Shown: in pieces, positions 1-64,000 of the stretch | Layout: the number at the start of each line of letters is the position of its first letter | How positions within the stretch are numbered: position 1 is the stretch's first letter | Assembly (NCBI GenBank): GCA_951406725.2 | Contig: OX597826.1 | Coordinates: 33,356,001-33,420,000 of the forward strand | Length of the DNA: 64,000 bases | DNA from: Octopus vulgaris | Lineage: Eukaryota | Direction: 5' to 3' | Made by a program: the position numbers and the translations under genes | Notes under the pieces: generated by a model | Told to the model about the DNA's origin: nothing | What the model saw: only the letters and a program-made list of their open reading frames with translations | Database searches by the model: none

Positions 1-715
1 GGTGCTTTTTACGTGCCACCCGCACAGGTGCCAGACAGAGCTGGCAAACGGCCACGAACGGATGGTGCTTTTACGTGTCACCGGCACGGGGCCAGGCGAG
101 GCTGGCAACGGACATGAACGGATGGTGCTTTTACGTGCCACCAACACGGGGGCCAGACAGAGCTGGCAAACGGCCATGAAACGGATGGTGCTTTTACGTG
201 TCACCAGCACGGGGGCCAGGCGAGGCTGGCAACGGACACGAACGGATGGTGCTTTTACATGCCAACGACACGGGGGGCCAGACAGGGCTGGCAAACGGCC
301 ACGAACGGATGGTGCTTTTACGTGTCACCGGCACGGGGGCCAGGCCAGGCTGGCAACGGACACGAATGGATGGTGCTTTTACATGTCACCGACATGGGGG
401 CCAGACAGGGCTGGCAAACGGCCACGAACGGATGATGCTTTTACATGTCACCAACATGGGGGCCAGACAGGGCTGGCAAACGGCCACGAACGGATGGTGC
501 TTTTACGTGTCACCGGCACGGGGGCCAGACAGAGCTGGCAAACGGCCACAAACGGATGGTGCTTTTACGTGTCACCGGCACGGGGGCCAGGCCAGGCTGG
601 CAACGAACACAAACGGCTGGTGCTTTTACGTGCCACCGACACGGGGGCCAGACAGGGCTGGCAAACGGCTACGAACGGATGGTGCTTTTATGTGTCACCT
701 GCACGGGGGCCCTGA
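1..715 (-). repeat. ~61-bp tandem array (about 11.5 units) in the RTE 3' UTR
   Basis: Unit ggtgcttttacgtgYcaccggcacgggggccag(acagRg|gcgagg)ctggcaa(a)cggMcacgaacggat is repeated in two variants. Track ORFs 2..715, 198..833 and 445..741 are by-products. Confidence 0.95.
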
Positions 716-759
716 TGTTGATCGACCTCAATTTGGTTTGATTTTGATTTTGACTGTTC

Positions 760-3092
760 TCACTGGTCTTGCCGGGTTTTCTCACGCACAGCAAACTTCC
801 AAAGGTCTCGGTCACTGGTCATTTCCTTGGTGAGACCTAAAGTTCGAAGGTCGTGCTTCACCGCCTCGACCCAGGTTTTCCTGGGTCTACCTCTTCCACA
901 GGTCCCCTCAACTGCCAGGGTGTGGCACTTTCGCACACAACTATCTTCAACCATTCTCATCACATGACCATACCAGCGCATACGTCTCTCTTGCACACAA
1001 CAACTGATGCTTCTTAGGTTCAACTTTTCTCTCAAGGTACTTACACTCTGTCGATTATGAACACTGATGTTACACATCCATCGGAGCATACTAGCTTCAT
1101 TTCTTGCGAGCTTACGCAAATCCTCAGCAGTCACAGCCCAAGTTTCACTACCATGTAGCATGGCTGTACGTACACATGCATCATACAGTCTGCCTTTTAC
1201 TTTGAGCGAGAGGCCTTTTGTCACCAGCAGGGGTAAGAGCTCTCTAAACTTTGCCCAGGCTATTCTTACTCTAGCAGTTATACTTTCAGCGCACCCGCCC
1301 CCGCTACTGACTTGGTCACCTAGGTAACGGAAACTATCAACTACTTCTAGCTTTTCTCCCTGGAAAGTGACGGAAGTTGGTCTCAGAGCATTTTCAGTGT
1401 TTATTGTTCCTGAGCATCTGCCACATACAAAAAACATCTTCCTAGTTAGCCTTCCTTTGACATTGCTGCACCTCTTATGTGTCCATAGCTTACACTTGGT
1501 GCATCTTATAGAGTTTCTACCTACACCTTTTCTACAGATCGAGCAGAGCCATCTACCTGAAGGCGTTTGTGATTGGTCTACCTTCCTACTTATTAGGACT
1601 TTGGTTTTGGCTAGGTTGATTCTAAGGCCCTTCGATTCTAAACCTTATTTCCATACCTGAAACTTCTCCTCTAGTTCTGATAGAGACTCAGCAATTAGAG
1701 CAAGGTCATCAGCATAGAGGAGCTCCCAGGGGCATCCTGTCTTGAATTCCTCCGTTATTGCCTGGAGGACTATGATAAATAGGAGGGGACTGAGGACTGA
1801 ACCTTGGTGGACCCCAACCTCTACCCTGAATTCTTCACTGTACTCGGTGCCAACCCTCACCTTACTAGCAGCGTCTCTGTACATGGCTTGTACAGCTTTC
1901 ACTAACCATTCATCTATCCCTAGTTTCCTCATTGACCACCAGATGAGGGATCGGGGGACCCTGTCAAAGGCTTTCTCCATATCAACAAAAGCCAGGTATA
2001 GGGGCTTGTCTTTGGCTAGGTATTTCTCTTGCAGCTGTCTTACCATGAAAATAGCATCAGTAGTACTTTTCCCTGGCACGAACCCAAACTGCATCTGATC
2101 TAGGCTAACTCTCTCTAATTAGTTGGGCTATAACCCTCTCCATAACCTTCATTACCTGATCCAGCAGCTTGATACCCCTGTAGTTATTTGTATCTAGGGC
2201 GTCACCTTTAACTTTGTAGCAGCTGACTATTATGCTGCTACACCAGTCATTGGGAATGACTCCTTCGTGTATCACCTGGTTAACTATACGGGTGACTAGG
2301 CTATAGCCGACACTACCAGATATTTTGAGCATCTCTGCAGTAATTCCTGATGGGCCTGGGGCTTTCCCTGTTTTCATGCTTTTAATTGCCTTATCTACTA
2401 AGGAACTGTCAACTCGGATTGCTGGTCCCTCTGTTGGGTCAACATTCGGCAGACTCTCTTTATCCCATTCATTTTCCTCATTCAGCACACTGTCTTGCTA
2501 TACGAAATACCTCAAGTCTTTCATCCTCACGGCGCAGGACATTGGCAAGTTTTTTCCTATCTGCTTCCCCTCTGGCTAAATAAACCTGCCTCCTAGCTTC
2601 CCTTCTTGCAGTCTGATACACTTCCCTGCTACCACCGTTCTTCCAGTCCTTCCAAGCCTGTTTCTTTTGTCTAATAGCCCTGTCAACAGTATTGTTCCAC
2701 CACCACGTTATTTTGGGTCTTGTGGGGACTTTGCACCAGCCACAGATCTGGTCAGTGGCTTTCAGCAGGTTGTCCCTTAGAAACGCCCAGTTATCTTCTA
2801 CCCCATGTGTAGCTATGCCCCCTTCTATTTCGTCGAAGGCTTCAAGTAACATGTCTCTAAATCTCTGTCCGTTAGCAGGGTCTTTAAGCTTCCAGACCCT
2901 TCTTCTCCATGTTGGTCGTCTTCTAGTCGTCCTCTTAGTCCTGATCCTAAAGTCACTGACTACCATTCTATGTTGTGGGGTACATTCTTCGCCTAGGAAG
3001 GTTTTGGCATTCATAAGCAGCCATCTTTCCCTTTTTCTGGCAAGGATGTAGTCGATTTGGCTAGTATGCTGGCCCGAACGGTAGGTGACCAA
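760..3092 (-). pseudogene. Disrupted RTE ORF (APE end, RT with PHD finger)
   Basis: ORFs 2478-3092, 2105-2488, 1645-2094 and 760-1437 are separated by frameshifts, a stop at 1645 and an apparent deletion near 2485. Confidence 0.9.
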
Positions 3093-3290
3093 GTGGCTTG
3101 TTGGTTATATATATACGTTTAAATATTTGTTGTGCAAGATTTTTTATGTGAAGTCGTGTGTTGAAACAGATATTGTTATATTTCGGAATGGTCATTTTGC
3201 CAGTTTAGCCAATAAAAACACACGCACTGTATATTTGGTGTTATTTTGCTTCAGTGTTATTTATTTTTTACATTAATCTTAATCTTATTT

Positions 3291-3336
3291 CAGCCAGAGT
3301 TCTTTCGTCACACTCCTGTGACCGCATCAGTGGTCC
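3291..3336 (-). ncRNA. Variant minimal type I hammerhead ribozyme motif
   Basis: Minus strand: ggaCCA-CUGAUGCG-GUCACA ggag UGUGAC-GAAA-GAACUC-UGG. Stem II is a perfect 6 bp, stem I is CCA/UGG, stem III is near-palindromic; the core has CG in place of A9. Confidence 0.55.
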
Positions 3337-3390
3337 TTTGTTTTCTTCTGTTTTATTTGTGTCTCTTCTTACTAACCATCAGCCATTTTG

Positions 3391-3426
<36 letters not shown>

Positions 3427-3453
3427 TACATACATATATATATACATACACAC

Positions 3454-3492
<39 letters not shown>

Positions 3493-3619
3493 TGAAGCAA
3501 CAAGTGAAGATACAAACCTCAGCGGAATAAAAATATCCAAGATTAGACTGGTTGAATGCCTAACAAAACAGGCACATGCATATGTATATATAGTATTATT
3601 AATATTATACAAAATAAGC

Positions 3620-4316
3620 GAGAAAATGGAGATAACATTAATAAAAGTTTATTAACTTTGATAAGACCGGATCTACAATTGTTTCAATTCATCAGTTGCT
3701 GCATAAAAATTGGCCAAATTTAATTTAATTTAACTAAATTTGGTTAGTTACTACAAGTACAAATATTTTCAGGGAAGGGTGTACGAAGAAATTTATTATA
3801 TCGAAAACAAAATGAAAACATAAAAACAGGAAGAATACAGTGTACCATTATAGTTAAAATATATACACAGTTACAGAAATAGATACCATCATAAAACATA
3901 TATATAATTAGTCATAAGTTAATATGAATAATAATAATGAAGACATACCCATACGAAAATACAAATAATGGTGATTGTATTTTCGCATGGGTATGTCTGC
4001 ATTATTGTTATTTATATTAATTTATGACTAATTATATTTTTTTATAACTGTATCTATTTTTAAAGCCATGTATATATTTTCATCTACAATGGAACACTAT
4101 AGTCTTCCTGTTTTTTTGTTTTCATTTTATTTTAAATATGATAATCTTCTTTGTACATCCTTCCCAGAAGATATTTGTACTTGTAGTAATTAAGCAAATT
4201 AATTTAGTTAAATCATGTTTGATTAATTTTTATGCTGCAAGTAATGAATTGAAACAATTGTAGGTCTGGTCTTGTTAGTGTTAATAAACTTTTATTAATG
4301 TTATCCCTATCTTCTC
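3620..4316. repeat. Long imperfect inverted repeat (~345-bp arms, 10-nt loop)
   Basis: 3620-3964 is the reverse complement of 3975-4316, e.g. acatacccatacgaaaatacaa / ttgtattttcgcatgggtatgt and gataacattaataaaagtttattaac / gttaataaacttttattaatgttatc. Confidence 0.9.
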
Positions 4317-4405
4317 TATAGTTTGTTGGTATGCGTGTGTCTGTGTGTGCGTTTGTGTTTGTGTGTGTTTGTGTGTGCGTTTGTGTGTGTGTGTTTGTGT
4401 GTGTT

Positions 4406-4451
<46 letters not shown>

Positions 4452-4939
4452 GGTGCATTTTAGTTTGCTTTATTTCCTGCACGGTATTACTTTTAGATTT
4501 CATGTACACCCTCTCTGAAAGAGGATGGTCTATTTTTGTTGTCTTTCTTTTCATAAGAGTTATGTTTTCTGGAGACTAGCAATAATATCACAGAATACAC
4601 AGACATCAAAAGATGCTAATTAAATAGAAAGGTGATACTGAAACATATAACTAATTGTTGAAGATTTGGTACAGTATCGATGCCTTGACAGGTGTGAGTA
4701 TCTTTTCTATGCTTAACACCTTCTTTTTCTTCTCATTAGCCTTCTACACACTGACAACCATTGTCTATTTGCAATTTTATATTTAAACACCTTACATCAA
4801 ACTTGTACTCTTTCTATGAACAAAGTTCTTAAAAACTCTTTTCCAGGCACATAAGGACTGCTATACTAAACCCAGTATAATTAAATTCATAGTAGTGTAA
4901 TATAGTTTTTATGTGGGAATTTTCTGATGTATATATAAA

Positions 4940-5460
4940 TGTATTCAAACCATTCATAGCCAGCCAAATATTTTACCTGTTTTATGTTCAAACCGTGGAG
5001 GAACATGGCCTAGTGGTTAAAGCAGTGGACTCGCGGTCGAGGGATCATGGTTTGAATCTCAGACCAGGCCATGTGTGTGTTTATGAGCGAAACACCTAAG
5101 CTTCACGTGGCTCCAGCAGAAGGTAATAGCAAACTTCTGCTGACTCTTTTGCCACAACTTTCTCTCACTCTTTCCCTCTTGCATCTTGCAGCTCACCTGC
5201 GACAGAATGGCGTCCCATCCAGGTGGGGAACCTATACACCAAGGAAACCAGGAAACCGGCCCTTATGAACCAGGCATGGCTCAAGAAGGAACAAACAACA
5301 ATGTTCAAACCAAACATATCCAGCCTATTGCGTCTACCCTAAAAGTAAACAATAACATTATTGAAATCTCAAAGCCATAGGATAATACATCAATAATTCA
5401 AAACAATGTGAATAAACAATCAGAACATTTGATAGAGTTATCAGAATGCTGAAGAGTTAA
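4940..5460. mobile_element. TTAA-type MITE (family A) interrupted by a SINE
   Basis: Right end aatgctgaagagttaa and body match the copies at 24446-25074 and 31325-31505. Confidence 0.6.
4995..5300 (+). mobile_element. tRNA-derived SINE with V-domain-like core, full length with TSD
   Basis: A box tggcctagtgg, B box ggtttgaatc, core cctgcgacagaatggcgtcccatccagg and (AAC)n tail. 11-bp TSD atgttcaaacc at 4984-4994 and 5301-5311. Confidence 0.85.
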
Positions 5461-5650
5461 ATTTTCTTTTAAAAGCCAAAGCGATGCAAGTGATAAAAAA
5501 ATTAATAATACATTTCATTGATTAATTCTATTACCTTGAGTTTTAATATTTCAAGGTAATCTATCACCACTTATTTTCCATAGACTGCCTGAAGAAGAGG
5601 TATTAACCCTAAAATATTGAAATACCAGGTAATAGTAATAACAATCGAGC

Positions 5651-6090
5651 TTTTTTATTCTTTTATTCTTTTACTTGTTTCAGTCATTTTGACTGTCAGC
5701 CATGCTGGAGCACACCACATTTAGTTGAACAAATCGACTTCGGGACTTCTTCTTTGTAAGCCTAGAACTTATTCTCTCAGTGTCTTTTTGCCAAATTGGT
5801 AAGTTACGGGGACGTAAGTGCACTAACATCGGTTATCAAGTGATGGGGGGTGGGGGGCAGACACAGACACACACAAAAAAAAATGGTGTGCATATATATA
5901 TATATATATATATGTACATACAAACACGACGGACTTCTTTCAGTTTCTGTCTACTGAATCCACTCACAAGGCTTTGGTCAGCCCAGAGCTAGAGGAGAAG
6001 ACACTTGCCCAAGGTGCTATGCAGTAGTACTGAACACGGAACCATGTGGTTGGGAAGCAAGCTTCTCATCACACAGCCACTCCTGTGCCT
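5651..6090 (-). mobile_element. Major tRNA-derived SINE family (family 1; CORE/OR-like)
   Basis: Head ggcacaggagtggctgtgtg..ggttc..cttgggcaagtgtcttc, internal (TA/TG)n, tail gctccagcatggc..aatgactgaaacaagtaaaaga. Many copies in the window. Confidence 0.9.
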
Positions 6091-6217
6091 ATTTTTATTT
6101 TTGTAACTTGTGTTGTTTGAAGTTTTACGACAAAATTAACTTCTTGTTGAAATGCACAGTATGATCCTCAACAAGGTGATGGGAATATTATATAATTATT
6201 ATAAGATTTGAGATCAT

Positions 6218-6780
6218 AGATGCAGGTGTAGCTGTCTGGTAAAAAATTTTGGTTCCCAATCACATGGTTCTGGGTTCAGTACTGCAGCATGGCACATTGG
6301 GAAAGTGTCTTCTACTATAGCCTTGGGCCAACCAAAGCCTTGTGAGTGGATTTGGTAGACAGAAACTGAAAGAAGCCTGTTGTATATGTGTGTATGTGTG
6401 TGTGTGTATGTGTGTGTTTCTTTGTGTTTGAGTTTGTCTCCCACTATCACTTGAAAACCCATGTTAGTGTGTTTCTGTCCCCATAACGTAGCTGTTTAGC
6501 AAAAAGAGATTGATAAAATAAGTACCACTCTTATCCCCATTAAGTCCCACTGTCCTAGTTATAGGACACTGAGTATTTTCATTTCTACTTGAAGTAAAGG
6601 AGTTTTGATAATTATTTTTTTCATTTTAACCTATTTTCAATCATTTGTAAAAATTTAAGTATCTGAGACTTAATGGGTTAAAAGATTAATTAGCACTGGG
6701 GGTTGATTCAATTGACTTAAATCCTTCAATGCAGTGCTCCAGTATGGCCACAAACTAATAATTGAAACAGTTAAGTATAA
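6218..6780 (+). mobile_element. SINE family 1 copy split by a small MITE
   Basis: Head and body at 6218-6528; the tail (gtgctccagtatggccac..gaaacag) resumes at ~6690. Confidence 0.8.
6531..6680. mobile_element. Small MITE with TTAA-like ends
   Basis: Terminal inverted repeats ttatccccattaagtccca / tgagacttaatgggttaa. Confidence 0.6.
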
Positions 6781-7394
6781 TAAAAATTTTAAAAAAAGGC
6801 TATCTAGAGAATGGATCCACAAACTACACGCAAGCAGCTGCTTGATAAACAAGATCAGTGATTACATGATGAAAACAATGTTTTTTTAAAACTATCTTTT
6901 TGAGAGACAGCACCACAAACTCTATTGAAGAATAAATAATTGCTAAAATATTGTATATGTTATTGACAATGTCATGTTATTAATTGTGCCTTAGTTCTCT
7001 AGAGAGACACATCTTTTGGTATAAGCTAAATCATTGGTTCTGTTTTGACATATCTACTTTTTATCTGTCAAAATTTTAATCAGGTGAAAAAAAAAAGCAT
7101 CAAAAGAAGTCTCAATTCAAGTAACATAATAAAATAAACAATAAAAAAAAACATAAAATAAACACCTATATAAGCGGTTCTTATCCACAACTCCTGGGGT
7201 CGCATGCAGACCTCAAGCCTCTTTCAGACAGCCTCGATGGCCTTCCCTCTGCAAATACAATTAATTTTTCTTTAGTCAACTGGGGTTTTACTTTTTGGGA
7301 TGCAGGCCCCTAAAAACCCCTAAGTGCTGGATCAGGCCGGGATATTAAAAAGGTTGCAAAGCACTGACCTATTTACTTGTGGAAATGTATAGAG

Positions 7395-7727
7395 TAAAGA
7401 ACCCCTTCAGTCATGAACGACCATAGGATTGCACCTAGAAAGTTTCCCTCTGAGGCACAAGTCTGGGCAAGGTTGTTTATGGAAGACCAGCAGTCTCCCA
7501 TGCATACCATCCTCCCCCTCTCCATGCCACCAATGTTATCCAAGGAAAAGGTATGCAGTTTGGCACCTGCAGTGTCATTGCAACTCATTTCTAAAGCTGA
7601 GTGAATTGAAGCAATGTGAAATAAAGTATCTTGCTCAAGAACACAACACATAGTGAGGTCCAGGAATTAAACTCACTACCTCATGATTGTGTGCTCGATT
7701 CTTTAACCACTGAGCCACGTGCCTTCA
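7395..7727 (-). mobile_element. tRNA-derived SINE with CORE-like domain (family 3)
   Basis: Minus strand: gtggctcagtggttaaag (A box), gagtttaattcc (B box), gttgtgttcttgagcaagatacttt (CORE-like). Confidence 0.75.
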
Positions 7728-8244
7728 CAGAAATGTATAAGGCTACATTTTTTAATATACAATCTTCAAACATCGTCTTGATGTATTGTTCTTGCATTCT
7801 TTCTTCATTATTGAAAAAGCCTTGTGGCCATCATTAAATCCACTTTGATTGGGACTCATTGATAATGGCCTTCCACTCATCTTTGCCTTCCATTGCAATT
7901 GGTAGAAGTTCATGGAAAAATGAAAGTGTCCTATTCCAGCACCATAATGTATAACATTGCTGGAATTTTTCATTCTGATTTCCCCTCCTGTGTTGGCTCC
8001 CTTAAAGCATTTGGCGAATTCATCCTTCTTTTAATGAGGCCATTATTTTAGTAGGCCCCCAAATTAAATTATAGATGCGAGTAAACAATATTATTAGATC
8101 GGTTGTGTATGAAAGTGAGGTCTACATTAATATTTGTATAAGTTTCCATATTTTTATTACCCAGAACATTTGCATATACTTATGTACAACAATTATTTCA
8201 ATACACCAAACAAGAAACATATACATACAAAGAGTTAAAGGTTT

Positions 8245-8632
8245 CATCATCATCATCATCATCATCATTTAACATCTATTTTCCATGCTAGCATGAGTTG
8301 GACGGTTTGACCAGGGTCTAGGAAGCCAGGAGGCTTCACCAGGCTCCAGTCTGGTCTGGCAGTGTTTCTACAGCTGGATGCCCTTCCTAATGCCAACCAG
8401 TCTGTGAGTGTAGTGGGTGCTTTTTACGTACAACCGGCACAGTGGCCAGAAGAGGCTGGCAAATGGCTATGATCGGTTGGTGCCTTTTACTTGCCACCGG
8501 CACAGACACCAGTCAAGGCAGCGCTGGCATCAGCCACATTCAGATGGTGCTTTTTATATGCTACCAGCACGAGTATCACAACTACAATTTCCATTTGATT
8601 TTTATTTTGATGTTGATGTACGATCCAAGGTT
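8245..8632 (-). mobile_element. RTE 3'-end fragment: (GAT)n tail, 3' UTR and ~2.5 array units
   Basis: (cat)n-tttaacatc..ccatgctagcatg..ggatgcccttcctaatgccaacc..gtgtagtgggtgctttttacg, followed by the same unit as 1-715. Confidence 0.85.
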
Positions 8633-9495
8633 ATCTCTTTATATATATATAAAAATATAAGTTTTATTACAATACAATAATATTATTTTCCAGCGACTGC
8701 TATTTCCAGCAAAAATTGGTACCTTGTTGTACCACTATTTCCTATTTATACCTTTATATATAAATATATATATATACATATACATATAATCATATATATA
8801 TATGTGTGTCTGTGTACGCATATATAAAGATATACACATACAAGTATATATACTTATATATCTTAAATAAAATTAAAATATCCTAGCGTATGTTGTATTA
8901 ACGTTACCAGACACCTTATACTATCCTATTCATAGAAAATTTCTGTATACTTATGAATAATATCATACAATAAATTTTATTTTAATAAACGTTAATAATA
9001 TATTCTCTGACCATAGTTGATATCATGCTCTGCTATTAAACAATAGCAGTTTCTTTTATTCCATTAAAGAATTTTTCATTAAACTCTCCATTTCATTCCA
9101 TTACTTCTTTCCATTGTTATCAATCTGATTTCTGATGAGATTCTTAAACATACGCAAATTAAGGCTTCTGTTATCCATTCGAAAACTCAAAGCCCATTTT
9201 TTAAAAGTGATATCAAACGACTTCATTTAAACTTCTTTACTATAATTGTATATTACTTCTCTCTCTTTCTCTGTCTCTGTCTCTCTTGCTTTCTCTCTCT
9301 CTCTCTCTCTTTCTCTCACTGTCTGCCTATCTGTCTGTCTCCTCTTTTCTTCAGTTGTTCCGAAGCATTCACTAAATATCAAACATTCTCTTACAAAATA
9401 TCTTTCTCTTAGCTATAATTGTCTGTTTTGGTGCTACAGAAGATTCTAAAGGCGTCTTTTATCAACACATATCTGGCACCAGAAAAAAAAAGAAA

Positions 9496-9530
<35 letters not shown>

Positions 9531-9574
9531 TAAACACAATAACGATGATGATATAAAATTTTTATGCTTTCTTA

Positions 9575-9719
9575 AACATTCTCTAGAACAATACTTTGTG
9601 CAAACCAAATATATAGCATCCTAGTCATAACACCAATTTGAACTTCTAATTTGTTGTCTCTTGAGGTCTCTGGGTGAGACTTGAAGTCATCTTGTACAAA
9701 TACAAAGCAAATGTCAAAC

Positions 9720-9762
<43 letters not shown>
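9575..9762 (+). mobile_element. R4/Dong LINE 3' UTR fragment with (TAA)n tail
   Basis: ttgaggtctctgggtgagacttg and flanks match the 3' UTR at 60290-60430. Confidence 0.75.
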
Positions 9763-9799
9763 TATTATTATTATTATAATTATTATTATTATTATTATT

Positions 9800-10078
9800 A
9801 AGACAATGACATTGCATGGTGCCTTCCAACCTAAGGCAAGTGTACACAGGCTCTACATGAAGAGATGTAAAGGTGGATGTGGGCTGATTAGCATATGAAA
9901 GTGCATCAACAATGAAAGAAGAAACGAAGCAGAGTATTTGGTGAATAGCAAGCAAGACCTGCTACAGTATGCTGTTAATGCAGAAGGATTTACCAAAAAT
10001 CCCAGAGAGTGCTTATCAATTCTGATCACAAATAGCCACTGAGAGAGAAGTAACTCTACTCCACATGGAATTACAGAC
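9800..10078 (+). mobile_element. R4/Dong LINE internal fragment (post-RT region)
   Basis: Translates KTMTLHGAFQPKASVHRLYMKRCKGGCGLISI, homologous to HHPKSDIERLYIQRIEGGRGL at 49102-49446. It starts at a (TTA)n tract. Confidence 0.8.
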
Positions 10079-10371
10079 ATTATTTACGTTCGACGGATAT
10101 TTGTCCTCATTTTTTTTATTGTTAACGCAACGTTTCACTTGATGTACCCTCCAGCCTTCATCAGGTGTCTTGGGGAAATTTCGAACCTGGGTTCTCATTC
10201 CTAAGATATTTATCAATGTTGTTGTTGTTGTTATTATTATTATTATTATTATCATTATTATTATTATTATCATTATTATTATTATTCAGGTCACTGCCTG
10301 GAATCAAACTTGGAACCTTGGGGTTAGTAGCCCATGCTCTTAACCACTACACCATATGCCCGTGGGCATAT
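10079..10371 (-). mobile_element. Composite SINE: tRNA-like head, (AAT)n, hammerhead-bearing tail (copy 1)
   Basis: Head 10361-10285 (tggtgtagtggttaagagc..gtttgattcc), (AAT)n ~10284-10218, tail with CUGAUGA..GAAACGUU at 10171-10124 (stem II decayed). Homologous copy at 48045-50917. Confidence 0.85.
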
Positions 10372-10444
10372 CTGTGAATTTTCAGGCAATTTCATTCACT
10401 AGAAAAATTTCAGCACATATGGGTTACAATCCAAATTTGTTTAA

Positions 10445-10711
10445 GATTCTGGCACAAGGTCAGAAATTTTAGAGGCGATTTGTTAGGTCAATTACATCGA
10501 TCCCAATGTCCAGCTGGTACTTATTGTATTGACAAAGTCATCCATGACAGGATTTGAACTCAGAATATAAGGATGTATGAAATGTAACTAGGCATTCTAC
10601 CCAGTGTTCTAAGTCGACCTCGGCGGAATTTGAACTCAGAACGTAATGGCAGATGAAATACCGCTAAGCATTTTGCCCAATGTGCTAACAATTCTGCCAG
10701 CTCACCACCTT
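10445..10711 (-). mobile_element. Nin/Deu-domain-like tRNA SINE (family 2), two overlapping pieces
   Basis: Minus strand aaggtggtgagctggcagaa..ttctgagttcaaattccgccgaggtcgac and tail aataagtaccagc..ccttgtgcc. Confidence 0.8.
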
Positions 10712-11516
10712 AATATATTAAAACCCATTAAATGGAATGATATCCTTATCAGTAAGCCAAAAATCTGACTGTTTTAAGAAGTAAAATTCTCAAGTTTGAA
10801 TTTTACAAACTTCTATTTTTTCCTTTTAAAGAATCTGCGTAGTTTCCATTGTTATTAACTCAAATCTCCAATGACTCCACCATCTATTGTCTTTCACAGA
10901 TTTTCCAAAAACCAATTTTCTAATAAGGTAAACAAACTTTCACATATGCCAAGCAATTCTCATCAGAGACACTTGCTATTTCAATTTTCTATGTCAAACA
11001 GAAGATTTTGTGTGGAAAATCAGTGAACAGTTTTTAAAGGATTGGCTATATTTGGTAGGATATTTCATATCTGATATCGCTTAAGATGTTACTTCATCTA
11101 ATATGCATACCGTTTGAGAGCATTTATAAATGAAAATTTACTCTGTATGACTGTAAGCCTTAAATAATCTCCATCAACTTAAATCAGTATTTAGACTTTA
11201 ATGTGTAAAGATAGCCATTTTGTCTGTGGTAGAATTTCAAAAATAAATGACTTTGTTTAGTTTTAGGAAAGCTTATTCTACAAGAATAATTTTACAAGAA
11301 TGTACATATAAAGATGCTAAACCCTTTCTCATTTAGCCAAACACCCCAATATGGGTACTTACAATACAAACAGCACAAAACAACAACAACAAAAAACAGT
11401 ACATACAAGCAATGGAATTGGTAAGATATTGGCAAACCCTGAAAAAGATTAAATAATTGCAAAATATTTTCCCTCCTTAAAATGGATTTTAGGTAAATCA
11501 CCCTCAAAAATCTATA

Positions 11517-11890
11517 TTCTATCTTTTACTTGTTTCAGTCATTAGGCTGTGGCCATGCTGGAGTACTGCCTTGAAGAATTTTTAGTCAAATAAATCATAT
11601 CCAGTACTTATTTACTTTTTTCTGTTAGACTGTTATTTATTCTATCGATATATTTTACTGAACTGCTAAGTCATGGGGATATAGACACACCAGCGCTAGT
11701 TGTCAAGCAGAGGTAGGAGACAGACAGACAGACACACACACACATTTACATGACATACTTCTCTCAATTTCCATCAATCAAATCCACTCACAATGCTTTG
11801 GTAGGCCTAAGGCTATTGTAGAAGACACTTGCCCAAGGTGCCGCGCGGTGGGACTGAACCTGGAAGCAAGCTTCTTACCACTCAGCCAGG
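11517..11890 (-). mobile_element. SINE family 1 copy
   Basis: ttttacttgtttcagtcatt..aaatccactcacaa..gaagacacttgcccaaggtgccgcgcggtgggactgaacc. Confidence 0.85.
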
Positions 11891-12132
11891 ACTATGCTTG
11901 CGTTTTAAAGTTCTCTCTTGCTTCATTGACAATGTGGATGGAGAGCAAAGCCAACATTAAAAGAAAAATATGCAACTCTACTTTCGTCTGTGACCAAAGT
12001 ACTTAGTTTAACTATCTTAGCCGTTTTCATGCCAGACAACGCAAGACTGCTCCTGGTTCCATGAGACAAACTTTGTCTTTTCTTCATGGAATGGTTTGTA
12101 TTAAAACCTTCCACCAAAATTTCATGTTAATT

Positions 12133-12300
12133 ACCCTGCATGTATATGTGAAAGCAGGGCATTATAGTTGCTTGTCTTGTCTGTGTGTTTGCAGAATTAC
12201 TGGAAAATGGCTGAATGGATTTTCACCAAATTTAGCTGAAATACTTATTGGGTGAATGGCTCAAACTCTTTAAATTTTGATGGATGGATGACTCAAACTG
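12133..12300 (+). mobile_element. Possible Crypton-like non-autonomous element fragment
   Basis: Hairpin ccctgc..gcaggg followed by tctgtgtgtttgcagaattac..ggctgaatggattttcaccaaattt, a motif typical of such elements. Confidence 0.4.
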
Positions 12301-12390
12301 ACTTTTTTTCCTTTGTTATATATGTGTAAATGATAAGCAGGGGAAATAACTCATGAAGTTATTTTGTTGAAATATGAATTCGTCTGAGAA

Positions 12391-12766
12391 CATCATCATC
12401 ATCATCATCATCATTTAGCGTCTGTTTTCCATGCTAGCATGGCTTGGACGGTTCAACTGGGGTCTGTGAAGCCGGAAGGCTTCATCAGGCCCAGTCAGAT
12501 CTGGCAGTGTTTCTACGGCTGGATGCCCTTCCTAACGCCAACCACTCCGTGAGTGTAGTGGGTGCTTTTTATGTGCCACCCGCACAGGTGCCAGACAGAG
12601 CTGGCAAATGGCCATGAACGGATGGTGCTTTTACATGCCACTGGCATGGGGGCCAGGCGAGGCTGGCAACGGACACGAGCGGATGGTGCTTTTACATGCC
12701 ACCGGCACGAGGGCCAGGCGAGGCTGGCAATGGACACGAACAGATGGTGCTTTTTACGTGCCACCA
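12391..12766 (-). mobile_element. RTE 3'-end fragment with ~3.3 array units
   Basis: (cat)n tail, 3' UTR and units near-identical to 1-180; it stops inside a unit at cgtgccacc. Confidence 0.9.
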
Positions 12767-13369
12767 TATTTATCAAATTAAATTTTATTTTATCCTTGTG
12801 TGCACCCCTTCGATACCTTTCTTTTACATTTAAGTTTGGAACACCAGCTTTATAATTACAAAATCATTTTAGGAAATTCTGCATTATTTTCAAATTAAAT
12901 GAAACAAAATCCATGTATTTCTGGAGAAATATGGTAAGAAGAGGGTGACACATTATGGCATACTTTCAAGCAAGAGCTATTGTGCAAAGATTAATTCTTC
13001 ATATCTTTATCAGTCAATTCAGTGGTAAATACTCATAACAAGTAGAATTTATCAAAAACTACATGCAAGGGCTTCACTGCAAATCTGACAAAAGCAGTGA
13101 TGATTTGGTAGAATGAGCACAATATCAGTGATAAGGAAAATTACTTTCAGTAGACTGGTATACTATCCAGGGGAATGCTTCATTCTCACACACAGAATAC
13201 TAAAACAATTGGATATATACACTTAAAACAGTATAGAGACATTAATATCTTGATATAAACACAATGACATCTCCCTCGTTCTGTGTCTCTCTCACTCGCT
13301 CTTTCTCTGTATATACTTACATATTATATATGTAAAATATACTATATTATATATATATTATATATTATA

Positions 13370-13563
13370 TGAGGGTGTCTGAAAAGTTCCCAGCTTTGGG
13401 TAAAAGAATATGCAGTGGGATCAGTTAATCATGATTTTATTCAACATATTCCCCTCTCAGATTCACACACTTATTGCAGCGGTCGTTTAGTTTTTCTTTG
13501 CTTTGTATAGAACCAAGCCGTTTGTGATACCCTTAAAACCAAGAACTATTCAGCACGCCCTTT
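13370..13563. mobile_element. Mariner-derived MITE
   Basis: TIRs tgagggtgtctgaaaagttc / gaactattcagcacgccctt with TA flanks. The minus strand encodes RCNKCVNLRGEYVE*, a mariner transposase C-terminus. Confidence 0.75.
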
Positions 13564-13689
13564 TATATATATGCGTGTGTGTGAATGGATGTATACTCTT
13601 AGAAACTGCCATGCCTAGTTTGCTACATCACAAGAGATCTTCTATGCTTACATCATTTGTCTTCATCGTTTTACTGAAAATACCCCACT

Positions 13690-14080
13690 TACGTCTTATA
13701 TTTTAATATGCATTTCACAGTTGCATTACAAAGCTGATAAATTACATGCTGTGAAAATAAACATTTTAGTGTCATTATTGTTTATTTAACATTCGAAATA
13801 TTGTGTAGATCGTCATTTTTGAAACAATATCCATAATTTCTGAATTCTATTGGCAATTTCATAATCAAGAATTGCATTCCAGTTTAACATGTTGCCAACA
13901 TATTCAAAAGAAAGGCATATATTCTAAAGTGTTATCACATAATGATATTTTGCAATTCACATGCGGCTTTCCCAGGGTGGAGCTGATAAAGAACAACAGT
14001 TTTATCAAGATATACTGTGTGGCCTCACATATTGCATGTCAATGAAATAATATCCACAAGAATTTGAAGCTCTGTTATTT
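13690..14080 (-). mobile_element. Ancient RTE/BovB-like RT fragment
   Basis: Frameshifted minus-strand remnants ELQILVD..DKTVVLYQ..LDYEIANRIQK..DTKMFIFTAC. Confidence 0.5.
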
Positions 14081-14501
14081 GTGTTTGACAATCTCTGTCA
14101 TTAGTGCCAACAAGGTTTCTTATTACACATGGAATAGCATGTGATTTAGAGGCAAAGCATCATAGCTTTATTGCCAAGCGTTCCATGCGTGCATACATCA
14201 GTCCTTATTCGTAGCAGTAGATTTATTTTGGACAGGAGCCCTTCCCATTACCAACCTTCAACTGCTTCCATGCTGTAGCTATTTCCTCATGACCAGACAT
14301 GTTTTAACAGAAGATTCAGAACGAAGGATACGACCTACATCATAGTCATGCTCACTTACAGCTACCAAACGATATCAAGTCACGGACATGCAAACACACT
14401 CACACCATACGCACACATATACATGCAAACATTCATATATATATATGTGTGTGTGTGTGTATCCTTATCTTTATATCTATCTATTATATATATAATATAT
14501 A

Positions 14502-14657
14502 TAGGCACAAGAGTGGCTGTATGGTAAAAAAATTGCTTCCCAACACACATGGTTTTGGGTTCAGTCCCACTGCATGGCACCTTGGGCAAGTGTCTTCTAC
14601 TATAACCTCAGGCCAAACAAAGCCTTGTGAGTGGATTTGATAGATGAAAGAAGCCCA
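14502..14657 (+). mobile_element. SINE family 1, 5' half
   Basis: ggcacaagagtggctgtatggt..gggttcagtcccactgcatggcaccttgggcaagtgtc. Confidence 0.85.
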
Positions 14658-14658
14658 T

Positions 14659-14714
<56 letters not shown>

Positions 14715-14830
14715 CGTATATTTGCCATTTCAATATGGCTACCCCTAAGGGTGGATGCTACTGTAGTTTTTAGCCCCAGGAGAACACACTCCTCCAGCTG
14801 GTCATAGACACACTTTCTGTGCCCTGTCAG

Positions 14831-14861
<31 letters not shown>

Positions 14862-15098
14862 ATATATATAATATATGATAGATCACTAGCCACTACACAT
14901 TCTTTATTTTCTCTCCTTGTTTCTTTCTGTGTTCCTTCCTGTGTTCCTTCCCGTAGATACCCTTAATTATAATTTTAATAATAATTGTTACCTTTGAAGG
15001 CTTTTATTTCCATGCTGGCCTCTTGATAAGATTGATATTTAATTTAAATTAACGATCTTATCCTATCCTTATATATATATATATATATATGTACATAT

Positions 15099-15176
<78 letters not shown>

Positions 15177-15519
15177 ATGTGTGTGTGTGTGTGTGTGACA
15201 AATCAAGGACTTTACTAGGCATCTAACCTTTTGCACCGACCAACAGAAGCCATTGTTGCTTGTTGCAGTTCAATTAAGTTCTCTGGTTATGAGAAGCCAT
15301 TTTTGTTTAAAACTGAAATGTTTTAGAATTTCATTGCTTTTATGGTGGCTGGTGGCTTTGAAATGTTTTGTCAAAGTTGTTTCTGTTTTTATAAGGTTGC
15401 TGATGCTAAACAGCATATCTACAATAGTTTTATAACACAGAAAATCTCTTACTGAATAAGCAACCAATGAGTTTTGGATTGATTTTTTAAAAATTTCTAA
15501 ATGTTTAAAAAGAAAGCTT

Positions 15520-15895
<376 letters not shown>

Positions 15896-15925
15896 ATCAT
15901 TATTATTATTATTGTTGTTGTTATT

Positions 15926-16114
15926 AAGCTGGTGAGCTGGCACAATCAACAGACTGTTGAACAAAATGCTAAGTAGCATTTCAACCAGTTTTACACTCTG
16001 AGTTTGAATTTGACTTTGCCAAAATGAAAACCAGTCGAGTTTTGGAATTGATGTAATCAACTTCTCCCTTCCCTCAAAATTGCTGATTTTGTACCAAAAT
16101 ATGAAACCACTATC

Positions 16115-16147
<33 letters not shown>

Positions 16148-16588
16148 GTTATTATTATTATTATTATTAGCAGCAGCATTTCGTCCATCTTTACTTTCTG
16201 AGTTCAAATTCTACTGAGGCCAACCTCTCTTTCCAACCTGGGTGGGTGGGGGTGGGGGGCGATAACATAAGTACCAGTTATGCACTGAGGCTGATGTAAT
16301 CGACTTAAGCCCTCCTCCAAAATTGCTGGCCTTGGGCTAAAATTTGATGGCAGTATTATTATTATTATTAAGGTGGCGAGCTGGCAGAAACATTAGCAAA
16401 ATGGGTGAAATGCTTAGTGGTATTTTGTCTGTCTTTACATTCTGAGTTCAAATTCCACCAAGGTCGACTTTGCCTGTCATCCTTCAGGGTCAATTAATTA
16501 AGTAGCAGTTGTGTACTCAGATTGATCTAATCAACTGCCCCCCCCCCACTCCCCAACAATTTAGGCCTCGTGCCTAGAGTAGAAAAGA

Positions 16589-16673
<85 letters not shown>

Positions 16674-16861
16674 CCTCATTGTTGCCTTTGCACAGTTTCT
16701 AATACTGGAGATGTACTACAGTGTCAGCTGTTCACTACCAGTGGACTAGGTAACACCGTTTATTTTTCGAGCACCTTCTGGAGTATTTGAGTGGTTCCTA
16801 GCAGTGCTGTTTTCTGCAAGTGCTCCACCCTTATTGCAGCCCCTATTTGTTCCATGTACTT

Positions 16862-16899
<38 letters not shown>

Positions 16900-17100
16900 G
16901 GTGATGAACAGCTAGAATCTTTAGACCATTGGAAAAGATGCTTCGAGGTATTTATTTGGATTAATCTTGTCGGCATTATCTTTGCCTTTTATTCTTTCAG
17001 GGTCAACGAAATAATTGTTAATCATGAGCTAGATTCAATAGTACTGACTGGTCACCCCTCCCTTTAAAACTGCTGACTATTGGCCTCAACTACGAATAAT
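15926..17100 (+). mobile_element. Cluster of four family-2 (Nin/Deu-like) SINEs separated by (TTA)n
   Basis: Copies at ~15926-16110, 16170-16345, 16370-16590 and 16899-17100 share ctgagttcaaattc..gactttgcc..cctt(c)aggggtc..aagtaccag. Confidence 0.8.
16674..16864 (-). mobile_element. R4/Dong 3' fragment inserted in (TAA)n
   Basis: Minus strand EKYMEQIGAAIRVEHLQKTALLGTTQILQKVLEK* plus 3' UTR, with (TTA)n on both sides. Confidence 0.8.
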
Positions 17101-17209
17101 TATTAATTAAAGTAAGCTCAAGAATAACAACAGAATATTTACTGAAGTGGAGGGTCAAGACTGAAAATGAACCCAAAATTGTTATGAAATTAATTTCGAC
17201 AGGGTCGAT

Positions 17210-18696
17210 AATTTTTTCTCAAGAGGCAAAACTCTGAGTTTTAATCCAATCAAATTTTGTAGTCAATTTTACAGAAAATATTTTCAGTAAGAATATCTAT
17301 TCATTCTATTGTCTCTTTGAAACAGTTCTTTAAAATATATGCTGGAAACTTATTCCAATTAACAATCACATTTTGAACCATCATCTTTAAATTTGCAAAC
17401 ATATTATTATCTTCTTCATTATGCTTGAGTCTTTCAGACATTATAATGCAGTTGTCACCTGTGAATGCACCAAATTTCATAGAGCAAGAAAGGGAGAGAA
17501 ATAGAGAGAAAGAGAGAAGGGAGTGAAAGCGAGAGAGAGCATTTTTTCCAGATTTCTCTTCACATAATTAACAATTGTGTCTGCAGTGTTATTAGATGTG
17601 TTCTTTTAACTCAATCAGTTCTAACTGTAAACCATCATTCTTCCAGTCAAAGCACTGAATAATTACAGGAAATAACTTTAGTGAACTGTTATTGCTTCCA
17701 TCTGTAACAATTCCACACTATGCTGTCTTATTTTCTTCAAGATTTTTCATGGCAGCATTTACAAAATTCGGTGCAATCACACAGAATTAACAATTGCTTC
17801 TATTTTTGTTTGACTACAAGAAAATTTCCTTGCCATTTCAGAGGCAGAGGAAATCTTTTTAACAAACGCAGATAACCAGATGATGGACATGATGCGACTG
17901 TGATGTTTAATAATGTGAATAAAATGCACAACAAATGCCTTCTGTCACACTGAGAACAACCATAAATTTCCCAACCCGAATCAACAAAATATTTATCAGT
18001 TTCATTGCTGTGTCCTCTACCCTGAACGGGTTTCTGACATTTCTACACATTCATAAATCATTATTATGCATATTTTTCCCCCAAAACATGCATTTTTGGT
18101 TAACATACTAGCACTGCATTTGCCATTGATCCTTGCCTCTTTGAAATCAGGCAGTGTGTTTGGCAATACTGTAATTTTACTTTTCTATTTTGACATTTTG
18201 GCCTTGGGATTTACGGCACCATTTTATACTCTGGAAAACTACAAAAACCCCTACAATATTAGCTGTAGAAACAAGCAACAAACTCACAACAAAGACTAAG
18301 ATTAAATAAACATTATCACTTTAGATTAAAGACTGACCAATCATCAATCAGCATTATAGTTTGCCAATACCCATAAATAAATTGGTGGAAAATGAATAGA
18401 TTACGGTCGAAAATTGATTGCCATATTACCGTTAAAAACTGGACTTGAAAAACAAATGCTCACTAATAAGGTTTACTTCCATTTATTTTACTTTCATTTA
18501 TACCATTTACGAAACAAAATTTGAAAAAAAAGCTAGCAAAATGCACAGGACTGAAAAACCATGAAATGCAGTATGTGATCCACTGTGTTTCTGCAAAAAT
18601 TGCTCACAGCTAAGCTGGCTAATCTCTACATGTGATAATGTAATACATTGGCTGTCAAAAAACTAAACCAGATCTCAAGGATTTCCACACGCCCTC
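17210..18696 (-). mobile_element. Decayed hAT-superfamily transposon
   Basis: Minus-strand remnants IKHH..MARKFSCSQTKIEAIVNS..GIVTDGSNNSSLKLFPVIIQCFDW..AFTGDNC..NMFANLK..LIGISFPAYILKN (first D, second D and a CxxH-like position). Outer boundary is tentative. Confidence 0.7.
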
Positions 18697-18932
18697 TCTA
18701 CAGTTGTTTCTCATCACTTGGATGTCGAGTTTATTTTTTTTTTTGCTTTTACTTATTTTATTTTTTATTAATGTCTGCGGAGAAAAATGAAAGAAGTTGA
18801 AATTCTAGATTTTGTAAATTTTTAGAATTTACTTTTTCATGAAAATTTTTGAAACCTAAGTGGAGGGTATGGCTGGGAAAATACAAATGTATGTAAACAC
18901 ACGCCACCCCTCCATGCATATATATATGTGTG

Positions 18933-18980
<48 letters not shown>

Positions 18981-19023
18981 TATATATATAAACATAAATA
19001 TATATATATATATAAATATAAAT

Positions 19024-19112
<89 letters not shown>

Positions 19113-19177
19113 TATATATGATTATATATAAATAAATATGTATATGTATATATATAACATGAAGTAACCATGCAGTT

Positions 19178-20087
19178 TAGGGTCAGGTACATAAATTTTT
19201 ACAAAAAAACTGGTTATAAATACTAAAATAATGGTAGTGGACAGATGATATAATTCTAATGTAACATTTATCAAAACAAAGACATCTGTCTCTCAGTATG
19301 GCCACCCTTTTGGGCAATTATTGCCTCCACATGTGAAGAAAATTTTCTTGCAGCTGCTTCAACCTCTGCTGTTTGCATTTTGTGTGTCGCACACATTATG
19401 TGGGTCTTCAAGCTACTGAAACTCGAGTGTAGTGAAGCATTGGTCCTTGCTGGAAATTATGCCCTATAGAAAGTAATTGAGAAAGTTAAGATCTTGGCTA
19501 TTACTAGGCCAGATGTTGACCCTCACAAAAAATGGTACCTTCTCGTCAAATAAGGCCTATGTTACTTTTGACCCATTGTATGATGCAGAAACCTGGATAA
19601 GCACCACATTGTTAAGCCCAAACTTTTGCTCCATCTAAGGTAACTGAGAGATCCTCAGGATATTCAGATACTCATTTGTGATAATCTTCAAGCCAGACTT
19701 AATGAAGTGTGGATGCATGACATTTCCATCATTTTCCACGGCTCCAAATACCATCACAGAAGTAAGATTCTTAGTCTCAAACACAGAAGGAATGTCAGAA
19801 GGGTTGTATGCAATCACTTGAGAATATCTGTGATTCACCTCAGCATCCACAGTGGATATCTCATCCACAAACATGAGAGTTTTTCTTGCACCTTGATGCT
19901 AGATGAATGACAAAAGATTTGGGCATCTCCCTGTTCTGATTGCTTTGACCTTGGCTTTTAGGAGATGATGACATCATCGAACATGACTATTCCTGTCCAC
20001 AGCTCTGGACACTGTGGAAAGGGAAACATTGTGTTTCTTTGCAAAAGCTATCATAAATGTGGATATGTTGACTTCATTTGAATGTCT
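19178..20087 (-). mobile_element. Decayed maT/DD37D (IS630-Tc1-mariner) transposon
   Basis: ORF 19635-19874 FVDE..TKNLTSVMVFGAVENDG..GLKI; downstream WPSNSQDLNFLNY and VEAIIAQKGGHTE. Confidence 0.8.
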
Positions 20088-21190
20088 GAGACATGATGTT
20101 GTAGCAAGGACACTCTATAATGAAATCTATTGGAAGAATAACCCTGAAGACAAAGAAATAGGAACCCAAGTATGGTAGAAGCCATAGCCACTCATAAGAA
20201 AAAGGAGTACAAGTGGAATGTCCCAGTGAAGACCTCAATAAAATGTAAGCACAACAGACCTGATTTAATGATTTGGGATAGAGAAGAGAAACTGTACACA
20301 GTTGTGGTAATTAGCTGCCCCGTAGATGTTAACATAAAGCTGAAGATCAGTAAAAAAGAAAATACCAACTCTGAACTATTGAAAAATTTGCAGTTACTCT
20401 ATCCAGATTACAAGTTCAGATTTATACCTGTAATTATTGAGGCCCTGGGATATGTAACACACTGCCTAAATACCAATCTTGAGAAATTAGGCTTCTCAAA
20501 ACCAGAAAGGAGAAAGCTAATTTGAAGACTACAGATCCAATCCACCACTGGAACTGTAAAAATCTGTAAAACTTTCCAGAAGTTTATCATTTAAATGTAT
20601 ATGAGCATGTCTAGATATGCAACTATATGCATGAGAATACATACATAAAGCAAAACATACAAATCTGCATGTATACATACATACATACATGCAAACATAC
20701 CCTGTTGTTAATGTTGAAATTCCAATGAAGGAGTCTTAGATCTAGGTTAGAAACCAGCTCTATTGGCAAAAAATCTTGAAATAAAACTGAATAATGACAC
20801 ATACACACATACATGCATGCACACACACATACACACGCATACACACATACATACATACATACATACATACATACATACATACATACATACATACATGAGA
20901 AGTTAGGCTTTCTCAAAACTAGAAAGGAAAAAGCTAATTCAAAGACTACAGATCCAACCCATCACTGGAACAGTAAAGATCTGTAAAACTTTCCAGAAGT
21001 TTATCATTTGAATGTATATGAACATGTCTAAATATGCAACTATATGCACGAGAATACATACATACATACATACATACAAAAATAGCCTGTTGATGTAGTT
21101 GGCATTCTGATGCAGGAGACTTGCATCTAGGTCAGAAACCAGCTCTTTCTCTGTTGGTAAGAAATCTTGAAATAAAACTGAATAATGACG
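20088..21190 (+). mobile_element. RLE-type (R4/Dong-related) LINE 3' part with tandemly duplicated 3' end
   Basis: RHDVVARTLY..WNVPVKT..HNRPDLMIWD..ISCP..IPVIIEALG. Segment ~20500-20800 is repeated at ~20897-21190. Confidence 0.8.
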
Positions 21191-21480
21191 TACATATGTA
21201 AACATACATATGTACGTACAGACAGGCTCACATGAACACACACATAACCTGTTCATTTCGTAAAATCATAATCAGATACAATTATTTACCATAAATTTAT
21301 GATTTGTCATAAATGTGTGATGTTAGGTTTGAAGTGAGACTGTAGCAATAAAGGTAGGCAGAGAGATACACAGAGACAAACAGACACTCTCTCTATGCCT
21401 CCTCTAACACACACATATACATATATATGCAAATATACACACACATGCCTATATATATGGATATGTGTGTGTCAGTGTAT

Positions 21481-21524
<44 letters not shown>

Positions 21525-21566
21525 TATTTACATATATATATATTTATACACACACATATACATATT

Positions 21567-21605
<39 letters not shown>

Positions 21606-22113
21606 TGATGTATATGTTCATACTTTGCACATGTATAATGAAATAGTCAGCATTAACCAAATCGTTTTATGCAACCAGGGAGCAGGGAACTAACTCCAAG
21701 GACAACAAGTGCTTTCATCTGATTTACTCAAATAAATAGTCAAGCTAATTACATTTAGTCATTTAATTTATTTTCCTAGTTTATTCTTTTTATATATATT
21801 TTTTTATATTATTATATTCAATGTACTCTACTGGAGGCAATAGGAGAGGGTGATGCATTAGTTCTGACTTTAGGTTTTTATTGACGATTTTTTGGGGGGT
21901 TTTTTCTGTTCTCTCTTTTCTATTCTTTCATCCACTTCTCTTCGTGTTTCTGAGAGAAGAAAGATTTATTTTCACATTGTTCAAGTGCTTCATACATTTG
22001 TGTTTGTTGTGTGTGTGTGTGTGTGTGTGCGTGTGTGTGCATGTGTGCATGTGTATATGTGTGGTGTGTGCGCATGTATGTATATATGCACAAGTATATA
22101 TACATGCATATAC

Positions 22114-22149
<36 letters not shown>

Positions 22150-22163
<14 letters not shown>

Positions 22164-22531
22164 GGCAGTTTGTCTGTGCGTGTTTCTGTGTGTCTGTTTG
22201 CTTGTACCCTCACCCTGACCACGGCTTTCAACCGATTCTGATGAAACTTGACACACACATAGCCCAATGTCATAATTCAAAACTAACGCAGCGAAAATTT
22301 TGAAAAGTTCCCCCAGTTCTGAAAAAAATCAATAAATTCGACATGGGGTCGAGAATCAGGAACACAAACCACAAACTGTGTAGGGGACGCAACTCCACCT
22401 TTTTTAACTATCAAAAAAAATTTACCATCATTTTTTTCCCATTTTTTTGCTGTTTTTTTGCTATAACTCTCTAAAAATGCTTTATAGTTATTTCCCTTAC
22501 AACCCTGAGCAACGCCGGGCGATACTGCTAG
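22150..22531 (+). mobile_element. Non-autonomous Helitron
   Basis: 5' (ta)n-aaacggcagtttgtctgtg..aaccgattctgatgaaacttg; 3' GC hairpin ccctgagcaacgccgggc, then terminal CTAG followed by T. Confidence 0.75.
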
Positions 22532-22548
22532 TATATATATATATATAT

Positions 22549-22878
22549 AAAACATAGTGTACGTATTTATACACAAAAGCGGTACAAAATAGGACACCTT
22601 ACATGCTAGAAAGGGCAGTTAAACCCCAAACTGCGAATAAATTAATTTCAAGGGGAATGAAAAATATAAATATTTCTGTACTTACCCCTAGACTCAAGTT
22701 TCTGCATTAATGTGCAAATAAATTCATTTGCTATCTGGGTACCTATAGTAATATTTGCTATAGGGGTAACTATGGTATAGAAATATTAAAGTTTTTTCTT
22801 CCCTTTGAAATTACTCTTATTCGTGGCTTTAACTGCTCTTTCTAGCATGTAAGGTGTATAAATACATACACTATTTTA
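22549..22878. repeat. Fold-back (inverted repeat) element
   Basis: acaccttacatgctagaaagggcagttaaa / tttaactgctctttctagcatgtaaggtgt and tagtgtacgtatttatacac / gtgtataaatacatacacta. Confidence 0.85.
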
Positions 22879-22983
22879 TATAAAAATGTATTGTCTATTG
22901 ACTTTATTATGCATGCTGGCCACTGGTAGAAAATTTCTCTAGATTTTCTACCCTTATGATATATATATATACATATATACATA

Positions 22984-23025
<42 letters not shown>

Positions 23026-23102
23026 TATACATATATATATATAATAAAAACTTACTTGGAGGATAAGAAACGACGCGAGGCGCTCAGTCATATAATAACC
23101 AT

Positions 23103-23250
23103 TTAACAAATAAAACATATGCATACATACGTACATATATGTACGTACCTACATCTATATGTATATATACATGCATATGCGTGTATATATACATATAGAT
23201 GTAGGTACGTACATATATGTATGTATGTATGCATATGTTTTATTTGTTAA
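23103..23250. repeat. Near-perfect spacerless 148-bp palindrome
   Basis: ttaacaaataaaacatatgcatacatac..gcat|atgc..gtatgtatgcatatgttttatttgttaa, with about 2 mismatches. Confidence 0.9.
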
Positions 23251-23749
23251 GTTTGTTATTATATATATATATGTGTGTGTGTGTGTGTATACATGCATGT
23301 ATATATTTTTTTATTTGGATATATCATGTGGCAACATGATGTGTACACTTTTACAATGAAGGAATAAATATTTCTACCTAAAAATACTGTCCCGCTTCAT
23401 AAGTAGGTTTTACATTTTATGTACTTGTTGTTTTTCTGCCTGAGTTAATTTTGGCTGAGTATACCAACAACTTACATCTTAATCCCAGAAGGAAGCATTC
23501 AACGAGAGTTTCTGGCTATGGACATAGATATAGAATATTTTTGTGAAGTAGAGTTTGCTACCATTTAAAACAAGTACTCAAGTCTACAGTCTCTAAAATA
23601 TACTTGAAAATATAAAACTGACATAGAGATAGAATTCTTTAAGGTAATTATCTGTAAGAAGTGGTAAGCTATTTTTTCAAGCACTTGCCCTTCATCAGAA
23701 AGTAAAAATAATTTAGCCACCAATTCTGTGTTTGCATTTTATTTTTATT

Positions 23750-24253
<504 letters not shown>

Positions 24254-24445
24254 TGATTTCTGCAAATGGCTATGTGTTAGATTTTTCTGGTGCAAACCCT
24301 TATTATTTTATTTAGATTCTGGATCTTAATCAGGAAATATAATTCTTCTACACATTTTAGGTATTCTAACACATTCTCTAGCAAGACATCTTCACAGGTT
24401 GCATAAAACGAAAAGAAAACAAAATATCCAGAAATAAAAGTATGT

Positions 24446-25074
24446 TTAACCCTTTAGCATTTTAAATTGTCCATATCCATATCTTTGCTATTATGCAAAA
24501 GTGTCGTAAGTCCAAAACGTTGCATTTTCTGAAAACGAAAATATAATTTCACCACTGCATTTCCTTTTACATTATCCACAGTTCCAGCTTTATAATAATA
24601 TATCGTTGGCTGCATAAAATCGTAACTCCATGTATGTATGTTATATTTTCAGTCAGAAATATTTTTTTGCAAAACTGTCGTATGTGGGACTTACTACACA
24701 CTTGAAAAATGCTAAACTGTTGAACTACACTTTGACAAATTTTTATATCTTGGCATCTGAAGTAGCTGGATATACAATAGTTTGACCAAAAGAACTGGCT
24801 ATTGCAAGCAAAATTAAATATTGAAAAAATGCATTTGGCCAAATTTGGACATACGACAGTTTAACATAATAGCAACGATATAAAATATCCAGTATTGTTT
24901 TATCTTCACACTGGCCAGATCTGGCCTCTTGCACTTTCCTGACAATATTATTCTGAAAATAAACAATCATGTCATTGAAAGCTCAAAGCTTCAAAGTAAT
25001 GGATGACTAATTTAAATCAATGAGAATAAACAAACATTACATTTGACAGAGAAATCTGAATGCTAAAGGGTTAA
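24446..25074. mobile_element. TTAA MITE family A (piggyBac-like ends) with a nested TIR element
   Basis: Perfect TIRs TTAA-ccctttagcatt / aatgctaaaggg-TTAA. Confidence 0.85.
24479..24881. mobile_element. Nested non-autonomous DNA transposon
   Basis: TIRs atatctttgctattatgcaaaagtgtcgtaagtccaaa / tttggacatacgacagtttaacataatagcaacgatat, with an internal partial copy of the motif at ~24669. Confidence 0.7.
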
Positions 25075-25224
25075 AAACTCAAAGATACCAACTAGATTAG
25101 TCAAAGTGGCCATTCTCAGCTTCCAGCATTGCCTCAAGACAGTTTCAGAATCTGGCACATGCATTCCTTTCAGTGTCCTTGTTAAAGATTCTTGAACACC
25201 TCCTTTGGTGTTTGGCGCGAATTG

Positions 25225-25340
25225 CTGGCTTCAGTCCCATTGCATGGAACTTTGGGCAAGTGTCTTCTACTATAACCATGGGCTGACCAAAGCCTTGTGA
25301 TAGATTCGGTAGATGAAAACTAAAAGAAGCCTATCGTATA
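25225..25340 (+). mobile_element. SINE family 1 fragment
   Basis: ttcagtcccattgcatggaactttgggcaagtgtcttc..aaagaagcc. Confidence 0.75.
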
Positions 25341-25490
25341 TATATATATATACACATACATACATGTTTTATATATATATATATATATTAATGGTTATTT
25401 TTAATAATAACATAACAGCGTTCCCTTCATCATATATGCAGTAATCATATTTGGTTAAAATGTCTTATTGATGTATTTTGTTTCTCTTTT

Positions 25491-25580
25491 TCTTACCTGA
25501 TGAGAAGATTGCATCGTTTTTCCTTATTTTATTCCTTCTGGAATAATACCAGTGTTTTCTTTGAAACATATGTTGGAAAT
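25491..25580 (+). ncRNA. Type I hammerhead ribozyme motif with ~49-nt loop II
   Basis: CUGAUGA (25497), GAAGA..UCUUU, GAAA (25563), palindromic ACAUAUGU, then U. Stem I is weak. Confidence 0.5.
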
Positions 25581-25648
25581 ATAAAGAGAGAATTTGAATA
25601 ATACCTGTGTTTAACTCCATTTATTTATATATTCTTTTATATTTATAT

Positions 25649-25688
<40 letters not shown>

Positions 25689-25707
25689 TCACACACATAC
25701 ACACATT

Positions 25708-26018
25708 AGTGGGACCGATGCTAGGGCCATCTGACTGGATCCCGTTCTGGTGGCATGTAAAATAGACCATTCGAGTGTGGTCAATGCCAATGCCATCTGA
25801 CTGGAACCTGTGCTGGTGGTACGTGGAAAGCACCATTTGAGTGTGGCTTATGCTGGGGCTAACTGACTGTCTCCCATGCTGATAGCATGTAAAAAGCACC
25901 CACTACACACTTGGAGTGGTCGGCATTAGGAAGGGCATCCAACTATAGAAACCTTACCAGATCAGATTGGAGATTGGAAAGTGGACATTAAAATGATGAC
26001 GACGACGACGATGATGAT
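25708..26018 (+). mobile_element. RTE 3'-end fragment with ~3 array units
   Basis: ggtggcatgtaaaa units, then aaaagcacccactacac..aggaagggcatcc..ggacattaaaatgatgac. Confidence 0.8.
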
Positions 26019-28368
26019 ATACATACTGCTTATTTTTACTTGCTTCACAACTTAAATCAGTAAATAAATTTTGATATCTGCAAGAATTATATCACAACCT
26101 TTCTCTTGATCAGTCAAAAACACTACTTTTGATTGGTTCTTCTAACAAAAGTGTCTGTGAATTTTTAGCTGTAAATATATTCTCTAAAGTTCAGAAAATG
26201 TTTATTCAGTCAACAGTAATTGAATTAATGAAACCCGAGGGAAAAGTAATTAGATAATTACTAAACATGTTACATGTATCCTTTCATTTAATTCACTTGT
26301 AGAGTTTACTAGTTTTTCAATTGGAAGTCAAGGAACTTCTAGGCTCTACTGGAGTTTATTAAACCAGAGCAGGTGTTTTATAAATAGATTTAGGTTGAGC
26401 TAAGCAAGAGCTCTATCTTAAAGTAGGTTTACTATCTTGTAGACATGTTGCAAAACTAACAGAGTATAAAAGATTTATTTCAAGCACGTTAGCTTTATAA
26501 TTTGTTTATCACTTCACACCTAACAATTTCCACATCAACTCTGATTTGATAGGTGTTTGATAGGTGTCTGGTGTGGTCTGGTGTCCTTGCTTCCCTGCTG
26601 TACTTACCATTTTGTCAATAAGACGTATTTATAAGTATTTCCTTAGAACTCACTCTCTGTCTCTTTCTGTCTGTCTCAATCTCTGTCTCTCTCTCTCTCT
26701 GTCTCTCTCTCTCTGTCTCTGTTTCTCTCTCTCTCTCTCTCTTGCTAAGGGATTCTGAGAGTTGGCAACATGGTCCATCATGATGAAATTTAATTTAAGC
26801 ATTGGAGAAAGAGATTGTGAGCAGATAGATGGGAAGAGGAAGAGGTAGAAACAGAGGAATTGAAGATGAAGGAAAAAGAAGGGGAGAAAATGAAGAGAGA
26901 TTAAGAAGAAGAAGCAGAAGATAAAGAAGAATAAGGAGGAAGAGGATGATGATGAGGAGATGAAGAAGGAGGAGGAGGAAGACGAGGAGAGGAAAACAGA
27001 GGAAGAGGAGGAGGAGGAGGAAGAAGAAGAAGAAGAAAGAGAAGAAGAAGAAGAAGAAGAAGGTGTAACAAAACAAACAGGATGCAAATTAAATGATATT
27101 GACAATGATGAAGTTGATGATGACAGTGACAAGCATATCAGTAATAATGATGACGACAATGATGATGCTGGAAATGATGATGATGATGATAATGGTGGTT
27201 GTGGTGGTGGTGATGTTGATGATGAGAATAAATAACAAAAGGAAGAAATAGCTTCCAAAATTTAATCTGCAATAGGAAGTGAAATACGAAAATGCAGCCT
27301 TCAATTCTAATCTGCAAGAATGGTGAAAGTAAATACCTTGTCGAAAGTTAGAATCGGTTCCTCTAAAAATACAAAACTGAACTTGGAAACCTTTTCGTTA
27401 CGTATCGATTTACTGAAAATGTAGAATGTGCTGCTAGAATCTGTGACAGAGACACACATTTTTATTGAATTTTAAAATTAATATGAAATTGAGAAAATTA
27501 ATTTGGAAAGGTCAAAAATTCGGAAAGATGCTAAATTGATGCCGCTATAACAGTCTCTAATCCGTGCTTATCAATACATTCCAAATTCTAAATTTACAAA
27601 AGATGCTTGCACAAGAAAAATCTCAATCTCCTACTCTCTCCCCGCCTCTCTTTCTCCCTCCCTTTCTGCCCGCCCATTTGTCTGTCTGTCTGTCTGTCTG
27701 TCTCTCCCTCTATCTACTTCGATATACTAAATCTTTATCCCTCTCTCTTTATTTCTCTTCCATATAACTCTCACCCTTTCCCTTCTCTTTCTTTTTCTTT
27801 TCTTCTCATTGTTTCTCTTCGTCTTTTCTTTTTCTATATTTTAATTTACTGCCACATAATTCCTTCGTAATCCCATCTTGAAAGAAAACAGTTTAAGAAA
27901 GATGCGTTGCTCTCTAGACAGTAGAAGTAATATTTAGTCATGCATAGAGTGATATCTGTGTAATATAGCTCAGAATTATTTTAAAAACAGTTTCCTTTAT
28001 TTTGTCTTGTTTCAATTTTCTGAAATTCTCCTTTTTTTTTTATTACTTTCTTTCTTTCTATTTTTGCCTATTTTACTTTTATTTATTTATTTATTTTCCT
28101 ATTTTTAAAAAATTTTTATTTTTATTTCGAAGTCCGCAGTAATCAAATCATGTTGTGGACTGGCATTTTAACTTAGCTGCATTTTAACTTTTGGAATAAA
28201 AGCAAATTATGAAAAGTAAATACAATAATAATTATAATAATAATAATAATAATAATCATAAGGATAATAAATATAATAATAATAATAACTACATGAGCAG
28301 TCATAATAATAATGACGATGATAATAAAAATAATAATAATGATGATGATGATGATGATGATGGTGGTG

Positions 28369-28415
<47 letters not shown>

Positions 28416-28513
28416 CAACAATAAGAACAATAAGAATAGTAGTAGTTGTAATAATAATAATAGTAATAATAATAATAATAATAATGATGATAATGATGGT
28501 GGTGGTAATAATA

Positions 28514-28571
<58 letters not shown>

Positions 28572-29389
28572 TAGTAATGATATTAATAATAATACTGATA
28601 ATGATAATGATAATGATGATGATGATGATAATAATCCAAAAATATCTAATGTAAATATAAGAACACAAACAGAAGTAAAATACAAAAAAAAAACAAACAA
28701 AGAAATTAAAAAAAAACCTAGAAGACACCAAACTATGTTATCAGATGAAAAACTCTTTTAGATTTAAAACAACCAGAATTGGAAACAAATAGAAAAAAAA
28801 AAAAAAACTAAAACAAAAAGTAAAGAATTATTTAAAGAAATATAGGCTAGTTCCAACACGAAAACTTAGTCATCAAGAGGAAAAAGAGATTAATTCTATG
28901 TGATAGATGTTTCAATCTCCAGCCATCGGATCGATGTTTTAAATCCTGAAACTTCACTATTCTGGATCCACCCCTTTCTTTCTCTTTGTTGTTGAAAAGA
29001 AGGATTAAATGGTGATATTGTTTAATTAGTGTTATGTAGAATATGTGTCTGTATGTAGGTGTGTGTGTGTGCGTGGATTGCTTTCTATGTATGTATGTAA
29101 GTGTATGTGAGTGTATTATCTATGCATCAATTTATGTGTTTGGATATTATTAAACAGCATTTATATATGTGTTGGTCTCTGTGATACTGTTATATAAAAT
29201 ATGTGCGTATATGTGTGTATATTTATGCATCAATATATATGTGTGCATCCGTGTGTGTCTGTATATTATGTAGCATGTATGAATGTTAGTCTGTGTACGT
29301 AATACAATTAAATACAATGCATGTGTACATGTATGTGAGTTGCTTTCCATGCATGTGTGTTGTAAATGTGCTTCCCTGTGCATTTATGC

Positions 29390-29425
<36 letters not shown>

Positions 29426-29995
29426 CTTTCTATATATTTGTCAGTATATTTTGTGGTATATATATATATATTTGCTTTTAGATTATGAGGCATATATATG
29501 TGCTAGTTTGTGTATGTGTGGTGCTTAAATATCGTAATGTGTAAATTATGCATGTGAAGCACTTCCATGTTTGCATGTAAACATGTATTTCTGTATGTCT
29601 TTACATGTGTATATATTAGTCTGCATATTTGACGTTTTATTAGTGGTGTATATATAATATGCATGTGTCTGTGTGTAATTGCTAACATTCACTGTATAAT
29701 GTATGTGTTAGTTTTCTTGCTTGATTGTGTTTGTATGCCAATGTATGTTGGCAAATATTACACTATATGTGTGTGCTATGCATATGGATGCAAGCATGGC
29801 CAAGTGGTAGACAGATTTGCTTTGCAGCTATGAGGCTGCAGGTTCGATTCTCATGTGTATCATCTTGGTAGATATCTTTTACCATAACCTTGGATGGATC
29901 TAAATTTTGCAAGTGAAACTGGGTAAATGGAAACTGCATGGGAGAGTATTGGACAGAATATACTTGAAATTTAGAAGATGCAGTCTTGTCACATA

Positions 29996-30797
29996 CAGTA
30001 TGTTCTGGCTAAATTTAACGATTTTTATGTCTCCCTTTTTTTTTAGGAATACCTTGATGTATGGGTGAACAGTCAATGGTATTGGAGAGCATAAAAATTA
30101 AAGCTTAGTTGCAAAAACCATTAGCTGGCAAGGAAGAGTGGAAGCCATCTGAATATTGGTAAGGAGTTACCTATATCATGAAGATTTGTACCGATTATCA
30201 AGATGTGAACATTATGATTGCTGCATGATGTTCTGTGAATATTACAAAAACTGTAAGACATGACATGGACTGCTGCAATGGAGACGACGAAGCTGTGGTC
30301 AGGAGGGAGAGACAAATGCTGGAATTCATCGTTGAATTGGACATTAGGCTATGTGAAGCTGCTGGAGACTGTGGACAAACCCTGACTGTAAAGGATTGCT
30401 GCTGGAAGGCCATATGTGTGGCAACATGGTTCGGCTCCTTGTCATACCTTCGATAAGAGTCAGAAATAGTTGTTGGAGAATTTCTATGACTATACCAGCC
30501 CCAATTTCTGGTCTTTTAATTCCCTCAGTTGTACTCTGATGGATTACTATATGCGAGGTAAAATTGAGAAAGACACCACAGTTTTAGCTGTAATGCCAGT
30601 GCCAAGCCAATGGCCAAGATCAAGGAAGTGCTCAAAGATCTTTTGAGGCCAGGGTGGAAGCTGAGGGTAGCTTCTTTGAGTAAACTGTTATATCCCAGCC
30701 ATAGTCTAGTCGATATTTTTTGACTTTTAAAAATATTTTGGAGATTTTACTTTCTTTTCATTTTATTTAAACTGCCAAATTTAGTCCTGACACCCTG
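29996..30797 (+). mobile_element. Internally deleted maT/DD37D transposon
   Basis: GRPYVWQH(G)SAPCHTFDKSQK*LLENFYDYTSPNFWSFNSLSCTLM(D)YY gives 37-aa spacing. Degenerate TIRs ta-cagtatgttctggctaaattt / aaatttagtcctgacaccctg. Confidence 0.8.
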
Positions 30798-30851
30798 CAC
30801 TCTGTCACGTTGATTTTATTTAAGAATTATGTTAAGGGTACATGGGTCTGT

Positions 30852-31158
30852 GTGGAGGTACATGACCCTGGGGTTAGAGTAGTGAACTCACAGTCGAGTG
30901 ATCACAGATTCAAATCTCAGACCAGGCGATGTGTGTGTTTATGAGTGGAACACCTAATCTCCATGCAGCCCCAGCAGAAAGTAATGGTGAACTTCTACTG
31001 ACTTCTTCGCCGCAACTTTCTTTCATTCTTTCCTCCTGCATCAATCAGCTCACCTGTGACAGACAGGTGTCCCATCTAGGTGGGGAACCTATACGCCAAT
31101 GAAACTGGGAAACCAGCCCTTATGAGCCAGGCATGGCTCAAGAAGGAACACGCAACAT
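30852..31158 (+). mobile_element. V-domain-like tRNA SINE with TSD (same family as 4995-5300)
   Basis: Collinear with 4995-5300; TSD atgggtctgt at 30842-30851 and 31159-31168. Confidence 0.85.
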
Positions 31159-31324
31159 ATGGGTCTGTGGAGTACTCAGACACTCTGAACACTAATTCTG
31201 TGGATCCTTGTATTTAGAATTGTGCATGTTATTGGTATCATTTAGCTCTAGGTTAGAACTAACAGAGAGCATCTATGATCATAGGAGGCATCCCATCTGT
31301 GACCACCCTGTATTTTACTTATGC

Positions 31325-31505
31325 TTAACCCTTTAGTATTCAAACTGGCCATATCAGGCCTATCACATTTACCTTACAATGTCATTCTAAAAGTAAAACA
31401 ATCACATCATTGAAATCTTAAACCTACAAGATATGATAAATTGCAAACAAAATGAAAAAATAAGCCTTACATTTGGTAGAATAATCTAAACACAAAAAGA
31501 ATTAA
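31325..31505. mobile_element. TTAA MITE family A
   Basis: Starts ttaaccctttagtattcaaac; body matches the other copies. Confidence 0.7.
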
Positions 31506-32339
31506 GGAATCCAGAGAACAACAACAACAACAATACGACCACCACCATAACCCCACCCCTACTGTCACCATCACTGCCAAAACAACCATTGCCACTACCA
31601 TCATCACTACCACCACCGCCGTGGCCCACCACCACCTCCACCATCACTTCTATTACGACCAATACTATAACCTTCACCTTCATCACCTCCACTCCCATTG
31701 CCTTTTTGGCTGGTAAAAGCATCATCCTTTAATCTCTGCAAGAATGTGAAGAAATTCCTTTTGCTGAATCAAAGAAAAAAAAAGAATAGACTCCATTCTT
31801 GGTGGCTAAAAGAAGAAGACAGGAAGAACATGCTAACCATTTCCTACCAACCATTATACTAACATAACCAGAATCGTTTCATATGAAATATATATTAAGA
31901 AAGATCTTATGACAACATGAGCACTTAATTAAAGAAACATGATATTGGATTCTAATTTTATGAATAAAAGTTGAAACAAGACAATGGGATTGGGAAATAT
32001 ATATTTTGTAAGGTGATAATAGTGCAGTGCAAAACCTGGGTCAACAAACGTATATATATATATATATATATAGTTAATCCAAACAAGAAAACACAGAAAA
32101 AAACACAGCAACGCGAGGCCGTGGAACAATTAAAGTATTATTTGACGCTCAGGAAAGAAGGGAAGGAGGGTTAGATTTCCAAGTGGTAGAAGAGACTAGA
32201 ACTGACTATGGTGACCATGAGAGATTGGCAAAAGTGTTGGTCAAGCCTTTGTCACTTAAATCCAATGATACACAGAGATCTCCATCTATCATCAGTGAGA
32301 TGGCTATCATATAACAAGATGAAACAATCGTCATTGTAC

Positions 32340-32371
<32 letters not shown>

Positions 32372-32658
32372 ACGTGTGTGTGTGTGTGCGTGTGCGTGTG
32401 TATGTGTGTGTGTGTCTGTGTGTGTGTGTGTGTGCGTTTGTGTGTTTCTTGCAGTGGAATTGTGCTAGTGACCAAGTTGCAATTGGTGTGCTGAAAATTT
32501 TGACACTGTATAATAAATGACTGGATGATGTCATCAGTTTTTGTGTGTTTTTGGATGGTTTAATAAGTGTCTTTCATGCTGTAACTGCTTTAGTTACAAC
32601 ACATGGTATCAGGTCAAATCACTTGCTAGGCAAGTATACCTCTGAAAATATATATATG

Positions 32659-32706
<48 letters not shown>

Positions 32707-32761
32707 GATATAGATATATACATATGTATGTACATATACATATGTGTGTATATATACAAAC

Positions 32762-32813
<52 letters not shown>

Positions 32814-33269
32814 CACGTGTTTGGCCAGACTATAGGATGTTGTTATACATCACTAATCACAATGTGCTTTACATTGTTTTAACTTTGAATGATGGCACCC
32901 CACTGGCTAGGTGAGCAGATCAATTCATATATACATGCACATACATACGTGCGCACACACACACACGTATGTTTTATATATATATATATGTATGCATATA
33001 TTTGTATACGTATGTATTGTTTTAAGTGGAATGAACAAGCAGTACCAGAAACAAGAGAATGAATATTGAGAAAATTTCTCTGGCCTGGATAATGGGACGA
33101 GAACAATCTACTTACCCATGCGGAATGAATAACAAGTCTGGCTTGAAATTCTAAGAATGTTACTGAATATGAAAGGTGCTTGAGGAAGGTCATTAGGTGC
33201 AATGGCTCTAATGTGGTAACTATAGTAACCAAACATGAAGACACTAGTCAGAAGATATATAAACGTATA

Positions 33270-33435
33270 ATTAGTGTTTCTAATTTAGGAACGAGGACAG
33301 CAGTTTTAAGGAGACGGGTTCTTTTTAGCCAATACTATTGATCCTAGTGCTTACCTGGTTCTTTGTTTAAGTGGCCCTTGTGAGATGGGAGGTGAAGTTG
33401 ACCTTTGCAAGATTTGAACTCAGAATATAAAGGAC
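33270..33435 (-). mobile_element. Family-2 SINE remnant
   Basis: gttgacctt..gatttgaactcagaatataaag. Confidence 0.55.
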
Positions 33436-34819
33436 TGAGATAATATGATAATGACAGTTGGCAGTATCATTGTCTTCATCATTGCTATCATCGTTGGTGT
33501 CATCATAATCATCATCGTTGTCATCATCATCGTTGTCATCATCATAATTATCATCATCATCATCATCATCATCATAATAATAATAATAATAATGATCCTC
33601 ATTGTCATCATTGTAGTCATCCTCATTATCATTAACATCATCGTTGTCATCATAAGCTTCATTTTCATGATCATTGTCATCATTGTTGTCATCATCATCC
33701 TCATCAATATTAACATCATCCTTACCATTGCTCGTCATCATCATCATCATCATAATAATAATAATAATCTTCATTGTCATCATTGTAGTCATCCTCATTA
33801 TCATTAACATCATCGTTGTCATCATAAGCTTCATTACCAAGATCATTGTCATCGTTGTTGTCATCATCATCCTCATCAACATTAGCATCATCATTACTAT
33901 TGTTGTCATCATCATCTTCATCATCAACATCATAGCTTTTACTGTTATCATTACCGTCATCATTTTAATGCCTAGATTTCAGGTTCAATCTCAATGCTTG
34001 TTATCTCAAATAAGTGTCTCTTACCATAACTTTGAATCATGGAATTACTTTGATGGAAACTGGGTAGAAGCCCATTATATTGAGTTTACATGTTATTCTT
34101 GAAGTTCTACTCTTGTCACAGTCACACATTGTGCCATGTTGATTCAGTCTGGGATTATGTTTTAAAGGCTACATTTTACTCAGGAGTACTCAACCACTTA
34201 CTTTAAGAAATAAATACTTAAGTAGCTTGAGTGACTGAATAGTCATCATCAAAACCAGTGAAAGATCCAAAAGTAACCTTCTAGCAATTGTCCTCATCAA
34301 GTTCGCCTTCAGAGGTGGGTTTCTGGAGAACCAGCTGGACAGAAGAAGATCTGTCTACAAACAGGTGAATCTAACATGGTGCCAATCAATAGAAGGTAAA
34401 AACATGAAAATTATCCCTCAAGTCCAGCACAGCATCAATGAATAGTGTGTGGAGGCACAAAACCCCTCACACAAAAACCAACATTTTATCAACAGATTAT
34501 GTGTGGGGACATAATCCTTACTTGCATATCTCGTATGCATCTGCTCTGGAATTTAGCTGCTGTTGGTGGCTATAGCCTCTGTATTTGCAGATATTCTATA
34601 GAAAACTTGAGTAAAACTACTTATTACATTATGTCTTATGATTTAGGTGGTCCTTCCACTTTCACAGTAACCCAGTAAACCAATTATATCCACAAGAAAC
34701 ATTCAAAGAAAATTATTACTGAAGGCTAATGAAACACTCATCACTTTTACAGTGTTTCCACTGTTTGTGGCAAGGATTTCTTTATATGCTGTGTTGCTCC
34801 CAGTTTACAGCTAGGCTGC

Positions 34820-35162
34820 TCAATCCTGAGTCATATAGACTCATAGGACCAGTTTCCTGGATTCTGTGGTGTATATATTCTCTCTCTGGATGGGATACCA
34901 GTCTGTCCCAGGAAAACTTAGTTTTCCAGCTGAGTGGACTGGAGCAAAGTGAAAAGACTCATAGGACCAGTTTCCTGGATTCTGTGATGTATATATTCTC
35001 CCTCTGGATGGGACACCAGTCTGTCCCAGGAAAACTCAGTTTTCCAGCTGAGTGGACTGGAAAAAAGTGAAATGAAGTGTTTTGCTCAAGAGCTCAATGC
35101 AGAGCCCAGTCCAGGAATTGAAAACACTATCTTGCACTCTAACCACTAAGCCACGTTCCTAC
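34820..35162 (-). mobile_element. tRNA SINE (CORE-like plus V-like) with a ~119-bp internal tandem duplication
   Basis: Head gtggcttagtggttagag and cttgagcaaaacacttc. Unit agactcataggaccagtttcctgg..gagtggactgg occurs at ~34837 and ~34956. Confidence 0.75.
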
Positions 35163-35189
35163 ACCAGACAAAGAGACTGGGCTATTTGA

Positions 35190-35594
35190 TAGTTATCCCT
35201 TTTGCTATTATATATCTCTTGAAATACACTGCTCTTCTCTCAGTTAAGTTTTTTAAATAATTAAAAGTTCAGTAAAATAACCTGACAACTAATCATTATT
35301 AAGTTGACACTTGAAACATAAATGAATTGGAATTTTGAAGGAAGGTTTTAATTTCGATCAATTTAACCTTTTTCCAAACATATTTCTGTTTTGAAATACA
35401 CTGTTTTTGTTTCATTTAATTTTGGAAATAATGTAGAATTTAGTAAAATAACTTAGTCATTATCAAGCTGGCATTTGGAACATAAATTAACATAGAATCT
35501 TAATGGGACCTTTTAATTTAGACTGCTTTAAAACAGGAAGTTTGCATCATAGAACCAGTTGCAGTCTCAGATGTGTTTGTATCAAAAGTGTTTA
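35190..35594. mobile_element. Two tandem or nested copies of MITE family B
   Basis: ttatcccttttgct..gaaatacactg..agtaaaataac is repeated from ttaaccttttt (~35363) and ends atcaaaagtgttta. Confidence 0.65.
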
Positions 35595-36203
35595 GTGTAT
35601 TGGTTATGTACGCAATACTGTGTCAGTGGACAAAGATATGAATGGTTGACCCTGAACAAACTGCTGGTCATTTAGTGCATTATTGATCTGACCAACCATA
35701 CAATCTCAGTGAATGAAACTTCTGTAAAAATAATAACATGCTGCGAGAAACAAAGCATACATACAGACAAACAATAGCAAACTCACGCACACACACACAC
35801 AGACTTACATGTGCAATCCTTCACACAAACATAGCATAGAAACACATACATACACACATATATTTAGAGAGAGAGAGAGAAAGAGAGATATACTTATATG
35901 ATTATATATAAATAGATTGATAAATATCTATACATATATATATACGCATACATGCACACACACTATATATATATATTCATACATATATATAAATACATAT
36001 ATACATATGTGTGTATATATATATGTGTATATAGACACACATACATATACATATACATACATACATATATATATGTATATATATATATATATTTACATAT
36101 AATTAATTAATAAGGGTGAGAGAATTAGATACTAATTTAATAGTATATTTATTCCACACCAAGTGGCCTAGTGCTACGAGAAACCTGGATTATTATAATA
36201 TTT

Positions 36204-36278
36204 TATAACATATTATAATATTTTCACAAAATAAATAAATCTTATATTTATTTTGTGAAAATATTATAATATGTTATA
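36204..36278. repeat. Perfect 34-bp-arm hairpin with 7-nt loop
   Basis: tataacatattataatattttcacaaaataaata / tatttattttgtgaaaatattataatatgttata. Confidence 0.85.
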
Positions 36279-36719
36279 TTTACATATATATATACATGTA
36301 TACACACACACGCACATATATATATATATGAATGTGTGTGAGTATGTATGTACTTACATAATCACTCGCAGATATGTACATTGACAAAAGCTATAAGAAG
36401 GCAGATTTTTACCAAGTTGCTACAATACTCTTTGAAAAATCAATACTCTAACTGCAAAATCAAAGAGAAAATTCACTCTTGGTTATTCTCATGTCGTCTC
36501 TGGTTCCACTTTTCTTAACTTAGCTCAGATTCCTCCTCCCCTCCTCTCCTCCTCCACCTTCCCTTTTCCTCTTCTTCTTCCACCTCACTTTTATTTTATT
36601 TTGCTTTACATTCATTCTGTTTTTTTCTATGATGTTTTTTATTTTCTTTGTTTTGTTTTTGTGTTTTGTTTGTTTTCATAATTGTTATTTATTTTTGTTT
36701 GTTGTATTCGTTATTATTA

Positions 36720-36790
<71 letters not shown>

Positions 36791-36822
36791 ATTGCTGTTA
36801 TTGTTATTATTATTATTATTAA

Positions 36823-36862
<40 letters not shown>

Positions 36863-37096
36863 GTTGTTGTTGCTATTGTCTACTTATTTACCTGGATGCC
36901 ATGTCTCATTAAATGTAGGAATGTCAGTTAAATTGACAAAGTCATAAGCCAACTCTATAGAAATATAACAACAACAGAAACAACAACAACAATTGGAATA
37001 AAAACAATAATATTAATAATAATAATGATGATGATGGTGATGTTGAAGATGATGATAATAATAATAATAATAATAATGAAGATTATAATATTAAAA

Positions 37097-37134
<38 letters not shown>

Positions 37135-37320
37135 GGATGTTGATGAAGATGATCATGATAATAATAATGTTAAATAAATATAATAATAATGGGGATGATA
37201 ATAATAAATTGGCGAAAGAAAAGGAAGAGTATGATATAAAAGCCATAAAAAATGTGACAAACAAAAATGAAATTGAGAATAAGAAGGATTATAAGCCTGA
37301 TTGTAATGGTGATGGTGATG

Positions 37321-37394
<74 letters not shown>

Positions 37395-37485
37395 GGTGAT
37401 GATGATGATGATGATGATGATGGTAATAATAATAATGATAATAATGATAATAATAATAATGATAATAATGATAATAATAATAATG

Positions 37486-37532
<47 letters not shown>

Positions 37533-38228
37533 TATAACAGTTGTAGAAAAAATAGTTGCATTACTATCAGCAGCAGCAGTAGCAGCAGTAGTAGAAGTAG
37601 TATCAACAGTAACAATTACAACACTAATAATAATGGTTATGATGATGATGATGATGATGATGGTTGTGGTGGTGATGATGATGATGGTGATGGTAATAAT
37701 GAGCAATGATTCTGGTAAAAAAAATGTAAGAAAATCACCAATAAACTTGCTCAAGAATTGCCAGTAATTTTCTATTGTCAGCTTGTCATCTGTTGACTCC
37801 ATAACTTTCACTTGTAGCCACAGAAATCAAATCAAATATAAGGAAATAATAATAAATAAATAAATAAAACATAAATATATATATATATGAAAAAAAAAAC
37901 AAAGAAAAAATAACTGAAAATCCAAGAGACTGAAGAATGAACAACAGCAGCAACAATAACAAAAACACCAGTAATAAAGCAATGACTGGAACTGAAATAA
38001 AACAAAAAAATCCAAAAAGGATGGGAAGAACAAATGCAGCATTTTCAGTCTCTTCAGAAAGAAGACTTTTGTCTGTATATGTCAAAATATATATATATAT
38101 ATATATAAATTTAAATAATCAGAAAATGGAGACAACTTTAGATCGACAAACAAATAAATTGGACCACATCTGTAGATTATTTTTTAATACATCTCTTTGT
38201 CAGTTACTATAACCGCTAACTCGGCTTA

Positions 38229-38268
<40 letters not shown>

Positions 38269-38469
38269 GACAGTTGTGGTGTGTTCTGTTAAGAACATAT
38301 TAGAGTACTAATAGAGCTCGTTCATCCTTAGACTTCCCAAAATAAATGGTCAGAGTATTATTATGGTATGTTACCAATTCTAGTCTTAGGTATTACTCGT
38401 GCATTTCAAAGGAGCCATGGATGTAATAGCATAGAAAACTAGATTTACTCACGGAAACAGCAATTAAAT

Positions 38470-38552
38470 ATTGCCTGAGGAGATACGCATGGATCTTCCT
38501 ATACAGGTAAATCGTTACCTAATTTAATTTAAATTTGAATTTAAGTTTAAAT

Positions 38553-38620
<68 letters not shown>

Positions 38621-38665
38621 CATGTATACATATATATGTATATGTATCGAAACATTTGTAGTGAT
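38470..38665 (+). ncRNA. Type I hammerhead motif with a ~157-nt loop II containing (TA)n
   Basis: AUUGC-CUGAGGA-GAUAC [38487-38643] GUAUC-GAAA-CAUUUGU-A-GUGAU. All three stems pair and the site is GUA. Confidence 0.6.
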
Positions 38666-39094
38666 CATTAAAAAGCTGCCTAACTGTACTTACTCTTCCA
38701 TTTCATGACTCTTTTACTCTTTACTTTTTATACATATATTCATATATATATATATACACATATATACTAACTCCTATGGAGGGCTCTTCATTGGGCTTTG
38801 GGCCCAATAATGACACTTAATGCATTGAGTACTTGTTATATTTTATTGAACTTGACCAATATTTTGCAAGCAATGAACAATTTTCATCAAAACAATGATA
38901 TAATTTGTCAACTTGGAACTTATTGCAAAGCTGCATGATAAACAACATTTTTTTGTTTTCCCATTCAGGGATCAGTACAATTGCTTTTCTCTCTAGCCCC
39001 TCTCTCTCTCTTTCTGTTTATTGTTTTCAACCATCACCAGATCCACCACCATCGTTACCAAACTGCCATATACACACTATTCTGCTGCTGATGA

Positions 39095-39146
<52 letters not shown>

Positions 39147-39192
39147 TCCTTTACTTGTTTCAGTCATTTCACTGCGACCATGCTGGAGTACC

Positions 39193-39327
39193 GCATCCAG
39201 CTGAAGAAACCTTGCCAAATCAGATTGGTGCCTGGAGTGGGCTCCCAGCTTGCCAGTTCTCAGTCAAACCATCCAACCCATGCCAGCATGGAAAGCGGAC
39301 GTTAAACGATGCTGATGACAATGATGA
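39193..39327 (+). mobile_element. RTE extreme 3' end
   Basis: gcatccagctgaagaaacc..ccaacccatgccagcatggaaagcggacgttaaacgatg. Confidence 0.8.
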
Positions 39328-39500
39328 AGGATAGATAAACAGAAAGAGAGATTGATAGATATATAGATTGATTGACTGATTGATTGATGGATTGATGACA
39401 TTCACACCCACACACAAACACACATACTGTTACATAGAGAGAGACACTCACACAAACACATATACATATATATATATATGTGTGTATATATATATATATA

Positions 39501-39531
<31 letters not shown>

Positions 39532-41139
39532 GTATATGTGTTTGTATAAGTGAGTGTCTCTCTGTGTAACAGTATGTGTGTTTGTGTGTAGGTGTGTGGG
39601 TGTGACTGTCATCATTTTGTGTTGGAATTTTTGGTTTTTTGAAGCAACATATATTGTCATGGATTGTCAATGTAAATTCTTGGATTTTCTTGCAAGAAGT
39701 TTACTTAATTAATGCAGAACCCTAATTTCCTCAGGAAGGCGTAAAGTATAATGAAGTTAGCTTCTTCATCTTCACCTTTTTACCATTTTTTAAAACATTT
39801 TTTTGTTTCTTTTCTTTTTCCTGTTATTTTCTTTGTTTTTGTTTTGTTGTCTCTTTTTATATTTTTGCAACAGGAACATCTTCCACATTGATCCTTGAAT
39901 AATTACTTTTTGTTTTACTCTCGCGAAGAAACAAACCTTTCATTTTCCATTAAAAATAAATAAAAGCAACCTTAAGATATAAGAGGAAAATACACAAAAA
40001 AAATATATATATAACATAAAACAAAACAGCAAAAACAAAAAATACGTAAAAACAAAATGCACAAATAACAAAATGGAAACATCCTTTTATTCTTCCAGAA
40101 ATGTTTATTTTCAAAATTTTTTTTATTTTCAAGATTTACAATTACAATCCTGATTTTCAGTTTACAGTGTTTATACAACTGCATTCGTTATAATAATGAC
40201 AATGTGTTTAATAGAATCAAGTTTAAGGAGATATGAGTTGAGAGGCAGAGTAGGGAGAAAGAATATTGATAATACAAATAAATAAATAAATTTGTATTTT
40301 AAGTTTCAATCTGAACTCTCAATACAAACAAAAACAAAATAAATATAAAGTTAAGAAAGAGAAAACACATAAAATGAAAAATAACAATTTTGTTTTACCA
40401 AAAAAAAAAAAAATTGATTTTTATATTGTTTTATATAATTTTTGGTTCCAATGCTATTTTTACTTTTTATTTTCACAAGTTTTTAATTTTTATTATTTCT
40501 ATTTATTTATTGTTTTTCTCTATTCATTTTCATGTACTTTCCATTTTCATTCATTTATATTCTTCCTTGTCAAGATAAAAAATAAGTTTACTGAACCTTT
40601 ACTGAACTAGTGACAGAATTTCTTTTGCTGTTAAAATTGGCATTATTGTTTGAGTATTTGATGCCATGTTCTACATGAAAATGGTAATCAAAGACAATAC
40701 CAACTTCACATTAACAATATCTTACACCCCACTTACAAGAGGATTTGAAATATAAATCTAAATATATTAATTAGTGTGAAGATGATTTATGAAAATACGC
40801 TCATCTTCAAGGATATTAACAATTATTTCAAATTCTGTGATTGCAGGCATGTGTGCTTGTTCCCACATGCATGTCTGTATGTAAATTTATACATGTGTGT
40901 CTCTACTCTGTGTGTATATACTAGACGCATTTCTTTGTATTACCAACTGAAATACTAGTCTACATGTAAAATTTATTCTAAATAATTTGAAGTGCAACAG
41001 AAAGCACCAACAGATTTGTGAAATACAAGAAATCAATTTGGATGGCAGAAAATATTTTAACTTAGATTAATGGCCAGATTGTGGTTTTTATTTCATCATC
41101 TTTTTATTTTATTTTATTTTATTAGTTTCTATTGTTTGA

Positions 41140-41210
<71 letters not shown>

Positions 41211-41276
41211 ATATCTATCTGTCTATCTATCTATCAGTTAGTCTGCCTGTCTGTCTATCTATCTATCTATCAGTTA

Positions 41277-41349
<73 letters not shown>

Positions 41350-41374
41350 CCTATCTACCTACCTACCTACCTAA

Positions 41375-41464
<90 letters not shown>

Positions 41465-41510
41465 GTCTGTCTGTCTGTCTGTCTGTCTGTCAATTAGTCG
41501 ATCTATCTAA
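41140..41510. repeat. (TATC)n/(TGTC)n microsatellite
   Basis: Direct inspection. Confidence 0.95.
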
Positions 41511-41530
41511 CTATCTATTTATCTATCCTT

Positions 41531-42456
41531 CATCATCATCATCCTCATCAGCATCGTTTAACGTCCGCTTTCTATGCTGGCATGGGTTGGATGGTTTGCC
41601 TGAGAACTGGTAAGCTGGGAGCCGACTCCAGGCACCAATCTGATTTGGCAAGGTTTCTTCAGCTGGATGCCCTTGCTAATGCCAACAACTCTGAGAGTGT
41701 AGTGGGTGCTTTTACCTGCCACCAGCATGGGAGCCAGTCAGGCTGCACTGGCATCGGCCATGCTCAAATGGTGCGCTTTTTAAGTTCCACTGGCATGGGT
41801 GCCAGTCAGGCAGCACTGGCATTGGCTATACTTGAGTGGTGCTTTTTAAGTGCCACTGGCACAGAAGCCAGTCATGTAGCACTGACATTGGCCATGACTA
41901 TGATTTCCCTTGGTTCAACAGGTCTTCACAAGCATGACATATTGGCCAATGATTGAAAGGTGCTTTTGAACGGGCCAGTTATGTGATATTGGCATTGGCC
42001 TTGACTATGATCTCATTTGGCTTGTCAGGTCTTCTCAAGCACAGCATATCTCCAACCATCTCAGTCACTTGTCATTAAGGTCGTGCTTCACTACCTCATC
42101 CCATGTCTTCCTGGTCTACCTCTTCCACAGGTTCCCTCCACTGTTAGGGTGTGACACTTCTTCACACAGCTGTCCTCATCCATATGCATCACATGACCAT
42201 ACCAGCACAGTCGTCTCTTTTGCACACCACATCTGATGCCTCTTATGACCAACTTTTCTTTCAGGATGCTTACATTCTGTTGTGTATGCACACTGATATT
42301 ACACATCAAGTGGAACATACTAGCTTCATTTCTTTCAAGCCTACGCATGTCCTCAGCAGTTACAGCCTTTGTTTCACTGCTGTGTAGCATGGCTGTCCAC
42401 ACACTGGCATCATACAGTCTACCTTTCACTCTGAGTGAGAGGCCCTTTGTTACCAT
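41531..42456 (-). mobile_element. RTE LINE 3' portion (ORF end, ~5 array units, tail)
   Basis: ORF 42091-42456 VTKGLSLRVKGRLYDA..GRGRP matches 760-1437; array at ~41705-42010; (cat)n tail. Confidence 0.9.
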
Positions 42457-42615
42457 CTATATATCTATCTGTCTTTCTGTTCCTGTCTATCTATCTCTCT
42501 GTCATTTTTCTATCTATCTATTTATCTGTTTGTCTATTTATCTATCAATCTATCTGACTATCTCTGTATCTATCCATCCACCCATCCATCCATCCATTTA
42601 TCTATCTATCTTTTT

Positions 42616-42673
<58 letters not shown>

Positions 42674-42705
42674 AATCTGTCTATATATATCTATCTATCT
42701 ATCTA

Positions 42706-42750
<45 letters not shown>

Positions 42751-43839
42751 TTGTCTCTCTGTCTGTCGCTGTCTATCTGTCCCTGTCTATTTGTCTGCCT
42801 GTAACATTTTTCAAGCTTGCACAGTCCAGATTGATTTTTTATACTTATTGGGACTTCATTTGAAGTGTCTGCATTACTTGACTTATATCACAAGAAAACC
42901 CGAAAGAGGGCAGCTTTATTGAACTCCTTCTTTCACTAAAAGCCAATCTCATAAGAATAGTCACAGAAAAGGTGGTTGCAATGGCTGTGCTCCAGCATGG
43001 CTGCAGCCATTACACTGAAACGTGTAAAAGAAATGATGTATGTATGAATGTTACATTTATGTGTGTATGTGTGCATTTATGTGTAGATATACATGTATAT
43101 GTGTATATATATGTGTGTATATATATATATTTATACATATATGTATATGTTTATATATATGTCTATATATCTATCTTTCTCTCTCTCTATATATATATAT
43201 ATATGTGCGTGTGTGTGTGTGAGTGATGCTGATCACTGCTGGAATGCCTTTGATCTTATATTTGCTAAATCAGGTATGATCTAAAATTAAATAGCTTCAA
43301 CAACAACTGGCTAAATTACAATTTTTATCTAAATCATATTTATATCAATAATATTTTTTTGTCAATATTATTTTATCATACTATATGTATATCAATATAA
43401 TATTTTTATCAATATCACACGCATATCAATATTATAAAACTAAATTAACAGTAATATACTACGAGAATGAAAGAAAAATTTTACACACGACACACAAATA
43501 GCATTTAAATTATCTCATATTTAATTAACAAAGTATTTCTAGTTTTAATTTATTAATAATCTCTCACTCGCTGCATTACTTTGAAAACTAACCGTTCTCT
43601 GACTTGTCTGTAGAAGCAATGCCAAAACATACACTGTAGCTTGATGTTGTATTCTGACTTCTCAGCTCCTGTTGAAGAAGTCAACCCATGCCAACCTGGA
43701 AGGAGGATGTTAAATAAGGGTGATGTTGCTGATTATATGATATACATGCAACACACACACACATATACACACACAACATACACACACACAAACACAAACA
43801 TACATGCATACATACATGCATACATACATACATACATAC

Positions 43840-43883
<44 letters not shown>

Positions 43884-44106
43884 ATGCATACATACACACA
43901 TGTGTGTGTTTTGTGTGTGTATATATATATATGTGCATATATGTATACACATTCATACATATACATATGTCATGGGGGTATGGGAGTATAAATGTCTATA
44001 TATAATCTATATACATATATATATATATATATATATACATACATACATAATATATATATATAGATAGAGAGATAATATATATATATACATATTTATACAC
44101 ACACAC

Positions 44107-44162
<56 letters not shown>

Positions 44163-44181
44163 ATATATACATATATACTTC

Positions 44182-44229
<48 letters not shown>

Positions 44230-44512
44230 TAAATATATATATACTTATATATTGGCCTGTTTTACATAGCATTTTCACACTCTTGCGATTGTTTCTGTTC
44301 TTGTTCTTGTAGCTGTTGCCACTGTTGTTTCAATTGTTATCGTTCCTCATCTATTTCTACCAAAAGCCCAATCCTGTTTCAATTCCATTGCAATATTCTG
44401 ATGTTTAACTCTTTGATGTAGTTTATTGTATCGTGTTTTTTATGTTGTTTTTGCGGCTTCTATTATATATATATTTTTTTACATTCATGTTTATTTCTTC
44501 TACTTGTTGTTG

Positions 44513-44648
44513 CTCTTCTTCTTCTTCTTCTTCTTCTTCTTCTTCTTCTTCTTCTTCTTCTTCTTCTTCTTCTTCTTCTTCTTCTTCTTCTTCTTCTTCT
44601 TCTTCTTCTTCTTCTTCTTCTTCTTCTTCTTCTTCTTCTTCTTCTTCT
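44513..44648. repeat. Pure (CTT)n tract, about 45 units
   Basis: Direct inspection. Confidence 0.95.
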
Positions 44649-45020
44649 CATCCTTTACTTAAGCAAATCAACAAAAGCAAGATAAAGGAAAAGGAAGATA
44701 AAAGAAAAGGAAAGGTGAAATGTATGGAAGACTGAATGTGACAAATTAAGGGCAAAGGGAAAAACAGAAAATACAAGAATTTCCCCTCAAGATGAAAGTG
44801 AGATAAGGCAACAGTAAAAAGTGAGTGAGAGAAATAGAGAGATAGAGAGAAGAAGGGTGAGAAGAAAGAGAAAAAAACAGAAGGGGGAAAAAATAGAGAA
44901 ACTCAGATAAAAGCAAACTTAGAAGACAGGAACTTAAAAAATACACGCCATTCGCAAAAGTAATTATAAAAAGGTGGGAGTTTATACATACATTCATACA
45001 TACATACATTCATACATATG

Positions 45021-45058
<38 letters not shown>

Positions 45059-45117
45059 CATATATATATATGCATTGGTTCCACATTTATATATTTATGT
45101 ATATATGTATATAATGT

Positions 45118-45168
<51 letters not shown>

Positions 45169-46209
45169 ATACATACACAAAGGTATACATAATACACATG
45201 TGTGTACATGTATTGGAGTAAAAAACTTTTAGTGTCTTGAAGACACATGCATATGCACTGTCATGCATACACAGGCACATACACACACAAGTATACACAC
45301 ACACACAAGCATATGTACACACACGCGCGCACGCACACACACGCACACACACAGATACCTATACTCCCAAACTCATCTGCTCCCTCATATTACACATTTA
45401 TACTCACATTGAAATGCAGAGAGAGAGAGAGGGAGAGGGAGATGGAGGTAGGGAGAGGGAGGGAGAAAGAGCGAGTGATAGGGGGGGAGGGGGAGAGAGA
45501 AGTAGAGAGAGTTAGAGAGATAGGGAGAGATAGAGGGAGAGATAGTGTGAGATAGAGTGAGGGAGAGAGAGAGGTAGAGAGAGAGGGAGAGAGAGAGGGA
45601 GAAAGAGGGAGAGATAGAGAGAGTGAGAGCGGGGAAGAGAGAGATAGAGAGAGTGAGAGCGGGGAAGAGAGAGATAGAGGGAGAGAGGGAGAGAGGGAGC
45701 ATGACCTTTTTGCGGAACACTATCCTAAATACATACATAGACAAACAGACAGACAGAGAGACAGGCAAACAGACAGCAAGTTACCTACAGCAGTGAAAGT
45801 ACAGGTGGAAAGAAACAAAAGAAAATACAAAAAATACAAAGAAACAGAAAACAACAACAAAATCAACAATACCAATAATAATAAAAAAAGATGCACAATT
45901 TTTGTGGACCCCCCCCAAAAAAAAAAACAAACACCTAAAAAGAAAACAACAGCAATAAACGAAATGAAATAAAATAAATTGCGAAGAAAGGTAAGAGGAT
46001 TTTTTTGTCTGTTTATTTTTCTCATCATCGCTATTTGTTGTTTGTTTTGCGAGAGGAGGATTTCTGCTGCGATAAAGTGCCGCCAGTTGTTACCAAAAAT
46101 TGGTTTGCTTTTGACCTTGATTTGAGACACACAAACGTAATCAACATATGCTTAAGAACTATCGACACAAGCATAAGAATAAGCAAATGCTATCAACCAA
46201 ATTGTAACA

Positions 46210-46247
46210 TAACAATAATAATAATAATAATAATGATAATGATGATG

Positions 46248-46294
<47 letters not shown>

Positions 46295-46324
46295 GAGGAT
46301 GATCATGATGATTATGATGATGAC

Positions 46325-46386
<62 letters not shown>

Positions 46387-46807
46387 CAATAATAATGATA
46401 AGAATGATGATGATGATAATAATAAGAATAATGATGATGATGATAATAATAATAATGATGATGAACATGATAATAACAATAATGATAATAATAATAATAA
46501 TAATGATGATGATCATGATAACAATAAAAATAATAATAATAATAACAATAATGATAAGAAGAAGAATAATGATGATAATAATAATAATAAGAATGATGAT
46601 GATAATAATAATAATAATAATAATGATGATAATAATAATAATAATGATGATGATGATGATAATGATAATAATAATAATAATGATGATGATGAGGATAATG
46701 ATAATAATAATAATAATGATGATAATGATAACGATGATAATAATAATGATGATAATGATAATAATGATAATGATAATAGTAATGATGATGATATAATAAT
46801 AATAATG

Positions 46808-46858
<51 letters not shown>

Positions 46859-46860
46859 CT
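46210..46860. repeat. (ATA/ATG)n degenerate trinucleotide array
   Basis: Direct inspection; similar tracts at 28220-28635, 33460-33960, 36710-37700 and 52200-52710. Confidence 0.9.
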
Positions 46861-48061
46861 GATGCTGATGATTATTATAAATTGTTATATATATCAATGG
46901 TAGTGGTGGTGGTGGTGGTGGTAATGGTGGTAATGGTGGTAATAGTGATTGTTGTGTTGGATGTGGGGATCGTGATGGTGATGGTAAAGGTGGTAAAGGT
47001 GGTGGAGGTTGTGGAGGTGGTTGAAGTGGCAGAGGTGGTGGTTTTGTTTGGTAAATAATCTTTGAAAATGAGGGGAAGAAAAGATTATTACAAACTACTA
47101 CTACTACTACCACCACCACCACAACAACAATGACAACAATAATAATGGTAGTAACAATAATCTATTCTTTATTAGCTGCAAAGGCCTGAAGAGATATAGA
47201 TAATACGAAACTTTCATTAGGGGTTATGAAGAAAAAGTGGAATGTCTTCAAAGGTAACAAAGATAAAAAGGGGAAAGCGTGGGAGATGTTACACAATATA
47301 TGAATGAATGTATTATGATTTTAAAAGTACATATATTTGTACGAGTGAGGTAAATCATGTATGATAAAACACACAATAATTTAAATAAGATATAAACATA
47401 AAGAAGATAAAACATAAATGATTACTGACTGGGTTGGCCCTCGGCACACCACAACCCTTACCACTCACCAATTCACAAATTGTTTCTGAGTGCAACAAAA
47501 TGCACTAGTAAGCATTTTTTTAAAGAAATTTGGTGATGAAAAATTCCAGTATCTTTTTAAAGTTCATTGTACGTCTTTTTGAAGTTCATTGTATTATCTT
47601 ATTTTTAGTTTCTCTATTAATCTATCTTTTGCATGTTGCTTATATTGTGAAACTATCTCTGATATACCGGCATCTTTGGAAAGTTTATGGCGTCGCAAAT
47701 ACGTAATTTTGTCTATTAATTGTTTGTTTGACTTTTGAAGGATGGTAGATCAAACTTCTTTTTCAGCATCTTCATTTCTCCATTATACCTTGGAGTGTGA
47801 TGTCATTGTCCTTTTGAAGAAATTGTTTCTCTTATATTTTTGTGAATTTGCATTGAGTTTTTCCCTTTTCTTTTTATGTTTCTCTCAACAATTTGTTAAA
47901 TTCCATCTGCAACTATTATTTCTTTGTAGTCACATGACAACTGAATGGTACTGCTGGTTGCCAATATTAGAACATGAATTCTTTACAGTTCTATATTTAA
48001 GAGATGAGGAATTATGTATATTATTTTCATTTGAAGAAAGTCTGTCATCTTGTTTGTTGCT

Positions 48062-48107
48062 AACACAACGTTTCGGCTGATATATCCTCCAGCCTTCATC
48101 AGGTGTC
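48062..48107 (-). ncRNA. Minimal type I hammerhead ribozyme
   Basis: GACAC-CUGAUGA-A-GGCUGG aggauaua UCAGCC-GAAA-CGU-U-GUGUU: stem I GACAC/GUGUU, 6-bp stem II, palindromic loopless stem III ACGU. Confidence 0.75.
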
Positions 48108-48154
48108 TTGGTAAAATTTCGAACCTAGGTTCTCATTCCTAAGGTATTTTTCGA

Positions 48155-48221
<67 letters not shown>

Positions 48222-48224
<3 letters not shown>

Positions 48225-50620
48225 TAGTTTTATTTTTATAGAGTGCTTTCACTTCACTACCGAGCGCAGCTCTGTGTGCCTTAGGTATGTGCTGTGATTT
48301 GTTGTGATGCTCTGATGGTTATTGTATGGAAAGTGTTCCGCGTAGGATGTGTGCAGTGCCTAGTAGTGCAATTTTCTGTATGCTATATGTGTTTGTAAGT
48401 CCTGGTGTTTTTGTTATGTATTTGTCTGAATATTTTTTTATCATGCCTTATGCACCTACTATGATAGGAATTGTTTCTGTTTTTAGATTCCACATTCTGG
48501 TTACCTCTATTTCAAGGTCTTTGTATTTTGAAAGTTTCTCCATTTCTTTTAGAGACACGTTGTCATCTGCCGGTATTGATGCATCAATTACAAAGCATTT
48601 TTTTTCTTCATGATCTCTGACAACTATATCTGGTCTGTTAGCCTTAATTTCTCTATCTGTGTGTATCGGCATATCCCAGAGTATGGTTGCTTTCTCGTTT
48701 TCTGTGACCTTTTCTTGTGTGTGCCTATAGCATCTTTTTTCTGTTGTTATTCCATAATGTTGGCATAGCTTCCAGTGTATGTAGGTTCCAACTCTGTCGT
48801 GTCTGTGAATATATTCCTTCTTAACCAGGACTGGGCAGCCAGAGATAATATGATTTATTGTTTCTTGCCCATCTCCACATATTCTGCAGTTACTTGTTAT
48901 ATTTCTTTTCATTGCATGTTTTTGGTGATTTCTGGTGGGGAGGCTTTGGTCTTGTGCTGCAATTAAAAATCCTTCTGTCTCTGCTTTGAGTCCTGAGCTT
49001 CTCAACCATTGCTGGGATTTTTCTTTGTCTATTTCTTTTGCGTTTAGTTTAGTCCAGTATTTACCATGAAGGGGCTTTACTTGCCATCGTTTTATCATGG
49101 TTCATTCCTGTTCTATTTTTAGTTTGGATTTCATTTGTTTTATAGCTTTTGTTGTTTCTTCTTCTTCTTCTTCTTCTTCTTCTTCTTCTTCATATCTATT
49201 AGGTGGTATGATTTCTTGTTTGTATTTGTCAGCTTCCTTAAATACTGAGAACAGTTTTTTGTTTTGCTCGTGTTTTGCCGCTATTTGTATCAGTTTTCCT
49301 TCCTTCTGAAGTTGATATTTTTGCAGTCCTATGGTGGTTATTTTATAGTAGTTTTCCAGCTGTAAAAGGCCTCTACCACCTTCTATACGTTGTATATATA
49401 GTCTTTCTATGTCAGATTTTGGGTGATGCATCCTAGATCCTGTCATTATTTTTCTTGTTTACCTATCTATTTTGGTCAGTTCATTTAGTGTCCAGTTAAG
49501 GATATTGTAGCTGTAACTTATAACTGGGACAGCTAAAGTGTTAATACCTATTATCTTGTTTTTAGTATTGATCTAACTCGTCTATAATATTCTTTTTTTA
49601 TTTTCTCTTTCATTTGTGTGTGTTGTGTCTTATCTAGTTCACGGATTCCTAAGTATTTGTAAGTTTGGCTTTGGTCTAGTTCTTTTATTTCATTTGTTTT
49701 ATCTAGTGTGATGTTGCTACTCTTAACTAGTTTTCCTCTTTTCAGGGTTACTTTGGCGCATTTTTCTAATCCAAATTTCATATCTATTTCTTTGGTAAAT
49801 CCATGAACTGTCTTTAATAGTGTTTCCAGCTGTTTGTCATTTGCAGTGTATAGTTTTAGGTCATCCATATATAAAAGGTGGTTGATCGTTTTGCCGTAAC
49901 ATTTATATCTGCATCCAGTTCTATTTAGCATATCAGATAGAGGTGACAGTGCCAAGCAGAAAAGGAGTGGAGAGAGTGTGTCTCCCTGGAATATTCCTCT
50001 TCTAATGGGGATGGCTTTGGTTTTCATGAGTCCCTCTTTTGTTTGGAGCTGTAGCACGGTTTGCCATTTATTCATAGAGTGCCCTATGAATTTTATAATT
50101 GTTGGTGCTACTTTGTTAATGGCTAGTGTTTCGAGGATCCATGTGTGGGGGATGCTATCAAACGCCTTTTTGTAGTCAATCCAGGCCATACTGAGGCCTT
50201 TCTTCTTTCTGTGGCTGTCTTCAGTTACGGCTTTATTAATCATTAGTTGATCTTTACAGCCATATGAGCCCTTGCGACATCCTTTCTGCTCTTCTAGAAA
50301 CAGGTTGTTTTCGTCCAGGTGCTTGTTCAACCTTTGCGATATCACTGCAGTAAATGCCTTGTACATTTTAGGGAGACAGGTTATTGGTCTGTAGTTTTCT
50401 GGTTTTGCTGTCTCATTTGACTTGGGAATTAAGATGGTTTTCACCTTTGTGAGCCATTCAGGCATTGTCTCTGGCTCTGCTAGTATGTTGTTAAAGTTTT
50501 CAGCCAGCTTTTTGTGCATTCCTGTTAGATATCTCAACCAGAATTTGGGGATCTTGTCATGCCCAGGTGCCTTCCAGTTGCTTAGTCTTTGCAGTGCCTG
50601 GGTGACCTCTTCAGTTGTTG
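48222..50620 (-). mobile_element. R4/Dong-clade non-LTR retrotransposon, 5'-truncated and frameshifted
   Basis: RT (NWKAPGHD, YRPITCL, WIDYKKAFDSIPH, RGIFQGDTLSPLLF, LLYMDDLK), CCHC finger CRIC..HIISGC, RLE RHD..RPD..ID..K, 3' UTR and (TAA)n on both sides. Confidence 0.95.
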
Positions 50621-50644
50621 TTATTATTATTATCATTATTATCA

Positions 50645-50762
<118 letters not shown>

Positions 50763-50911
50763 TCAGGTCACTGCCTGGAATCAAACTCAGAATTTTGGGA
50801 TTAGTAACCCATGCTCTTTACCATTAAGCCATATGCCCACGGGCATATGACATAGTGGTTAAGAGCGCAGGCTGCTAACCTCAAGACTCTGAGTTTGATT
50901 CCAGGCAGTGA

Positions 50912-50977
<66 letters not shown>

Positions 50978-51008
50978 TGATGATGATGATAATAATAATA
51001 ATAATAAT

Positions 51009-51069
<61 letters not shown>

Positions 51070-51180
51070 GTAATAATAATAATGATAAAAAAGACGTGAA
51101 AAAGTACCAGCTCATGTGTTTACTAGAATATTAGGATATTACCTTCCCAAAACACAAGAAAATGTTTAAAATACAAACGA

Positions 51181-51372
51181 GTAAAAGCACTCAGTAAACT
51201 CTGTAAAATGGATGATTTCAGGAATGATATCCAGCTATAGAATCCATCCCAAAATAGATCATGGGGCACATTTTGGCTCCTGTAAAAACTGTGCAGTCCA
51301 TGACAGCATGGAAGATGGACATTAAATGACAATGACGATGATGATGAGGACAATGACGATGATGACGATGAT
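51181..51372 (+). mobile_element. Old RTE 3' tail
   Basis: gtaaaagcac..caggaatgatatccagctatag..ccatgacagcatggaagatggacattaaatgac(gat)n. Confidence 0.65.
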
Positions 51373-51374
51373 GA

Positions 51375-51772
51375 GGTGCCGAGTGGCTGTGTGTTAAGTA
51401 GCTTGCTTACCAACCACATGGTTCCGAGTTCAGTCCCACTGCGTGGCTCCTTGGGCAAGTGTCTTCTGCTATAGTTTCGGGCTGACCAAAGCCTTATGAG
51501 TGGATTTGGTAGATGGAAAATTGAAAGAAGCCCGTCATATGTATATATGTATGCATGTATATGTTTGTGTGTCTGTGTTTGTCCCTCCCACATCACTCAA
51601 CAACCGATGCTGGTGAGTTTACGTCCCGTCACTTAGCAGTTCGACAAGAGAGACCGATACCATCAGTACTAGGCTTACAAGGAATAAGTCCTGGGGTCGA
51701 TTTGCTCAACTGAAGGCAGTGCTCCAGCATGGTCACAGTCAAATGACTGAAACAAATAAAAGAATAAAAGAA
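51375..51772 (+). mobile_element. SINE family 1, full length
   Basis: Complete head, body and gaataaaa tail. Confidence 0.9.
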
Positions 51773-52550
51773 TGTTGATGATGATGATGATGACTATGAT
51801 AGTGATGATGATTATGATGACTATTATAATGGTGCTGAGGCAGCTGTTGATAGCTAAGCTTCTTTCAGTTTCCATTTACCAGATCCACTCACATGGCTTT
51901 TGTTAATTCAGGGCTGTATTAGAAGAAAACACTTGACTGAGTTGTTGCTATGCTGTGGGATTGAACCTAAAACCCACATCATTCCAAAGTTAACTTCTTA
52001 ACTGCACAACCATGTGTGTGCCTTGTGTTAATGTTTTTGTAAAATTAAATTGCTCAATGATTCACTTATTATTCCCCAGCTTTCGGGGAGGGGGGGGGGC
52101 AATAAAATAAGTATCAATCAGCGTTTGGTATTGATTAAATCATCTAAATCTCTTTGTTAAACTAAAATATGTAACCTTGTGCCAAACTTAAAAATCAATA
52201 TCATCATCATCATCATCATTATCATCATCATCATTGTTATCGTCATCATCGTCATTATCTTCATCATCATCACCATCATCATTATCATCGTCATCATCCT
52301 CATCTGCATCATCACAGTCATCATTATCGTCATCATCATTGCGATCGTTATCGTCATCATCATAATCATCATCATTATTTGTTAAAGACAAATTAATTTT
52401 GGATTTTCACAAATTTATATTGACACCTTAACATTATTTATTTTTTTTACTGATGGTTTTCTTTTATATTTTCAAATCTCTAGGAATCAACTTCATTATA
52501 ATTCCTCCCTCAATAACAACAACAACAAAAACAACAATAATAATAATAAC

Positions 52551-52588
<38 letters not shown>

Positions 52589-52595
52589 TAATAAA

Positions 52596-52639
<44 letters not shown>

Positions 52640-53642
52640 TAATGATAATAATGATAATAATGATAACAACAATAATAATAGTAATAGTAATAATAACAAC
52701 AACAACAACACAAGTAAAATAAATATACAAATCAATATGTAAAAACTCACCCTCCCCGCACCTCTTCTGTTTGACCTGTCTGCCTTCCAAAAATTATGAT
52801 AACAACAAATTTGATTCTTTATAATATTTTCTCATTTTGTTAATCTATAGAATATTAATCTTTTATGTCAATGATCGTGGCTTGGCCAACGATGTTTAAA
52901 TAGTGAGCTTTGCGTATTGCTTACATAGGAGATAAGCAGCTGCTATAACAAACATTGTGTTTTGGTTTGTTTTTCTTTAACAAGTTGTTTGTTTCTTGAT
53001 TTATTTATTAGTTTATCAAATTTTATCTGCCACAACTTAGATTCAATATGTAAATACGATACATTTGATTCCGTTGTGTAATCTTCTTTACACACCTGAC
53101 AGATATATATGCCAAAATCTTCATGTTTTTTGCAATAAAATGAAAACAGGAGAGTAAAATGAAAAAAACCTCAAAAAAATTTCTGTAAGGATATTGGTAC
53201 CACTAAGACTGGCAGCAATAGCAGCAGTAATAGTAGTAGCAGTAGCAGTAGAAGCAGTGGTAGTAGGAGGATTTGGAGAGGGGAGTAGGGAACATGTTAA
53301 ATCAAGGAATAATAATTTTTGAGTTAATTTCGTGAGATGCTGTTTCAATCTTTGATAAAATTCTCTCTACTCTAAATTGAGACTAACATACTAGCAAAAG
53401 GGACCTGCCCCATGCAATTTAAAGTTTTGTAGGTTGATCAAAGGGAGAAATGGAAGAAATTCCAGATGGCTACAATAGATTGATCTACAATCGATTGATC
53501 GGGATGGGTCACATGATATTACTGAGTTTTGTGTCGATAATTCTGTGGCATCAAAATACATCAAGTAGGAGTCCCAATTTTGCATTTCTGTGACTGATGC
53601 AGTTGGACAGGATGTTGGTGCTACTTTGATGCCTGGGTGATA

Positions 53643-53857
53643 TACTTTTACTCTTTTACTTGTTTCAGTTATTTGACTGTGGCCATGCTGGAGCACTGCC
53701 TTTAGTCGAGTAAATCGGCCCCAGGACTTATTCTTTGTAAGCCTAGTGCTTATTCTATCGGTCTCTTTTGCCAGACCACTAAGTTATGGGGATGTAAACA
53801 CACCAGCATCGGTTGGCAAGTGATGTTGGGGGTACAAACACAGACACACAAACATAT

Positions 53858-53906
<49 letters not shown>

Positions 53907-54072
53907 TATGACAGGCTTCTTTTCAGTTTCCGCCTACCAAATCCACTCACAAGGCTTTAGTCAGCCCGAGGCTATAGTAGAAGACACTTGCTCAAGGTGC
54001 CACGCAGTGGGACTGAACCTGGAACCATGTGGTTTGTAAGCAAGCTACTTACCACACAGCCACTCCTATGCC
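53643..54072 (-). mobile_element. SINE family 1, full length
   Basis: Reverse complement of 51375-51772. Confidence 0.9.
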
Positions 54073-55668
54073 TATTAAAACAAAATATGGATGAGAATCT
54101 TAAGTGGCACTCACTTTGGCCAATAGCTGCCCAATCAACTGTGGCCATCTTGGACTGCTTCCATTTCTCCATTCAGTCACCTATGGCTGAGGAGCTAGAT
54201 ATGTGTGATGAGACTACAAAATATAAAGATTCTCGGAGCTGAAACAAACTGTTATTAAATACTGGCATATATAGTTGTTCAGTAAGTTTTCATAAGCCAG
54301 AAAACAGACAAAAATGTGATGATTTCAGACCTCCAGTAACAAAGAGCTCAACTTATTGAATTATATTCAGCTAAATCCAATGATTGTTACTTAAACACTT
54401 CCATTTTGGAAGGCTCTTCAACATGAAACTATTTTGTAACATAAAACTGTCTCTTATGGGACTACATTTATAATATTATATAAACTAGCAGGACCCACGA
54501 TTATTTCACGGAATTAATGGTAAACTTATTGGGTTACTTCTGAAAAACTTTATCCAAGAAAACCTGAAAGCGTAGCTAGTGTTGTCTTCTACTCATTGAA
54601 AAATGAAAGAAATTGGAATACGATGATTACTTAATGTACTTTATATGTACACTTTACATACTTTATGCACAATTTTATAGACTTTAATACACAGCATAAA
54701 GTAAATATTCACTTTTGTTTTCCCATTTCCTCATAAACAAAAACAACATCGCTATACATATGATACAACCTTTAGTTAAATTGTATACATCTGCCATGTA
54801 AATAAGTATGAATATTTCACAGAATTGCCCTTATGCACATGCATTGATTGGTGATATAAAGAAAACTTTTCTTTACGAAATACACTTTTCGCTATACACT
54901 CCCCACCACAACCACTGCTACCATATTCTCATTTGTCATTAGTGTATGGGAGATCGATAGGTACTTTGTCTTCTGATTAACAATTCACACACACATTGCA
55001 CAATATTTCACATTATTTTTACAATTTTCATTGATTCTTTTTTTTTTTCATTTTATTTCCAAATTATTTCTCTTACATCTCTGCAACATCATCAAATGAC
55101 CGCTGCATACTCAATATAAGTTATTTACATGCATTTAATATAATTATAATTTTATTTGGTAGAAAAGCGGATATTCAAACGAAGAATATAAACTGGAATT
55201 GTATTTCTCATTCCCTAAATTCTTTGAGAAAATAAAACTAAAAAAAAATGATCTTAGAAAATCTGAAGATAATTCTCATAACAGTTTTCAGAACTCTGAT
55301 CCAGAATAATATTTGGGAAGAAGAAGAACTATCTTATCCAAAGGAAATTGGTTCTTAATATGAAACAAAATATATCTTAGAAGAATTTATTCCTTAGTTT
55401 TCTGGAAAAACAAGAAAAACAGTTAGAAATTCAGAAATTCTTTGCATGTATTTTACACTGCCAAGTTTTTAAGGACATGGCATCTTAATTTTATTTGCCT
55501 TTTAATTTCTCTGAATGTATGTATACACACACACACACTCACACACACATATATATACATATATATATGTATGTATATATACATATATATATACATATAT
55601 ATACATACACATATATACATACATGTATATTCATATATATATAATATATATACTCATATATATGTGTG

Positions 55669-55716
<48 letters not shown>

Positions 55717-56379
55717 TGTGAGCACGTGTGTGTGTCTGTGCGTGTATGAGTATGGTTAATATATAATAAAAATGGCTCAGCACACTTCAAAAATGAATTA
55801 TTGGGTGATACTTGCAGTGGTAGTGATGATGGTGGTGGTAATGGTGGAACTAATGGTAGTGCCAATGTAGAAGCGGTGCTGATGGAAGAATATGATACCA
55901 CTGCACTCAACTTAATTGAAACCAAAACTTCAGCAAACATTCAAAACCCTTCGTCTTACAGTGAAAAACCTTCTTTTCTTCCACTACAGCCAACTGACTG
56001 GATTATGAAGCAAAGTTACTTATAACATCCTTGTGTTTATACAGCAAATAAGGGTTTTTTATTGATTCAATATATATCGAATATGTGCAGTATCAAATTG
56101 AAATAGAGTGGTGGTGGTGGTGATGGGACAAAAGTAGGGGAGGGTTCGTTTATCTAAAATTTTCTCAATAGCATATTAAGAGCATTGAATTAGAGCATGT
56201 TAAACAGAATAGAAAACTGTGGCTATTGAAATAGGACTTGGCAAGATTAATGAGCTCATTGGCGATAACTGTTTGTTTTTGAGATTAGCGTCAAGACAAG
56301 AACATCACTAGTGGCTTTGTGTTGATATATTGGTCGTGATTCACTGTTGGAGTTACATGCACAACAGGAAAATGCATGC

Positions 56380-57928
56380 ATATGCATACACGGGTGTACA
56401 TACATGAATACAAAAATGTGCAACATACAAAGGCACACACACTAATATACAAATGCACATACACACAAACACACACACTCACTCACATATGTACAAATGC
56501 ACATACACATAAATGTATGGACACAAATGTACACACACACAAATGTACAAATGCACATACACACACTTACACACAAGTGCATACACACTAATGTACAAAT
56601 GCACACATACACATACACTCACACTCACACACAAGTGTACAAATGCACGTACACACACTTACACACAAATGTTCAAATACACACACACACACACACACAA
56701 ACTAATGCACAAAAGCATACACACACACATACAAATGCACAGACACAAATGTACAAATGCACATACACACACACTCACACATAAATGCACAGACACATAC
56801 ATACACAATTACATAAATGTATGACACACACACACAAATCCATTCAAGCATACACATACATACACATATACAGATGCACGCATGCATACATACAAGAATG
56901 TGTGATACATACACAAATACACAAATTTACAACACATACACACACACATGTAACTATACAAATGCGCATACACAAATACACAAATGTACGATACACCGCA
57001 TACCCAAAACAAGCAAGTCTCTTCATGTATACACACGCATATACAGATGCACAATAATTTGCACATATAGATGCATAATGCTCAACTGCAGTTACAGATA
57101 CACATGCACAGATGTGTGTATGTTTTTGTACATGCATTTACGTGCATCTGTGAATGTATATGTATGCTCATATGCACTTTTGTTTGTGAATGCATGTGTG
57201 TTTGTGTGTGTATGCATGAGTGTTTATACGTGTATATGTGTGTTTGTGAATACATGTGTATGCTTGCATGCATATTTGTAAAGGCATGTGTATGTTTGTG
57301 TAATTGTATAAGATTTCGTGTTTGTCTATGTACGTGTGTGTGAATGTATCTGTTAATTAGTGTGTGTATGTGTGTGTGTGTGTAGTTGTGTTTGAATGCT
57401 TGCATGTATTTGTGAAGATGTGTTTCATCCTCCTCTTCCTCTTCCTCCTCCTCATCATCATTTAACATCTGTTGTCCATGCTGGCATGGGTTGGATGGTT
57501 TGACTAGGCAGGCATGATAAAAGGCTGCACCAGACTCCAGGTTGATTTGGCATGGTTTTCTATGGCTGGATGGCCTTCCTAGCACCAACCACTCAGAGAG
57601 TGTAATGGGTACTACCAGCACGGGTGCTATTTGCATGACACCGGGGTGCATTTACATGACACTAGCATGGGCCAATTTGTGTGACACCAGTATTTGCCAT
57701 AACTGCGATCTTGCTCAGATTGACCGGTCTTCTTCTCAAGCATGACATAATGCCAAAGGTCTTGGTCATTGCTTCCATGAGGCCCAACGTTTGAAAGGAA
57801 CTCAGCTACTTTGCCTCTGTGGGGCTCAATGCTCAAAAAGAATGTCTGTATGTGTAAATACACTTATGAATGTATGTGTGTTTGTATGTATATTTACGTG
57901 TGTATGAGGGCTTCTTTGTGTTTGTGAA

Positions 57929-57965
<37 letters not shown>

Positions 57966-58512
57966 ATGTGAATGTATGAGCATGTTTGTGAAAGTGTGTA
58001 CTGTGTATAAATGTGTTCAATTGTAAATATGTGTAAATAAGCACATGTATGGGTGAGAACTTTTATTAATGTACAAGTGTATGTGTATATATGTGTGTAC
58101 TTTTGAGTCTTTGCATATGTTTCTGTGTGTATGTGAGTCTGACTGCAAATGTGCATGTGTTTGTGTATATGTGTGTGTGAGTTTATTTGTGTTTGCATGC
58201 TTGTATGTGTTTATGAATACATATGTCTGTACATAAATGTTTGTGTACGAATAAAAATACGTTTGTACATATTTCTGTGTGTGTGTCTTGTGTGAAAACG
58301 TGTGTCTGTATGAACATATATGTATGTACATGTGTGTACGTGTGTCTCTATCTATCAATTCACATTTGTGAATGTGAGCACTTGAGAAATAAGGGTGAAT
58401 ACGAAAATGTATGCGAATGATAGTGTGTGTGTATGTATTTATGTATATGTGTGTTTATGTGAGTGTGTATTTATGTATATGTGTGTTTGTGTGTGTATGT
58501 GTATGTGTGTGT
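56380..58512. repeat. Degenerate CA-rich then TG-rich micro/minisatellite field
   Basis: Recurring acacaaatgtacaaatgcacatacacacact; polarity switches near 57100. Confidence 0.8.
57452..57835 (-). mobile_element. Old RTE 3' fragment
   Basis: tttaacatc..ccatgctggcatgggttgg..ccttcctagcaccaaccactc..ccaaaggtcttggtca. Confidence 0.75.
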
Positions 58513-58969
58513 GCCAGTGATCCTTATCAGTGATAACGCAAAGCAGTCCGCATTTGAAAGCTATTAAAAACCAATTGAGACACAAAGTTTATCTTTTATA
58601 ATAATTTCGCTGATAACTACCATTGCAGTTGTTATTTAACCCCAGGTCATTCCTGATCAGGCTCAGGATCCAAAAAGAGATAGTCAAACTATGACCATCC
58701 CATTTTCATTCCCTTTTAATTTCAGATACAGTGTAACTGGGCTACAATTAGAAAAAAGACAATGGTAGGGTGCCACATGAAGAATATCTGGCTTCTATTT
58801 CTAGCATATCGATTGACCACATAAAGGTTCCTTGACAGGGTTGTCATAACTGAAGTATTTGTTAATGGTGTGTTAAGTTTGATAATCTGAGATTAATAGC
58901 AAAACATTACACCACACCATGATTAGAAATTATCATGGAAATCACTAAGTTAAAGATAATTGGTTACAA

Positions 58970-59195
58970 ACAGGTGTAGCTGTGTGGTAAGAAGCTTGCT
59001 TGCCAACCACATGGTTCCAGGTTCAGTCCCACTATGCATGGTGGCATCTGGGACAAACTTCTTCTACCATAGTCCCAGGCTGATAAAATATTTGTGAATG
59101 GATTTGGTTGACAGAAACACGGTTGCTTTGTTTGGCTAAACCTTTCAAGGTGATGCCCCAGCATGGCCACAATCCACTGACTGAAACACGTTAAG
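58970..59195 (+). mobile_element. SINE family 1, internally deleted
   Basis: Head to ~59118 joined to the tail cagcatggccac..gactgaaac. Confidence 0.75.
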
Positions 59196-59454
59196 AATTA
59201 AAAATTGCATAGAATTGACACAGTGCTATACTTTATTTATATATCATTCTATCCTGTTGGATTCGGTATTTTGACTTCTCTTCATCGTAACACGTTCTTT
59301 CTGTTACTGTTTTCATAGAGCGATGAAAAATGGAGGAAAAAGAGAAGAAAATTGAGAAGAAACTTGTGGAAGGTAAGACATAGAATGTGGAATCCAATAC
59401 TTTTTTTGCCAATGATACACCACAAGCAAATCAAAATGCTCAATCACAACTATG

Positions 59455-59620
59455 GAATAATGGTTTCAAATTTTGACACAAGGCCAGCAATTTCAAAGGC
59501 AGGAGTAAGTCAATTACATCCACCCCACTGGTACTTATTCTATTGATCCCCAAAAGGATGAAAAGCAAAGCTGACCTAGGTGGAATTTGAACTCAGAATG
59601 TAAGGACAGTCTGAATGCTA
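59455..59620 (-). mobile_element. Family-2 SINE fragment
   Basis: ctggtacttattctattgatccccaaaaggatgaaaagcaaag..ggaatttgaactcagaatg. Confidence 0.75.
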
Positions 59621-59629
59621 TGAAATATG

Positions 59630-60438
59630 CTGTCTCCATGTGCAGTCTTCCTGTGCCGACAGAGTATCTCAACAGGCATGATAGAGCAACACAATATATA
59701 TATATAATCACTGGGTAACTTGGAAAGATTTGGTCCTGCCCCATAATAAAAACTGGTGGGAACACAAACCACCTCCAGTGCTTGAAAATAACCACATCTC
59801 ACTCCTTTGGAACTTTACTCTTCAAACTGACAGAAAGATAGATGCAAATAGGCCAGAAATTATATTGAAAGACTTCAGACAAAAATCATGCCTCCTCATT
59901 GATATGACTGTCCCAAATGACATAAATGTATCTGTCAAGACCTGCCAAAAACTGAGCAAGTATAAAGATCTTGAAATAAAAATTGGCAAAATGTGGAACC
60001 TCAAGACTAAAACAATACCTGTTGTCATAGGTGCCCTAGGAATGATAGAAAAAGGGGCTGATTGATATCTAGTTCAGATACCAGGAAATCCAAAAAGGAA
60101 GAAATTTTTAAATATAGTACTCATGGGAACTTCCCTTATCCTGCAAAAAATATTGTCTACATAATCCCCAAAATATTTAAATCCGTAAACAGTGTCAAAA
60201 TACTTTTAAGTATACATAACAACAAACACCATTTATTGTCACCTTAATATTAGACTAGCATCTTACTTCTGTTTTCTCACAGGGTATCGTTCCTCTAGAC
60301 CAATACTCTGTGCAAAACCAAATATATGGCATGCAAATCATACTTGAACTTCTAACTTGTCTGTTGAGGTCTCTGGGTGAGACTTGGAGTCAACTTGTAA
60401 AAATTCAAAACAAAAGTCAAACATATATTCATAATAAT

Positions 60439-60523
<85 letters not shown>

Positions 60524-60561
60524 TAATAATGATAAAAATAATAATAATGATGATAATGATG

Positions 60562-60632
<71 letters not shown>
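59630..60632 (+). mobile_element. R4/Dong LINE 3' part (RLE domain, 3' UTR, (TAA)n tail)
   Basis: YLNRHDRA..WWEHKP..LLWNFTLQTDRKIDANRPE..IDMTVP..KLSKYKDLEI..IPVVIGALG; tail at 60431-60632. Confidence 0.9.
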
Positions 60633-60633
<1 letters not shown>

Positions 60634-60639
60634 CTTTCT

Positions 60640-60845
60640 ACCGAAGGCACAAGGCATGACATTTGGAGGGAAGGAGTTCATTAGTTCCATCAACACCAAT
60701 GCTTAGATGGTAGTTTATTACATCATCTAGAACAGAATGAAAGACAAAGTTAACATTGGCAGACTTTGAACTCAGAATGTAAAGCGCCAGAAGATATGAC
60801 GGCAGGCATTTTGTCCAATGCAGTAATGATTCCACCAGCTCACCA
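60640..60845 (-). mobile_element. Family-2 SINE
   Basis: ggcacaaggc..tttgaactcagaatgt..gattccaccagctcacc. Confidence 0.7.
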
Positions 60846-60925
60846 ATAATAGTAATAATAATAATAATAATAATGATGATAATAATAATGAAAATAATAA
60901 TAATATTGTAATAATAATAATAATA

Positions 60926-60966
<41 letters not shown>

Positions 60967-61437
60967 ATGAATCTAATTATAATTTATATATATATTTTTC
61001 TTGCTACCATATTTTCTTTCCTTATATTCAAATTTAATTTTGGCCTCTGCAGACTTATTCAAAGAATTATGTCACTTCCATCTGTGATGAATAAAATCTT
61101 TTATAAGGATATCATTCAAAGACTTTGATTGGCCATGAAAAGCTATGTTTTCAAAGATTTATATTAGAGAGAAAAAAAAAATGATACAGTATGATGTTTT
61201 AAAGGAATATTGCACAGGAAAAAAGAAATTCCACTGAAGTAAGAATTTTGGTATATTCCAAGTCTTAAACATCAAGGAAAGAAATGAGATTATATAAGAA
61301 ATGTCATATAAAGAATTTCTTTTATTTGTGGTTTTTTGAGATTTGTAAAAGCTTTGTGAAGAAATTAAAGCAGCAGAAGAAAATATATTTCACTCAGGGA
61401 CATGTATTTGTCTAAAACATTTGTACAGCTTGTTAGG

Positions 61438-61491
<54 letters not shown>

Positions 61492-61566
61492 AGTCTATCT
61501 GTCTGTTTGTCTATCTGTCTGTCTATCTATTTACCTGTCTATCTATTTACTTGTCTATCTATCTAC

Positions 61567-61642
<76 letters not shown>

Positions 61643-61819
61643 CAAAAATGGGACAAGAACACAAAACATCTGGACTGCTAGGTGATACAAAAAGGGAGAA
61701 CAACACATCCAGACAGACAGTACAAAGAAAACAAGGACTGGTCATTCGAAGTTTTCTTTCTGCAGACAAGCACCAGATTATCCTCAAGTATTTCAGCTGA
61801 TTATTATTATATATATATA

Positions 61820-61985
61820 AAAAAAGCACCCACTACACTCACGGAGTGGTTGGCGTTAGGAAGGGCATCAAGCTGTAGAAACATTGCCAGATAAGACTGG
61901 AGCCTGGTGCAGCCTTCTGGCTTCCCAGATCCCCGGTCGAACCGTCCAACCCATGCTAGCATGGAGAACGGACGTTAAACGATGA

Positions 61986-61990
<5 letters not shown>
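61820..61990 (+). mobile_element. Young RTE 3' tail
   Basis: aaaaagcacccactacactcacggagtggttggcgttaggaagggcatc..ggacgttaaacgatgatga. Confidence 0.9.
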
Positions 61991-62038
<48 letters not shown>

Positions 62039-62057
62039 CATTTACATATACATATAC

Positions 62058-62680
62058 ACAGGCATGGCTGTGTGGTAATAAATTTGTTTTTGGGTTCATT
62101 CCCACTGCATGACATTTTAGGCAAGTGTCTTCTATAGCCTTACACTGACCAAAGCCTTGTGAGTGGATTTGGCAGACGGAGACTGAAAGAAGTCTGTCAT
62201 ATATGTGTGTGTGTGTGCATGTTTGTGTGTCTGTGTTTGTCCCCCCACCATTGCTTGACAACTGATGTTGATGTATTTACATCCCTGTAACTTAGCGGTT
62301 TGGCAAAACAGACTGATAAAATAAGTAGTAGGCTTACAAAGAATAAATCCTGGGGTCGATTCATTTTGACTAAAGGTGGTGCTCCAGCATGGTCACAGTC
62401 AAATGACTGAAACAAGTAAAAGACAAAAAAGAATAAAAGATATATGCATATGAATGTATGTACATTCTTTGACCTTTTATTTGTTTCAGGCATTAGACTG
62501 TGGCCATGCTGGAGCACTGTCTTGAAGAATTTTTGTTTAGTCAAATAAATTGACCTTAACACTTTTTGTAAAGTCTTGTACTTATTTTATCGGTCTTATT
62601 TACCAAACGACGAAGTTAAAAGAATGTAAGCTCAACAAAACCAGTTCAAGCAGTCGTGGGAAACAAATACACACACACAC
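62058..62680. mobile_element. Two family-1 SINEs tail-to-tail (62058-62440 plus; 62470-62680 minus, partial)
   Basis: gctccagcatgg..gactgaaacaag is followed by cttttatttgtttcag..ccatgctggagcac. Confidence 0.85.
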
Positions 62681-62697
62681 ATGCATTTATTTATATG

Positions 62698-62754
<57 letters not shown>

Positions 62755-62786
62755 TTTATTTTAAGCAGCAGAAAATTCAACAAAAT

Positions 62787-62824
62787 CTGTTACTCTGAGT
62801 TTCTCGTTGCCGTTCATCAGACAG
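62787..62824 (-). ncRNA. Minimal type I hammerhead ribozyme
   Basis: CUGU-CUGAUGA-aCG gcaa CGa-GAAA-CUC a GAGU-A-ACAG: stem I CUGU/ACAG, GNRA-capped stem II (first pair A·A), stem III ACUC/GAGU, GUA site. Confidence 0.75.
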
Positions 62825-62830
62825 TTTTTG

Positions 62831-62861
<31 letters not shown>

Positions 62862-63003
62862 AACACACACAGACACACATATGCATACACACACTAAGCA
62901 AAGCAATAACAAAAGCAGCAATGAGTCATGAAAGGTGCCTTTTCATTGACGTTGGATTAGCTAAAAGTAGCAGCCAAATATTCCTGAGATTGGGATGTAA
63001 TTA

Positions 63004-63567
63004 TGAGGGTGAGTCAAAAAGGAATGCCATTTTGTTTAGGACAGGTACAATTACCAACGCAGGAACATGTACCATGCATCAAAATTAAGCTGGTCCTCTG
63101 TGGATCACATCCCTACTTCTCAACATAGTCACCATTTCTCTCAATAGCAATGTTCCACCTTTGAATGAGAGCATGAATCCCTGCCCCGTAAAATTCTGTT
63201 GACTGTTCTTTGAGCCACTTCTTTACTACAGTTTTCACTCCCACATCACTGAAATAATATTTGCCTCTCAAACTCTCATGGGGCCAAAGAAATGATAGTT
63301 TGAAGGTGCTAAATTATTCCAGTGATGAGGAAGTGAAGACTGTAGTGAACAAATGGCTCAAAGGATAGTCAACAGAATTTTACGGGGCAGGGATACATGC
63401 TCTCATTTGAAGGTGCAACATTGCTATCGAGAGAAATGGTGACTATGTTGAGAAGTAGGGATGTGATCCACAGAGGACCAGCTTCATTTTGATGTATGAT
63501 ACATGTTCCTGTGTTGGTAATTATACCTGTCCTAAACAAAATGGCATTACTTTTTGACTCACCCTCA
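63004..63567. mobile_element. Mariner-derived fold-back MITE with ~255-bp arms and TA TSD
   Basis: TA-tgagggtgagtcaaaaag / ctttttgactcaccctca-TA. Each arm encodes the transposase C-terminus SSDEEVKTVVNKWLKG*STEFYGAGIHALI*RCNIAIERNGDYVEK*. Confidence 0.9.
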
Positions 63568-64000
63568 TACTTAAATAAAGAATGCATTAGAAAATATATC
63601 ACTTGATCTAACAGAAAAAAAAATTAAGGATTGCTATGATTGGAATAGCTTAAATCTGCTACTTTAGAGTTGATCTGGTGCTAACAACAAAATCAACAGT
63701 AACAACTTCAATAGCAATACATTTTAATATAATTCATTGAAACATATACTTCAGAAGATGGCATGGTCTGAAATACAAGGAAAACGCCTCAGGTCTAAAA
63801 GCTCTAGTATTTGGGAACATGAGGGAAAGAGAGAAAGAAGGAGAGAGAGAGAGACATAAAGAGAGAGAGAGACATAAAGAGAGAGAGAGAGGGAGAAAGA
63901 AAGAGAGAGAGAGAAAGAAAGAAAGAGAGAGATGTTGCTAAAGGATTATTTGAAGAATCATAGGATACCCTCAACTTGGAACCAATTTTAATGACAGCTG

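What the first reader, a model, noticed from the sequence alone, without database searches (positions are those of the whole stretch)
10079..10371. Composite SINE: tRNA-like Pol III head + (AAT)n + hammerhead ribozyme
Seen: two dispersed copies (10079-10371 and 48045-50917) share one architecture on the minus strand. It runs A/B-box head, (AAT)n linker, a short palindrome with a second B-box-like motif (gaaccYaggttcgaaat), then a minimal type I hammerhead, intact at 48062-48107 and with stem II decayed here. Established: minimal HHRs with a palindromic stem III are a hallmark of Penelope-like element (PLE) terminal repeats and of retrozymes, whereas classical SINEs take their 3' ends from LINEs. 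Inference: this is a SINE whose 3' module comes from a PLE, so it may be a Pol III-transcribed, self-cleaving RNA mobilised by PLE RT. I do not know a description of this family, but cannot exclude one.
Basis: partly seen in the sequence, partly recalled or inferred. Interest (0 to 1): 0.85.

Follow-up and report, generated by a model that had tools for sequence, protein, structure and literature searches.

The report
Penelope retrotransposon end with tRNA promoter
This short repeat is the terminal repeat of a protein-coding Penelope-type jumping gene; it carries a tRNA-like promoter sequence and a predicted self-cutting RNA motif, and because most lone copies start right at that promoter it is likely transcribed and copied on its own like a SINE, an arrangement I found described for no other Penelope element.

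Summary
The feature is real, but it is not a SINE that borrowed a Penelope tail. The whole unit (tRNA-like head, (AAT)n, minimal hammerhead, 3' extension) is the pseudo-LTR of an autonomous Penelope/Poseidon-type element. The head directly follows the RT+GIY-YIG ORF in 27 of 30 and 29 of 30 ORF-anchored loci (sets overlap), and one locus shows the full partial tandem (L073). The head resembles the genome's own tRNA-Arg (0 of 1000 shuffles reach its score), with A and B boxes at +8 and +51. Lone copies are not randomly truncated: 41 of 61 start within 10 nt of the tRNA +1, and exact 20-mer counts fall from 3917 to 865 across that edge, then only to 794. Short and ORF-linked copies share alleles and age. 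Best reading: Pol III starts about 6 nt before the head, and the element's own RT copies the short, uncleaved RNA (inferred). Copy ends do not mark the hammerhead cut site. Window copy 2 also holds an inverted head and a 2.4-kb LINE inserted in (AAT)n. Transcription and cleavage are untested.

The parts
10374..10382 (-). Possible remnant of the Penelope 3' UTR upstream of the head (9-nt exact match at about the right distance); uncertain
10354..10371 (-). Copy 1 5' palindrome; family start wall (-7) at 10368, tRNA +1 at 10361
10287..10361 (-). Copy 1 tRNA-Arg-like head; A box 10354-10344, B box 10311-10301
10219..10286 (-). Copy 1 (AAT)n linker
10067..10218 (-). Copy 1 tail of the pseudo-LTR (positions 1-152 of 176), with 12-nt palindrome at 10194-10183
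10124..10169 (-). Copy 1 minimal type I hammerhead, decayed in stems I and II; predicted cut 10129|10128
50831..50915 (+). Copy 2 inverted head (head-to-head arm); no tail found beyond its (AAT)n
50916..51088 (+). (AAT)n of the inverted arm
50764..50848 (-). Copy 2 direct head including the shared palindrome; tRNA +1 at 50838
50613..50763 (-). Copy 2 (AAT)n, upstream half
48222..50612 (-). 5'-truncated, broken LINE (RT, zinc knuckle, restriction-like C-terminus) inserted in the (AAT)n; Dong/R4-like by inference; a later guest, not part of the unit
   Evidence: RVT_1 5.2e-33, zf-RVT 1.5e-07; TAA targeting by Dong from a passage in PMC3812793
48157..48221 (-). Copy 2 (AAT)n, downstream half
47984..48156 (-). 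Copy 2 tail, full length including the ~30-nt 3' extension; palindrome at 48132-48121
48062..48107 (-). Copy 2 intact minimal type I hammerhead; predicted cut 48067|48066

Best explanation
The unit is the pseudo-LTR of an autonomous Penelope/Poseidon-type retrotransposon, and its tRNA-derived A/B boxes likely let Pol III start a short RNA about 6 nt before the head, which the element's own RT and GIY-YIG nuclease likely copy, uncleaved, into new sites. Shown: the unit follows the ORF and can precede it; the head is tRNA-like; lone copies start at the head's 5' edge; insertions carry inverted arms and two preferred 3' ends. Inferred: Pol III transcription; mobilisation in trans; cDNA snap-back on the 5-bp palindrome at the RNA's 5' end, giving head-to-head copies such as window copy 2. 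The hammerhead is predicted to cut only as a dimer and slowly, so most templates escape it; on transcripts running from an upstream repeat into the ORF it would trim off the head. Window copies 1 and 2 are decayed products.
For: ORF-to-head linkage: 27 of 30 and 29 of 30 (two with only 15-20 nt of head; some loci shared). Full partial tandem at L073; head-tail-ORF start at L066. Penelope motifs DKG, YVDD and CCHH-type GIY-YIG, no linker zinc finger (criteria from PMC8557442). Head scores 55 against 27.4±3.8 for shuffles, 0 of 1000, and is the best 75-nt window of the element. 5' ends: 41 of 61 arms at -10..+10, 10 at -7, none at -8..-19; hazard 0.03-0.07 per nt against about 0.003-0.004 upstream. 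Among arms with no inverted partner, 12 of 19 still start at -5..+8 (two are duplicates of one locus). Tail-anchored sample: 40 of 63 arms have a head, 31 start at -18..+35, none at -19..-116, 9 reach into the ORF. Exact 20-mer counts 3917, 865, 794. Loose contig ends pile at the same -7 position in 4 of 4 runs with four organism codes (14, 11, 5, 40 contigs). Of 30 repeat-to-ORF-start loci, the 5 that reach the head start at -7, +1, +4, +29, +32. The only frequent non-CpG allele in the hammerhead core is at the free position N7 (55 of 230).
Against: No RNA evidence for Pol III or for a start site. The head does not fold as a cloverleaf and Rfam's tRNA model misses it; the tRNA panel covered only six amino-acid types. 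The -7 wall coincides with a palindrome, so snap-back can set the exact position, and the tail palindrome also raises truncation, about threefold in a biased pool. No allele marks a self-propagating short lineage. Window copy 1 may reach about 20 nt further upstream, like an ordinary truncated long copy. All 5'-end samples come from contig C1 and favour young copies. No intact full-length ORF was found (best stop-free match lies in a 569-aa frame).
Confidence: 0.66

Rival explanations
1. All lone copies are 5'-truncated products of the long (Pol II) Penelope RNA; RT aborts and snaps back at the palindrome just before the head, and the tRNA-like sequence is a passenger.
For: The wall lies exactly at the palindrome's 5' arm, and 42 of 61 arms have an inverted partner. 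Short and long copies have the same alleles and age, 4.6% non-CpG divergence each. Lone minimal hammerheads were read as truncated PLEs in PMC4209133.
Against: The hairpin is weak (-2.6 kcal/mol as DNA, against -3.7 for hammerhead stem II, which shows no such pile-up). The similar tail palindrome gives about 3x excess, the head edge 10-25x. Arms without inverted partners also start there (12 of 19). It leaves the match between the wall and the A-box spacing as a coincidence.
Confidence: 0.2
2. The short template is cut out of a long transcript by a nuclease that recognises the tRNA-like head (RNase P-like), with no Pol III start.
For: It would also give a fixed 5' end near the tRNA +1 and identical alleles in short and long copies.
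Against: RNase P cuts at +1 (established knowledge), but 24 of 61 arms keep element bases from -1 to -7, including the 2-nt spacer that inversion cannot regenerate. The head lacks an acceptor stem in the predicted fold.
Confidence: 0.07
3. One reading: an independent composite SINE (tRNA head plus Penelope tail) with its own source copies, parasitic on a separate Penelope element.
For: Fixed 5' start and head-tail linkage; heads outnumber ORF-linked copies 4.5-fold by raw counts. In all 10 arms starting at -7 the next base upstream is A where the ORF-linked sequence has T, which could be a heritable start of short sources or fresh snap-back.
Against: The autonomous element carries the same head. 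No diagnostic allele in 51 tests, same divergence. The 10 head-only arms share no alternative tail apart from one duplicated pair.
Confidence: 0.07

Closest known systems
Penelope/Poseidon-clade PLEs with minimal hammerheads in their pseudo-LTRs (PMC4209133, parts 1-2 of 4 read; PMC8557442, passages and section 6)
   Same: Single RT + C-terminal GIY-YIG ORF, partial tandems, inverted 5' arms, ~30-nt 3' extension, minimal type I hammerhead with bulged base and palindromic stem III, mostly lone truncated copies.
   Different: The repeat holds a tRNA-derived A/B-box head and lone copies start at it. D. virilis Penelope has a LINE-like TATA-less internal promoter (PMC2377424, abstract only). 'tRNA' occurs 0 times in PMC4209133 and once, for selenocysteine, in PMC8557442.
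Schistosoma Sm-alpha / Sj-alpha SINE-like elements (review passages in PMC6765202; primary paper not held)
   Same: Pol III promoter followed by a hammerhead in a short repeat; so 'SINE plus hammerhead' is already known.
   Different: Those are described as often tandem and released by cleavage, and the passages read name no autonomous partner sharing the unit. Here copies are dispersed, uncleaved at their ends, and identical to an autonomous element's repeat.
TRIMp3: Cassandra, Helenus, Ajax (PMC10886601, passages)
   Same: A small-RNA-derived Pol III promoter inside a retrotransposon's terminal repeat.
   Different: Those are non-autonomous LTR elements. The author argues that autonomous partners must use Pol II and are unlikely to share such a repeat. 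Here the autonomous element, a PLE, carries it.
Non-LTR retrozymes (PMC7761336 passages; bioRxiv 10.64898/2026.07.22.740005 parts 1-3 of 5)
   Same: Non-coding hammerhead units derived from PLE pseudo-LTRs and presumed to be moved by PLE enzymes.
   Different: Retrozymes are tandem arrays said to lack promoters; the preprint's main text has 0 hits for tRNA, promoter, octopus or cephalopod. This unit is dispersed or head-to-head and has promoter boxes.
Octopus tRNA-derived SINEs OR1/OR2/OK of Ohshima and Okada 1994 (title seen in a reference list; family names recalled; paper not held)
   Same: tRNA-derived repeats of octopus; an Arg origin is recalled for some of them.
   Different: Not comparable here. 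The head could be one of these or be listed in Repbase, Dfam or SINEBase, none of which I could search.

Membership tests
Penelope/Poseidon PLE (unit = pseudo-LTR) | One ORF with RT and C-terminal GIY-YIG (DKG motif, CCHH motif, no linker zinc finger) | tested here: met
   RVT_1 5.8e-08 on one piece; motifs read by eye; Pfam gave no hit on the GIY-YIG piece; no RT tree was built
Penelope/Poseidon PLE (unit = pseudo-LTR) | Partial tandem: the same repeat before and after the ORF | tested here: met
   L073; tail-to-ORF-start junction in 30 of 30 loci fetched with that junction
Penelope/Poseidon PLE (unit = pseudo-LTR) | 5' truncation, inverted 5' arms, 30-40 nt 3' extension on some ends | tested here: met
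   42 of 61 arms with inverted partner; 3' ends cluster at tail 140-150 and 171-176
Penelope/Poseidon PLE (unit = pseudo-LTR) | Intact, active full-length copy | tested here: inconclusive
   Only broken ORFs seen; searches return the best 40-100 matches
Minimal type I hammerhead | Core C3-A9, G12-A14, NUH; stems I and II; bulged base; palindromic stem III | tested here: met
   stem I 5 bp, stem II 5-6 bp, AACGUU; no Rfam hit
Minimal type I hammerhead | Self-cleavage, as dimer | not testable with these tools
   Genomic ends show no trace of the cut
tRNA-derived SINE (SINE2) | tRNA-related head with A and B boxes at the 5' end | tested here: met
tRNA-derived SINE (SINE2) | Transcribed by Pol III | not testable with these tools
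   Inferred from 5' ends only
tRNA-derived SINE (SINE2) | Separate non-autonomous lineage sharing only a 3' tail with a LINE | tested here: not met
   Whole unit is shared with the PLE; no diagnostic allele
tRNA-derived SINE (SINE2) | Target-site duplications and a simple-repeat or A-rich 3' end | tested here: not met
   Adjacent 8-11 nt direct repeats in 4 of 25 hand-picked copies without inverted arm, none at window copy 1; the simple repeat is internal
Non-LTR retrozyme | Tandem repeats with a hammerhead in each unit, junction set by cleavage | tested here: not met
   Mostly single or head-to-head; the tandem at L291 joins away from the cut site
TRIMp3 (Helenus/Cassandra) | Two true LTRs with PBS, PPT and fixed 4-5 bp duplications | tested here: not met
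   PLE architecture instead; no fixed duplication; PBS and PPT were not searched for

The most novel reading that the evidence does not exclude
The autonomous element's protein-coding RNA is itself made by Pol III from the upstream repeat, and the hammerhead trims the tRNA head to leave an uncapped message: a Pol III-driven autonomous retrotransposon that doubles as its own SINE. In favour: repeats that precede the ORF start at the same head edge (3 of 5 at -7..+4; one runs 900 nt into the ORF), and the 2.6-kb sense strand has no run of four T. That last signal is weak (P 0.0075 mono-, 0.054 di-, 0.21 trinucleotide shuffles), and L073's upstream repeat begins inside the ORF end.
Probability: 0.2. 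Interest if true: 0.88.

Novelty: new variant of a known kind. Interest (0 to 1): 0.62.

Why it matters
How Penelope-like elements are transcribed, and what their hammerheads do, are open questions. Here an autonomous PLE carries a tRNA-type promoter in its terminal repeat, which a recent paper thought unlikely for autonomous LTR partners (PMC10886601). It suggests a route from PLE to SINE with no separate birth of a SINE, and gives a short, abundant substrate (roughly 14,000 heads and 65,000 tails, crude estimates) on which Pol III start, dimer cleavage and RT priming can be tested. It also warns that part of the 'SINE' fraction in such genomes may be Penelope ends.

Tried and rejected
Rfam and ARAGORN: no tRNA or hammerhead hit. 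Second B box as a second tRNA unit (dimeric SINE): not significant. Hammerhead-defined monomers or circles as the inserted template: ends do not sit at the cut. Separate short subfamily: no allele. Parent SINE with the same head and another tail: not seen among 10 head-only arms. T-run depletion as proof of Pol III: weak; the window's LINE has 4 runs in 2391 nt, the only control. A control from other PLE families failed: the Pfam family was not in the library and a 62%-identical outside protein returned only this family, 30 of 30 loci. Metagenome scan for relatives with flanks: nothing; 18 protein relatives at 55-69% have no DNA context. Sequencing runs: no RNA holder listed; contigs cannot show start, strand or level. 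Covariation was not attempted because copies are young and mostly neutral. My dimer-energy calculation used faulty bracket nesting and is not used. Earlier findings of the scan: none. Four papers were not held. The bioRxiv supplements were not seen and could list this family.

Full report
Observation. Both copies are on the minus strand with head, (AAT)n and tail. Copy 1 spans 10371-10067 and copy 2's tail ends at 47984. Copy 2 has a second, inverted head and a 2.4-kb broken LINE inside its (AAT)n. That LINE is Dong/R4-like by inference: RT, zinc knuckle, restriction-like C-terminus, and Dong elements target TAA repeats (passage in PMC3812793). The hammerhead is intact in copy 2 and decayed in copy 1. 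An exact 33-mer of it occurs 2281 times in the 2.8-Gb genome, the reversed control never.

What it is. Among tail-anchored loci one had a GIY-YIG frame ending directly before the head (L022). Anchoring on that frame, the head follows in 27 of 30 loci and the tail in 25 of 30. A search with an outside protein gave 29 of 30, all one family at about 90-95% identity, some loci shared with the first set. [quoted passage not shown] L073 shows the classic partial tandem, ORF end-UTR-head-AAT-tail, then the whole ORF, then UTR-head-AAT-tail. 3' ends cluster at tail positions 140-150 and 171-176, matching the optional 30-40 nt extension of PLEs. So the 'SINE' is the element's pseudo-LTR, head included.

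The head. Against tRNAs from the same genome (30 loci, six amino-acid types) the best match is tRNA-Arg(TCG). The score is 55 against 27.4±3.8 for 1000 dinucleotide shuffles, none reaching it; the A box is at +8 and the B box at +51, the tRNA spacing. It is decayed: no cloverleaf, no Rfam or ARAGORN hit. The 'second B box' is not significant (33 of 500).

Where copies start. I fetched 60 regions from the first listed exact head matches on contig C1, leaving out seven already held. Of 61 arms, 41 start within -10..+10 of the tRNA +1, 10 at exactly -7, none at -8..-19, and 10 further upstream. The hazard there is 0.03-0.07 per nt against about 0.004 upstream (binomial P 6e-36; 4e-4 if the background is set tenfold higher). 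Twelve of the 19 arms without an inverted partner start at -5..+8. A tail-anchored sample (63 arms from 60 regions, first listed matches on C1) agrees: 40 have a head, 31 start at -18..+35, none at -19..-116, 9 reach into the ORF. Genome-wide exact 20-mers number 3917 in the head, 865 about 60 nt upstream and 794 a further 105 nt upstream. Contigs of four public runs with four organism codes show loose ends at the same -7 position, three with an inverted-head consensus; they show presence, not expression.

How it likely works. A start about 14 nt before the A box fits a Pol III primary transcript (established knowledge of tRNA-type promoters); G at -6 is the likeliest first base (inference). 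The short RNA contains the 3' end that the PLE enzymes use, so it would be copied in trans. At the template's end the cDNA can fold on the 5-bp palindrome and prime itself, which explains the -7 wall and head-to-head copies like window copy 2 (inference). Short and ORF-linked copies have the same alleles (lowest p 0.015 of 51 tests) and the same 4.6% non-CpG divergence, so there is no sign of a separate SINE lineage. The hammerhead looks constrained among source elements, since the only common non-CpG core allele is at the free position N7 (55 of 230). It does not define inserted ends, though: 3 of 411 5' ends lie at positions 91-92 and none of 390 3' ends at 90 (pooled loci, partly selected on an intact hammerhead; none of the 30 loci anchored on the tail's 3' end starts at 91±2). 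That fits the low, dimer-only activity reported for such motifs (PMC4209133).

Against. Nothing here shows transcription. The wall coincides with a palindrome, and the tail palindrome also raises truncation about threefold, so RT abort on long RNA remains a live rival (0.2), although the hairpin is weaker than hammerhead stem II. Window copy 1 may itself extend about 20 nt into the UTR. Samples favour young copies on one contig. Copy-number estimates are crude: 13,600 heads (47 of 163 exact) and 65,000 tails (6 of 171 exact).

Comparison and novelty. Hammerheads in pseudo-LTRs, lone truncated copies and PLE-derived retrozymes are known. A Pol III promoter followed by a hammerhead is known from Schistosoma SINE-like repeats (review passages). 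Pol III promoters in terminal repeats are known for non-autonomous LTR elements, whose describer expects autonomous partners not to share them. I found no report of a tRNA-derived promoter in the repeat of an autonomous PLE in nine targeted searches, nor in the parts read of octopus repeat papers (PMC13282606; PMC8967140 passages). Repbase, Dfam, SINEBase and the 1994 octopus SINE paper could not be checked, so the sequence may already be catalogued under another label. It works like a SINE at the level of its lone copies but is a member of the PLEs.

Verdict. Real; a new variant of a known kind. Identity as a Penelope pseudo-LTR about 0.95; Pol III-started short RNA about 0.66; Pol III-made coding RNA about 0.2. 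Interest 0.62.

Noticed in passing
L266-L294: Many loci are a tail plus the first 100-260 nt of the ORF joined head-to-tail onto a short unit; 11 of 30 break at ORF nt about 105-128. Template jumping or early-terminated RNAs; unexplained.
   Followed up: partly
L291:900-2000 (minus-oriented): Tandem units of AAT-tail-164 nt of ORF with the same junction twice and once in the inverted arm; the junction is not at the hammerhead cut site.
   Followed up: partly
window 48222-50612; L002, L198, L203; L009, L029, L043, L044, L222: The (AAT)n linker is a landing pad: Dong/R4-like LINE pieces in four loci and another repeated element in five.
   Followed up: partly
window 10371-10354, 10194-10183, 10134-10129: Three palindromes in the repeat (self-duplex -17.1, -12.4, -3.5 kcal/mol for the consensus) could help two RNAs pair, as the dimer hammerhead and two-armed insertions would need; speculative.
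   Followed up: partly
L235, L242, L244, L250, L252, L255, L257, L261-L263: Long ORF-bearing arms are often joined to a short inverted arm, which suggests two RNA templates per insertion.
   Followed up: no
window 1-711, 12561-12765, 25718-25894, 41705-41896: 61-68 bp minisatellites; three of the four arrays share a similar unit start and the fourth may be the opposite strand.
   Followed up: no
window ~10690-10620; also L012, L017, L025, L027: Another abundant tRNA-like interspersed repeat lies about 250 nt upstream of copy 1 and recurs in many loci.
   Followed up: no
window 10966-10938, 42356-42333, 1127-1100, 62820-62800 (minus strand): Other CUGANGA...GAAA matches from the loose motif scan; not checked for stems.
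   Followed up: no
L315-L318 (G000 C4, about 5.2-kb spacing): One two-armed insertion is repeated four times inside a larger tandem duplication.
   Followed up: no
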